64,000 nt of DNA from an uncultured Acidobacteriota bacterium (GCA_963760685.1 CAVXEA010000003.1:181378-245377), one strand, 5' to 3'; numbered from the stretch's first letter, positions 1-64,000 are shown. Made by a program: numbers and translations. Notes: generated by a model from the letters alone, not told the origin.

Positions 1-296
1 CGGTAGGCCAGCTCCACCGCGTCGCCGAAGGGTGCCAGGGGGCCGTCGACGATGCGGACCACCTCGCCGATCAGCACCTCGCCCGGGGCCCGCCGCAGTC
101 GATAGCCTCCCTCGCGGCCCCGCTGGCTGGCCACGATGCGAGCGTTCTTCAAGGTGACGAGGATCCCCTCCAGGAACTTCTCGGGGATCTGCTCCTCGTC
201 CGCGATCTCGTGGATCTTCACGAGGCCGCGCTCGTAGGACTCCGCCAGGTGGGTAAGGGCCTTCAGGGCGTAGAGCCCGCGGTTGGAAATCTTCAT
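1..296 (-). CDS. Rrf2 family transcriptional regulator (IscR/CymR-like); 3' end runs off the window
   Basis: Hand translation from ATG 296: MKISNRGLYALKALTHLAESYERGLVKIHEIADEEQIPEKFLEGILVTLKNARIVASQRGREGGYRLRRAPGEVLIGEVVRIVDGPLAP. This is a typical Rrf2 wHTH with an S-x-RG-x-x-GGY wing. Not in the ORF track because it is truncated. Confidence 0.92.
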   Translation of the reverse strand, partial: MKISNRGLYALKALTHLAESYERGLVKIHEIADEEQIPEKFLEGILVTLKNARIVASQRGREGGYRLRRAPGEVLIGEVVRIVDGPLAPFGDAVELAY

Positions 297-299
297 CGT

Positions 300-324
300 A
301 ATCTCGATCGGAACAGTAGACTAT
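300..324 (-). promoter_or_regulatory. Putative Rrf2 autoregulatory operator
   Basis: ATAGTCTACTGTTCCGATCGAGATT matches 19/25 positions of the IscR type-1 consensus ATASYYGACTRWWWYAGTCRRSTAT (counted by hand) and overlaps the -10. Confidence 0.5.
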
Positions 325-342
325 TGGACCGGACCCTGTCAA
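313..342 (-). promoter_or_regulatory. sigma70-type promoter of the Rrf2 gene
   Basis: Minus strand TTGACA (342-337), 18-nt spacer, TACTGT (318-313), 16 nt before the ATG. Confidence 0.65.
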
Positions 343-437
343 CCGCCACCCGCCGGGCGCCCATCCTCGCGCGGGCATGACAGAGGCTCACGGCGGTTGT
401 AGCATTGCTTGGCCACGCGGTCTGCCCCCAGGAAAAC

Positions 438-1592
438 ATGATTGATCTGTCGATCGACGATTGTCTGGCCGAGCGCGACCGGCACTCGGGACCGGACCAG
501 GCGTTCCACGCCGAGCTGCGGCGCCGCGTCCGCGCGCACTTCGAGTCGTTCGGCACGCCCTCGGGGAGCCTCGCCGCCTCGCACCCCGCGACCGCGTCGG
601 ACCTCGGGCCCCTGGGGTCGAGAACGGGAGGGACCGCCGCGGCCCACGCCAAGACCGCGACCCTCTTCGCCTGGCTCGTGGCTTCGTACGTCCTTCTCGT
701 CTTCGTGGCCGACCAACCGTGGACGGCGGCGCTCTTCGCGGTGTCCCTGGCCCTGGCCATGGCCGGTATCGGCTTCAACGTCATGCACGACGGCGGCCAC
801 GGCTCGTACTCGCTGGATCGCCGCGTCAATCGCCTGATGGCCCGGAGCCTCGACCTGCTCGGGGGAAGCTCGTACGTCTGGCACCGCAAGCACAACCTCC
901 TGCACCACACCTGGCCCAACGTCCCGGGGGTCGACGACGACATCGAGACGGGAGGGCTCGCGCGGCTGGCCGTGGCCCAACCCCGCAGGTTCTTCCATCG
1001 CTTCCAATGGCTGTACATGTGGCCGCTCTACGGGTTTCTTGCGGTCAAGTGGCAGTTGTTCGACGACTTCGCGTTTCTCGCACATGGCCGGGTCGGCGTG
1101 CGCCAATTCCCGCGGCCCCGCGGCGGCGAGCTCGCGGTGTTCTTGGGGGGCAAGGTCCTCTTCTTCGCCTGGGCCTTCGCGATCCCCCTCCTCCGACACC
1201 CGTTGCCGATGGTGCTCGTCACCTACTTCGGCTGTGTCTTCGTGCTGGGCCTCACCTTGAGCGTCGTGTTCCAGCTCGCGCACTGCGTTCCCGAAGCCGC
1301 GTCCGGCGCCGCCTCTGCGCGTTCCTGGGCACGGCGCCAGGTCGAGTCCTCGGTGGACTTCGCCCGGGGCCACTGGCTCGTCACCTGGTACCTGGGCGGC
1401 CTCAACTACCAGATCGAGCACCACCTGTTCCCGCAGGTCGCCCACGTGCACTACCCGGCGATGGCCCCCATCGTGGAATCGGTCTGCCGCGAGTTCGGCG
1501 TGCGCTACTCGGCCTACCCGACGCTTCGAGACGCCCTGGGCGCACACCTGCGGTTCCTCCGCGAGCTCGGCGCCTCGCCCGCTTCCGCCTGA
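438..1592 (+). CDS. Membrane fatty acid (acyl-CoA) desaturase
   Basis: Three His boxes: HDGGH, HNLLHH, QIEHH; hydrophobic segments. ATG 438 has AGGA upstream. Confidence 0.92.
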   Translation: MIDLSIDDCLAERDRHSGPDQAFHAELRRRVRAHFESFGTPSGSLAASHPATASDLGPLGSRTGGTAAAHAKTATLFAWLVASYVLLVFVADQPWTAALFAVSLALAMAGIGFNVMHDGGHGSYSLDRRVNRLMARSLDLLGGSSYVWHRKHNLLHHTWPNVPGVDDDIETGGLARLAVAQPRRFFHRFQWLYMWPLYGFLAVKWQLFDDFAFLAHGRVGVRQFPRPRGGELAVFLGGKVLFFAWAFAIPLLRHPLPMVLVTYFGCVFVLGLTLSVVFQLAHCVPEAASGAASARSWARRQVESSVDFARGHWLVTWYLGGLNYQIEHHLFPQVAHVHYPAMAPIVESVCREFGVRYSAYPTLRDALGAHLRFLRELGASPASA

Positions 1593-1707
1593 CCGCCGCG
1601 CGCGCCCGTTCGCGCGAGATCCGCCACAAAGCACAGTAGACTCGCGCCGCTCGCGGGCCCGGCGGTTCACGCTCTGAAAGGCTGCCGCGCGAGGACCGGA
1701 GGCCTCG

Positions 1708-4510
1708 ATGACCCTAGCCGCCCTCGCCTTGCTCCTCGCCCTGTCGCCCCCGGACAGCGCCGAGGTTGCCCCCGACGTGGCCGAGCCGGGTTCGATCGAA
1801 GCCATCGCGGCGGCCACGACGGAGGCGCGCTTCCTCTCGCCCTGGGTCAGCTACCTGCCGGAGTCGGCGAGCGTGCCGTCACCCCGCGACTTCCTGGGCC
1901 GCATCGCGGGCGCCCCGGGCGAGCTGGCCGACACGGCCAAGGCGGAGGGCTACTTCCGCGCCCTGGCTGCCGCCTCGCCGCGCGTGAAGCTCTTCACCAT
2001 CGGCCGGAGCGAGGAAGGGAGAGACATCGTGACCCTGGCGGTGGCGGATGAAGCCGGCATCCGGGACCTCGATCGCCAGAAGGCGGCCACCGCCGCCCTC
2101 GCCGATCCGCGCCAGACCGATCCCGCCGCGGCCGAGAAGCTCATCGAATCGACGCGACCCGTCTACTACCTGAACGCGGCGCTGCACTCCGACGAAACCG
2201 GCTCCACCGAAGCGATGCTGGAGCTCGCCTATCGTCTCGCCGTCTCCGAGCAGCCCATGATCCGCCGCATCCGCGAGCAGGTCGTCGTCCTCATCAACCC
2301 GGTGTCGAACCCCGACGGCCGCGACAAGGTCGTGGAGTGGTTCTACCGCTTCCTCAAGGGCAAGACCGACTATGGCGCGCTCCCTCGGCAGTCGCCGCCC
2401 TACTGGTCGAAGTACGCGTTCGTGGACATCAACCGCGACACGCACCAGCAGGTGCACGAGACCACGAAGGCGGTCCACCGGATGTTTCACGAGTGGCATC
2501 CCACCGTGGTCCACGACCTCCACGAGGCGGTCGGGCTCCTGCTCACCTGGAACGGCACCGGTCCCTACAATCCCCACATCGACCCCATCACCCACGGCGA
2601 GTTCCTGGAGCTGAGCTTCCACGAGGTGCGGACCCTGACCGCTCTGGGCATGCCCGGGGTTTCCACCTGGAACTTCGGCGAGGGCTTCGGCCATCACTAC
2701 CTCGACTCGGTGGCCATGAACCACAACAGCCTGGGGCGCGGATACGAGACGTGGGGGAATGCGACCGCGGAGACCGCTACGGCGCACTCTCGACCCTTCG
2801 TCGACCACCATGGAGTGGTACCGGCCCCTGCCTCCGCCGCGCGAGTTCATCTGGTCGGCGCGCGACAACGTGAACTACACCGAGACCGGGGTCCTCGCCG
2901 CCCTCGACCGTGTGGCCCAGACCCCCAAGGAGATGCTCCGGAGCTTCTACACGAAGGGCTACCACTCCTGGCGCAAGGGGCAGGATGAGGCGCCCTATGC
3001 CTTCGTGATCCCCGAAGACCAGGGCGATCGGCTTCGGGTCGCGCAGATGGTGGGCCGGCTCCTCGACCAGCGTATCGAGGTCTCGCGGGCCATCGCACCC
3101 CTGAGCCTGAAGGAGGGCCAGTTCCCGAAGGGCTCTTACGTGGTGCGGCTCGACCAGCCCTATCGCAACTACGCCGTGGACCTGCTCACTCCGCAGCGGT
3201 TTCCGAAGACCGGCGGGGAGCCCTACGACGACATCTCCTGGGCCTTTCCTCCGCACTACCGGCTCGCGGCAATACCGATCGCCGACGCCTCGGTGAAGAA
3301 CCTGACCCTGTCGCCGCCTCTACGCGAGGCGCCTCGGCCACCGGGTGCCGTCGTCGGTGCGGGGCCCGTGTTCCTGATGAAGGACACCGGACAGGAGTCC
3401 TTGCTCGCCGCCCGGTACCGCCTGGGGGGCTTCCGTGCCGAGGTCGCCGAACGCGCCTTCCGCGCCGCCGGCATCGACTTTCCCGCCGGCTCCTGGATCT
3501 TCCCGGAGCAAGACGGCCTCGCCCCGACCCTGCGCGCCGTCGCGGACGAGCTGAGCCTCGACTTCACGAGCGTGGCCGCGGCCCCCGACGTGCCGCGCCA
3601 CGACGCGCCCTCGCCACGCCTCGGGGTCTGGGTGCCCTGGGCCGACACCGACTCGATCGGCTGGATCCGTTACTCGCTCGACCAGCGCCGCGTGCCCTAC
3701 ACCTACATCCGTGACGAGGACATCCGTGCCGGCCGCCTACGCGAGAAGGTGGACGCCCTGCTCTACGGCCACGTCGACCTCGAGCTGGCCGAGCAGATCC
3801 ACGGGCTGCCCAAGCAGTGGGGGCCCATGCCTTTCAAGAAGACCGCGCAGACCCCAAGCCACGGCACGCCCGCGGAGTCGGACGACATCACCGGCGGCAT
3901 CGGCTGGGCGGGCCTCGCGCAGCTGCAGATTTTCGTCGAAGACGGCGGCCTGCTCGTGACCTTGGGCAGCGGGAGCGCCCTGGCCCTCGAGGGCGGCCTC
4001 GTGCGCGGCGTGCGTCGCGCGTCCGGTGGCGTGCCTCGAAGCAGCCAGGGCGGTGGCGAGGACTCGGCCGCGGCTGCTCAGGGGTCGAAGACGCGCACCC
4101 CCGGCTCGCACCTTCGCGTCAGCTTCGCTCGCCCGGAACACCCGATTGCCTACGGCTACCCCGCGCGCACGCACGTCTTCCGGCAAAACTTCCCGCTCTA
4201 CGACGCGCCGCTGCGCTGGCTCCGCATGGCCTACTGCACCTCGTGCCTCGACGGACCCGAAGACCGCAGCGGGATCGTGCTCGAATGGGGCGACGACAGT
4301 GGCGCCCCTCTCGTGGTCAGTGGCCAGGCCTGGGGCGAAGCGGGTCTCGTCCACCGCCCCGCGATCCTCGACCTGCGCGCGGGCAAGGGCCACGTCGTGG
4401 CCTTCAACTTCAACCCGCTCCACCGCGACCTGAACCGCGGCGACCACCGCCTGGTCTGGAACGCCATCCTCAACTGGAAGGCGATCGTGGGGGCGGGGGG
4501 GATGGAGTAG
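1708..4510 (+). CDS. Secreted M14-family zinc carboxypeptidase with C-terminal class I GATase-like region; one frameshift near 2776
   Basis: Signal peptide; HSDE, NPDG, DINRD and HDLHE motifs in ORF 1708..2988. Continues in ORF 2759..4510 (TLDPSSTTMEWYRP...). Confidence 0.85.
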
Positions 4511-4533
4511 GGCTCTTCGAGACTCCCGATTGC

Positions 4534-4557
4534 CGGCAGACCTCTCAACGTCTGCCG
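4534..4557. repeat. Inverted repeat, possible terminator after the M14 gene
   Basis: cggcagac-ctctcaac-gtctgccg: perfect 8-bp stem, no U-tract. Confidence 0.45.
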
Positions 4558-4605
4558 CGGCCCGAGCTCTTTGTGCAGGATTCGTCATTCCGGTGCCCGA
4601 CGTCA

Positions 4606-4670
4606 TGGGGTGCTCGGGATCGCCCTACAACAGGCTCTGGCGTGGACCTCCCCGAGCATCCCAGCGTTGT
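4606..4670. repeat. Interleaved inverted repeats (14-bp stem; loop segment complementary to downstream sequence)
   Basis: tggggtgctcggga (4606-4619) pairs with tcccgagcatccca (4649-4662), with one G-T. tacaac (4626-4631) is complementary to gttgta (4665-4670). Confidence 0.55.
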
Positions 4671-4770
4671 ACGCTAGAGGCCAGGCGCGCGCCGGTCATC
4701 TTTCCCTGGACTGTCAGAGGAGAAACGCGGTCGCAGCCCAACCTGTGTTCGGCGGACACGCAGATGTGTG

Positions 4771-4905
4771 ATGGGAAGGAATGACATAGCTAGTGGCGAG
4801 ACGAAAGCGGACGAAGGTAACAATGCCTTGAAGCAATCGCTCGTGCACCAGGCCTTTGCCCGCCAACTGGAGACGCACTGGAACGATAACTTGGCTCATG
4901 CTTGA
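4771..4905 (+). pseudogene. Possible 3' remnant of type I RM specificity subunit
   Basis: 44-aa ORF containing NALKQSLVHQAFARQL, resembling the HsdS C-terminal L-K-x-S-L-L-H-Q-A-F motif; directly upstream of rhuM-like and hsdR genes. Confidence 0.35.
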
Positions 4906-4977
4906 CTCACTTGAGCGCGCAACGGACACGAATGCCCAGCCCGCACCAACCCTGAACGGTCAGCTCCAGGAAACCTG

Positions 4978-5660
4978 ATGTCCGACAACGAGGCGTCGCG
5001 ATCGAGCATCATCCTGTACCAGACGGGGGACGGCCGCACGCGCATTCAGTGCCGGTTCGAGGATCAGACGATCTGGCTGACGCAGGCGCTCATCGCTGAG
5101 TTGTTCCAGATCACGCCCCAGAACGTAACCATTCACCTGAAGGCCATTTTTGGCGAGGGCGAGTTGTCGGAGGAGGTAACTTGTAAGGAATCCTTACAAG
5201 TTCGCCAGGAGGGCGCCCGCGACGTCTCGAGGCGGCTTCGCTACTACAGCCTGCCTGCCATCCTAGCTGTCGGCTACCGCGTGCGGAGTTCCCGCGGGAC
5301 GCAGTTTCGGCAATGGGCTACGGCTCGGTTGAGCGAATACCTGGTGAAGGGTTTCACCATGGACGACGAGCGGCTCAAGAACCCGCCAGGCAAGGGTCAG
5401 ACGGACTATTTCGATGAGCTGCTCGAACGCATCCGGGATATCCGGGCGAGCGAGAGGCGAGTCTATTTGCGGGTGCGGGAGATCCTGGCCTTGGCCGCCG
5501 ACTACTCGCCTTCCGAGCCGGAGACGCAGGCGTTCTTTCAGGTGGTGCAGAACAAGCTGCATTTTGCGGCCACGGGAAAGACCGCGCCCGAGTTGATCGC
5601 CGAGCGGGCCGCCTCGGCGCTGCCGAACATGGGCTTGACGACTTGGAGGGGCGGGGTGGT
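4978..5660 (+). pseudogene. RhuM-family (virulence RhuM-like) protein, C-terminally truncated
   Basis: YQTGDGRTRIQCRFEDQTIWLTQ, AILAVGYRVRSSRGTQFRQWAT, YFDELLERIRDIRASE and QNKLHFAATGKTA are RhuM hallmarks. Similarity stops at GLTTWRGGVV. Confidence 0.8.
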
Positions 5661-5860
5661 TCATAGCGACCCCGACATTCTCGGGGGCACGCTCGTCTTC
5701 GTGGGCACACGGGTGCCGCCCACGGTGAGCCGCGACCAGACGGTGGCCGCTCTCGAGCAGGCCAAGGACGTGGCTGGGCACGACTCCCATTCCTGATGTC
5801 CAGGCGGCGCTCGGAGCCATCACGCCTGGGCAGGTCGTCAGAGTCGGTGCCTGGCCCGAA
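5655..5860 (+). pseudogene. Fragments of a DUF433 antitoxin and probably its PIN-like (DUF5615) toxin partner
   Basis: In frame with RhuM: VVHSDPDILGGTLVFVGTRVP directly joined to PTVSRDQTVAALEQAK (DUF433 N- and C-terminal halves). A shifted frame gives PIPDVQAALGAITPGQVVRVGA, like DUF5615 C-termini. Confidence 0.6.
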
Positions 5861-5865
5861 CCGCG

Positions 5866-7624
5866 ATGAACGAGGCTGAGACCCGGGCCGAGCACATCGA
5901 CCCCGCCTTGAAGGACGCGGGTTGGGGTGTGGTCGAGGGGCAGCCGGGTCCTGCGGGAGTATCCGATCACGCCGGGGCGGATCGAGGGCCTAGGGCGACG
6001 GGGGAGGTCGCACCAGGCCGACTACGTGCTGGTGTATCGAAACCGGAAGCTGGCCGTGGTCGAGGCCAAGGCATTGGACCGGCCGCTGACGGAGGGTGTG
6101 GCTCAAGCCAAGGGCTACGCGGGGAAGATGGCCCTGCGCTTTGCGTATGCCACCAACGGGCAGGGCATCTACGGCGTCGACATGGAGACGGGCAAGGAAG
6201 GCGAGGTCGCGCGCTATCCTTCGCCGGACGAGATGTGGTCGACGACGTTCGCGAAGGCGAACGCCTGGCGCGACCGGTTCGCGACGGTGCCCTTTGAGGA
6301 CAAGGGGGGCTCGCACCCCAGCCGCTACTACCAGGACATCGCCGTCGAGCGGGTGATGGAGGCCATCGCCGAGGACCAGCCACGGATCCTTCTGACGCTT
6401 GCCACCGGCACGGGAAAGACCTTCATCGCCTTTCAGATTGCCTGGAAGCTGTTCCACAGCCGTTGGAACCTGAGCCGCGAGCCGAGTCGGCGACCGCGCA
6501 TCCTCTTCCTGGCGGATCGGGTGAAGCTCTTCATGGAGCAGATCAACCAGGCGGAGAAGACCTTGGTGTTCTGCGCGACGCAGGATCACGCGCTGGCCGT
6601 ACGCGACCTCGTCAACCAGACTAAGACGAGCAGCGATCCCAACTACTGCCAGCGCGTCACGTCCAACGATGGGGAGCTGGGCGAGCAGCATTTGCGCGAC
6701 TTCCAGGACAACGAGAAGACGATCCCGACGATCCTCACGACGTCCCAGAAGCTCTCCACGGGCGTGGACGCTCGCAACATCCGCAACATCGTGCTGATGC
6801 GCCCCATCAAGTCGATGATCGAGTTCAAGCAGATCATCGGGCGGGGCACGCGGCTCTACGACGGAAAGGACTACTTCACGATCTACGACTTCGTGAAGGC
6901 GCACCACCACTTCAATGACCCCGAGTGGGATGGCGAACCGATGGCGCCGGAACTCAAGGAGCACATTGTCGAGCCGCCGCCCGGAGGGCCTTTGCCGCCT
7001 GGCCCCGGGCCCGAACCCGGTCCCGGCCGGCAGCGGGTGAAGGTCAAGCTGGGCGACGGCAAGGCCCGCACGATCCAACACATGATGTGCACGACGTTCT
7101 GGCACCCCGACGGCACGCCGATGTCCGCGCAGCAGTTCATGGAGATGCTGTTCGGGAAACTGCCGGAGTTCTTCAGGGACGAGGCTGAGTTACGCGCCCT
7201 CTGGAGTGAGCCCGAGACGCGGCGAAAACTCCTGCAGGGTCTCGCCGAGAAGGGGTTCGGCGGCGAACAACTGGCCGAGATGCAGAAGATCATCGACGCG
7301 GAGAAGAGCGACCTTTTCGACGTGCTGGCCCACGTTGCCTACGCGTTGGCGCCGGTGACGCGCGAGGATCGCGCCTCGCGCGCCAGGGTAGGTATCAGCG
7401 CGAACTTCAACCGGAAGCAGCAGGTCTTTCTGGACTTCGTACTGTCCCACTACGTCAGCGTGGGTGTGGAGGAGCTGGACCAGGAGAAGCTCACGCCGCT
7501 GTTGAAGCTCCGGTACCGTGACTCCATCGCCGATGCCGTGGCGGATCTGGGCCGACCGGACGAAATCGGGCGGGTGTTCTCCGGCTTCCAAAAGTACCTG
7601 TACGAGCACGAAGCAGTGGCCTGA
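5866..7624 (+). pseudogene. hsdR: Type I restriction enzyme R subunit (EcoAI/EcoEI-like) with frameshift near 5940 and in-frame internal deletion at about 6520
   Basis: MNEAETRAEHIDPAL N-terminus; nuclease ADYVL...VEAK; Walker A ATGTGKT; later motifs KLSTGVDA and QIIGRGTR; EcoEI_R_C-like end. ILFLADR runs straight into VKLFMEQIN and there is no DExH Walker B. Confidence 0.85.
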
Positions 7625-7639
7625 TTTTGTACCGGAGGC

Positions 7640-8893
7640 CTACGGACGAGCCTCGAGACGGTACAGGTGTGACTCGGTGCGGACGAATACAGCGCGGTCG
7701 GCGATGGCCGGCGTGGCCATGACGCCCTTCTCGGCGAGCGCGCCGCGGCCGAGCTCGCGGTACTCTCGGCCGGGGGCGATCGCGACGGCCGATCCGTCCT
7801 CGGCGAAGAAGTAGATCGCACCGTCCGCGAAGAGGGGCGAGGCCGAGTGGCCGCCGCCGCCGACGCGGTGCTGCCAGACCTCGGCCCCGGTCTTCGCGTC
7901 GAGGCAGGTCACGACCCCGCCCGCGTCGGAGACCGCGTACACCAGGTCGCCCACGAGCACGGGCGAGGGCTTCGCACCGATACCGCGCGTGACCTTCCAG
8001 GCTATGTGGGTGTCGGTTACGTCGCCACGCCCATCCGGACGGATGGCCAGGAGGTCGGCCTTGCCGAAGCCGGTGTCCACGTACACGAGACCGTGGGCGA
8101 AGAGCGGCCGCGCGGCCGCGGAATGCTGGGGGTAGCGCACACGCCAGAGCTCGCGGCCGGTGAGTGGATCGAGGGCCACCACGGCCTTGGCCGCCGGGCT
8201 GATGAGCTGAGGCTTCCCGCCGACCTCGATCACGATCGGGGTGGCGAACCCCTTCTTCTGGTCGCCGTCGTCGGTGCCGAAGTCGTGGGTGCGGTCGGCC
8301 TTCCAGACGGTCCGTCCCGTCTTCTTGTCGAGGGCCACGACGTACTGGAGGTCGTAGCCGTCCAGATGCACGATCAGGAGGTCCTTGTAGAGGATCGGCG
8401 ACGAGCCCGGTCCCCGCCAGTGGTTGCAGGGGAGGTCGCGCCGCGTCCACAGGACCTTGCCGGTCGCGGTGTCGAGGGCCGCGGTCCCGTAGCTTCCGAA
8501 GTGGACGTAGACCCGCCCCTCCTCGATCACCGGGGTGGGCGACGCGTAGCTGTTGTACTGGCGCGTGTCCTGGGGCTCGGCCACTTCGAAGACCTTCTGG
8601 TCGAAGAGCACCCGGCCGTCGTCCTTGCGGAGGGCCAGGACCGAGAGGACCTTCCCGTCCAGGGTGGCGGTGGTGAGCCACACCTGCGTTCCGAGCACCA
8701 CCGGGGACGACCAGCCGCGGCCGTGGATCGTCGTCTTCCAGGCCACGTTGCTGCCTTCGGCCCACTCGCGCGGCAGGCCGGTGGAGTCGGAGTGCCCGGT
8801 GCCGGAGGGGCCGCGGAACTCCGTCCAGCGGCTCTCCGCAGAGGCGCCGCCACACGCGAGGACGGCCGCGAACGTCGGCAAGAACAGCCTCAT
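7640..8893 (-). CDS. Secreted PQQ-like beta-propeller (BamB-like repeat) protein
   Basis: Signal peptide; WTEFRGP; repeated G-x-V-x-W motifs; SSP/ASP motifs. Confidence 0.85.
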   Translation of the reverse strand: MRLFLPTFAAVLACGGASAESRWTEFRGPSGTGHSDSTGLPREWAEGSNVAWKTTIHGRGWSSPVVLGTQVWLTTATLDGKVLSVLALRKDDGRVLFDQKVFEVAEPQDTRQYNSYASPTPVIEEGRVYVHFGSYGTAALDTATGKVLWTRRDLPCNHWRGPGSSPILYKDLLIVHLDGYDLQYVVALDKKTGRTVWKADRTHDFGTDDGDQKKGFATPIVIEVGGKPQLISPAAKAVVALDPLTGRELWRVRYPQHSAAARPLFAHGLVYVDTGFGKADLLAIRPDGRGDVTDTHIAWKVTRGIGAKPSPVLVGDLVYAVSDAGGVVTCLDAKTGAEVWQHRVGGGGHSASPLFADGAIYFFAEDGSAVAIAPGREYRELGRGALAEKGVMATPAIADRAVFVRTESHLYRLEARP

Positions 8894-8963
8894 GGGAGTC
8901 GCCCCTCCAGTCATCGCGCCACGCGCCGGGGATTCTCGCACGACCGGCGCAGGGGGGCCGACG

Positions 8964-9629
8964 TCAGCGTCCCGGTGGCACGAGCCTCACTGCATCGCCG
9001 ACCCGGATCACGCCGGGGTGGAGCACTTCCGCATTGAGCGCGAGACGCCCCCCGAAGCGGCGACCGATGTCGCGCAGCACCTCCGGATCCCGCTCGAGGG
9101 TGTCGGGATCGACGGTGGTCATGGGGCATCGCGGGCGAAGCGAGTCCAGTCCCACCACTGCTTCCCCGATCCGCAGCTGCCCGCCTGGCCAGTGGGTCTC
9201 GTCGAGCCCCGGGACCCCGCCGATGAGGATGTTGGGGCGCAGACGGCGGACGTCACGCCCGAAGGCGGCCACGGCGCCATCGGTGGCCACGAGCAGGGGC
9301 AGGATGTCGAATCTCTCCGGCCCCTCGTAGGCCTCGAGCCACGCGTCATCGCCGGCCGCGGCCCGAACCAGGTCGAGGGCTTCCTGGCTCCGCCAGGGCC
9401 AACCGTCGACGAGCGGCTGGCCGTCGGGCCCGAGCGACCCGTGGAGTCCCAGGAGGTGGTGATGCTGCCGTGAGGTGCGTACCCCTTCGGGGCCGCGCAC
9501 GTGAACGATGCGATCGCCGGGGATCCCGGCACGTACGAGATTGGCCGCCTCCAGCCGCTCGCCGGCCAGGGTCTTCACCGGATAGCGCCACAGGGCGCTG
9601 ACGCGAAGCGTCATCGTAGGCGCAGGCAT
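8964..9629 (-). CDS. MOSC domain-containing protein
   Basis: LWRYPVKTLAGE, GDR, RRLRPNIL, RCPMTTVDP, G-V-I-R-V-GD. Confidence 0.88.
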   Translation of the reverse strand: MPAPTMTLRVSALWRYPVKTLAGERLEAANLVRAGIPGDRIVHVRGPEGVRTSRQHHHLLGLHGSLGPDGQPLVDGWPWRSQEALDLVRAAAGDDAWLEAYEGPERFDILPLLVATDGAVAAFGRDVRRLRPNILIGGVPGLDETHWPGGQLRIGEAVVGLDSLRPRCPMTTVDPDTLERDPEVLRDIGRRFGGRLALNAEVLHPGVIRVGDAVRLVPPGR

Positions 9630-9706
9630 GGGCGAGGCAATTCTACCGGCCGCGCGGCATTGTGACGCGCCATGGTCCGAGTTAGCGTTGCGCCAGCGAG
9701 GTGGCC

Positions 9707-10693
9707 ATGCCCCGGGTGATGATCGTCGACACGGACACCGCATCGGACGACGCAGTCGCGCTCGTCATGGCCTTGCGCGCCCGCGATGTGACCGTCCTGG
9801 CCATCACCGTGGTCGCCGGCAATGTCGGCCTGCCCCAAGCCAGCCGCAACGCGCGGTTCACGGTGGAGCTGTGTGGCGCCTCGGTGCCGGTGTTCGAAGG
9901 GGCCGCGCGTCCGCTTCTACGCGAACCACACACCGCGCAGTTCTTCCACGGCCAGGACGGCCTCGGCGACCAGGGCTACCCGCCGCCGCGCAGGCCGCCC
10001 GCGCCCGGTCACGCGGTAGGGACCCTCATCGACACGATCCACGCGAACCCCGGGCTTCTCCTCGTGACCCTCGGGCCGCTCACCAACATCGCCCTCGCGC
10101 TGCTCCAGGCCCCCGAGATCGCGGGCCTCGTCGGCCGCTGTGTCGTGATGGGGGGCGCGGCCTGCACGGTCGGCAACGTCACGCCCGCCGCCGAGTACAA
10201 CATCTGGTGCGATCCCGAAGCGGCGCGCATCTGCTTTCGCTCGGGCATGCCCATCGAGATGGTGGGGTGGGAGCTGTGTCGAGGCCCGGCCTGCCTGGAC
10301 GTCAGGGATGTAGCGACCGTGCGCGCGCTCGAGACACCTCTCGCGCGTTTCGCCATCGACTGCAACGCGAGCGCCATGGAGGCCAACCGCCGCCTCTTCG
10401 GAGAGGAGGGCATCGGTCTGCCCGATCCGGTGGCCATGGCCGTGGCCCTCGACCCCAAGGTCGCCACCCGCAGGAGCCGCCACGCCGTGGACGTGGAGTG
10501 CGAAGGCACGCTCACCCGAGGCATGACGGTGGTCGACGGTCTCGACGTGGTACGGCGCGGACTCGCGAGCCTGGCGGGATGGCCGGCCGAATCCGCGACC
10601 CGCGAGCCTCACGTCACCGTCTGCTGGGAGCTCGACGTGCCCCGGTTCAAAAGCATGCTGTTCGAAGCCCTGGGCCGGGCGCCGACTCGATGA
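9707..10693 (+). CDS. Inosine/uridine-preferring nucleoside hydrolase
   Basis: DTDTASDD (DxDxxxDD), HGQDGLGD, LGPLTNIA, GNVTPAAEYN. Confidence 0.93.
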   Translation: MPRVMIVDTDTASDDAVALVMALRARDVTVLAITVVAGNVGLPQASRNARFTVELCGASVPVFEGAARPLLREPHTAQFFHGQDGLGDQGYPPPRRPPAPGHAVGTLIDTIHANPGLLLVTLGPLTNIALALLQAPEIAGLVGRCVVMGGAACTVGNVTPAAEYNIWCDPEAARICFRSGMPIEMVGWELCRGPACLDVRDVATVRALETPLARFAIDCNASAMEANRRLFGEEGIGLPDPVAMAVALDPKVATRRSRHAVDVECEGTLTRGMTVVDGLDVVRRGLASLAGWPAESATREPHVTVCWELDVPRFKSMLFEALGRAPTR

Positions 10694-10703
10694 GGCGGCC
10701 GAG

Positions 10704-11390
10704 CTAGCGCAGGCCCGCGCGGTCCTTGGTGACGACGGCCAGGGACAGCCCGTCGTAGCCCTTCACCCCCACGGTCTGAAGGACCGTGCCGGCGACTCCG
10801 GGTTCGGAGGCCACGCACTCGAGGTAGCGGCGGACGCCCTGCACGTTCGCATCGGCGCTGCCGGCGTCGGCGACCGCCCCCTCGCGGACGACGTTGTCGG
10901 CGACGATGAGCGTGCCCGGCCGCGAGAGGCGAAGCGCCCACGGCCAGTAGCGCGGGTACCCGGGCTTGTCGGCGTCGATGAACACGAGGTCGAAGGGGCC
11001 CGCGCCCTCTTCGACCAGGCGGGGCAGCGTCTCGAGGGCCGGCCCCAGGCGCACCTCGACCTGGGCGCCAAACCCCGCCCGCGCGAGGTTCGCGCGAGCG
11101 ACGTCGGCGTGGGTGGGTTCGAGCTCGAGGGTCACCAGTCGGCCCTCGGGCGGCAGGGCCCGGGCGAGCCAGAGGGTGCTGTACGCGCCGAGGGTGCCGA
11201 TCTCGAGGATCCTCCGGGCCTGCATGGCCAGCGCAAGCACGTAGAGCAGCTTGCCTTGCGCCGGCGACACCGCGATGGCGGGCAGGCCCGCGGCCTCGGT
11301 CGCCTCGACGGCCGCATCGAGAGCCGGGTCTTCGGGGAGGAAGAGCGAGGAGACGTACTCGTCGACCGAGGTCCAGAGCGGGTCAGCCAT
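10704..11390 (-). CDS. Class I SAM-dependent O-methyltransferase (caffeoyl-CoA type)
   Basis: ILEIGTLGAYST, FDLVFIDADK, IVADNV. Confidence 0.92.
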   Translation of the reverse strand: MADPLWTSVDEYVSSLFLPEDPALDAAVEATEAAGLPAIAVSPAQGKLLYVLALAMQARRILEIGTLGAYSTLWLARALPPEGRLVTLELEPTHADVARANLARAGFGAQVEVRLGPALETLPRLVEEGAGPFDLVFIDADKPGYPRYWPWALRLSRPGTLIVADNVVREGAVADAGSADANVQGVRRYLECVASEPGVAGTVLQTVGVKGYDGLSLAVVTKDRAGLR

Positions 11391-11496
11391 AGTGGCCTCG
11401 GAGCCTACACCATCCGCCGGGGTCAGGACAGGCTGCACCGTGGCGCGACCATGGTAGGGTCTGCCCATGAACCGAGCCGGGGCGAAGTAGGGGTTA

Positions 11497-12105
11497 TTGG
11501 AAGCGAAGGGCGAGCCCCGGCGCCGACGTGCGGGCGAGTCGGTCGAGGATCTGTGTCGCGCCTGCAAGGCCGACCGCGATCACACCGTGATCGCGGTCGA
11601 CGGTCAGGGTGTGCCCTTGCGGGTCTCTTGTGACTTCTGTGGCAGCCAGCACAACTACCGGGGAGGAGCCGAACGGCCGCGCGGAGCGGGCACGCCTCCG
11701 GAACCCCTGGCCCTCGTGTCGGAACGAGAAAGGACATTCGAGCCCATGACCGGCGAGACCAGCCTGACCGATCTCGAAGCGATGCTTCGTCGGGTCATCC
11801 GTGAGGAAACGGGCCTCACGCCGGTGGCGCCCGCGGAGAAGTGGCGCGGCGGCCACCTCGTCCTGCGCCCGGGCAACCCGGCGCTTCAGGAGAAGGCCTG
11901 GCCGATCGAGACGTTCTTCCACAAGGTCGTGATGCTTCGGAATCGGCTGCGCACCCTGGAGCAGCAGGTCAACGCCTCGGCCCTGCCGGACGAGGAGAAG
12001 GTGCGGCTGCAGGGCTATGTCACCGCCTGCTACGGAAGCCTGACGAGCTTCAACGTCCTCTTCGCCGAGGAGCACGACCGCTTCCAGGGCGCTTCGACGG
12101 AGTAG
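11497..12105 (+). CDS. Hypothetical protein with N-terminal Zn-ribbon
   Basis: CRACKADRDH...CDFCGSQH; C-terminal helical region IETFFHKVVMLRNRLRTLEQQVN...ACYGSLTSFNVLF; TTG start. Confidence 0.75.
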   Translation: MEAKGEPRRRRAGESVEDLCRACKADRDHTVIAVDGQGVPLRVSCDFCGSQHNYRGGAERPRGAGTPPEPLALVSERERTFEPMTGETSLTDLEAMLRRVIREETGLTPVAPAEKWRGGHLVLRPGNPALQEKAWPIETFFHKVVMLRNRLRTLEQQVNASALPDEEKVRLQGYVTACYGSLTSFNVLFAEEHDRFQGASTE

Positions 12106-12111
12106 GCGTGC

Positions 12112-13149
12112 TCACTTCCCCGGCTGTTCGCGGGCGAGCTTGCTGATGCGACCGAAGGCGTTCCAATCGGCGACGTACAGGTCGCCCTTCGAGTCCCAGG
12201 CCGCACCGTGGGGTGCGATGAACTCGCCGTCCTTCCAGGCCGAGGGAGGCACGTTGTATTTCCCGCGCAGCTCGAGGTTCGGGTTGTCGCCGAGTTGCGC
12301 CAGCACTTCGTAACTCTCGTCGAACATCGTCACCCGCCCGTCGAGGTCGACGACGAGCAGGTCCTTGCCCCGCGTCACCACCTTCGAGGGAAGACGCAGA
12401 TCCTTCTCCACCTTGTCGACGTACCTGCCGTCGAGGGTGAAGCGCTGCAAGCGGTGATTGCGCCGGTCGGCCACCACCACGCGCGGCTCCGCACCCCGCA
12501 GGTCGAGGCCCACGCCGTGGGGCTCGCGGAACGGCCCCGCCCCCTCCGTCCCGTTCCAGGACTGCACGTATTCGCCCTTGGCGTTGAAGCGGTGCAGCCA
12601 GTTCCGGCCGTAGCCGTCCACCACGTAGACGTCGCCGTTCGGCGCCACGTCGAGCGCGGTCGGGACGTACTCCTTGGCCTCCTTGTACATCCCGTTCTGG
12701 TCGGGAAAGGGAATGGTCATCAGGATCTCCCCGTCGAGCGAGATCTTCAGGACCTCGTGTCGGTTCAAGTGCGCGATCCAGATCACCTCCCGACCGTCGG
12801 GCTCCTTGACCAGCCGCATGCCGTGCACCCCGCCGCCCAGGGCCTGGCCGAAGACCCTGGCGATGCGGCCCTCGGTGTCGACCTCGAAGATTGCGTTTCC
12901 GGTGTCGACGCTGAAGTAGATCCGGTCCTGCGAGTCGACCACGACGTCCCCGTGCGTCTGGCCGACGTTCATCCCCGGCGGCAGCTTCAGCCAGCCCGGG
13001 ACCCACTCGTAGGTGTGGCGGCCCTCGCCCATCCTGACGCCTCCCTTGGCAGGGGTCGCCGGGACGACCGGTCCCGCCAGCGTTCCCCCGGCCTGCGCCG
13101 CGAAGAGGCCCGCGAAGATGCCAAGCACCAGGTTTCTCTTTTCGCTCAT
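12112..13149 (-). CDS. Secreted NHL-repeat beta-propeller (PAM/PAL-like)
   Basis: Signal peptide; repeats PTALDVAPNGDVYVVDGY, PHGVGLD...VVADRRNHRLQRF and PHGAAWDSKGDLYVADW. Confidence 0.85.
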   Translation of the reverse strand: MSEKRNLVLGIFAGLFAAQAGGTLAGPVVPATPAKGGVRMGEGRHTYEWVPGWLKLPPGMNVGQTHGDVVVDSQDRIYFSVDTGNAIFEVDTEGRIARVFGQALGGGVHGMRLVKEPDGREVIWIAHLNRHEVLKISLDGEILMTIPFPDQNGMYKEAKEYVPTALDVAPNGDVYVVDGYGRNWLHRFNAKGEYVQSWNGTEGAGPFREPHGVGLDLRGAEPRVVVADRRNHRLQRFTLDGRYVDKVEKDLRLPSKVVTRGKDLLVVDLDGRVTMFDESYEVLAQLGDNPNLELRGKYNVPPSAWKDGEFIAPHGAAWDSKGDLYVADWNAFGRISKLAREQPGK

Positions 13150-13245
13150 GGCCGTGGCACCTCCGTGGCGGCGCCCCTTTCTACCGCATATCGACCGCCG
13201 AAGGTGAACTGGGTACTCTCCCAAGACCAGCGACGGAGGCGGGCC

Positions 13246-14726
13246 ATGGCTTTCGAGAACGGCGTGATGATGCAGTATTTCCACTGGTACACGCCGGGCG
13301 ACGGCTCGCACTGGGACGAGGTGGCCCACCGCGCGAGCGAGCTCGCCGAGGCCGGGATCACCGCGCGTCTGGCTTCCGCCGGCCTACAAGGGAACCGGAG
13401 GCGGCTACGACGTGGGCTACGGCGTCTACGACATGTACGACCTGGGCGAGTTCGACCAGAAGGGCTCGGTCCGCACGAAGTACGGGACGAAGGAGCAGTA
13501 CCTGAACGCCGTGCGTGCCGTGCAGCGCGCCGGCCTCCAGATATACGCAGACGTGGTGCTGAACCATCGCATGGGCGGCGATACGGCGGAGAGCGCGCGG
13601 GCGACCCCCTACCCGCAGGACGACCGCTTGCGCCCCAAGGGCCCACCCGAAGACATCCAGTCCTATACGCATTTCCGGTTTTCCGGGCGGAACCGCCAGC
13701 ACTCGAGCTTCGAATGGCACTGGCGCCACTTCGACGCCGTCGACTACAACGCGCTTCGCCCCGACGAGAGGAACACCGTCTACCTCTTCGAGGGCAAGGC
13801 CTTCGACGACCAGGTGGCCCTGGAGAACGGCAACTTCTCGTTCCTCATGGGCTCAGACCTCGACTTCCAGAGCCAGGAGGTGCGCGACGAGGTCACGGTC
13901 TGGGGCAAGTGGTACCTCGACACGACCGGGGTGGACGGGTTCCGCCTCGATGCGGTCAAGCACATCGCGGCCTGGTTCTTCCCGGAGTGGCTCGATGCCA
14001 TGGAGAAACACGCGGGGAGGGACTTGTTCGTGGTGGGCGAGTACTGGACCCCGGACGTGGGAGCCCTGGACTGGTACCTCGACCGCCTGGGCGGCCGGCT
14101 CTGCGTCTTCGACGTGCCTCTCCACTACGCCTTCCGCGACGCGGGCCAGGGAGGCAAGCAGCTACGACATGCGCAGGATCCTCGAAGGGACCCTGGCCAA
14201 GGTCCGGCCCACGCAGGTCGTGACCTTCGTCGACAACCACGACTCGCAGCCGCTCCAGGCCCTGGAGTCCCCGGTCGCTCCCTGGTTCAAGCCGCTGGCC
14301 TACGCCATCACGCTGCTGCGGCGTGAGGGGTACCCGTGCCTCTTCCACCCCGACTACTACGGGGCCGAGTACGAGGACTACGGGCGGGACGGCCAGCGCC
14401 ACCGGGTGACCCTGCCCTCGCACCGTTTCCTCATCGACATCTTCCTGCGCGCGCGCCGGACCTACGGGCACGGGCCTCAGTACGACTACTTCGACCACTG
14501 GAACCGCGTGGGCTGGACCCGCCTGGGGGACGCGGAGCACCCGAAGGCCATGGCCGTGCTCCTGAGCGACGGGCCCGAGGGGACGAAGTGGATGGAGGTG
14601 GGGAAGCCGAACGCCCGATTCGTCGACCTCACCGGGCACGTGAGGGAAGCCGTCTTCACGAACGAGCACGGTTGGGGGGAGTTCCGCTGCCAGGGCGGCT
14701 CCGTTTCGGTCTGGGTTCAGGAGTAG
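13246..14726 (+). CDS. GH13 alpha-amylase (liquefying type); frameshifts near 13370 and 14155
   Basis: NGVMMQYFHWY, GYGVYDMYDLGEF, DVVLNH, GFRLDAVKH, EYW and TFVDNHD spread over three frames. Confidence 0.9.
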
Positions 14727-14772
14727 GCAGGCTGCTACCATAGCCGCGGCGGTTTGGCGCGGAGGCGCGCGG

Positions 14773-17700
14773 TTGCTCATCTCCTGCTCGGGTTGTGGCA
14801 AACGGGTCTCCGACCGGGCGCCGAAGTGCCCCTTCTGCGGAGTCGTCCAAGCCGGCCCACCCGCCGAGTCCGCCGCGCCCGCGGTCGCCCCCGCTCCCTT
14901 GGCCCCCGCCCCGCCGCCGGCCGTCGCTCTCGCGCCGCCCGCGCTGCCCGGCCTCTACCGTCGCGGTGATGCGATCGGCGACGCCTACCGCGTCCTCGAA
15001 GTCCTCGGGGAGGGCGGCTTCGGCATCGTCTACCTCGTCTCGGCGCGGCGGAGTGGAGCCCTTCATGCCCTGAAGACCATTCGCGACGAGTGGTTGCGCG
15101 ACGACGCCACGCGCGCGCTCTTCCGCAAGGAGGCCGAACTCTGGATTGCCCTCGGCCGCCATCCCTACCTGGTCCGCGCCGACTACGTGGAGGAAGAACA
15201 CGGGCGCCTCCTCCTGGTGATGGAGTACGTCGCTCCCGACGCGCGGGGCATCTCGGGCCTGCAAGGACGCCTCGAGCGCGACCCGCCCGACCTCGACCAA
15301 TCGCTGCGCTGGGCCATCCAGTTCTGCCACGGCATGGAGTACGCGTACTCGCGCGGCATCCGCTGTCACCGGGACATCAAGCCCGCGAACATCCTCCTCG
15401 GCGCCGACGGCGCAGTGCGCATCACCGACTTCGGCATTGCGGGGGTGGTGGCGCCGGGGGCCGAGGCGTCAAAGGCGGCGCAGGTCGAGGGAATGGGCGG
15501 GACGGTGGCGGGGACGCGTGTTCGGGACCCCGACCCACATGTCCCCCGAGCAGTTCGCAGGACGCGGCGAGCTGCGACGAGCGCAGCGACGTCTACAGCT
15601 TCGGCATCGTGCTGTACCAGATGGCGTCGCGCGGCGTCCTTGCCCTTTCTGCCCCACATCGCTCCCGGACCCGACGCGGCGCGGCGCTTCTTCCTCGCGA
15701 TGCGCCGGCTGCACGAAGCAGAGCCCCCTGCCCCTCTCGACTCACCGATCATGCCCATGATCGCGCGATGCCTGCAGAAAGGTCGAGCGGCACGTTACCC
15801 GGGCTTCGCGGCCCTGCGCGCCGACCTCGAGCGCCTCTTGCGCGAGCGCACGGGCGAGACGGTCAGCGTTCCCGAAGAGGCGAGGAGCGCCGCCACCGAG
15901 CTCTGCCAGAAGGGCATCAGCCTGGCGAGCCTGGGCCGTCACGAGGCCGCCCTTGCCTGCTACGACGAGGCGCTGCGCCAGGGCCCCGGCCGGGACGACG
16001 AAGGCGCCCTTCACAACAACCGGGGCAACGCTCTCTCCCACCTCGGCCGCCACGCGGAAGCGCTCGAGGCCTTCGCCCGGGCCCTGGAGCTGCGGCCCCG
16101 CTACGACAGCGCCTTCGCCAACCGCGGTCTCGCCCTCGCCCGCGCCGGCCGGTTCGCCGAGGCGCTCCTCGACTGCGACCTTGCGCTCGGCCAGAACGCC
16201 CGCAGCTCCGAGACCTGGCAGGCACGCGCGGTCGCGCTCGCAGGCTTGGGGCGGCGCGACGAGGCGATCGCCTCCTATGACCAGGCGCTGGCCATCGACG
16301 ACCGCGATCCGCTCGCCTGGGGCAACAAGGCAGGCCAGCTGCTGGAGCTCGGCCGCTACGCCGAGGCCCTCCCCTGCTACGACCGCGCTCTCGCCCTCGA
16401 TCCCCATGCGCACCGCCGCTGGGTCGGCAAAGCCACGACCCTCGCACAGATGGGACGCCATGACGAGGCGCTCCTCTGCTACGACGAGGCCCTGCGACTC
16501 GACCCCGGGGACCCACACGCCCACTACAACAAGGGCAACTCGCTCGTGCAGCTCCAGCGCTACGAGGAGGCCCTGATCTGTTTCAGGCAGGCCAACCTCC
16601 TGGCCCCGAAGGCCGCGAGCCCCTGGTACAACCGGGCGGTGGCGGAGCTGGTGCTCGCGCGGCCGAAGGAGGCGGGCGCGTCTTTGCGGCGCTACCTCTC
16701 GCTGGACCCGCCCCGGGACAGCCTGTTCGCCGAAGCCCAGTGGCTCTTGAACGGCATCGACACCGGCCAGCTCACGCATCTCCAGTCGGGCGGTGGCCCG
16801 CCGAAGCAGGGCGAGCTTCGCGCAGCCGCGGAGCTCGGAGGCCCCAGCCCCCCTGCGGCCACGGCAAATCCCGCCGTGGCCAGTCCGGTCTCGCTGCCCC
16901 AGGCGCCGCCTCCCGCGCCGCCCCGGGTCCGTCCGCCCCTGGGTCCGACCGTGTCCGACCTGAACAACGAGGGCAACGCCCAGTTCCAGGGGGGACGCTT
17001 CGCCGAAGCCCTGGCTTGCTTCGAGCGCGCGCTCGCGCTCGACCCCTTCGACGCCACGGCCTTGGGCAACCGAGCCAACGCCCTGTTCAAGCTCGGGAGG
17101 GTCGAAGAGGCGATCGCGTGCCACGAGAGCGCCCTCGCCTGCGACCCCTTCTTCATCGCGAGCTGGTCCAACAAGGGGGCCATCGAGCTGCTGAGCGGCC
17201 AGAAGTCACGGGCCCTCGCCTCGTTCCGTGAGGTGGTGGCCCTCGCCGGCAAGGGGTACGAGGCCAACCAGGCGGACGCGGAGGCGCAGGTCCGCAAGCT
17301 CGAGCAGGCCGGAGTGACGGCGCCGCCACGGGGCGGCCTGGGCTGGCTGGGGACAGGGGCGCGGCAGGGCGCGCGCGGCCGCTTCCCGGACGCCATCGAG
17401 GCCTTCGATCGCGCCCTCGCTCTTGCCCCCGATCTCACGGAAGCCTGGCTCATGAAGGCCGAAGCTTTGCGCCAGCTTCGGCGCCCCGACCAGGCGATGG
17501 CCCTCCTCGACGAGGCCCTGCGCCGTCGGCCCGACGACCCTCGGATCTGGCACGCGCGAGGTGCGGAGCTGGCCAAAGCGAAGCGGTACGAGGACGCGGT
17601 CGCCTGCTTCGACCGCGCGCTCGCGGGGGAGCCGCGGCATCCCGCCTCGTGGAGCGACCGTGGCAAGGCCCTCGGGGTCTTGAAGCGCTTCGAGGAGAGC

Positions 17701-19539
17701 ATCGAATCGCTCGAAAGGGCCATCGCCCTGCGCCCCGAGGTCTCGGCCCCCTGGCTCAACAAGGCCCTCGCCGAGGAACAGGCGAACCGTCCCGCCGACG
17801 CGGTGCACTCCTTCCGGATGTTTCTCGGGCGGGCCACGCCCGAGCAGAGGCTCCAGGCCGAGATGGCGAGGGATCGACTGGCCCTCCTCGAGCCGCTCCT
17901 CGGGGAGAGCGTGCGCACGACGCCGCCGCCCGTCGACGAGGCGATGGCTGCCTACGACCGCGCTCTCGCCTTGGATCCCCACAACGTGGCCGCGCTCACC
18001 AACAAGGCCTCGCTTCTTCGGCAGGGAGGCGGCAGGGAGGGGGAAGAGCCGGCCCTCGACCTTCTGATGCGTGCGGCGGCCATCGAACCCGAAAACCCCG
18101 AGGTGTGGATCAACCTCGCCACCAGCTACGCGGCGGTCGGAGTCCACAAGCTGGCCGTCGAGGCCTGCGACAAGGCCCTCGCCCTCCATCCGCACGACGG
18201 GGAGGTACTGGAGATGAAGGCCGACTCGCTCGCCCGTCTGAACCAGCCCCAAGGCTCGCTGGACGCGGCCGAGCAGGCCCTGGCCCTCGAACCCCTCCGC
18301 GCCCACGCCTGGTACCTGAAGGCCAACGCCCTGGCCCGACTCTCCCGCAAGGAAGACGGTCTCGCCGCCTACGACCGCTGCCTGGCGCTCGATCCCGGGA
18401 AGGCGAACGCGTACTTCAACAAGGCCTACGAGCTCTTCGAGCTCCAGCGCTACCCTGACATTCCGAAGCTCTGCGAGCAAGCCCTGGAGCTCCACCCGCG
18501 ATTCTCCTGGGCCGCGGAGCTCCGCGCGCGTGCCCTCGAAGCGATGGGTCGTTCCGACGAGGCCTTGGCCGCGTACGATCAGGCCCTCGCCATCGACGCG
18601 ACCGATTCAGGGGTCTTCAACCACAAGGCCCTGCTGCTCCAGAAGCTGAAGCGCTACGACGAGGCCGTGGCTACATTCGATCGTGCGGTCGCTCTCGAGC
18701 CCAAGGCCCTTGCCCTCCTCAGGAGCAAGGCCGAGTGCCTCGAAGAAGCGGGACGGCCGGCCGAGGCGGCTACGGCGTGGCAGCGCTTCTTGACGTTCGC
18801 GCCAGGGAACGACCCCAAGGTCGCGCAGGTGCGTGCCAAGCTGTCTTCCCTTGCCCGACATCGTCCGTCGAACCCCGCGGCGTCGGGCGGACACGTCGCC
18901 GGCCAGGTCCCGCTGCCCCTGCGGAGCGGGGGGGCGCCGCCGGTGCCGCCCTCGGCAGCGAACCCCGCCGAGGCCCTCAAGAAGGGCCTCTTCTGCCAGA
19001 ACCAAGGCCAGAACGAGCGTGGGCTCGAGTGGCTCGACCTCTGCCTCGCGGGCGATCCCACGAATGTTGCGGCACTCGCGGCCAAGGGCGAGTCGCTTCG
19101 TCTCCTCGGCCGTCATGGGGAAGCCCTGCCCTGCTTCGAGCAGGCCCTCGACCAGAACCCCTCGCACGCCCCGACCTGGCTCAAGAAGGGCGTCTGTCTC
19201 GAGTCGCTCGCCCGGCACGAGGAATCGCTTTCGGCCTTCGACCGGGTGGTCGCGCTCGATCCGCGCAATCCCCTCGGCTGGAACAGCCGCGGCCTGGCCC
19301 TCGGCAAGCTCGGGCGTGGCGACGAGGCCGTGGCCGCCTTCGAGCAAGCGCTCACCGTCGACCCGCGCTCGCCGCTGCCCCGCTTCAACCTGGCCGAGCT
19401 GCTCGAGCGCCTGGGCCGGCCCGAGGACGCCGCGAAGTCCTATCAGCAGTTTCTCGGCCTCGCGAGCCCCGCGGTGCTCGGCGCCGAGGTGCAACGCGCG
19501 CGCCAGCGCCTCAGCGCGCTGCGCGGGGCGAAGCCCTGA
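14773..19539 (+). CDS. Zn-ribbon - Ser/Thr kinase - multi-TPR protein; compensating frameshifts about 15520-15640
   Basis: CSGC...CPFC; GEGGFGIVY, HRDIKPAN, DFG; GTPTHMSPEQ in the alternate frame (ORF 15437..15760); many TPR-like repeats; GGAGG before the TTG. Confidence 0.88.
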   Translation: MLISCSGCGKRVSDRAPKCPFCGVVQAGPPAESAAPAVAPAPLAPAPPPAVALAPPALPGLYRRGDAIGDAYRVLEVLGEGGFGIVYLVSARRSGALHALKTIRDEWLRDDATRALFRKEAELWIALGRHPYLVRADYVEEEHGRLLLVMEYVAPDARGISGLQGRLERDPPDLDQSLRWAIQFCHGMEYAYSRGIRCHRDIKPANILLGADGAVRITDFGIAGVVAPGAEASKAAQVEGMGGTVAGTRVRDPDPHVPRAVRRTRRAATSAATSTASASCCTRWRRAASLPFLPHIAPGPDAARRFFLAMRRLHEAEPPAPLDSPIMPMIARCLQKGRAARYPGFAALRADLERLLRERTGETVSVPEEARSAATELCQKGISLASLGRHEAALACYDEALRQGPGRDDEGALHNNRGNALSHLGRHAEALEAFARALELRPRYDSAFANRGLALARAGRFAEALLDCDLALGQNARSSETWQARAVALAGLGRRDEAIASYDQALAIDDRDPLAWGNKAGQLLELGRYAEALPCYDRALALDPHAHRRWVGKATTLAQMGRHDEALLCYDEALRLDPGDPHAHYNKGNSLVQLQRYEEALICFRQANLLAPKAASPWYNRAVAELVLARPKEAGASLRRYLSLDPPRDSLFAEAQWLLNGIDTGQLTHLQSGGGPPKQGELRAAAELGGPSPPAATANPAVASPVSLPQAPPPAPPRVRPPLGPTVSDLNNEGNAQFQGGRFAEALACFERALALDPFDATALGNRANALFKLGRVEEAIACHESALACDPFFIASWSNKGAIELLSGQKSRALASFREVVALAGKGYEANQADAEAQVRKLEQAGVTAPPRGGLGWLGTGARQGARGRFPDAIEAFDRALALAPDLTEAWLMKAEALRQLRRPDQAMALLDEALRRRPDDPRIWHARGAELAKAKRYEDAVACFDRALAGEPRHPASWSDRGKALGVLKRFEESIESLERAIALRPEVSAPWLNKALAEEQANRPADAVHSFRMFLGRATPEQRLQAEMARDRLALLEPLLGESVRTTPPPVDEAMAAYDRALALDPHNVAALTNKASLLRQGGGREGEEPALDLLMRAAAIEPENPEVWINLATSYAAVGVHKLAVEACDKALALHPHDGEVLEMKADSLARLNQPQGSLDAAEQALALEPLRAHAWYLKANALARLSRKEDGLAAYDRCLALDPGKANAYFNKAYELFELQRYPDIPKLCEQALELHPRFSWAAELRARALEAMGRSDEALAAYDQALAIDATDSGVFNHKALLLQKLKRYDEAVATFDRAVALEPKALALLRSKAECLEEAGRPAEAATAWQRFLTFAPGNDPKVAQVRAKLSSLARHRPSNPAASGGHVAGQVPLPLRSGGAPPVPPSAANPAEALKKGLFCQNQGQNERGLEWLDLCLAGDPTNVAALAAKGESLRLLGRHGEALPCFEQALDQNPSHAPTWLKKGVCLESLARHEESLSAFDRVVALDPRNPLGWNSRGLALGKLGRGDEAVAAFEQALTVDPRSPLPRFNLAELLERLGRPEDAAKSYQQFLGLASPAVLGAEVQRARQRLSALRGAKP

Positions 19540-19682
19540 CCGGCTCGGGCCGTCGCCGCACCGCGGCCTAACCGGGTATCATCCCCGGGGGCACGGGCCT
19601 CGCGCTGGTCGTCCCGGGCTGAGTCGCGGGCGCCACGAGGCGAGGCAGAGTCGTCCACGAGAGTGACCACGAGGAGGACGAG

Positions 19683-20255
19683 ATGGCGAATTTCCGACCG
19701 TGCCGTTCCTGGGGCTTGGCCGCCCTGCTGGCGTTTCTCATGGGCGGGGAGTCATCGCGCGTGGCCGCCCAGACGCCTGCCGCTGCTCCCTCTCCCAAGA
19801 AGAGCGTCTCCGGAAAGCTGGAGCGCCTCGACAAGCAGCTGAACGGGCTCATCATGCGCGCGGACGACAACCGGCGGCTCGCCTGGCAGTTCGACCGCAG
19901 CGTGATCGCCGAAGTGGACAAGTTCGCCAAGCCCGGCGACGCCATCATCGTCATCTATCGCCAGATCTCGCCAAACGAGAAGCGGGTCACGGCCATCGCC
20001 TTCCCGGGCACCGCAAAGACCCCGATCTACGTGAACCTGACGGGGGAGCGCGTGGTGCTGCGGAGCGTTCCGATGGTGGATGGTGCCTGCACCAACACGA
20101 ACCCGGACGCCGTGCAGGAGACCATGATCCCTGCGCAGGGGAGGGCGGAGATCGCCGAAGCCTGCTGGTGCTGCGCTTCCGCCGACGAGAAGGCCTGCAT
20201 GCCGGGGAACAAGACGGGGCTCGGCCAAGCCCTGCTCGTCAAGTGCTTCGAGTGA
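19683..20255 (+). CDS. Hypothetical exported protein with Cys-rich C-terminus
   Basis: GAGGA RBS; signal peptide; C-terminal GAC...ACWCC...KAC...KCFE. Confidence 0.7.
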   Translation: MANFRPCRSWGLAALLAFLMGGESSRVAAQTPAAAPSPKKSVSGKLERLDKQLNGLIMRADDNRRLAWQFDRSVIAEVDKFAKPGDAIIVIYRQISPNEKRVTAIAFPGTAKTPIYVNLTGERVVLRSVPMVDGACTNTNPDAVQETMIPAQGRAEIAEACWCCASADEKACMPGNKTGLGQALLVKCFE

Positions 20256-20296
20256 AGGCTGGGTTCAGGAACCCCCCGGAGGGTCGTGGGAGCTCC

Positions 20297-21742
20297 TCAA
20301 GCCTCCGGTAGCTTCTGGCCCGCCTTGGGCTTGAACTTGAAGAGGTTCTTGTACTCCTGCCCTTCCTTGAACCACCGGTCCTCGGGGTCCAGGAGCTGCT
20401 CCTCCCAGATCGGATCCGTGAGCTGCTGGAAGCGCGCCGCGTAGCGATCGACCCAGGCCCTCACCTCGGGGTCCTTGATGATGTCTTCGGAATGCTCGTG
20501 GCCCGAAGGCACGAGGTGCTCGGCTACGACCTTGCGCAGCACCTCCGGGTTGTCCACGATCATGCACGGGCGGCGCAGGTTGCCGCTCGCGTTGTACGGG
20601 AACTCGCGTCGCAGCGCCTTGAAGAAGGGCGCGTTCACCGCCTCCACGATCGTCTTGTCGCGGATGTTGTCGAGTCCAAAGTGCGCGAACACGCACGGCT
20701 CGATCTGGCCGGAGTTGAGGATGTGCATATAGGTGCGGGCGGCGAGGCACCCGGCCGCTGCCGGCCCGTCGTTCCAGAAGTCGGCGAGGAAGATGGGATG
20801 GCGCCGGCGCAGCGCGGCCACGCGCTGCCCGCACGCAAGCCGCTGCTCCGGAGTCGGGACGAGGTCCAGGAGCGGATCCTTCCCCACGGGCATGAACATG
20901 AAGTACCAGGCGAAGATCGCTCCCCGCTCCACCCATTGCGCGACGAACTCGTCGGCCGTGACCTCGTCCACGTTCTCCCGCGTGTAGGTCACGCTGACTC
21001 CAAAGAGGACTCCCGCCCTCCGCAAGCGCTCGGCGGCGGCCAGCACCTTGTCGTGAACCCCACGGCCCCGGCGTGCGTCGGTCCGCGCGCCGTCCCCCTC
21101 GACGCTCATCCCCGGGGCGACGTTGCCCAGGCGCGCCAGCTCGCCGACCGTGGCCTCGTCGAGGAAGGTGCCGTTGGTGTAGGTCAGGAAGAACATGTCG
21201 TCGTACTTACGGAAGATCCGGAACCACATGTCCTTGAGGAGATACGGCTCGCCCCCGGAGACCACGACGAAGTAGGCGCCGATGGAGCGGCACTCGTCGA
21301 GCACCCGGCAGATCTCGGCCTCCGAGAGCTCGCCGCGCTTGGAGTAGAGGCCCGAGTAGCAGCCCGTGCACTTGAGGTTGCAGCGCATGGTGGGGCTCAT
21401 GACCACGAAGCTCGGTACCCAGAGGTCGTTCGCCTGCAACGCCGCTCGGCGGCGGGCTCCGACCACGGCCCAGTTGTAGACGAGGTTGCCGAGAAGCTGC
21501 CGCTTCGCGCGCGGGTTGAGCTCCCGTCCGAGGCGAGCGAAGAGGGCAGCGAAGCCGCTCTCGGTCTCGATGTCGCGCTCAATGGTGTGAAGCAGGCTGG
21601 CCAGGCCGAAGCTGTGGTGCTTGGGCCCTGCGTTCACGGTCGCGACGAAACGCCGGAGGTCCTCGTAGCTCCCGGTGAGCATCCCGCCCATGCGCCGGGT
21701 CAGCACCCAACGACCAAGCCGATCCACGAGCGCCCTCGCCAT
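20297..21742 (-). CDS. Radical SAM protein with C-terminal SPASM/twitch-like region
   Basis: SPTMRCNLKCTGC (CxxxCxxC), SGGEP, TNG, ADFWND, GCLA...HI...EPCVFAHF, PCMIVDNP; start position uncertain. Confidence 0.9.
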   Translation of the reverse strand: MARALVDRLGRWVLTRRMGGMLTGSYEDLRRFVATVNAGPKHHSFGLASLLHTIERDIETESGFAALFARLGRELNPRAKRQLLGNLVYNWAVVGARRRAALQANDLWVPSFVVMSPTMRCNLKCTGCYSGLYSKRGELSEAEICRVLDECRSIGAYFVVVSGGEPYLLKDMWFRIFRKYDDMFFLTYTNGTFLDEATVGELARLGNVAPGMSVEGDGARTDARRGRGVHDKVLAAAERLRRAGVLFGVSVTYTRENVDEVTADEFVAQWVERGAIFAWYFMFMPVGKDPLLDLVPTPEQRLACGQRVAALRRRHPIFLADFWNDGPAAAGCLAARTYMHILNSGQIEPCVFAHFGLDNIRDKTIVEAVNAPFFKALRREFPYNASGNLRRPCMIVDNPEVLRKVVAEHLVPSGHEHSEDIIKDPEVRAWVDRYAARFQQLTDPIWEEQLLDPEDRWFKEGQEYKNLFKFKPKAGQKLPEA

Positions 21743-22115
21743 CGAGCTCTCGGGCGGGTGCTTGACCTCGTTCAGTCGCGACCGTACCCCGGGTGTCTGG
21801 TCCTCGACAAAATGCAGCACGTTTCTGTGCCTCCCAAGCGGGGGTGGGTGCAATTTGAGTGCCCAGCGAACAGCCGCTGCGAAGTGCTCTCAAATGACTG
21901 ATGAGAAGAGGGGTGACCTTGGGTTGAGCTGACCGGTCGTCGGCGGGCGCCTACGCGGTCACGCACAAATTGCCGCCGGAGCAGGCGCGCCGCGACCAGG
22001 ATCGGGTCTGCGCCCGCGGGCCGTGTCGGCCGGGTCCGTCGGCGCAAGCGTCGTGAAGGGCCGTACGATCGGCCCGGAGGAAGGACGCTCAACCCCGCGT
22101 GCTAAGCTCCGCTCC

Positions 22116-24810
22116 GTGTCGGCCCCGAGGAGCTGCCCGAGCTGCTCGAGTCCCCTCCCTGCGGGGAGTCGCTTCTGCGGGTCCTGCGGTCAGCCCGCCG
22201 TACCCTCGTCCGCGCTGCCGACGATGGAGCGTCCGCGATCGCGCCCCGTCGTCTTCGGAGGCGCGGTTCCTTCCCGGCGTCATCCTCGCCGGCCGCTACC
22301 GCATCATCGGACTTCTGGGACGAGGCGGGATGGGTGAGGTCTACCGGGCCGACGACTTGAAGCTCGGTCAGCCGGTCGCCCTCAAGTTCCTGCCGCCGGG
22401 ATTCGACACGAACGCCGAGCGCCTCCAGCGTTTCCTCGACGAAGTGCGCACCGCGCGCCAGGTCTCCCACACCAACGTCTGCCGGATCTACGACGCGGGC
22501 GAGGCCGACGGGCATCACTTCCTGTCGATGGAGTACGTCGACGGCGAGGACCTGGCGTCCCTGCTGCGCCGCATCGGGCATCTCCCGAAGGACAAGGCGA
22601 TCCAGATCGCGCGACAGCTCTGCGCCGGCCTCGCGGCCTCCCACGAAATCGGCGTGCTGCACCGCGACCTGAAGCCGGCGAACATCATGATCGATGGCCG
22701 TGGCCGCGCGCGCATCACCGACTTCGGCCTCGCCCGGTTCGTGGAGGAGATCGAAGGCGCGGAAATCCTCTCCGGCACTCCGGCCTACATGGCGCCGGAA
22801 CAGCTCGCGGGACGGGAGGTCTCCGTCCGCAGCGACATCTACTCTCTCGGTCTCGTGCTCTACGAGCTGTTCACCGGGAAGCAGGCGTTCAAGGCGACTC
22901 GGTGGACGAGCGGAGGCGCTGCAATCGGAGACGACGCCGTCTTCCCCGTCGAGCCTCATGGAGGACTTCGATCCGACGGTGGAGCGGGTCATCCTCCGCT
23001 GCCTGGAGGCGGATCCGGCGCGCCGGCCATCCTCGGCCCTGGCGGTCGCGGCGGCGCTCCCGGGTGGCGATCCGCTGGCCGCCGCGCTCGCCGCCGGAGA
23101 AACGCCGTCCCCGGAGATGGTGGCCGAGGCGGGAGACAGTGCTGCGGTGTCGCCGGCGATCTCCTGGAGCGCGCTCGCCGTGTTCTTCGCCGCGCTCGGC
23201 GCCTTCGTTGCGCTGTCGCCCCGCACTTCGCTCTTGGGATTGGCGCCGCTCGAGAAGCCGCCCGAGGTGCTTCAGGAGCGCGCGCGGGAGATCCTCGCGG
23301 AGGCGGGCCACGACCGGAAGCCGGCCGACAGTCTCTTTGCCTTCGAGGCGAATCGCGACTACCTCGAGGACGTGCTGCGGCGAGCGGGGTCGGGCGCACT
23401 CCGATGGGACGTCCTCCGGGCGACCCCGCCGAGCGGAATCGTCTTCTGGTATCGCCAGAGTCCCGCACCGCTGATACCGCTGAACGGAGCCCTGATTGGA
23501 TGGTGGCTGGAAGATCCTCCGGACGCAACGCCGGGAATGGCGCGGGTCGGCCTCGACGCCGACGGACGGCTGATCTCGTTGCTCGTGGTTCCGGACGAGC
23601 GTACGCCGCCAGGACCGGCTGCGCCGGAGCCGGACTGGGGGCCGCTCCTCCGCGCGACCGGTGTCGATGCGACTTCGCTCGTGCCCGTGCCGCCGGAGTG
23701 GGCGCCACCGGTCTTCGCGGATCGTCGCGCCGCCTGGACGGGATCGTGGCCCGGGAAGCCGGAGGTACCGCTCCGGATCGAGGCCGCCGCGGCGGATGGC
23801 AAGCCGGTATCGCTGCGGATCGTCCTGCCGTGGACCCGCCCCGCGGAGGCGCCGGAGCCGCAACGAGGCTTCTGGAATCGAGCCTCGCAGTTGATGCACG
23901 TGTTCTTGCCCGGAGTGGTCGTCGTGGCGGCAGGCTTCGTGGCGCTCCGAAACGTGCGCCGGGGCCGGGGAGACCGCCGCGGCGCGCTCCGGCTCGCCCT
24001 GTACCTGGGGGCCGCCCGATTGCTGTGGTTCCTCGGGGCGCATCACGTGGCCTCGACCGCCGAGTTCGACCTGTTCATGTCGCACCTCTCGTACGCCATG
24101 CTGCGGGTCGGGCTGGCGTACGTGTTCTACCTGGCGATCGAACCCTACGCCCGCAGGCTGTGGCCGCGGATGCTGGTTTCCTGGGTGCGGATTCTCGACG
24201 GAGGCTTCCGCGACCCCCTCGTGGGCCGCGACCTCCTGGTCGGGGCTGCTGCCGGCGCGTTGGTCGCCCTGGTGGGACGGCTCCAGTTCTGGATTCCCGC
24301 GGCGCTCGGCGGAACGTCGGCGCTCCCGACCTTCGGTCACTGGACCTTCGAGCCGCTCCGGGGAACCGTGCCGGCGTTCGTCTCCGTCGTGGGCATCCAT
24401 ACCCAGGCGCTCCTGGAGATCATCTTCCCGATGACGTGGCTGCTGATCTTCCGGTTGTTGCTGCGGCGCACCGTTCCTGCCGCTCGTCGTCGCCGGGCTG
24501 CTGGGCTCGATCCTGTTCTACCCCGAAACGGGGAGCATCCCGGGATACATCGTCGGATGGGCCTTCAGCATTGCGCTTTTCTGGGGTGTTCTGTTCCGAT
24601 TCGGTCTTCTGGCCTTCGCGGCCATGTTCCACGTGTACAGGCTGCTCGACCAGCTGCCGCTGACGCTTGCACCCGGACGGCTGGTACCTGGGGGCGGTGC
24701 TTCTGGCCCTGACCTTCATCGCCGCTCCGGCGCTCTGGGGGTTCTGGACGTCACAGGCGGGACGGCCGCTGTTCCGCGACGAGATCCTGGAGCCGGCGGC
24801 GCGGCGCTGA
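22116..24810 (+). CDS. Zn-ribbon - Ser/Thr kinase - multi-pass membrane sensor; at least 4 frameshifts
   Basis: CPSC...CGSC (ORF 22023), kinase GRGGMGEVY/HRDLKPAN/DFG/GTPAYMAPE (ORF 22099), then TM, periplasmic region and several TMs (ORF 22694); ends at TGA 24808-24810. Confidence 0.82.
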
Positions 24811-24815
24811 TCGGC

Positions 24816-25939
24816 CTACAGGTCGACCGCGTACACCCGGATCGGCGTCCCGCCCTTGAAGCGGTCGGGCTTGTTCTCGAGCTTCAGCACCCCGCGCGGG
24901 CAGACGTGGGCGCACATGCCGCAGCCGACGCAGGCGGCGCGCTTCACGTCCTGGTTGGCCATGGCGTATGCGCGGACGTCGATGCCCATCTCGCAGTAGG
25001 TCGAGCAGTTGCCGCACGAGATGCACATGTCCTTCTTCACGGTGATGCGGAAGCGGCCGAACTTCTGGACGAGGCCGAGCATCGCGGCCATGGGGCAGCC
25101 GAAGCGGCACCAGACGCGCGTGCCCATGAGCGGGTAGAGGCCGACGCCGACCACGCCCGGAGAACATCGCGCCGATGGCGAAGCCGTAGTAGTCCTGCAC
25201 CTTGAAGGCGAAGCTGCGCGAAGTCGGGGTGCTGCTTGCCGATGGCCCAGTTCACCCAGACGATGGCGGTGGCCACGAGCGAGAGGAAGAGCACGGTGTG
25301 GATCGAGACCTTCTCGATGCGCCAGGCCGTGGGCGACTTGTCGGAGAGGTGCCGCCAGGGCTCGCCCGCGGTGTTGGCGAGGCCGCCGCAGCCGCAGATC
25401 CACGAGCAGTAGAAGCGCTTGCCGAAGAAGTAGGCGAGGAGCGGAAAGGCCACGAGGGAGCCGAGGAACGACCAGGCCAGGATCAGGAACGGCTGCTGCA
25501 GGATGTAGCTCGGGTAGAGGTACTCGATCTTGAGCGGCCAGAAGTAGGAGAAGTAGTGCTCGCGGTCGGTGAAGACCTTCATCACCAGGGGCAGCGCGAA
25601 CGCGAGCACGACCTGCACCGCGACCACCACGCTCGTGCGGATGAGCTGGTACCGGCTGTTGCCGTGGCGCTTGATGACGAAGAGGCCGCCCACGATCATG
25701 GCCAGCGTGTAGCAGGCGCCGTAGAGCACCCACTTGCTGTGGAAGGCCTTGGGCAGCGACAGCGCCCCCGCGATGCCTTCGGCCAGGCGCTGGATGGGGT
25801 CGGCCGCGAAGCCCCGGTAGGGATTGCCGCCGAAGTAGAGAAGGACGTAGGCGACGACCAGCACCGCCGAACAGAGCCAGGCCACGGGCTGCCGGTTCGA
25901 CACCGGATGCTTGTACGTGTTCATGAGGCCGGCTTGCAT
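24816..25939 (-). CDS. Membrane 4Fe-4S-binding protein (NapH/MauN-like); frameshift about 25190
   Basis: TM helices; RFYCSWICGCG, RVWCRFGCP, CISCGNCSTYC, CVGCGMCAHVCP. Confidence 0.85.
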
Positions 25940-25948
25940 GAGCGCTCC

Positions 25949-27239
25949 TCAGGCCCAGACCGCTTCGGGCAGCACCCGGAAGCGCGGCATGAACTCCTCG
26001 TCGAACTGCGCCTCGTGCAGGTGCTCGAGCACCCAGTCGAGGCTGCGGCGCTCGTGGATCCACCGCAGGCAGCGGCTCGTGGTCCCAGCGGCTGCCCAGC
26101 ATGTTGAAGCCGACCACGCGGTCGCCCTTGCAGACGATCTTCTGGCTCACGAGCTGGCCGGGCACGCGCTGGAACCAGGTGCGCACGTCGGGTCCCGGGT
26201 CGAGCGGCGTGTTGTCGAAGTTGAGGAGCGCGGGGACCCAGCCCGCCGTGGTCCACTCGAGGTCGAAGAACTTCGCCGAGTTGTACCAGGCGCCCCGGCG
26301 GTAGGCGACGTCGTCGCCGAGCATCGACAGCGCGGCGATGCGGCCCTGGTCGCGCGCGGTGTACCAGAGCTGCTCGGGCCGCCGCGAGCCGTCCGCCCAG
26401 GTGACGTTGGCGCAGTCGCCCGCCGCCCACACGTCGGGCGCGCCGGCGCGGAGGGCGTCGTCCACCTCGATGGCGCCGCCCGTGGCGAGGGCGAGGGGGC
26501 CGCCCGCGAGGAACGCGGTGTTGGGCACGACGCCGATCGAGGTGACCACGAGGTCGGCCGGCACCTCGGATCCGTCGACCTTGACCGCCCGGGGCCGGCC
26601 GTCGGGACCGCGCAGGATCTCCTCGACGTCGATGCCGAGCCGCACGTCGATGCCGTGGGCCCGCATGTGCTCGGCCACGAGCGCCGATTCCTTGCCGTCG
26701 AGGGCGAGCGGGAAGTACCAGTTCTCGCGGATCAGGAAGGTGACGTGGAGGCCGCGGTCGTGCAGGATCTCCGCGACCTCGACCCCGATGAGGCCGCCGC
26801 CGATCACCACCGCTCGCGCGCCCTTCCGGGCGTCGCGGTCGAGCCCTTCGAGATCGCGCAGGGTGACGAAGTAGTGGAGGCCCGGGCCCGCGGCTCCCGG
26901 CCAGGGAGCGGGCCGGGCCTTGGAGCCCACCGCGAGCAGGAGCTTGTCGTAGCCGAGGCGCCGGCCGTCCTCGAAGACGAGGGCGTGGGCCGCGGCGTCG
27001 AGGCTGCGCGACGCGGCCCCTGACGCGCTCGAACCCCATCCTCTCGTAGAGCCGGCGGTCGTAGGGCTCGGTGTCCTGGAGCCGGGTCTGCCCGCGAAGA
27101 CGTACATGAGCGCGGGCCGCGAGAAGAAGTGGTCGTGCTCGTCGGAGACGAGGGTGATCCGCGCCTCGGTGTCGCGTTGCCGCAGGGCGAGTGCCGCTTC
27201 GATGCCGCAGACGCCGTTGCCGACGATCACGTAGTGCAC
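25949..27239 (-). CDS. NAD(P)/FAD-dependent oxidoreductase (Pyr_redox_2, rubredoxin/ferredoxin-reductase-like); frameshifts about 27020-27080 and 26070
   Basis: VIVGNGVCG, YDKLLLAVGS, VVIGGGLIGVE, WAAGDCA. Confidence 0.88.
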
Positions 27240-27386
27240 GGGTCGTCTCCCCCGAGGACACTCCCTTGAACGAAGGCTCCACGTGTTCCATTCCAGGTCT
27301 TCGAAAGATAGCACTTCTTCGACGGGCGAGGCCCGCGCTGGAGAGGGGCGTCCTCTCGTCCTCAGCGGCTGCCAATCGAGGTGATT

Positions 27387-29116
27387 CTATCGGTCCCGAC
27401 CATAGACCACCCTGCCGCCCATGACGGTGGTCACGACCTCGAAGTCCTTCACCTTGTCGACCGGCTCCTTGAAGATGTCCTTCGAAAGGACGACGAGGTC
27501 GGCCAGCAGGCCCGGCGCGAGGCGGCCCTTCCTCGTTTCCTCGAACGAAGACCAGGCCGGCCCCGCCGTCCAGGCGTCGACGACCGTCCTGAGAGGCAGG
27601 CGCTGCTCCGGACCGAACCCGCCCTCGGGCTTTCCGTCGAGGGTGCGTCGAGTGAGCGCGGTGTGCATGCCTTGACGGGGATCGAGCTCCACCACCGGCC
27701 AGTCGGTGCCGAAGGTCAGGCGGCCGCCGGCATCCTGGATGCTCTTCCAGCCCAGGCGCGCGACGCCCGTTCCGGACCGATGTTGACGGCCCAGACCTCG
27801 AGCACGTTGGGGATGGGGTTCGCGTGGAAGGGCTGCATCGAGGCCATGACCCCGAGCTTGGCGAAGCGGGGAATGTCGGCGGCGCTGACCGCTTCGATGT
27901 GCTCGATGCGGTGGCGGCGGCCGCGGGCCGGCGCCGGGTTCGACTGGGCGGCCCGCTCGAAGGCGTCGAGGGTCATCCGGATGCCCGCGTCGCCGATGGC
28001 GTGGACGAAGATCTGCCAACCCCGCCCGTCCATCATCTTCACGATCCGGTCGAGGTCCGTCCACGGTGTAGTTCGGGATGCCCCGGGTGTCGCGGTTCGC
28101 GTAGGGCTCGAGCATGGCCGCGGTGTGGGCCTCGATGACGCCGTCCGCGAAGAGCTTCACGGCTCCCGTCTTGAGCCGGGCGGTGTCGGGATGCTTCTGC
28201 AGGATCTCGTCGTACTGGCTCGCTCGTTCCTCGCTGAACCCTGGCGGGGCGGAGAGGGCGGCGTAGACGCGCACGCCCAGCTCGTTGCGGCGCTCGAGGT
28301 CCACGAAAAGGTCGAACTCCTCGGGCTCGACGCCCGGCGTCCTGAACGCTCGTCACTCCGAGACGCTGGGCCTCTTTGACCGCGCGCCGCAGCGCCCGAG
28401 CTTGTCCTCTCGCGACAACGCGGGCAGGACCTTGTGCACGAGGTCCTGCGCGTCCTCCTTGAGCGCCCCCGTGGCCTCGCCTGTCGTCGGGTCGCGGACG
28501 ATGACGCCGTTCTTGGGGTTGGGCGTGGCCTTGGTGATGCCGGCCAGGGCCAGCGCCCGCGAGTTGACCCACGTGGTGTGGCCGTCGTAGCAGGTCATCA
28601 TCGCCGGGCGGTCCGCGACCGCCTCGTCGAGCTGCGCCCGCGTCGGGAGACCGCCCGGGAACGAGCCATAGAGCCAGCCGCGCCCGAGCACCCACGGCCG
28701 GTCGGGATGGGCGGCCGCGAAAGCGCGGATCTTGGCCTGCACGGCTCCCGAGGTCGCGCGGCCTCGAACAGGTTCACGCGGTCGAGCGACTGGCCGCCGC
28801 TCAGGAAATGGACGTGGGAGTCGTTGAAGCCCGCCATCACCGTGCCCTGGCGTGCGTCGATCACCTGCGTCTGGGCCGTCTTCAGGGCCTGGATCTCGGC
28901 GTTCGTGCCCACGCGCAAGACCTTGTCGCCGGCGATCGCGACCGCCTCGGCCATGGCCCCGCCGTTGCCCGGGTAGACCGCGCCGTTCATGACGATGAGA
29001 TCGGCGGGCATCGCCGGCTCGCGGGGCGCGCTGGCCACGGCGACCGTAACGGCAAGGCCGACGATCAGGGCCGGAAGGGATCGGGCGAGCGAGGGGTCTT
29101 TCAAGGGTTTCTCCAC
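27387..29116 (-). CDS. Amidohydrolase-3 (YtcJ-like) exported metallohydrolase; about 4 frameshifts
   Basis: GFNDSHVHF, DGHTTWVNSRAL, KLFADG, HAIGD, RHRIEHIE, FGTDWPV and LADLVVL across frames; start uncertain. Confidence 0.85.
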
Positions 29117-29209
29117 GGGCGTCGCCGGCAGCCCCACACCCGGCAGTCTATCGCGGGCGGGTGGCGCCCTGCCCTCCTCACTGGCCGGTCGAGAAATGTG
29201 CGATGGATC

Positions 29210-29418
29210 TCACGGAGGCGACCGCTCCCGAGACGGCACGAAGAGCAGGGCCATGATCGCGTTCTCCCACCAACGGTTGCAGTGCGCGGCCCCGATGTGA
29301 CGTCGCCCGCCCCGAGCCAGGTGAGCATGATGACGATGCCGGGCCCGAACGACCGTGCGTATTCGAGGAAGGAGCGGGGCACCGGCGGGGGCGCGGGAGG
29401 TGAGGCGGGGGAGCTCAT
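29210..29418 (-). pseudogene. Collapsed remnant of an Nramp-like transporter (N- and C-terminal fragments only)
   Basis: PRSFLEYARSFGPGIVIMLTWLGAGDV, followed at once in another frame by IGAAHCNRWWENAIMALLF. Confidence 0.55.
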
Positions 29419-29649
29419 TGCGCCGCATTCTGCGCCGTTGCGTTTGCGGGAGGCAACGAATCTCGGCCTCCGCGGGTGTATCGACCTGGACACGCCTGGC
29501 GGATGGACGATCGCGGAAGAGAATGACACCATCGTCGCAGGCGGCTCGAGCACCATGTCCGCGATCCCAAGTCACGTCACGCGACCGACCGGGTCCACGA
29601 TCCGCCCGGCGATCCAGAACGTCGGATTCCGGACCGGCAGTCACCGGAC

Positions 29650-32263
29650 GTGAGCGTCGAGCGAGCCGACGACGACGACCTCGCGCCCGCGGACTGGGGC
29701 CGCGTGAAAGAGGTGTTCCAGGAGGCCCTCGAACGGGACGTGGCGCTACGCCCGGCGTTCGTCGCGAATCGGTGCGGGGAAGATGCGGCCCTCCAGAAGA
29801 CCGTGGAGGCCCTCCTCGCCGCCCACGACGAGGCGGGCTCGTTCCTCGAGACTCCGACGGAATTGGCGGGTATGGCGGCCGGCCTCCTCGGCCGCGGTGA
29901 GCTGACGGGGGCGCTCGCCATTGGCAGCCGGGTCGGGCCGTACGAGGTCCTGGCCTTGCTCGAGGCGGGCGGGATGGGCGAGGTCTATCGGGCTCGCGAC
30001 GTACGCCTCGGCCGGGACGTGGCGGTCAAGGTGCTGCTGCCTCACTACTCGAAGGACCCCGATCGCCTGCGACGCTTCGAATCCGAGGCCCGCACCGCGG
30101 GGGCCATCAACGACCCCAACATCGTGACCGTCTTCGACGTGGGCTTTGACCAGGAGAAACCCTATCTCGTCTCGGAGCTGCTGGAAGGGGAGACGCTGGG
30201 CCACCGCCTGCGCGGCGGGCGTCTCGGCGTCCGCCAGAGCGCCGAGTTCGCCGCCCAGATCGCGCACGGCCTCTCCGCGGCCCACGAGAAGGGGATCGTC
30301 CATCGCGATCTGAAGCCCGACAACGTGTTCCTCACGAAGCGCGGCCCCGTGAAGCTCCTCGATTTCGGAGTCGCGAAGCTGATCCATGGGGCCCCCGACG
30401 AAACCAAGGAGCTCCTCGCGGGAGGGAGCCGGGCGGAGAGCACGCTCATGGGAACACCGGGCTACATCGCACCCGAGCAGCTGGAAGGCAGCGCCGTGGA
30501 CCACCGGGCCGACATCTTTGCCCTCGGGGCGGTGCTGTACCTCATGCTCACGGGGCGCTTCGCTTTCGCGGAAGAGACCACGTTCGAGGGCCTGCGCGCG
30601 ACGTTGACCAAGGCCCCGCGGCCGTTCTTGCCCACGGACGGGGTGCCGCCGAATCTACAGCGTATCGTCCTGCGCTGCCTGGAGAAGCGGCCGCAGGATC
30701 GCTTCCAGTCCGCCCACGAGGTGGGCATCGCATTGCGAGAGTTCATGGGGAGGCCTGTCGGTCTCGGTGGGCGCTCGGTTGGGCTCGGCATCGCCGCCGC
30801 GGTCGTGCTGCTCGTCGCGCTCTTCCTGTTCGATCGCGGACGCCACGCCGTTCCCAAGGGCGGGCCCGGGCCCGGCGTCGTCCGCTCCCTGGCGGTGCTG
30901 CCCTTCGAGAACGTCTCCGTTGGCGCCGACCAGGACTACTTCGCCGACGGGATGACGGATGCGCTCATCGCGGAGATCGGCCACACCCACTCCAGGGGTT
31001 TGCGGGTCATCTCTCGCGCTTCGGTCATGCCCTTCAAGGGGCGAAAGGCGGACCTTGGCGAGATCGGGCGTGCGCTCGGGGTGGACACCGTCGTCCAGGG
31101 CACGGTCCGGCGCGCCGGGAGAGCAGGTCGCACCTTGCCGTTCGGCTCGACCCGCGCCGCCACGGGAGAACGCCTGTGGGCCGGCAACTTCGAGGGGCGG
31201 ATGAACGCGATCGGTGAGCTCCAGCACCAGGTTGCAGGCGCCATCGCGACGGCCATCGCACCGGCCGACCAGCCCTCCCGCCCTTTGCCGCGCCCCCGTG
31301 AGCCACGGAGCGTCGAGGCCTACGAGGCCTACCTTCGGGGCCGCTACTACTGGAACATGCGGTCGGAGGAGGGGATCGCCAAGGCCATCGACCACTTCAA
31401 CCGTGCCCTCGAGCTCGACCCTCTCTATGCGCAGGCCTACACGGGCCTCGCCGACGCCCTGGTGACCCTCGGCGACATGCTCTACCTCATGCCTTCCCAC
31501 GACGCGTTCGCGAAAGCCGAAGCGGCGAGCCTGCGCGCGCTCGACCTCGATCCGTCCCAGGCGGAGGCGCATGCGACACTCGGCCATCTTCGAACGCACG
31601 CCTGGCGGTGGACCGAGGCGGAGACGGAGTTCCAGAGCGCGCTCGCGTTCAATCCCGCCTACGCCACCGCGCACCACTGGCGTGCCTACAACTTCGCCTC
31701 CCTGGGCCGGTCGGACGAAGCGATCGCCTCCATCGGGCGCGCCCAGGAGCTCGATCCGCTGTCGCCCATCATCGACGCGGACCGGGCCCAGATCCTCTTC
31801 TTCACGGGCCATCCCGACGACGCCATTGCCCAGTGCCGGAAGACCCTGCAGGTGAACCCCGGTTTCGCCGAGGCGCGACGCATCCTGTTCCTGGCCTTGC
31901 AGCGCACCCACCGCGACGCCGAGGCGCTCCACGAGCTCAGGGCCTATCATCGGCTTCCGGGTGGAGGCCCGGGCGGCAGCGTGGGCTGGGCGTACGCGGT
32001 GCTGGGCCATCGCGCGGAGGCCCTGGCCGTGCTCGAGGGAGCAGGAGCGGAGCCCGCAGAAGCGATTCGTGCCGCGGTACGACCTGGCGGTGATCTATGC
32101 CGGCCTCGGTGAGATCGACCGGGCGTTTTCGTTGCTCGACGAGTCCCTGACCACCCACGATCCCGAGAGCATGATCCTTCCCGTCGATCCCCGGCTCGAT
32201 GCGCTGCGCGGCGACCCCCGGTTCGGGGCCCTTCTCCGTCGCATGGGGTTGCCGCCGCCCTGA
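29650..32263 (+). CDS. Ser/Thr kinase - TM - TolB-like domain - TPR; frameshifts about 31130 and 32040
   Basis: GGMGEVY, HRDLKPDN, DFG, GTPGYIAPE; one TM; SLAVLPFENV...DYFADGMTDALI; EAYEAYLRGRYYW; TPRs. Confidence 0.87.
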
Positions 32264-32264
32264 T

Positions 32265-33335
32265 TCAAACCGGGGCGCTCAGGCGGGCGCCGCCAGGGCC
32301 CCGGCCCGCCTGGTTCGATTCTTCGACTGAACGATGTGGGCCACCTGGTCCAGGATCACGGCCACGAGGATCACGGCGCCGATGATGATGAAGGTCCAGT
32401 TGTTGTCCAGGCGGAAGATCCGCGGAGCACCGCTCGCGTCGCGGTAACGCCACTGGAACATGTTGATGCCGTTGTCGATCACCCGCATGATGCAGGAGCC
32501 GATGATCGAGCCCACGACCGTTCCTTCGCCGCCGCGCAGGGACACGCCGCCCAGCACCGCCGCCGCGATCGCGTAGAGCTCGTAGGCGATGCCCACCTGC
32601 TGCGACATCTGGCCGATGTAGGCCGCGTAGCAGACCCCGGCGATGCCGCCCGAGAGGGAGGACAAGACGTAGGTCAGGGTCTCGACCCGGCGCACCGGGA
32701 CGCCGGAGTACTCGGCGGCCTCGCGGTTGCCGCCGATCGCGTAGACGTAGCGTCCGAACACGGTGAAGTGCAGCAGGTAGGCCGCGACCACCGCCACGAT
32801 CGCCAGGAGCAGGACGGGATAGGGGAGGAGCGGGCTCGACTCGGAACCGAAGAAGCCCGCCGTTGGCGAGCCGCGCGAGGGGCACGTCCCCGAGGCTCAA
32901 GGTCCCTCCTCGGACCACCGTCTGCGACACTCCGCGGAGCAGGAGCATCCCTCCGAGGGTGACGATGAACGGCTGCAGGTTGAGGCGCGTGATGAGGAGG
33001 CCCTGGGCCAGGCCCACCAGCGAGGCCACGGCCAGGGCCACGGGGATGCCGATCCAGAGCGAGTAGCCGAGGCCCCCGGCCGCCGGGTTGTCCGGGTAGT
33101 ACTGCCCGGAGACCTTGGCGATCAGCACGCCGGTCAGGCCGATGACGGAGCCGATGGAGAGGTCGATCCCGCCCGTGATGATCACGAACGAGATCCCGAT
33201 GGCGAAGATCCCGAGCATGGAGATCTGACGGGTGGTGTTGATGAGGTTGGAGGCCCCGAGGAAGTCGTGGTTCGTGGCCCAGAGCCCCAGGCAGAGCAGG
33301 ACGAGCGCCACGAACATGCCCAGCTCGCGCCTCAT
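32265..33335 (-). CDS. Monosaccharide ABC transporter permease (RbsC-like); frameshift about 32850
   Basis: [55 protein letters not shown]. Confidence 0.9.
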
Positions 33336-34877
33336 GACGCCCGCTCGAGCTCCGACTGCGCCGGTCATGAGCCCGGCCACGCGCTCGGCGGTCGAGGCCG
33401 GCGCGGGGCAGGATGCCGGCGATGCGCCGCTCGCGCATCACCACGACGCGGTCGCTCATCCCGAGCACCTCTTCCATCTCGGAGCTGACCATCAGGATCG
33501 TGAGCCCTGCCTCGGCCAGGGACGCCATGTGGCGGTAGATCTCCGCCTTGGCGCCCACGTCGATGCCCGCGGGTGGGCTCGTCGAGGATCAGGACCTTCG
33601 GCTGCATGGCGAGCCACTTGCCGAGGACGACCTTCTGCTGGTTCCCGCCCGAGAGGTTCACGACCCGGGTGTGGATCGACGGGGTCTTGACCCGGAAGCG
33701 TGCGATCTCGGTCTCGGCCACGCGGCGCTCGCGGGCGCGGTCCAGGAACCCGAAGCGGGCGTAGCCGCGGATCGCGGGGAGCGAGGTGTTCTGCGCGACG
33801 CTCATGGGCAGCACGAGGCCGTGGCGCTTGCGGTCCTCGGGGGCCAGGTAGACGCCGCGCGCGATGGCCTCGCTCGGCCGCTCCGGCCGAAAGGCGCTCC
33901 CCTCGAGGCGGATGAGGCCGCCCAGGGCCGGGGTCGCGCCGAAGAGAGACTGCATCAGCTCCGTGCGTCCGGATCCCACGAGGCCCGCGAAGCCCACGAT
34001 CTCGCCGCGAAAGGCCGCGAAGGACACCGGCGCGGGAGCGCCGGGGACCAGGAGGTCTTCCACGGCGAGCACGGTCTCGGAGAGCGCGCGCTCGGGCCTG
34101 TCCGGGAAGTAGTTGGCCGACAGCTCGCGGCCCACCATCAGGGCCACGATCTTCTCGTGGGTCGCCTCGGTCCGGTCGAGGTCGCCCACGTGGCGCCCGT
34201 CGCGCAGCACCGTGATGCGGTCGGCGAGGTCCAGCACCTCTTCCATGCGATGGGAGATGTAGACGATGCCGATGCCGTCGCGGCGGAGCTTCCGGATGAT
34301 CTCGAAGAGCCGCTGCGACTCGCCCGCGGTCAGGGACGAGGTCGGCTCGTCCATGATGATGATGCGGGCCCGGAGGGCCAGGGCCTTGGCGATCTCCACC
34401 ATCTGCATCTCGGCCACGGTGAGCCTCGACACGGGCGTGTCGGGAGGGTGGGCGAGGCCCACGCGGCCGCAGCAACTCGGCGGCCGCGGCTCGCATCGCG
34501 CGCCGCCGCAGGGGACGCAGGAGCCCCACCGGGCCCTCCTCGCTGCCGAGGAAGATGTTGCCGGCCACGTCGAGGTTCGGAGCCAGCATCAGCTCCTGGT
34601 GGATGAGGGCGATGCCGGCGCGCTTGGCGTCCCGCACCGACTCGAAGCGGAGGGCCTGGCCCTCGACGAGGATCTGGCCCTCGTCCGGCGCGTGCGCGCC
34701 CCCCAGGATCTTGATGAGCGTCGACTTGCCGGCCCCGTTCTCGCCGGTGAGGGCCAGCACCTCGCCTCGCCGGAGGTGCAGCGAGGCGCCCTGGAGCGCC
34801 ACCACTCCGGGGAAGCGCTTGGTGATCCCGCGCATCTCGAGGAGGGGCGGCGGCGCGGCCGAGGCCTGGCTCGCCAT
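33332..34877 (-). CDS. Monosaccharide ABC transporter ATP-binding protein (RbsA-like); frameshifts about 34470, 33570 and 33390
   Basis: [33 protein letters not shown]. Confidence 0.9.
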
Positions 34878-34885
34878 GGTCGGGA

Positions 34886-35893
34886 TCAGCGTCCGGAGGC
34901 TACTTCTTCCATTCGGCCAGTCGCTTCTCGAAGTCGTCCAGGGTGTTCTTGTCGACCACCTCGACCCCGGTGTTCTCGATGCCGTTCGCCGGGATCTCGG
35001 CGCGCGCCTTGTCGAAGTCGGTGGCCAGGCGGTGCATCCACTTGGCGGAGCGATAGCCCATCTCGAAGGGGTGCTGCACCACGGTGGCCGCGAGCGTTCC
35101 CGCCCGGATCCCCTTCAGGGTGCCGTCCTCCTCGTCGAAGACCGCGGCCAGCACCTTGCTGCGCTTGCCCGTGCCCTCGAGCGCCGCCGCGATCGCGGGC
35201 CCGTTGTAGGACCAAAGGCCGCACACGAGGTTCACGTCGGGCCGGGCGTTCAGGATGTCCTCGACGTTGGAGCGCGCCTTCGCCCGGTCGGTCTGGTCCT
35301 CGCGCTTCTCCACGATCTCGATGCCGTGACCCGCGATGGCGTCCTCGATGCCCTCGAGCCGCTCCGCCGCGTTGTCGGCCGAGAAGAAGCCCACGAACAC
35401 GGCCATCTTCCCGCCGCTCGGCAGGAGCTGCACGATCCGCTCGCCGAGCGTCTTGCCCGCCTCGTAGTTGATGGTGCCGACGTAGAGCAGCCGCTTCGAC
35501 TGCGCCGCATCGGAGTCGAAGGTGATCAGCCGGGCCTTCTGGGCCACGTTGTTCAGGGTCGTCACCTGGTCCTTGGGGGCGATGGACGCTGACCGCGATG
35601 GCGTCGTAGCCCTGGCTCACCAGGTTCTCGAGGATCTGGTTCTGCTCCTCGGTCTTGCCGTTGGGCGGCATCTTGATGTCGACCTGGACGCCCGCCTCGC
35701 GCTCGTACTTGTGGATGCCGTTGCCGGCGATCTTCCAGAACTCGGCCGTGTTGTTCGTGACGAAGGCGAGCTTGACGACCTTGGCCGACTCGCCGCTGCC
35801 GCCACCCTGACATCCCAAGGCCACGGCGAGCGTCGCCAACACGCAGGCCAGTTGCCCCCGACGGACGCCACTCAGACCGTGCATTGCTTTCAC
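34886..35893 (-). CDS. Sugar ABC transporter substrate-binding lipoprotein (RbsB-like); frameshift about 35580
   Basis: Lipobox-like LALGC; [30 protein letters not shown]. Confidence 0.88.
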
Positions 35894-36071
35894 GAGAAAC
35901 CCCTTGCCTTTCCCGGACAGGCCGTGATTCTAGCCGGACGCCGAGGACACGTCCACGGCTCCAGAGGGATCTCTGAACCTGCGGAGTCCGCGCCAGGTGC
36001 CGACCTCCTCCGTCCTGGACAGACGCGGGGTTCCTGCCCAGAATGCTCCATGAGCTTCCTCCTCCTCGTCC

Positions 36072-37433
36072 TTGCTGGCGGCGCCGGTCCTGCCCGCAAC
36101 GACCACCTCGCCCGAGCCCGACCAAAAGCTCGTGCGCGCGATCTACGAAGAGCTCGTGAACACGAACACGAGCTACGAAACCGGCAAGACCACGCCCGCG
36201 GCCGAAGCCATGGCCAAGCGCCTGCTGGACGCGGGCTTCGCACGCGAGGACGTCTTCGTGGGCGGAGCCGCCCCGCACAAGGCGAACCTCGTCGCCCGCT
36301 ACCGCGGCACCGGCGCGGCCCGGCCGCTTCTGCTCCTGGCCCATCTCGACGTGGTCGAGGCCAAGCGGGAAGACTGGAGCGTCGACCCTTTCACCCTCCT
36401 CGAGAAGGACGGTTACTTCTACGGCCGCGGTACCGGGGACGACAAGGCCCAGGCCGCCATCTGGGTGGCAAGCCTCATCCGCTTCAGGCGAGAGGGACTG
36501 CGGCCGTCGCGCGACCTGATCCTGGCGCTGACCGCGGACGAGGAAGGCGGCGGGCCCTACAACGGCGTCGATTGGCTGCTGCAGAATCGAAAGGAGCTGA
36601 TCGATGCCGAGTTCTGCCTCAACGAGGGCGGCTGGGGCGAGATGCGGGGTGGAAAGCGGTTCTTGAATCTCGTCCAGGTGGGCGAGAAGCACTCCGCGAG
36701 CTACCGGCTCGAGGTCAGGAATCCCGGCGGCCACAGCTCGATGCCGGTGCCGGAGAACGCCATCTACCGTCTGGCGGCGGCCCTGCAACGAGTGGCGACG
36801 CTCGAGTTCGACTTCCGGCTCAACGACGTCACCCGGAAGTACCTCGAAACCCTCGCCGGCCTCGAAGCCGAACCTCTCGCCTCGGAGCTGCGGCGCGCGG
36901 CGGGCGGAGACACCGAAGCCATGAAGGCCGTCGCGAAGGCCTCGCCTCAATGGAACGCGGTGATGCGCACGACCTGCGTCGCCACCGGTCTCGACGGCGG
37001 CCACGCCGAGAACGCGCTGCCCCAGACCGCGGGGGCCCGGATCAACTGCCGCATCCTGCCGGAGCAGACTCCGGAGGAGGTGCAGGCGGTCCTGCGCAAG
37101 GTGGTCGACGACGACAAGGTCGCGATCACGATCCTGCGGGCCCACGGCTCGAGCCCGATGTCGCCCCTGCGCGAGGACGTGGTCGCGGCCGCCGGCCGTC
37201 TGACCTCGACCTTCTGGCCGGGCGTCGTGACTCTTCCCTACATGGTGATGGGCGGCACGGACGGGCGCTTTCTGCGCAAGGTCGGCATTCCGACCTACGG
37301 GGTGCAGGGGATCTTCTACGATGCCGGCGACATCCGCTTCCACGGTCGCGACGAGCGCGTGGGGGTGCGCGAGTTCTACGAGGGCCAGGAGTTCCTCTAC
37401 CGGCTGGTCAAGGAGCTGGTGACCACCCGCTGA
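36072..37433 (+). CDS. M20/M25/M40 family metallopeptidase
   Basis: LAHLDVV, GRGTGDDK, ADEEGG, NEGG, GGHSS, HGRDER. The true start may be ATG 36050 with a frameshift in the signal peptide. Confidence 0.9.
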   Translation: MLAAPVLPATTTSPEPDQKLVRAIYEELVNTNTSYETGKTTPAAEAMAKRLLDAGFAREDVFVGGAAPHKANLVARYRGTGAARPLLLLAHLDVVEAKREDWSVDPFTLLEKDGYFYGRGTGDDKAQAAIWVASLIRFRREGLRPSRDLILALTADEEGGGPYNGVDWLLQNRKELIDAEFCLNEGGWGEMRGGKRFLNLVQVGEKHSASYRLEVRNPGGHSSMPVPENAIYRLAAALQRVATLEFDFRLNDVTRKYLETLAGLEAEPLASELRRAAGGDTEAMKAVAKASPQWNAVMRTTCVATGLDGGHAENALPQTAGARINCRILPEQTPEEVQAVLRKVVDDDKVAITILRAHGSSPMSPLREDVVAAAGRLTSTFWPGVVTLPYMVMGGTDGRFLRKVGIPTYGVQGIFYDAGDIRFHGRDERVGVREFYEGQEFLYRLVKELVTTR

Positions 37434-37572
37434 CCGCGCTTTTCCCTGGCCGGGACCGAGCCGTTCCGGCTACAATCGTCACCTTCCATCGGTCGCCAGG
37501 GTGCAGTGGCCCCTCTGCTGGCGCGCAGCTTACACACGCTGCGTCAACGTACTCGTAGGGAGGAGCGATCCA

Positions 37573-38001
37573 ATGACAAATGTGGTGATCACCGCCCTCA
37601 TAACGGGCAAGAAGAGCGTGACCTTGATCAGCAGTCAGCCTGAGCTCACCGACCAGAATACCTTCTCGGTCGAGAACGGGGACTCGTTGGAGTGGCGGGT
37701 TCAGGACCCCACCCATGCGGGAGTCGGGTCGAAGGCGCGCATCAAGTTCGTGGACTTCCCGAGGAAAGAGGAGGAACGACGTCTCCTCATCGGTGGCAAC
37801 ACCTTCGAGGCGGACACCCATGGTGTGATTCGCGGGGGCCTGGTCGACCCGCAGGCGTTCAACGGCCAGTATCGCTATCTGGTGGAACTGGTGAGCCCCG
37901 ATGGTACTTCCGCCAGGCTGGATTGCTCATGGGCATCCAGTGTCGGTGGTGCGTCAACGCCGACGGGCATGGGCGGGGGCAAGAGGGGCGGCGGACCCTG
38001 A
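37573..38001 (+). CDS. Small hypothetical protein (142 aa), beta-rich
   Basis: AGGAG 7 nt before ATG 37573; TACAAT at 37471; coding-like sequence; no family recognised. Confidence 0.65.
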   Translation: MTNVVITALITGKKSVTLISSQPELTDQNTFSVENGDSLEWRVQDPTHAGVGSKARIKFVDFPRKEEERRLLIGGNTFEADTHGVIRGGLVDPQAFNGQYRYLVELVSPDGTSARLDCSWASSVGGASTPTGMGGGKRGGGP

Positions 38002-38018
38002 CGGAGCCGGACCCCGCG

Positions 38019-40604
38019 CTACCTGCCACTCCCGACTTGCGCCGGAGCGAGCAGCTCTTGAAACGCGGGCAAGTGGCGTAGCGACTCGAATCCGGGGATG
38101 CCGAACCACTTTGGAGAGAGACCACGCCGGCGCGCTTCCTTCGCGTCGACGATCGCGTGGTTCTGCTCCCCACAGAGCGCGTAGATGAGCGCCGCCTGGA
38201 AGACCACCTGCGGATCGCGGTCACCCTCGGCGAGGGCTTGGATCGTCAGCGCGACCGCCGAAGCCGCATCGCCCAGACGGGCCAACGCCTGCGCCTTGAT
38301 CAATCGTTCGGACACGGTGAGGGCGCCGCTCGCTTCGCGCCGGGCGACGCTATCGACCAGCTCGCGATAGAGCCGGTGAGCGCCCTCCTCGTCTCCGGCA
38401 CCTTCGAGTGCTATGCCCAGGTTCAAGCGGTTGAGAAGGTCGTCCGGCACCAATTCGAGGGCCCGCCGATAGGCCCCCGCGGAGGCGGAGTAGTCTCCCG
38501 CAAGCAGCAGGCTCCATCCAAGATTGCTGAGATCCGGTTCGGTGACCTTCTCCTTCAGCAGGCCCTCGTAGATCCGGGCCGCATCCCGAGGATCGCCCAT
38601 CAGCCACTCCAGCTCCGCCCTCATGGCCAGCCCCTTGGGATTGCCGGGTGAGAGCTGAAGCAACTGCTCGAGATGCTGGCGCGCCCTCTTCGCGTCCCCG
38701 AGGTCCATCTCGACTCTGGCGACGTTCCAGAGGTTCTTCCACGACGGCCGCTCGAGCACCAGCCTCCGGTGAACCTCCGCCGCCTCCTGGAGCTTGCCCT
38801 GACGGGCCAGAAGCCTTCCGCGCGCACGCCACGCGCGAATGTCCCCGGGCGCGCTCCTCTCCAGCTCGGCCAGTGCCGACTCCGCATCGGCCATTTGCCC
38901 GGTCTCCAATTCCAGCAGGAAGCGCTCATTGGCAAGTCGCAGGTCGGCGACCTGGTGGGCGACGGCCGACTGGAGGATCGCCTCGGCCCGCGGACGGTCG
39001 CCCAGGAGGCGTGCCGCCCGGGCCGACAGCAGGTAGGCTTCGGTCAGGCCAGGCGAGGAGCGCGTGAGCTGCTCCAGCGCGTCGATGTCCGGGCGCACCA
39101 GCGCCTCGCCGATCTCCGCGCGCTTCAGCAACTGGAGGTAGCGCGCGTAGTCGGTGCTCTTCACCTCGATACGCTCACTCGACGATCGCGGGCGGTGGTC
39201 GGGAAACGCCTCGCGGATGTGGAGGGCGACGGCGCTAGCCAGGGCGAGGGAGTCTTCGGGCTCGCTCGAGACATCGAAGGAACCCGTGCTAGTGATCAGG
39301 CGGCCGTCGCGGGCGCGTTCGCGGCGCAGCGAGACCCGGCACCAGTGGCCCTGGCAGGCGACGGTGGGGACGACGATCTCGTCGGCGGCCACGGCGCGGG
39401 CGGCATCCTGGACCGAGAGCGGGCCCTCGGGGAGCTCGCTGGGCTCGATCGGCTCGATGCCCCCGAGACCCGCGAGCGCACGGAGCGCGGCCTCACGGAG
39501 CGCGAACGCGGCGAGAGTAGACCGCTCGTCTCCCGGTGCTGGAGCAATCCTGGGCTCCTGGACCAGCACGGCATCGGGCCGAGCCGGCGGCCGGCTCCAC
39601 CAGAGGGCGACGCCGGCGATCGCAACGAGGGCCAACACGAGGGTCGCGGTCAGCAGCGGCCAGCGACCAGCGGATCGACGGCTCTCGATCCTTCGGAGCC
39701 GCTCCGCGACGCTCTCGGCGCTCGCGGGCCGTCGCGCCGGATCCTTCTCCAGGAGGTCCTTGACGAGCGTCGCGAGAGGCGCGGGCACGCTCGGATTGAG
39801 GTCCGACGCCGAGGGCGGCACCTCGGCGATCACCCTCTCCAGGGTCTGTCCACGGTCGTCTCCACGAAAGGGTGACCGCGCCGTGCAGATCTCGTAGATG
39901 AGGACCCCCAGCGAGAAGAGGTCGGACCGCACGTCGAGCGTGCCACCCTTCGCCTGCTCGGGCGACATCGCGCGGCGCGTGCCCACGACGGCCCCTTCGG
40001 CCGTCAGCGAATCGTCGTCGGCCCCCGGTTCGAGGCGCTTGGCCAGACCGAAGTCGAGGATCTTCGCCTGGCCCGACGGGGTGACCATGACGTTCTGGGT
40101 CTTGAGGTCACGGTGGATCAGGCCCAGGCCGTGGGCCGCGGCGAGCCCCTCCGCGACCTGGCGCGCGATCCCGATCGCCTGGGGCACGGGCAGAGGACCC
40201 CTCGTCAACATCTGCGCCAGGGTGCGTCCCTCCACGTATTCCATCACGATCGCGTCGCCGGACTCGTCCTCGAGGATGTCGTGAACCTGGACCACCGCGG
40301 GGTGGTTGAGGGTGGCCGCGGCGGCTGCTTCGCGGCGGAGCCGCTCCCGGGCCAGGGGATTCATCTGGCGGCCGGCGTGGATGCGCTTGATGGCGACTTG
40401 CCTCTGGAGGCGAGTGTCGAAGGCCAGTACCACGGTGCCCATGCCGCCGGAGCCCAGGGCGCCAAGGACACGGTAGACGCCGATGTGCGCGGCGTCCGTC
40501 TGATCCGCGCCGTTTTCCTTGGCGGGTGTCGACTTCTCGCCCGCCGCGGTACTGAGGACACCCGGGACGGCAGGACGGAAGAGCGGGTCCTCCGGATTGG
40601 TCAA
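38019..40604 (-). CDS. Ser/Thr kinase - TM - TPR protein
   Basis: GSGGMGTV, HRDLKTQN, DFG, MSPEQ; TM WPLLTATLVLALVAIAGVALWW; C-terminal TPRs; TTG start with GAGG upstream. Confidence 0.88.
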   Translation of the reverse strand: MTNPEDPLFRPAVPGVLSTAAGEKSTPAKENGADQTDAAHIGVYRVLGALGSGGMGTVVLAFDTRLQRQVAIKRIHAGRQMNPLARERLRREAAAAATLNHPAVVQVHDILEDESGDAIVMEYVEGRTLAQMLTRGPLPVPQAIGIARQVAEGLAAAHGLGLIHRDLKTQNVMVTPSGQAKILDFGLAKRLEPGADDDSLTAEGAVVGTRRAMSPEQAKGGTLDVRSDLFSLGVLIYEICTARSPFRGDDRGQTLERVIAEVPPSASDLNPSVPAPLATLVKDLLEKDPARRPASAESVAERLRRIESRRSAGRWPLLTATLVLALVAIAGVALWWSRPPARPDAVLVQEPRIAPAPGDERSTLAAFALREAALRALAGLGGIEPIEPSELPEGPLSVQDAARAVAADEIVVPTVACQGHWCRVSLRRERARDGRLITSTGSFDVSSEPEDSLALASAVALHIREAFPDHRPRSSSERIEVKSTDYARYLQLLKRAEIGEALVRPDIDALEQLTRSSPGLTEAYLLSARAARLLGDRPRAEAILQSAVAHQVADLRLANERFLLELETGQMADAESALAELERSAPGDIRAWRARGRLLARQGKLQEAAEVHRRLVLERPSWKNLWNVARVEMDLGDAKRARQHLEQLLQLSPGNPKGLAMRAELEWLMGDPRDAARIYEGLLKEKVTEPDLSNLGWSLLLAGDYSASAGAYRRALELVPDDLLNRLNLGIALEGAGDEEGAHRLYRELVDSVARREASGALTVSERLIKAQALARLGDAASAVALTIQALAEGDRDPQVVFQAALIYALCGEQNHAIVDAKEARRRGLSPKWFGIPGFESLRHLPAFQELLAPAQVGSGR

Positions 40605-40681
40605 GGGACCCTCGTGAGAGCTCGTCGACAGAAGGCGTCGCCGAATGCAGCGGTATGGGGATTCTAGCGCAGACGCGACGT

Positions 40682-41347
40682 TCAGCGAGCGCGGAGGTGG
40701 TCGCGGTAGAGCCGCGCGACGACCGCCATGCCCGCATCGGTGAAGTGCGGGCCGCCCTTCGTGAAGACGTCGCAGGTGGGGGCGGCGACCTTGGGCCCGG
40801 CGAAGACCAGGCCCGGCCAGCGCGCCACCACGGCGGCCACCGCTTCGTCCACGTAGGGCTCGACCACGGTCATGCCGCTCCCGCAGGTGCGATTGCCCGG
40901 GCCCCGGAGCATGGTGAGCAGGTCGATGCGGCGTACCCCGGGATACTTCTCGCGGACGGTTTCGACCACGGCCGAGAGCTTTTCCCGCCAAGCCTCTTTG
41001 GTCTTGTACTCCCAGTTCACGCCCGTGAAGATGATGCGGTCCGGGTTGTCGGAGCGCTGCGCGCAGGGCGACTGCGGCTTCATCGTCCAGAGGTCGCTCG
41101 CGGGGTCGGCCCAGAGCTCGACGAAGGCGTGGGAGCGCCAGAGGGCCTGCCAGCGGCTGCCGTCGATCGCCTCCTCGAAGCCGGCCCCGAACCAATCACC
41201 GGTGACCGACACGCCCATGACCTGCGTGCACACGAAGGAGTCGGCCGACGCTGGCGGGGTGGCCACCTGCTCCGCACCCGCGACTGCCAGCGGCCGAAGC
41301 AGCGACAGGGCCAGGAAGGCAAGGCGACGCGGCGCTCGGGTCGTCAT
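40682..41347 (-). CDS. Hypothetical exported protein (possibly a divergent SGNH-like fold)
   Basis: Signal peptide; early MGVS and late GGPHFTDAG motifs; several Cys. Confidence 0.65.
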   Translation of the reverse strand: MTTRAPRRLAFLALSLLRPLAVAGAEQVATPPASADSFVCTQVMGVSVTGDWFGAGFEEAIDGSRWQALWRSHAFVELWADPASDLWTMKPQSPCAQRSDNPDRIIFTGVNWEYKTKEAWREKLSAVVETVREKYPGVRRIDLLTMLRGPGNRTCGSGMTVVEPYVDEAVAAVVARWPGLVFAGPKVAAPTCDVFTKGGPHFTDAGMAVVARLYRDHLRAR

Positions 41348-41617
41348 CGCGAGCGAGTATAGATCCGCAGCGCCGAAGCCGGCGCACTCGGGCCCTTTGA
41401 TTACCGAACACGTACGCGAGCGTCGATTCGCGTAACTGTCGATGGCCCCGGAACCGGCTCCTGGCTCCTGGCAACCCGCGCACCCTGAAGGGGTTGAGTT
41501 GCGGAGAGGGCGCTGACCCTCGCGGGTATCCGACTTGCAAGGCATACCCCATCCCGACATTCGTCGTCGTGCCGGACTCGACCGGCTGACTTTCAGATTG
41601 AAAAGGAGCTCTGGACC

Positions 41618-42157
41618 ATGCGAACTCGACTCTTCGGCCTCTCCCTCGCCATGCTGGCGAGCCTGACCCTGCAGCCGTCCCCCGCCAAGGTCTCCGCCGA
41701 CGAAGACCATGGACGCGTTCGGGGCTTCTCCGCCGCGCTCGTGAGCTTCAACGAGGTGCCGTCGATTTCCAGCGGCGACGCCAAAGGCTTCTTCCGGGCG
41801 CGCCTCAACCGTGACGGCGACGCCCTTCACTACACGCTCAGCTATTCCGGCCTCTCCGCGCCGGCGATCATGGCGCACATCCACCTCGGGAAGAGCCGCA
41901 CGAACGGCGCAATCATGGTCTGGCTCTGCCAGACCGCGACCAACCTCGACCCGACCACCCTGGCTCCGACCTGCCCGGTGACCGAGGGCACGGTCGAGGG
42001 GACGATCACCGCGGCAAACATCGTCAAGGCGGGCCCGCAAGGGGTCGACGTCGGTGAGTTCGACGAGTTCCTGAGAGCGCTCCACGAGGACGCCGGCTAC
42101 GCGAACGTCCACACCACGGCTTTTCCGAGCGGCGAGATCCGGGGCCAGGTCAAGTGA
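41618..42157 (+). CDS. Exported CHRD domain protein
   Basis: EVP, AHIHLG...NG, YANVHT..FPSGEIRGQ; signal peptide; AGGAG RBS. Confidence 0.92.
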   Translation: MRTRLFGLSLAMLASLTLQPSPAKVSADEDHGRVRGFSAALVSFNEVPSISSGDAKGFFRARLNRDGDALHYTLSYSGLSAPAIMAHIHLGKSRTNGAIMVWLCQTATNLDPTTLAPTCPVTEGTVEGTITAANIVKAGPQGVDVGEFDEFLRALHEDAGYANVHTTAFPSGEIRGQVK

Positions 42158-42162
42158 CGAAG

Positions 42163-42189
42163 GACGGCGCTCCCTCGCGGGGCGCCGTC
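42163..42189. terminator. Hairpin between convergent CHRD and rfbA genes
   Basis: gacggcgc-t-ccc-tcgc-ggg-gcgccgtc. Confidence 0.5.
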
Positions 42190-43061
42190 TAGCCCGCCTC
42201 TTCGAGGAGGCGGATCAGGTAGGCCCCGTACTCGTTCTTCTCCATCGGCTTGGCGATGCGCCGCACGTCGTCGGCGGAGATGTAGCCCATCTTGTAGGCC
42301 ACCTCTTCGAGGCAGGCGACCTTCTGGTCCTGCCGCTCTTCGATGGCCTGGATGAAGGTTGCGGCTTGCAGGAGCGACTCGTGGGTTCCGGTGTCGAGCC
42401 AGGCCATGCCGCGCCCGAAGATCTCCACGTGCAGGTCGCCCCACTCGAGGTAGGCCCGGTTCACGTCGGTGATCTCGAGCTCTCCCCGGGCCGATGGCCG
42501 GAGCTTCGCGGCCACGTCGAGGACGCGGTTGTCGTAGAAGTAGAGGCCGGTGACCGCGAAGGGTGAGCGGGGCTTTGCCGGCTTCTCCTCGAGGCCGATC
42601 GCCTTTCCCGCGGCGTCGAACCAGACGACACCGTAGCGCTGCGGGTCGCGGACGCGGTAGGCGAAGACGGTGGCTCCGGCCTTTCGGCGGGCCGCGGCCT
42701 GAACGGTGGTGGCGAGGTTCGCGCCGTAGAAGATGTTGTCGCCCAGGGCCAGGGCGACGCTGTCCCCGCCCACGAACTCGCGGCCGATGACGAAGGCCTG
42801 GGCCAGCCCCTCGGGCCGGGGTTGGGCCGCGTACGAGAGGCGCAGACCAAACTGGCTTCCGTCGCCGAGCAGCCGGCGGAAGCCGTCCTGCTCGTGGGGT
42901 GTCGTGATCACCAGGATCTCGCGGATGCCCGCCAGCATCAGGGTGCTGAGCGGGTAGTAGACCATCGGCTTGTCGTAGACCGGCACGAGCTGCTTGCTCA
43001 CGGCCAGGGTCACGGGGTAGAGGCGGGTGCCGGACCCCCCGGCGAGGATGATGCCTTTCAT
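42189..43061 (-). CDS. rfbA: Glucose-1-phosphate thymidylyltransferase
   Basis: [56 protein letters not shown]. Confidence 0.97.
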
Positions 43062-43117
43062 GGCCGCGGGCAGGATACCATCACCGCCGACGGCCGCCCC
43101 CCGGGTGGCCGCGGCTC

Positions 43118-45240
<2,123 letters not shown>

Positions 45241-45258
45241 GCGGCGGCGCCGACCGCG

Positions 45259-46659
45259 CTATCGGACCAGCGCCTTGACCAGGCGGTCGTAGAAGTCGAC
45301 GCCTCGGTAGAAGTCCTCGACCCCCACTCGCTCGTCCTTTCCGTGGGCTCGCTTGTTCTCGGGGTCCACGAAGATGCCGGAGATGCCGTAGGTCGGGATG
45401 CCGGCCGCGCGCAGCCACTTGCCGTCCGACGCGCCCGCGTCCATGACCGGAACCACCGGAAGCCCCGGCCACATCTCCGAGACCACGCGCTCCATGGCCC
45501 GGGTCACTTCGGGGTCGAGGGGCGAGGCGGGGCCCGCAGTGGGCTCGCCGACCACGCTGAGCTTCACCGCGGGATCGTTCACGGCCTGGGTGAGCGCCTG
45601 GCGGACCTGCTCCTCCGTCATCTCCGGTAACACGCGGCAGTTGACGTTGGCGGTCGCGACCTGGGGCAGGGCGTTCGGGGCGTGCCCAGCCTGCACCTGG
45701 GTGGCCACGCAAGTGGTGCGCAAGAGCCCGTTGTAGAACGGGCTCTCGGAGAGACGCGCGACGGCCACGGGGTCGGGAGGCTCCGCGGCGGCGGCGCGCA
45801 TGTCGGCCCCGATCGTCCCGCCGACGAGCGGGGCCTGCTTCGTGAAGTAGGCGCGCACCACCTCGTTGATCGCGGCCGGAAACCGCAGGTCCTTGACGCG
45901 CAGCAGGGCGGAAGCCAGCTCGTAGATCGCGTTGTCCTTGCGCGGCCGCGAGCTGTGCCCGCCGGGATTGACGACCTCGAGCTTCCAGTCGAGGTACCAC
46001 TTTTCCGCGACCTGCATCGCGGTGAGGAGGGGACGGCCGTCCGGGCCGTAGAGGAAGTCGCCGCCGTCGGTGTTCAGGCAGTAGGCCGATTCGAGGAGGC
46101 TCCGCTGATTCTCGAGCAGCCACTTCACGCCGTTGTCGTCGCCGTTTTCCTCGTCGGCGGTCGCGGCGAGGATCAGGTCGCGGTCGGGGCGGAGACCCTC
46201 CTTCTTCCAGCGGATGAAGTTGGCAGTGAGGAGCGCGACGCCTTCCTTGACGTCGTAGGTGCCGCGGCCGTAGAAGAAGCCGTCCTTCTCCACGAGCTGG
46301 AAAGGATCCGTGGACCAGTCTGCCTGGGGTGCCTCGACCACGTCGAGGTGGGCGAGCAGCAGGATCGGCTTGCGCTTGCCGGTGCCGCGGATGCGGGCCA
46401 CCAGGTTCTGCTTGCGGGGCTTGGGGCCCAGGATGCGCACGTCGTCTTCGGCGAATCCCGCGTCGCGCAGGCGCTTGGCCACGGCCTCCGCCGCCGGGGT
46501 CGACCCGACCCTCGACTCCGTGGACGGGATCGCGACGAGCTCCGCCAGGATGTCGCGAGCGAGCTTGTTCGTGGTGGGAGAGACCTGGGCTCGCCCGGTG
46601 CCGGCGCCGGCCAGGGTGCCGAGAAGGACGAGGGCTATGGGTCGGAGCTTCTGAGGCAT
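45259..46659 (-). CDS. M20/M25/M40 family metallopeptidase (paralogue of 36072..37433)
   Basis: LAHLDVV, GRGTYDVK, ADEENG, GGHSS, HGKDERV; signal peptide. Confidence 0.92.
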   Translation of the reverse strand: MPQKLRPIALVLLGTLAGAGTGRAQVSPTTNKLARDILAELVAIPSTESRVGSTPAAEAVAKRLRDAGFAEDDVRILGPKPRKQNLVARIRGTGKRKPILLLAHLDVVEAPQADWSTDPFQLVEKDGFFYGRGTYDVKEGVALLTANFIRWKKEGLRPDRDLILAATADEENGDDNGVKWLLENQRSLLESAYCLNTDGGDFLYGPDGRPLLTAMQVAEKWYLDWKLEVVNPGGHSSRPRKDNAIYELASALLRVKDLRFPAAINEVVRAYFTKQAPLVGGTIGADMRAAAAEPPDPVAVARLSESPFYNGLLRTTCVATQVQAGHAPNALPQVATANVNCRVLPEMTEEQVRQALTQAVNDPAVKLSVVGEPTAGPASPLDPEVTRAMERVVSEMWPGLPVVPVMDAGASDGKWLRAAGIPTYGISGIFVDPENKRAHGKDERVGVEDFYRGVDFYDRLVKALVR

Positions 46660-46718
46660 GGTCGTGGAGCCATTCTCCAGTGAATCAGGCAATCCGTGAG
46701 GCTCGGTTGGCGGCGGGG

Positions 46719-47299
46719 TCAGGCCTTCGCCTCCATGATCCTCCGCGCCTTGGCGAGCGCGCGCAAGAGGCCGGCGTCGGGCCCGAGGGTCGTCCCCTCC
46801 GTTCCGAGGGTCGCCACTTCGTCCCAGGAAACCCAGCGCATGTCGCGGGTCTCTTCCGTCGATCGCGAGAACACGGCGTCCGCGGGGGCCACGACCAGAT
46901 AGCGCAAGTCCAGGTGCTGGTGAGCGGGCTCGGGCCCCCGCGCCGGAATGTCGTGGACGTCGACGTCCAGCGGCCGGGGGCGCCCGCATGAAGAGTGAGC
47001 CCCGCGAGGCCCGTTTCCTCGAGGGCTTCGCGCAGCGCCACGTCCTCGCCCGCGGTCTCCCCGGGATCGGCGTGCCCGCCCGGCTGGAGCCAGCGGTCGA
47101 GCTTCTTGTGGTGAAGCAGGAGGGTGCGCGTGCCGTCGGCCGAGAGCACGATCGCGCTGCCGGTGAGATGGCCAACCGCGATCCGCCGGTCGAAGGGGTC
47201 GGGGTTTTCGGCCACGAACGCGCGGATCTGCGCCAGGTCGGCGGCCTCGGCGTCGTCCGCGGGCCGGTGCCGGGCGAGCGCATCGGCAAGCAGGCTCAT
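46719..47299 (-). CDS. NUDIX hydrolase; frameshift about 46985
   Basis: HLTGSA, WLQPGGHAD...ALREALEETGL (Nudix box); continues as DVHDIP...HQHLDLRY. Confidence 0.88.
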
Positions 47300-47312
47300 G
47301 GACGGCATTGTA

Positions 47313-47364
47313 GGGGTCAGGTCTGGAATCGTGAATTCCAGTTCACAATTCCAGACCTGACCCC
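47313..47364. repeat. REP-like palindromic element
   Basis: Perfect 17-bp arms ggggtcaggtctggaat / attccagacctgacccc, plus inner gtgaa/ttcac stem and a 6-nt loop, between divergent genes. Confidence 0.8.
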
Positions 47365-47399
47365 GTTGGGCACAATGGAGCCTCCGGCGAGGGCAAGAG

Positions 47400-47846
47400 A
47401 TGGACATCGTCGCGGTCAACCACGAGGGGACTCTCTTCGTTTCGGGAGAGATCGAAGACTGGACCGTGGTCAAGGGCCACGGCATCGACACGATCGTGGA
47501 CATGGACGGCGACGTGGACCCGGGTCTGCCCGAGGCGCCCAACCAGATCCTCTATGTCTATTTCCCCATCTTCGACGAAGCGCTCCCGTCGCTCCAGAAG
47601 CTCGACTCGGTGGGACGACTGGTGGCCGACCTCGTCGGCAACGAGCATCGGGTGCTGGTCCACTGTCGCATGGGTCTCAACCGGTCGGTGCTGGTGATCG
47701 CCACCGCGCTCACGTACCTGGGCTACTCCGGGGAGCGGGCGCTCACTCACTTGCAGGGGATCCGTCCGGGAGCCCTCTACAACGAGACGTTTGCGGAGCA
47801 CGTCAAGACGCTGCCGGCCCGCCGGCTCCGCCTCGAGCTCGACTGA
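47400..47846 (+). CDS. Dual-specificity protein phosphatase family protein
   Basis: Cx5R active-site loop VHCRMGLNRS. Confidence 0.88.
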   Translation: MDIVAVNHEGTLFVSGEIEDWTVVKGHGIDTIVDMDGDVDPGLPEAPNQILYVYFPIFDEALPSLQKLDSVGRLVADLVGNEHRVLVHCRMGLNRSVLVIATALTYLGYSGERALTHLQGIRPGALYNETFAEHVKTLPARRLRLELD

Positions 47847-47935
47847 GGGCCGCCAGGGGCCAGCGTCGCTCGACCGGCCGCCCAGGGACTATGATGCGCG
47901 CACGCCGGTGGCACACTCCCCAACGGAGGCCCGTC

Positions 47936-49799
47936 ATGACGCGTTGCGCTCTTCTCCAGCCGAGCATCGGGACCAAGGCTCCCACCCTCCTGGCCCTCGC
48001 GGCCATCGTGCTCGGCCCGGGCGCCCGCCCCGCCCGGGCGCAAGCCAGCGCCGCCGGTTTCTACACCTTGCCGCCCTGCCGAGTCATCGACACGAGGGCC
48101 TCCGGCGGGGTCCCCATCGGCGGTGGGTACCCCCTGTTCGGCAACACGGTCCTCACCGCCGACGTGCGGGGGGCGTGTGGACTGCCAGGGAACGCGATCG
48201 CGATCTCGTTCAACGCCACCGTGACCCAGCCCACGGCCGCGGGGAACCTGCGGATCTACCCCGGGAACATCTCGACTCCTCCGGGGACCTCGTCGATGAA
48301 CTACATTGCGGGACAGACGCGGGCGAACAACGGAATCGTGCCCTTGAGCGCGGACGGCAAGTTGAACGTGTATTGCGGCCAGGCCTCGGGGACGGCCCAC
48401 GTGATCCTGGACGTCAACGGCTACTTCGCCACGACCGACCAGGTGGCCACGCCCGCGGGCCTGGCCGTGGTGGTGCATCCCGCCCCTGAGGTCGAGATCA
48501 CCTTCGACAATGTGACGACACCTGGATTCACGACGGCACGGGTTCTCGAGTTTGGCGACATCCCGGGGCGGTCCGGCCCCGTAGACCTGAAGAACTTCTT
48601 CCCGCCGGGGTCTCCCGAGCAGGCGCTGGTGCCGAGCGCTATCGTCCCCCCCTACGTCGTGCCCCTCCCGAAGGGCGGGCCCGGCGGCCTGAACACCTTC
48701 GTTCTCTCGCTCATCGACTCGACCGCCAGCTTCGCCCGCACCGCGGAGTTTCACGGTCACGAGAACTTCCGCCTCGGGTGGGACCCGCCCTGCAGCAACC
48801 CCGCGGACCGCACCCAGGAGCCACGCACCTTCTACGCCCGGGAGAGCAGCGAGCCGCCCCTCGCGGAGGAGAGTGGCTTCGGGGGACCGGGGTTCGTCGA
48901 CATCTCCTCGGGCTGCGGGAGCAACAAGGGCAGCGGCTGGAACTTCTCGGCCTACCTGACCGCGCAGAGACACGCGCAGCCCCCACGACATCGCCCAATT
49001 CATGCTGACCCAGATGCAGGCCGCGCTCACGCAGCTTTCCACGTTCATCACCAGTGGGGTCCTCACCCAGCTCGGCAACGAGGTCACGGCCGCCATCAGC
49101 ACCCTGGATACGACGCCCGCTTCTTCGCTCGCGAACGTCGACAACGTCATCACCATCGTGGACGCGAACCCGGGAGCTTTCACGAACACCACGCGCAACG
49201 TGAGCGGCGAGCTCGTGGGACGCGCCCAGTCCGCACGCTACATGCTGCGCAAGTTCATCGGGTTCGATGCCTACACGGAGCCGGAGCCCTTCCAGGCCGC
49301 GATCCAGGGGCTCACCCCCACGACGATCACGTTCGACAACCTGGGCTTGGACCAGATCCTCCCCAGCCCCACGACGCTCTCAGGGGCGACCTTCAACTTC
49401 TCAGCCGTCGGCGGCTTTTCGGGCCTGGCCACCGACGATTTCTTGTCCGTCTCTCATCCCCAGACCCTGGGCATTGACCGGCTGGGGTGCGCCCCTGGTC
49501 CGTCCTGCAAGTTCTTCTACCCGGGAGACAGCGTCACCGTGACCTTCAGCCCGCCGGTGCGCGCGATCGGGGCCTTCTTCTCGTCGAACGCGGGCGCGGC
49601 CACCCTGCAGGAGTTCATCACGGTGTCGACCCCGGTGGGGACGGCGAAGAACCGCAATGCCTTGCCCGCGGGATCGTACGGGTTCCCGGCCTTCAGCCTG
49701 CGATTCGTGGGCCTCGTTTCCGAGGTGCCGTTCAGCACGGCCACCTTCAGCACCTCGGCGTTCGGGATGGTGATGGACGACCTCACCTTCGCTCGCTGA
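47936..49799 (+). CDS. Large exported modular protein with N-terminal PCRxxDTR module; frameshift about 48965
   Basis: GGAGG RBS; signal peptide; FYTLPPCRVIDTR...VILDVNGYF module; continues in ORF 49002..49799. Confidence 0.75.
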
Positions 49800-49813
49800 G
49801 GGCGGAAGGGCTT

Positions 49814-52800
49814 CTACCGGGTGTGCGGGCGTGAAGTGAGGCCGGCGAAGCTCGCCCCCGCAGCATGCTGCCACAAGAACTCGTTGTTGCAGCCGTCCGG
49901 AAGGCCCGCGGCGCAGGCGCGGCTCAGCAGGTCTGCCGCCCGAGCGGGATCCCTGGGTACGCCGGTCCCCCTCGCGGTCAGCACGCCCAGGTCGTTGCAG
50001 CCCCAGGGGTCGCCGGCCTCGCAGGCCTTGGCGTAGAGGGCGGCCGCGCGGGCCATGTCCGCGGGAACGCCTTGGCCGCGCTCGTACGAGAAGGCGAGTG
50101 AGACGCAACCAGCCGGCTCGCCGCCGTCACAGGCCTGCTGGTAGAGCGCGAGCGCTCGGGAGAGGTCGGCCGGAACGCCGTCTCCTCGCTCGTAGGCCGA
50201 GCCGAGGCTGACGCAGTCTTCCAGGTAACCGGCCGCGCAGCCCTTCGGGAAGCCGGGAGCACCCGTCGACCAGCTCCACGCTGATCTCCACGGACGCGCC
50301 GCCTCGCGAGACGCCCAGGCTCACCCTTTGCCCCGCGCGACGCCGGCGCAGCTCGCGCACCAGGTCTCCCTGGTTGCGAACCTCGATCCCGTCGATCGCC
50401 CGGATCCCGTCACCCTTCCGGAGGCCGGCGCGAAAGGCCGGCCCTCCTCGGTTGACGTTCGCCACGAGGACGCCGCGGCCCGGACCGCCGGAGGACGCGG
50501 AGGCATCGAGCTGCAGACAGAGGATCCCGAGCCGCGGCGACTCCGCGTCGAGGGCCGCCAGCCCCTTGCGAGCCAACTCCTCGATCCCCACCATTTGCCA
50601 CTCGGCTTGCGCCTCCGGCCGAGTGCGTTCCTCCCTGGCCGTGCGGATGGCCTCCTGAAACAACCGGCGAGCGTTGTCATCGTCTCCCAGGCCCATGTAG
50701 GCCTCGGCCAGAAGTGAGGCGTCCGCGGCGATCTCGTTTGGTTCACGGACCCGGCTGTAGAACGGTGCCAGCACCCGGATCGCCTCCCCGTAGTCGCCGT
50801 GCCTCACCCCAAGCGACGCCCTGTACATTGCCCAAACCGGACGCCAGTCCGGGGTCTGCGTAACCACGTCGAGAAGGGTGGCCAGAAACCCGAACAGCAC
50901 GAACAAGAGGGCCACGCCGGTCACGACCGCGAGCGCCGTGCCGGAGCGGACGGACTCCGGGACCCTGATCCTCTTCCGGAGTGAATAGAGCACCACGAGG
51001 GCCACGATGAGCAGCGGCGAGAGCCGGACCACCGAATTGGAGGCAAAGATCAACATACGGACGGCCAGTGGCAACTCCCGGTTCGAGAAGCTCGCCAAGC
51101 TCGCGGCGGTCGGGATGACTTTCCACAGGTAGAAGCCGACGATCAGGCCGGCCGCGATCATGAGGCCCACGCTGTTGATGTTCATGAGCTGGCGCGCGCG
51201 ACGACGACCGCGCGCCTGGGTTTCGGACGCAAGGATGAGCGCCCGCTCCGCCTCCGAGAGCGCGATCCCCGGAGTCTGAGCGAGCGGCAACGCCTCTTCG
51301 AGCGGCTTGCCTTCGGCGAGCAAGAGGTCTCGCGGCTTGCCCTTCTCCCTCCAGAGCGCGGCCGCCGTGGCCACGCGACCGCGAACCCGTAGCAGCTCGC
51401 GGTTCTCCTCGACGAAGCTGCGGAGCCGCGGCCACGAGTGCAGCAAGGCCTCGTGGGCGATCGAGACCACGGCGCGGCCGTCGTCGCCCCGGTCGGCGAC
51501 GAACAGCCTCGCTGCGACGAAGGCATCGACGAGGGAGCGGCTGCCCGCTGCGGCGAACGAGTCGAGCGGCGCGTACCGTCGGTGCAGGGTCTCCTCCTCG
51601 CCGGTGGCGACCGCCACCAGGGCGCGGAATACCCCAGGGAGAGCGTCCTGGACCGAGGTGGAAAGGGAGGCGAAGACCGCCTCGGCCCGTTGGGCCAAGG
51701 CTCCTTCGACGCCGCCCATGCGCTCGTACGCGGCGTGAGTCAGGAGGCCCTCGGCCGTGCGCTGCCGGTAGAGGTCCTCGAGGGTGAACTCCAGGAGGGG
51801 AAGGTTGCCGACCTGACCCGCGGCCGCGTCGCGCAAGACCTCGTCGAGTCGGGCCTGCGTGCTCGGGTCCTCCTCGAACGCGAGCCCGGCCGCCCGCGCC
51901 GGCAGACGGATCATCTGCCCGATCTCGGCGGGCGTCGGTGGCCCGAGGTGGTATTGGCCCGCACCTTCCTTCAGGGCCATCAGCTCCGCGAGCTCCTCGC
52001 AGCGGGCGTAGTAGTCGCTCCGGAGCGTGCCGATGACCCACACGCGGCCGCTCCGTGCCAGGGCCGAGAGCGCGTCGACGAACCCCTTCCGCTCGTCGGG
52101 TGTGACCTTCTCGAGAGTGAACAGCTCCTCCATCTGGTCGATCACCAGCACCAGGCGCGTGTCGGGTTGCTCCGTCCACCCCTCCGCGCGCTTCATCGCG
52201 GCGGCGGCCTGGGAGAGCCCGCCCTTCACCAGGGGAGGCGCTCCCTTCGGGCTCTCGCGCAGCAGTCGCGCCAGCTCGCCGGCGGTCGTGCCATCGGCCC
52301 CGAGCTCCGGAAGCGCCTCCTCTCGCATCAGGGCCGAGGCCAGGCCGTCGAACAAATTGCCGGAGGAATCGGCGGGCCGGAGAATCGCCCGCCGCCAGAG
52401 GCCCACGCCTCCGATCGTGCCCGGTCGCAGCAGCAGAGGCAGGACCCCGGCCCGGACCAACGACGACTTGCCGCTCCCGCTCGTGCCGAGCACGAGCGCG
52501 AAGGCCCGCCCGCTCGCGGCCTGCGTCTTGAGCGCGGCGAGAACGTCCTCCGTGGCCCGGGACCGTCCGAAGAAGATGCGGGCGTGCTCGAAGTCGAAAG
52601 CAGCCAGGCCCCGGTACGGGGAGCCCGACGTCCACGTGGGAGAGGGCTCGTCGGACTCCTCGATCGCCTTCCCCAACTCCGCGTAGGACCCTGGGCGCCG
52701 GCCGGGATCCTTCTCGGTCATGCGCTCGACGAGCGCTGCGAGTTGCGGGGGCGTCTCCGGGCGTTTCTCGCGGAGCGAGGGCAACGGCGTGTGGAGGTGG

Positions 52801-53603
52801 TGGGCCACCACCGCCGCGGGCGTCGTGCCGTGAAACGGTCGGGCCCCCGCGAGCATCTCGTAGAGGACGATGCCCAGGGAGTAGATGTCGCTCCGGAGGT
52901 CCACGGTCTCTCCTCGCGCCTGCTCGGGAGACAGGTAGTGAGGGCTCCCGACGAGCTGGCCCGTGTGGGTCAGCGATGCTTCATCGCTGGCCACCTCGGG
53001 AAGCGCGAGCTTTGCCAGGCCGAAGTCCGCCACGCGCACGTGGTCGCGCGCGTCCAGGAGGAGGTTCGAGGGCTTGATGTCGCGATGGACGATCCCCCTT
53101 TCGGAGGCCGCCTCGAGCGCGCCCGCCACCTGCAGCACGATCTCGATCGCCTCTTCGACGGAGAGTCTTCCGACTCGCCGGATGCGATCGCCCAGGCTCT
53201 CTCCCTCGACGTACTCCATGACGAGGTAGACGACGCCGGCGCTCTCGCCGTAGGAATAGACCCGCACCACGTGCGGATGCTCGACCGTGGCCATAGCACG
53301 CGCCTCGCGCAGGAACCGCACGCGCGCCCCCTGGTCTCGCGGCCCCCGGTCTCCGGAAATCACCTTGATCGCAACCAGGCGGCCGAGGGTCGTGTCCTCG
53401 GCCAGGTAGACCGTCCCCATCCCGCCTTCGCCCAGCTTGCGCAGGATTCGGTGGTCCCCGAGCGTTGTGCCGATCAGCGACGCGGCGGCTTTGCCTCGGT
53501 ACGGTGCGGTCGCAGGGAGGAGCGGATCCGAGCCCTGGCTCAGGGTATCGTGGTCATCCCCTTCCGAAAGTGGGCCAGGCGAAGAGGGCGGATCCTCGCT
53601 CAT
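49814..53603 (-). CDS. Ser/Thr kinase - STAND (nSTAND1-like) NTPase - 3 TM - TPR-like - PDZ - Sel1 repeats; frameshift about 50255
   Basis: Kinase GEGGMGTV/HRDIKPSN/DFG/GSPHYLSPE; SPYRGLAAF...FFGR, Walker A GTSGSGKSS, Walker B LVIDQMEELF, GNLPLLEF, HEALL..WPRL; PDZ GPAFRAGLRKGD; four Cys-containing Sel1 repeats after the shift. Confidence 0.85.
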
Positions 53604-53649
53604 GAGTGTGCCCGGAGTATAGACCGGGCACACTCGAGCGGCGGACGCT

Positions 53650-54542
53650 TCAGGCGGCGGCTTCGGCCTCGGCTTCGATCACGGGCGCCGGCAAAGGCTC
53701 GCCCTTGCGGATGCGGAATCGCTCCGCGTTCTTCGGCAGGAGCTGGATGTCGCGGGCGATGCCGAGCGCGGCGAGAACGCGGATCACCATCCAGTTGGTG
53801 TCCACTTCCCACCATTCGAGGCCGTGCCGAGCCGAGCGCTGGAAGGCGTGGTGGTTGTTGTGCCACCCCTCGCCCCAGGCCAGGAGCCCGACCCACCACA
53901 GGTTCGTGGAGCCCTCAGGGGTCTCGTAGGTCCGGTAGCCCCAGGTGTGGGTCGCCGAGTTCACGAACCAGGTCGTGTGCAGGACGACGACGAGGCGGAG
54001 GAAGATGCCCCAGACGACCAGCGACCAACCGCCCCAGGCATAGAGGGCCAGGCCCACGAGGACGTTCGGGCAGCACGTGGATGCGATTCAGGACGCGGTG
54101 GAACGGATCCGCCACCAGCTCGGGCGCGAAGCGAGCCTCCATCTGGCGACGGTCCATGCCGAGATCGCAGAGGATCCAGCCGATGTGGCTCCACCAGAAG
54201 CCGTCCTTGGGGGTGTGGAAGTCCTTGCCCGGCTTGTCGGACTGGGCGTGGTGGACGCGGTGCATGGCCACCCAGCTGATGGCGCCGCCCTCGCTGGCCA
54301 GCGTTCCGCAGATGGTCCCCAGGTACTCGAACCACTTGGGCGCCTTGTACCCGCGGTGGGTGAGCAGGCGGTGGAAGGTCACGCCGATGCCCGACGGACC
54401 CCGAGAGCCACCACAGGAAGAGCAGGACACCCAGACCCGTCCACGTGAAGTGCCACGCCGCCGTCAGGGCGATCGCGTGAATCACCGCGAAGTAGACGAC
54501 GTTGACGTAGTCGAAGCGCTTACCGTTCCAGGCGAGGGTCAA
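53650..54542 (-). CDS. Delta-9-type acyl-CoA/acyl-lipid desaturase; frameshifts about 54400 and 54070
   Basis: HRLLTH, HRVHH, NSATH, GEGWHNNHH; GAGGAGG before the TTG. Confidence 0.92.
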
Positions 54543-54655
54543 GGGGCCTCCTCTCGCGCGCCGGTTTCCCGCGCTGCGCGAACGAGAGTGAGCCTAGCAT
54601 CCGACCCTCAGGGGGCAATGTCACAGTTCTGCAATACTTCGGCGGCCGCTAAGTC

Positions 54656-54964
54656 TCAGGTGCGAATGGCCATTCCGCCGGACGAGCCCTTGGCGACGAG
54701 CCACACGATGCCGCCGATCACCAGGAAGGGGAGAAGCGGGATCGCGAGCAGCAGCAGCGGAATCGCGACCACGGCCAGCACCGTGACCACGAGCCCGAAG
54801 GCCAGACCTGCCAGGCCGGACACGACGCCTATGACGCCCTTGAGCAGCGCGCCCAGGATACGGAAGGGCAGGAGGACGGCGAAGAACACCACCTTGAACA
54901 GAACGACGGGGAGGATGACCAGGGCCGCCAGGCACAAGCTCCCGAAAACCAGCAGTGCGACCAT
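54656..54964 (-). CDS. Small hydrophobic membrane protein
   Basis: 102 aa, almost entirely hydrophobic. Confidence 0.65.
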
Positions 54965-55140
54965 CGTGGACCCCTTCCAGAGAGCCCAGCCGCCGGGCAG
55001 GGGTGCCCGGCTCCGGCCTTCACATTTCTTTACGCACGAGGGCGGCTCGGGGTTCCACGAGCGCTACGGCGCTTTCGTGGGACAATGCCAGGTTTGCTGA
55101 AGGGCGCGATCACGCGCTCTCGAGGGAGGTCGAGTCGCCG

Positions 55141-56805
<1,665 letters not shown>

Positions 56806-56815
56806 GCGTGACCGA

Positions 56816-58318
56816 CTACTGCCAGTAGCCGGTTACGTCGAGGATCACATCCACCGAGCCGCCGCCCGCTACGGCCGGCCACACCGTCAGGCGGCCGGAG
56901 TCGTCGAGGGACAGGCTCGCGTCATTGGCCCGGGTCTGACCCGCCGAGAAGTTGAGCGTGCTCGTCGGTGGCGGGCAGCCGGTCGTCGAGAAGCTGAGGT
57001 GGCCGGGTCCCGTCGGATTCGTCACCGTCACGTTCGCCACGACGGCCCGGGCGGTGGCGGGGACGTCGCAGGTCCCACGCAATCGCAGAAAACGGGGACC
57101 CGAGAGGGCCCGCTCTCCAGGCAACCGAGTGTCGACTAGTCGGCAAGGAGCCACGGTGTAATACGAGAGCCCCTGGACCTGGCCGCCGACGTAACCACCA
57201 AGCTCGGACGTGTTGCCCGCCTGGTCGGTGGCGCTCGCCACGACGGGGCCCAGGGGATCCGGCCAGGACCCGTTGAGGGGCGGAGGGAAGGAGACGTCGA
57301 AGAAGGCCCTCTCCGCCGTGCCGAGGCTGACGGTCGTCTTTCCAAGAAAGGTCGAGCCCGCAAAGAGCCGGAGGGACAGTTGTGCGTTGACCCGTCCCGT
57401 CGCGCTCCCTGAGACCGCGACGGATCCATCCCCCGGGCGCACGCTCGCGGCACAAACTTCGGGGAAGTTCTGAAGCGCGTTCGGTCCATCGTCGGCGTCG
57501 CCTTCGTCGTTCGCCGTAGGCCCGTCGCCGGCCAGGTCTATGCCCAGACCGCCGTTCCCAAAGATCGCGTTCGCCAGGAGCGCATTGCCTCGCGTCAGCG
57601 TGTCGGCGCGTCCGTCGCCGACCTGGATACCCGCGAGGGCGTTGCCGCCGATGCTGTTGGGCGGATACCAGACGAGGGCCGGGCCCACGTCATCCGTTCC
57701 GATGGTGTTGCCCGAAGCGGACCCGTGCAGGTAGACCCCGTTGCCTCCGTTGCCGCCGATCGAGGTGTAGCGCACGAGGTTGCCCGACCCCAGGATCTCG
57801 ATTCCGTGGCCGCCGTTGACCACGACCGCCGTCGGGTGGTCGAAGCACCGAAGCCCTCCGCAGTCCACGTAGCCGCCGATGATGTTGCCGCTCCCTCGGA
57901 TGACGAGGCCTGTTCCCTGGAAATTCCTGATCGAGAAAGAGTAGATGGTCGAGTTGCTCGAGTCGAGGACGAGGCCGTCGACCGGCCCGGCCAGGCTGCC
58001 GTCGAGCTCAGGTACCGCGGAACCCAAGATCGAGAGCACATGGCTGACGAACACGGGTTGGGTAATGACCGGCAGGGCGGAAGTGGGCTGGATCTTCATG
58101 CCGGGAGGCGAGAACGAGATGTCGGCGCCGCCGTTGGAATTGGCGTAGGTAATCGCGTCGCGCAGCGTGCAGGTCCCGATTCCGGTGGTGGCGCAGCCGG
58201 GAGCGTGCAGGGTGTCGCCGGCATCGTTCACAGTGATGCTGTAGGTCAGGCCGACCGTCGGGCGTGAGAACACCGAGAGGACAACGCCGGCGGCGAGCAA
58301 CCCGGGTCGAGGCGTCAT
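56816..58318 (-). CDS. Exported CSLREA-like / parallel beta-helix protein with C-terminal PCRxxDTR module
   Basis: CTLRDAI, GN-repeat beta-helix, NGGLGIDL...[20 protein letters not shown]...DVTGYW; AGGAGGT RBS. Confidence 0.8.
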
Positions 58319-58385
58319 CAGGACCTCCTCTGGCATGGCGCATCGTGGAGGGTCAGACCATTCTAGCTTCGGTCGCCGACGCGTT

Positions 58386-59333
58386 TCAGTCCCCGGAGCT
58401 CGTCTCCGGTGTGGCTTCCGTGGCGCCCGTCGGGCGCAGCCGCCGCCCGCGCGCCGCGTACATCGTGCGGTCGGCTCGGCCCAGGACGGCGTCCAGCCCT
58501 TCCCCAGGTCGTCGGAAGGCTTTGCCCATGCTGAAGCCCGCGGGGCTGTCGAGGGCGGCCGCTTCGAGGAGGCGCTCGGAAACGGTGTCGGCCTCGGCCT
58601 CGGACTCGGCCTTCACGATGAGCGCGAACTCGTCTCCGCCGGTTCGCACCAGGATGTCGTCGGCGCGATGCTGTCGGCCCACGAAGTGCGCGAAGCCCCG
58701 CAAGACGCGGTCGCCCTCCTCGTGGCCGTAGGTGTCGTTGATGGCCTTGAAGCCGTCGAGGTCGAAGACCAGACAGGCCCAGCGCGAGGTGGGCCGCTCG
58801 AGATCGCTCCGGGCCGCCTCCAGATGGCGGCGGTTGTAGCAGCCGGTCAAGGGATCGCGATGGCTCAGCTCCTCGAGCCGCCGCTCCAGCTCCTTGCGTG
58901 CGGTCACGTCGCGCACGATCGAGCGCATCCGCCTCGGTATTCCGTTGGCGTCGAGCACGAACGAGCTCTGGGTCTCGGCCGCGAAGGTGGAGCCGTCCTT
59001 GCGCCTCATCCGAAACTCCAGGAGCTCCTGGCGGCCCGACTTCACGTAGCGGACGCCCTTGTCGAGGCTGGGCCCGACATAGCGGGCCAGGGCGGCCTGG
59101 ACCTCGTCGAGCTGGTCCTCCGCGAAGAGGGCCGTTCCCGGCAGTCCCGCCTGGACGTCCTCCGCCTCGTAGCCGAAGAGCAACTGGGCCATCCGGTTGA
59201 GGTACACCACCCGCTGCTCGACGATCTCGGTCTCCACGAAGGCATCGGGCAGGTGATCGAGCAGCTCGCGCACCTGCGCCTTCAGGTCGTCGATCTGGCG
59301 TAGCAGCTCCTCGCGTGCCGGGTCCTCGTCCAA
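58386..59333 (-). CDS. PAS-GGDEF diguanylate cyclase
   Basis: PAS region (YLNRMAQLLFGY, RRKDGS); DPLTGCYNRR, DLDGFK.INDTYGH..GD, RADD I-site, GGDEF; TTG start with GGAG upstream. Confidence 0.9.
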   Translation of the reverse strand: MDEDPAREELLRQIDDLKAQVRELLDHLPDAFVETEIVEQRVVYLNRMAQLLFGYEAEDVQAGLPGTALFAEDQLDEVQAALARYVGPSLDKGVRYVKSGRQELLEFRMRRKDGSTFAAETQSSFVLDANGIPRRMRSIVRDVTARKELERRLEELSHRDPLTGCYNRRHLEAARSDLERPTSRWACLVFDLDGFKAINDTYGHEEGDRVLRGFAHFVGRQHRADDILVRTGGDEFALIVKAESEAEADTVSERLLEAAALDSPAGFSMGKAFRRPGEGLDAVLGRADRTMYAARGRRLRPTGATEATPETSSGD

Positions 59334-59356
59334 TGGGCCGTCTCCGGGATCCGCCG

Positions 59357-59386
59357 AAGCTACCTGCCTCGGAGTGAGCTTGTCAA
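59357..59386 (-). promoter_or_regulatory. sigma70-type promoter for the PAS-GGDEF gene, inside the 3' end of the upstream gene
   Basis: TTGACA (59386-59381), 18 nt, TAGCTT (59362-59357). Confidence 0.55.
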
Positions 59387-60505
59387 CGCGCCGCGGGCCG
59401 AGTCCAGCAAGAGCTTCGGCGCGGCGCGGAGCAGGCGCCCTTTCAGACCGGCGTAGCCCTGATGGCCCAGGACGAGGTCGCCCAGGACGTCGCGCACCGA
59501 GGCGCTTCGCGCGGCGTAGGAGACCATGCGGCGGGTGAAGCCCGGCGCGTAGAAGCGGGCGTGGAGGCGGGCGGAGCGGAGGAGCTCGGAGCCGAAGTCG
59601 GCGAGGACCCGCTCCGGGTAGCGCGCGGGCGAGCCTTCGGCCCGGATCGTCTCGGCCAGGAGGCGCGCCGACCGCAGCGCGTAGTAGATGCCCTCGCCCG
59701 TGATCGGGTCGGCCAGGGCGGCGGCGTCGCCCAGGAGGGCCCAGCTTGCCCCCGCGATCTCCGCGAGCGACTGCGGATCCGCGGACGGCGAGGGGATCGT
59801 GTGCGCGTAGCGACCGTTCTCGTCGTCCACGAGCGCAGGATGGGATCGGGCGACCTCCGATTCGAGGCGAGCCAACAGGTCCCGCGAGGGTCCCGCGGTG
59901 AGGGGCGCACAGATGCCGACCCCCACGTGATCGCGCCTGGGGAAGAGCCAGAGATAGCCGGCCAGGCCAGGCGTGAAGCGCACGACCATCTCGGAGGTTC
60001 CCCGCGCGAACCAGCCGGTGGCCATGGTCCGCCTCGCGGCCGGGGTGGGTGAGAGGAACGTCCGCCGGACGAGGCTCCCGGCTCCGTCCGCGCCCACGAT
60101 GACGTCGAACCTCGATTCGTCGCCGGCCCCGGTGCGCACGAGCCCGGTCGCCTCCACCGCGACCACGCGCTTCTCGACGTGCAAGGCGCCGGCCGCCGTG
60201 GCGCGCCGGAGCAGCCACGCGTCGAGCTCGCGGCGGCTCGCGATGGCCACCGGCCTCGCGAGGGGGACGTCGACCCATTCCCCCTCGCCCGACTCGAACC
60301 GGCAAGCCTCGACCCGTCGGGCCGGCAAGGGGTCGTCGGCCGGGGCCGCGGGGAGCAGGCCGAGGGCCTTGGCCGTGAGCCCGCCGCCGCAGGGCTTTTC
60401 GCGCGGGTGAGACGCGTCGAAGACGGTCACCGCGGCGCCGTCGGAGGCCGCGTGGCAGGCGAACACCGCCCCGGCAGGCCCGGCGCCGACGACGGCGATC
60501 CTCAC
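59360..60505 (-). CDS. Geranylgeranyl-reductase-family FAD-dependent oxidoreductase
   Basis: VVGAGPAG, EKPCGGG, GADG, GYLWLFP, LGDAA...DPITGEGI. Confidence 0.88.
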   Translation of the reverse strand: MRIAVVGAGPAGAVFACHAASDGAAVTVFDASHPREKPCGGGLTAKALGLLPAAPADDPLPARRVEACRFESGEGEWVDVPLARPVAIASRRELDAWLLRRATAAGALHVEKRVVAVEATGLVRTGAGDESRFDVIVGADGAGSLVRRTFLSPTPAARRTMATGWFARGTSEMVVRFTPGLAGYLWLFPRRDHVGVGICAPLTAGPSRDLLARLESEVARSHPALVDDENGRYAHTIPSPSADPQSLAEIAGASWALLGDAAALADPITGEGIYYALRSARLLAETIRAEGSPARYPERVLADFGSELLRSARLHARFYAPGFTRRMVSYAARSASVRDVLGDLVLGHQGYAGLKGRLLRAAPKLLLDSARGALTSSLRGR

Positions 60506-60581
60506 CCGCCGCGCTGGACGCCGCGCGCACGTGCGTGGCCGCGCTCGAGAGCGGACGGCAGGGCTCGAACCCGTCGCGGGG

Positions 60582-61961
60582 TCAAGGGCCCGAAACCGCG
60601 AGCAGGGTGCGCTCGCGCCGCAGGGCGTAGGGCAAGGCGGAAACGAGGAGGAAGAACATCAGCACTTCGGAGTCGCCGAAATTGTACTCGAACAGTCCCG
60701 ACACCATGACCGCGAACCACGCAGCCAGGGCCGCGACCGCCACCCAGCCCGCCCCCCGCCGGTCAGGAGAGCCGAGGAGCCGGCGCGACTCGCCCCACGC
60801 GTCCATGAGCGCGCTCGCCATCCACCACAGCCAGAACAAGGCGCAGGGGATTCCGCGCTCGGCGGCGAGCTGGAGGGCGTTGTCGTGCAGGTGGGGGGCC
60901 TGGGCATTCGGGGCCTCAGGCCAGCGGTAGGACGGGTACTGGCTCAGGATCATCCCGGGTCCCTGGCCGAACACCGGCTTGTCGCGGATCATGTCGACTC
61001 CCGCGTGCCACATGTAGTAGCGATCGACGCTGCTCGCGTCGGTCAGGGTCAGGCGTTCCACCACGGACGCCGGCCGCACCACCACGAGGACCAGGGCGGC
61101 CGCGGCGAAGACGACGAGCGCCTTCCGCGCGCGGAGGAGGATCACGACGAAGGTCCCGACCGCGGCGCCGATCCAGGCATTCCGGGTGCGCGACACCGCG
61201 AGGGCCCAGGTCCCGAGGGGAAGCATGACCGCGGCCAGCACCGCTCCCGTCGCGGGCCCGGGCCAGGAGCCGCGGGCGACCGCCATCTTGCCCCCGGCCA
61301 GGACCAGGGCCAGGACCGCCAGCTGGGTGGCGCGAAGGCCCAGGCCCGCAGCGTACGCCACGGCGAGCAGGAGAAGGCCACCCGCGATTCCCGCAAGGAG
61401 GCGCCCGTCTGCGGGCGACCACCGCGGCCGCTCGCGCCCGAAGGCGAGGCGTGCCGCGGCCACGACGGTCGCGCTCATCACCAGGCCGGCCGCCGACATG
61501 TAGTGGCCGAGAAAGCCCGAGGGCCGGTTGTTGAAGCCATCGAAGCCCAGGACGTGGTACTGGAGCACCACGAAGCCGGCGAGGGCGATCCCGCCGAGGA
61601 GGGAGGCGCTCATGACGCGGTCCCGGATCCGCGGGTCCGCGAGTGAATCGACGGCCAGGAAGAAGACCCCCAGGAGCAGCAGCTTCTTCGAGTAGACGTG
61701 AGAGGCCGCGGGATCGGAAGAGAAGGAGGCGGAGAGCAGGGTCCAGACCGCGAAGGCGAGGATCGGCGCGCCCAAAGGGGTGCTCACGGGCGGAGTGCGG
61801 TCGAGCAGGAGTCGAACGAGCAGCACGCCGAGGGCGGCGTAGAGAAGGATCCCGCTCGCGAAGATGGACGCGAAGGCCGCGACGGCAAAACCGCCGAAGA
61901 GGCCGAGCTGGAGGCGCAGGAGATCGGCGCGCGGCGCCTTGAAGGAAGGGGCGGAGGGCAG
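60582..61961 (-). CDS. O-antigen ligase family membrane protein
   Basis: Many TMs; SRTRNAW; RYYMW..G..MIRDKPVFGQG; HLHDN; frame open up to CTG 61961. Confidence 0.85.
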   Translation of the reverse strand: MPSAPSFKAPRADLLRLQLGLFGGFAVAAFASIFASGILLYAALGVLLVRLLLDRTPPVSTPLGAPILAFAVWTLLSASFSSDPAASHVYSKKLLLLGVFFLAVDSLADPRIRDRVMSASLLGGIALAGFVVLQYHVLGFDGFNNRPSGFLGHYMSAAGLVMSATVVAAARLAFGRERPRWSPADGRLLAGIAGGLLLLAVAYAAGLGLRATQLAVLALVLAGGKMAVARGSWPGPATGAVLAAVMLPLGTWALAVSRTRNAWIGAAVGTFVVILLRARKALVVFAAAALVLVVVRPASVVERLTLTDASSVDRYYMWHAGVDMIRDKPVFGQGPGMILSQYPSYRWPEAPNAQAPHLHDNALQLAAERGIPCALFWLWWMASALMDAWGESRRLLGSPDRRGAGWVAVAALAAWFAVMVSGLFEYNFGDSEVLMFFLLVSALPYALRRERTLLAVSGP

Positions 61962-62132
61962 CTAGACCTCGATCTTGGCCTCTTCGGGGAGCATCACGGG
62001 GATGTCGTCGTCGACCGGGTACACGCGCCGGCATCCCGCACAGCGAAGGCCCTGTTCGTCCTCGGTGGGCAGGACCGGCGTCTTGCAGACGGGGCAGGCC
62101 AGGACCTCGAGCAGATCGGGATGTACGGGCAT
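61962..62132 (-). CDS. Trm112 family (YcaR-like) protein
   Basis: Hand translation: MPVHPDLLEVLACPVCKTPVLPTEDEQGLRCAGCRRVYPVDDDIPVMLPEEAKIEV. Confidence 0.93.
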   Translation of the reverse strand: MPVHPDLLEVLACPVCKTPVLPTEDEQGLRCAGCRRVYPVDDDIPVMLPEEAKIEV

Positions 62133-62255
62133 CTCGCGAGTCTAGCCCAGAACGGACCTCGGCCGTCCCTCCCTCGGGCTACAGTGCGGGGGTCGGAGTC
62201 CTCTCCCGCCGGCAAGAACCCTTGGAACGACAGGCAAACCTGATTGGAGGAAGCC

Positions 62256-62549
62256 ATGCGTGTGCAGTTCGTCGAGCGGGAGAACGGTCCGGAACGGTTG
62301 GTGTGCGAGGCGGAGGTGGTCTTCGACGAGGCGGACGAGCCTCTCTCGGGGATGAAGCTCGTGGGCTTTTCGCTCTGGCGGAGTCCCGAAGGAGAGGTGT
62401 TCGTGACCTTTCCGTCGCGGGCTTTCGGGGTGGGGGGCGAGCGCCGCTACTTCGATTACCTGCGGTCGGTCGAGGGCGGCGCCGCGGAAGGCAAGCGGGT
62501 GAAGGCGTGGATCCTCGAGGAGTTCGAGGCCCGCACGCGCGCGGCTTAG
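62256..62549 (+). CDS. Small protein resembling the SpoVG family
   Basis: GGAGG RBS; LSGMKLVGFSLWRSPEGEVFVTFPSRAF...RRYFDYLR parallels the SpoVG F-V-x-M-P-S-R motif. Confidence 0.6.
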   Translation: MRVQFVERENGPERLVCEAEVVFDEADEPLSGMKLVGFSLWRSPEGEVFVTFPSRAFGVGGERRYFDYLRSVEGGAAEGKRVKAWILEEFEARTRAA

Positions 62550-62564
62550 GGCCGGCACGGACCC

Positions 62565-62594
62565 CGGGGTTGCGCCCGTCCCGGCGCAACCCCG
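62565..62594 (+). terminator. GC-rich hairpin after the SpoVG-like gene
   Basis: cggggttgcgcc-cgtccc-ggcgcaaccccg (12-bp stem) followed by ttt. Confidence 0.55.
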
Positions 62595-62662
62595 TTTCCC
62601 CGAGCTTTGACTAGACCTCGGTCGCGGTGTGATGATTTCATGAGGGAGAGTGCCCCACGACC

Positions 62663-64000
62663 ATGTTTATTCTCGCCGCCTTGATCCTGATCGCACCGGC
62701 CTCGAAACCTCCTGTCCAAAGCGCGCCGAAGAACCCAGGCCAGGAGACGGGTAGCCGCAACGAGGCCTACTACCACTTCAGCCTCGGTCTCCAGGCTCGC
62801 TTCTCCGGAGACGGCGCGGTCGCCCTCGAGGAGTATCGACACGCCCAGAGGCTCGACCCACGGTCGGCCGACGTGCGGGTGGAGACGGCGCGCCTCCTCC
62901 GCGACATGGGCCGGATCGACGAGGCCCTCGTCGACGCGAACGAGGCAGTGAGGCTCGACCCGGAGAGCGCGGGCGCCTTCCTCACCCTCGGCCAGCTGCA
63001 CCAGCTGAAGGCCGAAGGGAAGGAAGCGGAGAACCAGATCAGACAGGCGGCCACCGCCTACGAGCAGGTGGTGAAGCTCGACCCCACCGACGTCACCACC
63101 CTGCTCGCGCTGGCCAGCATCTACGGCCAGCTCGGCGAGCACAAGGATGCGCTTCGGATCTGGGAGAGGTACCTCGAGCTCGACCCGGGCAACTTCGACG
63201 CCTACGTCAAGATGGGCGGCCATCTCCTGGCCTTGGGCGAGACGGACAAGGCGGCGGCGGCCCTCAAGACGGCGCTCGAGCTGCAGCCCGACTCCGCCCG
63301 CACCTACCAGGCCCTCGGGGACATCTACGCCAAGGCGACCCAGTCGGACCAGGCGGTCTTGAACTACCGGAAGGCCCTCGAGCTCGACCCCGCGAACATC
63401 CGCGTGCGCCTGGCCCTGGGCGAGATCCTGATCCGCTCCCGGCGGCCCAAGGAGGCGCTGGCCGAGGCCGACGCCGTGCTGAAGGCCGACACCAAGAATC
63501 GCTTCGCCCTCGACCTGCGCGGGCGCGCCCTTCGCGATCTGCGCGACTTCGACGGGGCCAAGGCCGCGGTCGACCAGCTCCTGGGTGAAGACGCGACCGA
63601 CCTCAAGGCCACCTATCTGAAGGTGACTATCGCCGAGGCGCGTCGCGACTTCGCCGCCGCCGCCGCCATTCTCGAGGAGATCCTCAACCGAAAGCGTGCG
63701 GGCGAGGACCCGGAGGAAGCGGCCAGCAACGATCGCGTCTTCCTGATCCACCTGGGCTTCGCCTACCAGCAGCAGAGCCGTTTCGCGGATGCGGCGCAGG
63801 CCTTCGCGCGCGCGGCGGCGACCGGCGGCGAGCCCGATGCGACTCTGCTCGGGTACCGCGCCGAGGCGCTCTTCCTGGCGAAGGACCTCGATGCGGCGCT
63901 CACCGCCACGCGAGCGGCCCGCGCCAAGTTCCCCGACGAGTCCGACCTCGCGAGCCTCGAGGCCACGATCCTGCGCGCGAAGGGCGACCAGGCAGCCGCC
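62663..64000 (+). CDS. Exported TPR-repeat protein; runs off the window end
   Basis: Hand translation from ATG 62663: MFILAALILIAPAS...EAYYHFSLG...EEYRHAQRLDP..., continuous TPRs to the edge; not in the ORF track. Confidence 0.88.
   Translation, partial: MFILAALILIAPASKPPVQSAPKNPGQETGSRNEAYYHFSLGLQARFSGDGAVALEEYRHAQRLDPRSADVRVETARLLRDMGRIDEALVDANEAVRLDPESAGAFLTLGQLHQLKAEGKEAENQIRQAATAYEQVVKLDPTDVTTLLALASIYGQLGEHKDALRIWERYLELDPGNFDAYVKMGGHLLALGETDKAAAALKTALELQPDSARTYQALGDIYAKATQSDQAVLNYRKALELDPANIRVRLALGEILIRSRRPKEALAEADAVLKADTKNRFALDLRGRALRDLRDFDGAKAAVDQLLGEDATDLKATYLKVTIAEARRDFAAAAAILEEILNRKRAGEDPEEAASNDRVFLIHLGFAYQQQSRFADAAQAFARAAATGGEPDATLLGYRAEALFLAKDLDAALTATRAARAKFPDESDLASLEATILRAKGDQAAA

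Follow-up and report, generated by a model that had tools for sequence, protein, structure and literature searches.

A Hanks-type kinase-nSTAND1 protein with a PilC-derived membrane module and probably periplasmic TPR-like, PDZ and Sel1 domains in an uncultured Acidobacteriota bacterium

STAND and NLR-type switches are understood as cytoplasmic sensors. The nSTAND1 module was defined among counter-invader or conflict systems, in which a kinase is one of the N-terminal effectors (PMC8195603). For transmembrane (TM)-bearing bNACHT proteins, sensing of intramembrane or periplasmic signals has been proposed, and the broader idea of membrane-bearing bacterial NLR-like sensors has already been voiced (10.1101/2022.07.19.500537). 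Here I describe a protein from an uncultured Acidobacteriota bacterium, in which sensor domains that bear periplasmic marks are joined in a single gene to a kinase and an nSTAND1 NTPase. In the literature I found neither a paper describing the full kinase-nSTAND1-3-TM-TPR-PDZ-Sel1 architecture nor an experiment on any nSTAND1 protein; the exact architecture is rare, and its broader kind is known.

In the analysed stretch of DNA of 64,000 nucleotides (the window), the gene runs on the minus strand, as do all features given below, from the ATG at 53603 to the stop codon at 49814-49816, and encodes a product of about 1262 amino acids once a single extra base is discounted. These limits (49814..53603) follow from open reading frames, translations and intact homologues; both ends agree with those of the original prediction, and a database gene call for this genome (P0006, 1158 aa) starts at the same ATG. 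The order of domains is a Hanks-type Ser/Thr kinase, an nSTAND1 NTPase, three hydrophobic helices, TPR-like hairpins, an HtrA-type PDZ domain and four Cys-paired Sel1 repeats of the Hcp type. Kinase through PDZ occupy one frame of 1168 amino acids, and the Sel1 part lies in another (50260..49817).

The kinase domain (52689..53447, residues 63-315) matches Pfam Pkinase with an E-value of 5e-53 and the NCBIfam PknB-type kinase with 3e-97, the latter below the equivalog cut-off of that model. Beside the Pkinase match, the catalytic Lys, HRD Asp, DFG Asp and APE-like motif that characterise PF00069 are present, in the motifs GxGxxG (53409-53435), VAIK (53361-53375), HRD (53064-53090), DFG (53019-53027) and SPE (52920-52934), and the catalytic residues (VAIK Lys, HRDIKPSN, DFG, SPE) are invariant or near-invariant across 10 homologues. 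The nSTAND1 module (51330..52619, residues 339-768) matches PF20703 with an E-value of 1e-99 and 335 bits (cut-off 27.1), covering positions 1-378 of the 379 in the model, and the match is equally full in homologues. All motifs named in the original prediction are found here, namely SPYRGL (52605-52622), the Walker A motif GTSGSGKSS (52461-52487), the Walker B motif LVLVIDQMEELF (52119-52154) and LPLLEF (51786-51803); Walker A GTSGSGKSS and Walker B LVLVIDQMEE are both invariant in the 10 homologues. According to the alignment, the module is followed by its C-terminal helical linker (51189..51329), which ends in RGRRRARQ (51189-51212) and runs into the first hydrophobic helix, and in an AF2 model of the C-terminal part of the intact relative P0004 the Arg-rich stretch and TM1 belong to one uninterrupted helix. 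The same arrangement of Arg-rich stretch and helix occurs in paralogues and in distant nSTAND1 proteins. Since a single hydrophobic helix follows the NTPase in all other nSTAND1 proteins inspected, six paralogues of this genome included, anchoring in the membrane seems characteristic of the nSTAND1 family, and spanning the membrane is not peculiar to this protein. Those nSTAND1 proteins that are nearest in NTPase sequence have C-termini of the TPR, WD40, FGE-sulfatase or YD/RHS type, together with a conserved N-terminal domain that I take to be DUF4062/TIR-like.

The membrane anchor shows a different origin. Its first two helices and the loop between them form a hairpin (50979..51179; TM1 51123-51179, loop 51024-51122, TM2 50979-51023) which shares 43% identity over 67 amino acids with the genome's own PilC (BLASTP, E 2e-13), while the hairpin of homologue P0007 reaches 52% over 60 amino acids with the same PilC (E 1e-16), and a family profile search of the open reading frames of the genome retrieves PilC at an E-value of 7e-18. 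The PilC hallmark, a hairpin of TM1, VVPxF...LPxxT loop and TM2, is present; the loop reads KVIPT..ELPLAVR..ASN, and the hairpin retains the most conserved motif of PilC, LWKV(I/V)PTFA...ELPLPTR...SNW.VRL. No match to T2SSF (PF00482) was obtained with the whole protein or with its TM segment at E-values up to 10, whereas the true PilC of the genome scores 118 and 113 bits; the kinship is visible only by direct comparison, because the Pfam model appears not to cover the hairpin. Judged from these alignments, the first two helices and connecting loop are a copy taken from PilC, the platform protein of type IV pili. The remainder of the anchor (50862..50978), delimited by hydropathy, consists of a basic loop, RKRIRVPESVRSG (50940-50978), predicted to be cytoplasmic, and TM3 (50862-50939). 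The TM part is modelled weakly by AF2 (pLDDT 51-65 in the P0004 C-terminal model).

Beyond TM3 follow the TPR-like helical hairpins (50628..50834), predicted to be periplasmic and recognised from AF2 helices (block-mean pLDDT ~74-92) and from TPR matches at residues 945-1004 that stay below threshold (best Pfam E 5e-4). In anti-sigma relatives, TPR_12 is matched by P0059 with 38 bits (cut-off 30.1, E 1.6e-9) and by P0052 with 27 bits, below the same cut-off of 30.1 (E 4e-6). The PDZ domain (50271..50537, residues 1036-1121) matches PDZ_2 with an E-value of 6e-15 and 55.8 bits (cut-off 27), and Foldseek places it with the PDZ domains of HhoA, AlgW, DegQ, MucD and MucP; its P-R-L-G stretch (PRLGI, 50523-50537) is invariant among homologues and is read as the carboxylate-binding loop. 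Four Sel1 repeats and a conserved tail ending in SRPHTR complete the protein (49817..50260; Pfam Sel1 E 2e-23, 82 bits). As originally predicted, the repeats are Cys-paired, in C-x7-C pairs with a 36-residue period (first codon bases 50239/50215, 50131/50107, 50023/49999 and 49915/49891). Seven of the eight Cys are invariant in 10 homologues and one is present in 9/10; the final T-R is invariant too. Their best sequence match in the PDB is HcpC (1ouv, E 8e-41), with the Cys aligned, and Foldseek returns HcpC, HcpB and LpnE, so the repeats are of the Hcp type and are predicted to be disulfide-locked. Where the conserved C-terminal tail could meet the PDZ groove, the AF2 model is of low confidence. 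Sensor identity is 45-50% across the family and 82-88% for the two closest homologues, with many invariant positions and without hypervariability.

With respect to topology, hydropathy recovers the three hydrophobic helices of the original prediction, at residues 819-837, 871-885 and 899-924. Lys and Arg residues number 4-8 in the 17 residues before TM1 and 3-5 in the 14 between TM2 and TM3 across the 10 homologues, and 3-4 in the 33-residue loop 1. In PilC, the N-terminus is cytoplasmic and the loop that matches the one between TM1 and TM2 is periplasmic. The Sel1 part is closest to HcpC, which is secreted and disulfide-bridged, and the PDZ domain to those of periplasmic HtrA-family proteins. 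Because of the three helices, the Arg-rich cytoplasmic flank and loop 2, the PilC-homologous hairpin, the eight Cys aligning with HcpC, the HtrA-type PDZ domain and the presence of the module on anti-sigma factors (see below), the TPR/PDZ/Sel1 sensor most probably faces the periplasm, as had been proposed, with kinase and nSTAND1 in the cytoplasm.

About 13 clusters of full-length homologues were found, each a single uninterrupted open reading frame of about 1230-1290 amino acids (P0003/P0014 and P0004 among them), with 58-89% full-length identity and, for one intact homologue, 85% over the membrane and periplasmic part. Little or no variation occurs among them in kinase K/HRD/DFG, in Walker A/B, in the PDZ P-R-L-G stretch or in the eight Cys. 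The members come from uncultured Acidobacteriota, and all identified loci belong to Vicinamibacteria or Acidobacteriota. The full architecture occurs in 7/301 genomes sampled from the class, in keeping with the original view of it as little known; such a rare and patchy distribution fits an accessory gene as well as a housekeeping stress sensor. A short sister family of ~860-930 amino acids ends right after TM3 and is devoid of periplasmic domains. The 3-TM module, with or without TPR, PDZ and Sel1, occurs in ECF anti-sigma factors too, and this genome encodes one of these: in P0052, P0060 and the own-genome gene C3:563440-564644, an anti-sigma-like N-terminus precedes the shared module and the gene lies directly downstream of an ECF sigma gene, which amounts to a classic inside/outside signalling layout. 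The window protein has neither an anti-sigma domain nor an adjacent ECF sigma gene, and carries kinase-nSTAND1 instead. Two candidates were dismissed as relatives of the module as both lack the 3-TM part, P0011 (TIR + Sel1) having only the Sel1 repeats in common and P0317 (a GTPase) only the anti-sigma-like N-terminus. The hairpin is the constant part throughout, and the short kinase family, like a minimal anti-sigma factor, lacks periplasmic domains altogether; for this reason the TM module, and not PDZ/Sel1, may be the essential sensing or docking element.

I consider it somewhat probable (roughly 0.55) that the gene encodes a single-gene transmembrane receptor kinase for envelope signals, in which a STAND switch connects sensor and kinase. 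The PknB-type kinase and the nSTAND1 ATPase would lie in the cytoplasm and the three-helix module would anchor the protein in the inner membrane, exposing TPR-like hairpins, HtrA-type PDZ domain and four disulfide-locked Sel1 repeats to the periplasm, a predicted topology that is strongly indicated. A conserved envelope-derived ligand would bind the periplasmic module; likely candidates are the exposed C-terminus of a protein, which PDZ would recognise, and peptidoglycan or an envelope protein, to which the Sel1 array would bind. The signal would be relayed inward by the 3-TM module and the continuous helix linking TM1 to the STAND C-terminal domain. This could relieve autoinhibition of the NTPase, whose nucleotide-dependent oligomerisation would gather the kinase domains for trans-autophosphorylation, and cytoplasmic targets would then be phosphorylated. 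Ligand, oligomerisation, kinase activation and physiological output are what I infer from the architecture.

Whether the Sel1 repeats belong to the product depends on the frame change that precedes them. The original prediction rightly had one frameshift, but placed it at 50255, 6-9 bases from the actual site at 50261..50264, where a run GGG is followed by T (gac GG(G)T gct) and the extra base puts the Sel1 part in another frame. The junction lies between SVELVDG and APGFPKGCAAGYLEDC, which matches SVELAEGAPVFAKGCAAGYLEDC of the intact relative P0004. If the extra base were genuine, the gene would be a real pseudogene here, its protein ending after PDZ in a 44-residue out-of-frame tail with the Sel1 repeats lost. 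The break is indeed present in the assembled sequence, and an exact-match and gapped-pattern scan of the metagenome contigs yielded no second copy of the junction. However, beyond the break the Sel1 frame is open and conserved over 148 codons with eight of eight Cys present, and three ordinary neighbouring genes contain five further frame breaks, at 44322-44443, 44818-44837, 46976-46979, 54032-54069 and 54390-54400, most of them shown at or near G/C runs, making six in four genes over ~12 kb as judged against intact orthologues; moreover the assembly, with 3 contigs and yet 78.5% 'complete', fits indel-rich long-read data. A pseudogene is therefore very improbable. As homologues are uninterrupted and neighbouring genes show similar breaks, the frame break is almost certainly an error of assembly or sequencing and not biology. 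The same observations, unshifted homologues and breaks of like kind nearby, speak against a programmed frameshift. A separate Sel1 gene was likewise rejected, as homologues are single open reading frames and no ATG, GTG or TTG occurs in frame before 50056, so that such a gene would lose its first two repeats; the claim that this is one gene thus holds.

The sensing of something other than a conserved envelope signal deserves consideration as well. In an Avs/NLR-like immune or conflict system, the periplasmic module would detect some component of a phage or predator at the cell envelope, and the kinase, activated by STAND oligomerisation, would act as an effector causing arrest or death of the cell. 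The conflict-system context in which nSTAND1 was defined, with kinases among the N-terminal effectors (PMC8195603), lends some appeal to this, and so does the patchy distribution. The presumed DUF4062/TIR-like N-terminal domain of nSTAND1 relatives, combined with TPR/WD40/FGE/YD-RHS C-termini, is typical of conflict systems, and a PhdYeFM/ParE toxin-antitoxin pair adjoins the gene in one genome. Kinase-based defence proteins exist, too, PD-T4-6 and mad6 being among the kinase-domain matches in PADLOC; yet all PADLOC matches listed (25/34) cover residues ~40-340, the kinase, and none the STAND or sensor part. Apart from that single toxin-antitoxin locus, no defence island or association with defence genes was seen at the loci examined, and the neighbours are metabolic or regulatory (a desaturase, a TetR regulator, a short-chain dehydrogenase (SDR), a NUDIX hydrolase, an M20 peptidase and an isoamylase). 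Such neighbours as the DSPc phosphatase and the desaturase recur only beside the gene of the closest relative, L011, and no conserved operon partner emerged across the family loci compared. A secreted-protein gene adjoining both kinase and anti-sigma genes was discarded as a functional link, since its 120-aa domain occurs in >70 open reading frames of the genome and the adjacency is chance. As the sensor is, in addition, conserved and not diversifying, and the module also serves ECF anti-sigma factors as their sensor, the Avs-like placement of the original prediction appears unlikely. Still less likely is a sensor linked to type IV pili, whose hairpin would dock at the pilus platform or bind pilins in the membrane, a behaviour ascribed to PilC, and whose kinase, or the anti-sigma domain of the paralogues, would report pilin stock or pilus activity with PDZ and Sel1 as accessories. 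Such a role would account for a hairpin that has retained the best-conserved motif of PilC, with 43-52% identity to the PilC of this genome, and that stays constant where the periplasmic domains are missing, in the short kinases and in the minimal anti-sigma factor; the sensor kinase PilS of P. aeruginosa, which senses pilin within the membrane, offers a precedent. However, pilus genes adjoin none of the family members examined, and the cytoplasmic T2SSF domains that bind pilus ATPases are absent.

The preferred reading, an envelope-signal receptor kinase, has some wider implications. With a sensor marked as periplasmic and a cytoplasmic ATPase and kinase, such proteins could show whether and how STAND oligomerisation is driven across a membrane, and the anti-sigma factors that share the module offer a ready-made transcriptional reporter with which to look for the ligand. 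The reuse of the PilC membrane hairpin for signalling is an unusual domain capture. More speculative, and on balance doubtful, is the generalisation that a STAND NTPase serves here as a transmembrane converter, in which a periplasmic ligand, through PDZ/Sel1 and a module borrowed from PilC, would govern ATPase oligomerisation and kinase activity while the same module also serves anti-sigma outputs, and that a large class of 'bacterial NLR-like' proteins might have their repeat sensors outside the cytoplasm, surveying the envelope and not the cell interior; the latter is suggested by the observation that in all other nSTAND1 proteins inspected the NTPase is followed by a hydrophobic helix.

Compared with nSTAND1 conflict proteins (PF20703; Kaur et al. 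2021, PMC8195603), the window protein shares the full nSTAND1 module with intact Walker A/B, the succession of N-terminal enzymatic domain, NTPase and C-terminal sensor, and the Arg-rich stretch and helix after the NTPase. It differs in its PilC-derived 3-TM module, where a single helix is usual, in having TPR-like, PDZ and disulfide-type Sel1 domains in place of WD40, TPR or FGE arrays, in its conserved sensor and in the absence of conflict-system gene context at the loci examined. With the antiviral STAND proteins Avs1-7 and bNACHT it has the effector-STAND-sensor logic in common, but it belongs to a different STAND clade, is matched in PADLOC by its kinase only (among the matches listed), and has its sensor predicted outside the cytoplasm. 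Like PknB (PASTA), PknD and PknH, it joins a cytoplasmic Hanks kinase through the membrane to an extracytoplasmic sensor, and its kinase domain resembles the PknB type most closely; in contrast to these, a 430-residue STAND ATPase is inserted between kinase and membrane, the TM helices are three rather than one, and the sensor is PDZ/Sel1. TM1, periplasmic loop and TM2 are homologous to PilC/GspF of type IV pili and type II secretion, whereas neither of the cytoplasmic T2SSF domains is present, the relation does not extend to TM3 or the remainder of the protein, and the gene is not in a pilus locus. A small Vicinamibacteria-type set of ECF anti-sigma factors carries the same 3-TM (+TPR, +PDZ, +Sel1) module, with an anti-sigma domain instead of kinase-nSTAND1 and with the adjoining sigma gene that the window gene lacks. 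Finally, the Sel1 repeats resemble Helicobacter HcpB/HcpC in their C-x7-C pairs every 36 residues, aligned with HcpC, and the PDZ domain resembles the HtrA family (DegS, AlgW, DegQ) in its fold and in the x-hydrophobic-G-hydrophobic carboxylate loop of proteases reading exposed C-termini, but in the window protein the protease domain is absent, and PDZ and Sel1 are tethered to a membrane receptor.

In the window, an open reading frame extends from 53633 to 50127 on the minus strand, and its start codon is likely the ATG at 53603, which is also the start of P0006, the gene as called in the database for this genome. The frame encodes a protein kinase domain (residues 63-315, Pfam, E 5e-53), a full-length nSTAND1 NTPase (residues 339-768, Pfam, E 1e-99), three hydrophobic helices by hydropathy (residues 819-837, 871-885 and 899-924), weak Pfam matches to TPR (residues 945-1004) and a PDZ domain (residues 1036-1121, Pfam, E 6e-15), and Sel1 repeats, reading 'APGFPKGCAAGYLEDC...' (Pfam, E 2e-23), follow in the neighbouring frame of the same strand up to the stop at 49814-49816. 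Every motif quoted in the original prediction is present in the window sequence, and the domain content is confirmed. Across ten aligned homologues, whose full-length identities are 58-89%, the Lys, HRD, DFG and SPE motifs of the kinase, Walker A and Walker B, the eight Sel1 cysteines and the PDZ P-R-L-G stretch, which I read as the carboxylate-binding loop, are invariant or nearly so. A CxxC...CxxC zinc-ribbon-like segment precedes the kinase domain in the homologues P0008, P0013, P0014, P0207 and P0212; it is missing from the window protein and from the two relatives closest to it. Four more Ser/Thr kinase domains, with 38-44% identity to that of the window protein, are found in the 64-kb window (14965-15516, 22291-22899 and 29827-30741 on the plus strand, 39720-40532 on the minus strand).

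The frameshift that had been placed at 50255 is present, at 50261-50264, a few bases off. Past 'SVELVDG', the kinase-PDZ frame adds 44 Arg/Pro/Leu-rich residues with no counterpart in the homologues. No ATG, GTG or TTG is found in the Sel1 frame ahead of 50056, and a start there would lose the first two repeats. That kinase through Sel1 form one gene, as predicted, is borne out by homologues with uninterrupted frames and the same domain order. A whole-genome search of 40 relatives gave orthologues in five genomes, in three of which (G040, G029 and G008) the frame runs unbroken for about 1307 amino acids; the G040 protein P0003, identical to database entry P0014, likewise has the order kinase, nSTAND1, three helices, PDZ, Sel1. 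A search of 5.8 billion proteins added about ten clusters with exactly these Pfam domains, among them the closest intact relative, P0004 (1263 amino acids), which shares 89% identity with the whole window protein and 85% with its membrane and periplasmic regions, and whose junction 'SVELAEGAPVFAKGCAAGYLEDC' agrees with the window once one base is dropped at gac-GG(G)T-gct.

P0004 is encoded on a contig, L011, that shows synteny with the window; against the intact genes of that contig, the window has six frame breaks in about 12 kb: two each in the isoamylase gene (43118-45216, plus strand) and the fatty-acid desaturase gene (53677-54542, minus strand), and one each in the NUDIX gene (46722-47308, minus strand) and the kinase gene. 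The last lies within a GGG run, and several of the others, on inspection of the junctions, beside stretches of 4-5 G or C. The assembly consists of three contigs, yet its completeness score is only 78.5%. The break is thus very probably an indel error of a long-read assembly, and a real truncation of the protein in the source organism is very improbable. The evidence for an error is indirect, as a pattern scan of metagenome contigs did not find a second copy of the kinase junction. The assembly seems to carry about one such error per 2 kb, which calls for caution over any 'frameshift' or 'pseudogene' in this genome.

The first two helices and their loop, 'LWKVIPTAASLASFSNRELPLAVRMLIFASNSVVRLSPLL', resemble the most conserved stretch of PilC/GspF, which reads 'LWKVIPTFASMFAGLNAELPLPTRIVIAMSNWFVRLLPFL' in the genome's own PilC (C3:3245991-3247199). 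With BLASTP, the window protein shows 43% identity to this PilC over 67 residues (E 2e-13) and the homologue P0007 52% over 60 residues (E 1e-16), and the family profile retrieves PilC among the genome's 46,933 ORFs (E 7e-18); the Pfam T2SSF model gives no match on this stretch. Judged by these similarities, PilC is the source of the membrane module. In PilC itself, the N-terminus of the equivalent hairpin is cytoplasmic and the loop periplasmic. Arg and Lys number 4-8 in the 17 residues before TM1 and 3-5 in the 14 of the TM2-TM3 loop, and only 3-4 in the 33 of loop 1. Since kinase and ATPase both need cytoplasmic ATP, they are placed inside; three helices then bring the C-terminal domains outside, and both the disulfide-type Sel1 repeats and the PDZ, which is of HtrA type, suit the oxidising periplasm. 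Together these features argue strongly for the predicted topology, in which the sensor faces outward.

The Sel1 cysteines are arranged as four C-x7-C pairs, one every 36 residues, and the best sequence match of solved structure is HcpC, a secreted Helicobacter cysteine-rich protein (E 8e-41, cysteines aligned). For the last 472 residues of P0004, AF2 gives a model (mean pLDDT 72.7; membrane part weak, soluble domains good) with three long helices, helical hairpins, the PDZ and a Sel1 solenoid. Foldseek matches the solenoid to HcpC, HcpB and LpnE, and the PDZ to those of HtrA-family proteases (HhoA, AlgW, DegQ, MucD) as well as to that of MucP, a site-2 protease. The last residues of the protein, with the consensus ...(S/A)R(P/A)(Y/H)TR (window 49817-49834, minus strand), are shared with P0004-P0014 and P0053 and kept across the family, the final T-R invariant; they could be a PDZ self-ligand, a protease signal or a sorting signal.

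A profile search with the TM-to-PDZ region against 1.84 billion representatives found the three-helix part in only about ten, the remaining matches being multi-PDZ proteins. In several of these ten, the N-terminus is a short domain of the kind usual in anti-sigma factors (zf-HC2 matches, weak), and the gene directly follows one for an ECF sigma factor (upstream fragments match Sigma70_r4_2, E 1e-9). One of them, P0052 (550 amino acids), has the whole module through Sel1, while others, of about 305 amino acids, end after the TPR part. Elsewhere in the same genome, outside the window, an ECF sigma gene precedes that of an anti-sigma factor of about 200 amino acids (C3:563440-564644, minus strand), whose membrane part is the PilC-like three-helix module only, without periplasmic domains. 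Among the kinase proteins, a sister family of about 860-930 amino acids (P0207, and P0212 from the relative G036) ends a few residues past TM3. As anti-sigma and kinase proteins alike occur with or without TPR, PDZ and Sel1, the PilC-like module is the constant element, and in these proteins it is coupled to either an anti-sigma domain or kinase-nSTAND1, with an optional periplasmic part. In P0317, the anti-sigma-like N-terminal domain is fused to a dynamin-like GTPase, without the three-helix module.

The genome holds six kinase-nSTAND1 paralogues with 36-38% identity (three within 20 kb at C2:1647525-1667904, and C2:1815801-1819547, C1:1309021-1313580 and C3:2331277-2335791), of which four keep an intact kinase domain in frame with the rest and some are disrupted by frame errors. 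In each, an Arg run is followed by one hydrophobic helix and an extended repeat region resembling a WD40-type propeller. More remote nSTAND1 proteins of several phyla (P0240, P0250, P0278, P0256, P0261, P0262, P0270, P0247, P0251 and P0259; source labels Bacteroidetes, Gammaproteobacteria, Planctomycetota and Thermoanaerobaculia) share, unlike the window family, another conserved N-terminal domain, which I take to be DUF4062/TIR-like, and end in TPR, WD40, FGE-sulfatase or YD/RHS-type regions. In all those inspected, the NTPase leads directly into an Arg-rich stretch and a lone hydrophobic helix, and one protein terminates there. Anchoring in the membrane thus seems to be a trait of nSTAND1 proteins in general, one in which the window protein does not stand alone. 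If the helix spans the membrane, the large repeat arrays of the distant proteins would be extracytoplasmic.

In the closest relative the genes run TetR, short-chain dehydrogenase, small ORF, desaturase, kinase gene, convergent dual-specificity phosphatase (DSPc), NUDIX and M20 peptidase. The window keeps this order (DSPc at 47394-47843, plus strand), save for an extra, frame-broken secreted-protein gene of about 2 kb (approximately 47950-49799, plus strand) between phosphatase and kinase gene, absent from L011, where DSPc overlaps the 3' end of the kinase gene. A domain of about 120 amino acids in this secreted protein ('PCRxxDTR...DVNGYF') is found in over 70 of the genome's ORFs, for the most part C-terminally, and may be a sorting or anchoring domain. 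DSPc was not found beside more distant family members, so a functional pairing with the kinase gene is putative. The genes around those more distant members are unrelated (a PhdYeFM/ParE pair, other kinases, apparent MacB/FtsX-type permeases), and no conserved partner gene was found among the family loci compared. All four loci in species-representative genomes are Acidobacteriota or Vicinamibacteria MAGs, and the module occurs in 7 of 301 genomes sampled from the class (3 of 129 genera).

I favour, with a probability of roughly 55%, an envelope-signal receptor with a STAND-gated kinase. A periplasmic ligand would be bound by the PDZ and/or Sel1 domains and binding relayed through the three-helix module and a continuous helix into the STAND module, which could then oligomerise in a nucleotide-dependent manner and activate the kinase by proximity. 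An Avs-like immune role would accord with the pedigree of the nSTAND1 family and with the patchy distribution; however, the sensor is conserved, anti-sigma factors have it too, and the gene neighbourhood is ordinary, which favours signalling and makes an immune role unlikely. The PADLOC matches listed (25 of 34) are confined to the kinase domain, and I found no evidence for a defence role. A pilus-linked role of the PilC hairpin, to which its constancy could point, is decidedly unlikely. Of the original interpretation, the single gene, the outward sensor and the rarity are supported; for a defence role there is no evidence, and membrane spanning is not peculiar to this protein.

The architecture, which had been called unfamiliar, is rare, and a literature search found no paper on kinase-nSTAND1-PDZ-Sel1, nor on a PilC-derived hairpin in kinase-nSTAND1-type proteins; nSTAND1 itself is named in Kaur et al. 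2021 (PMC8195603). The window protein belongs with nSTAND1 STAND proteins and with receptor kinases, both known kinds, and the features that deserve follow-up are the sensor common to anti-sigma factors and the PilC-derived membrane module, which has the hairpin in common with PilC/GspF, whereas the cytoplasmic T2SSF domains of PilC are absent from the window protein.
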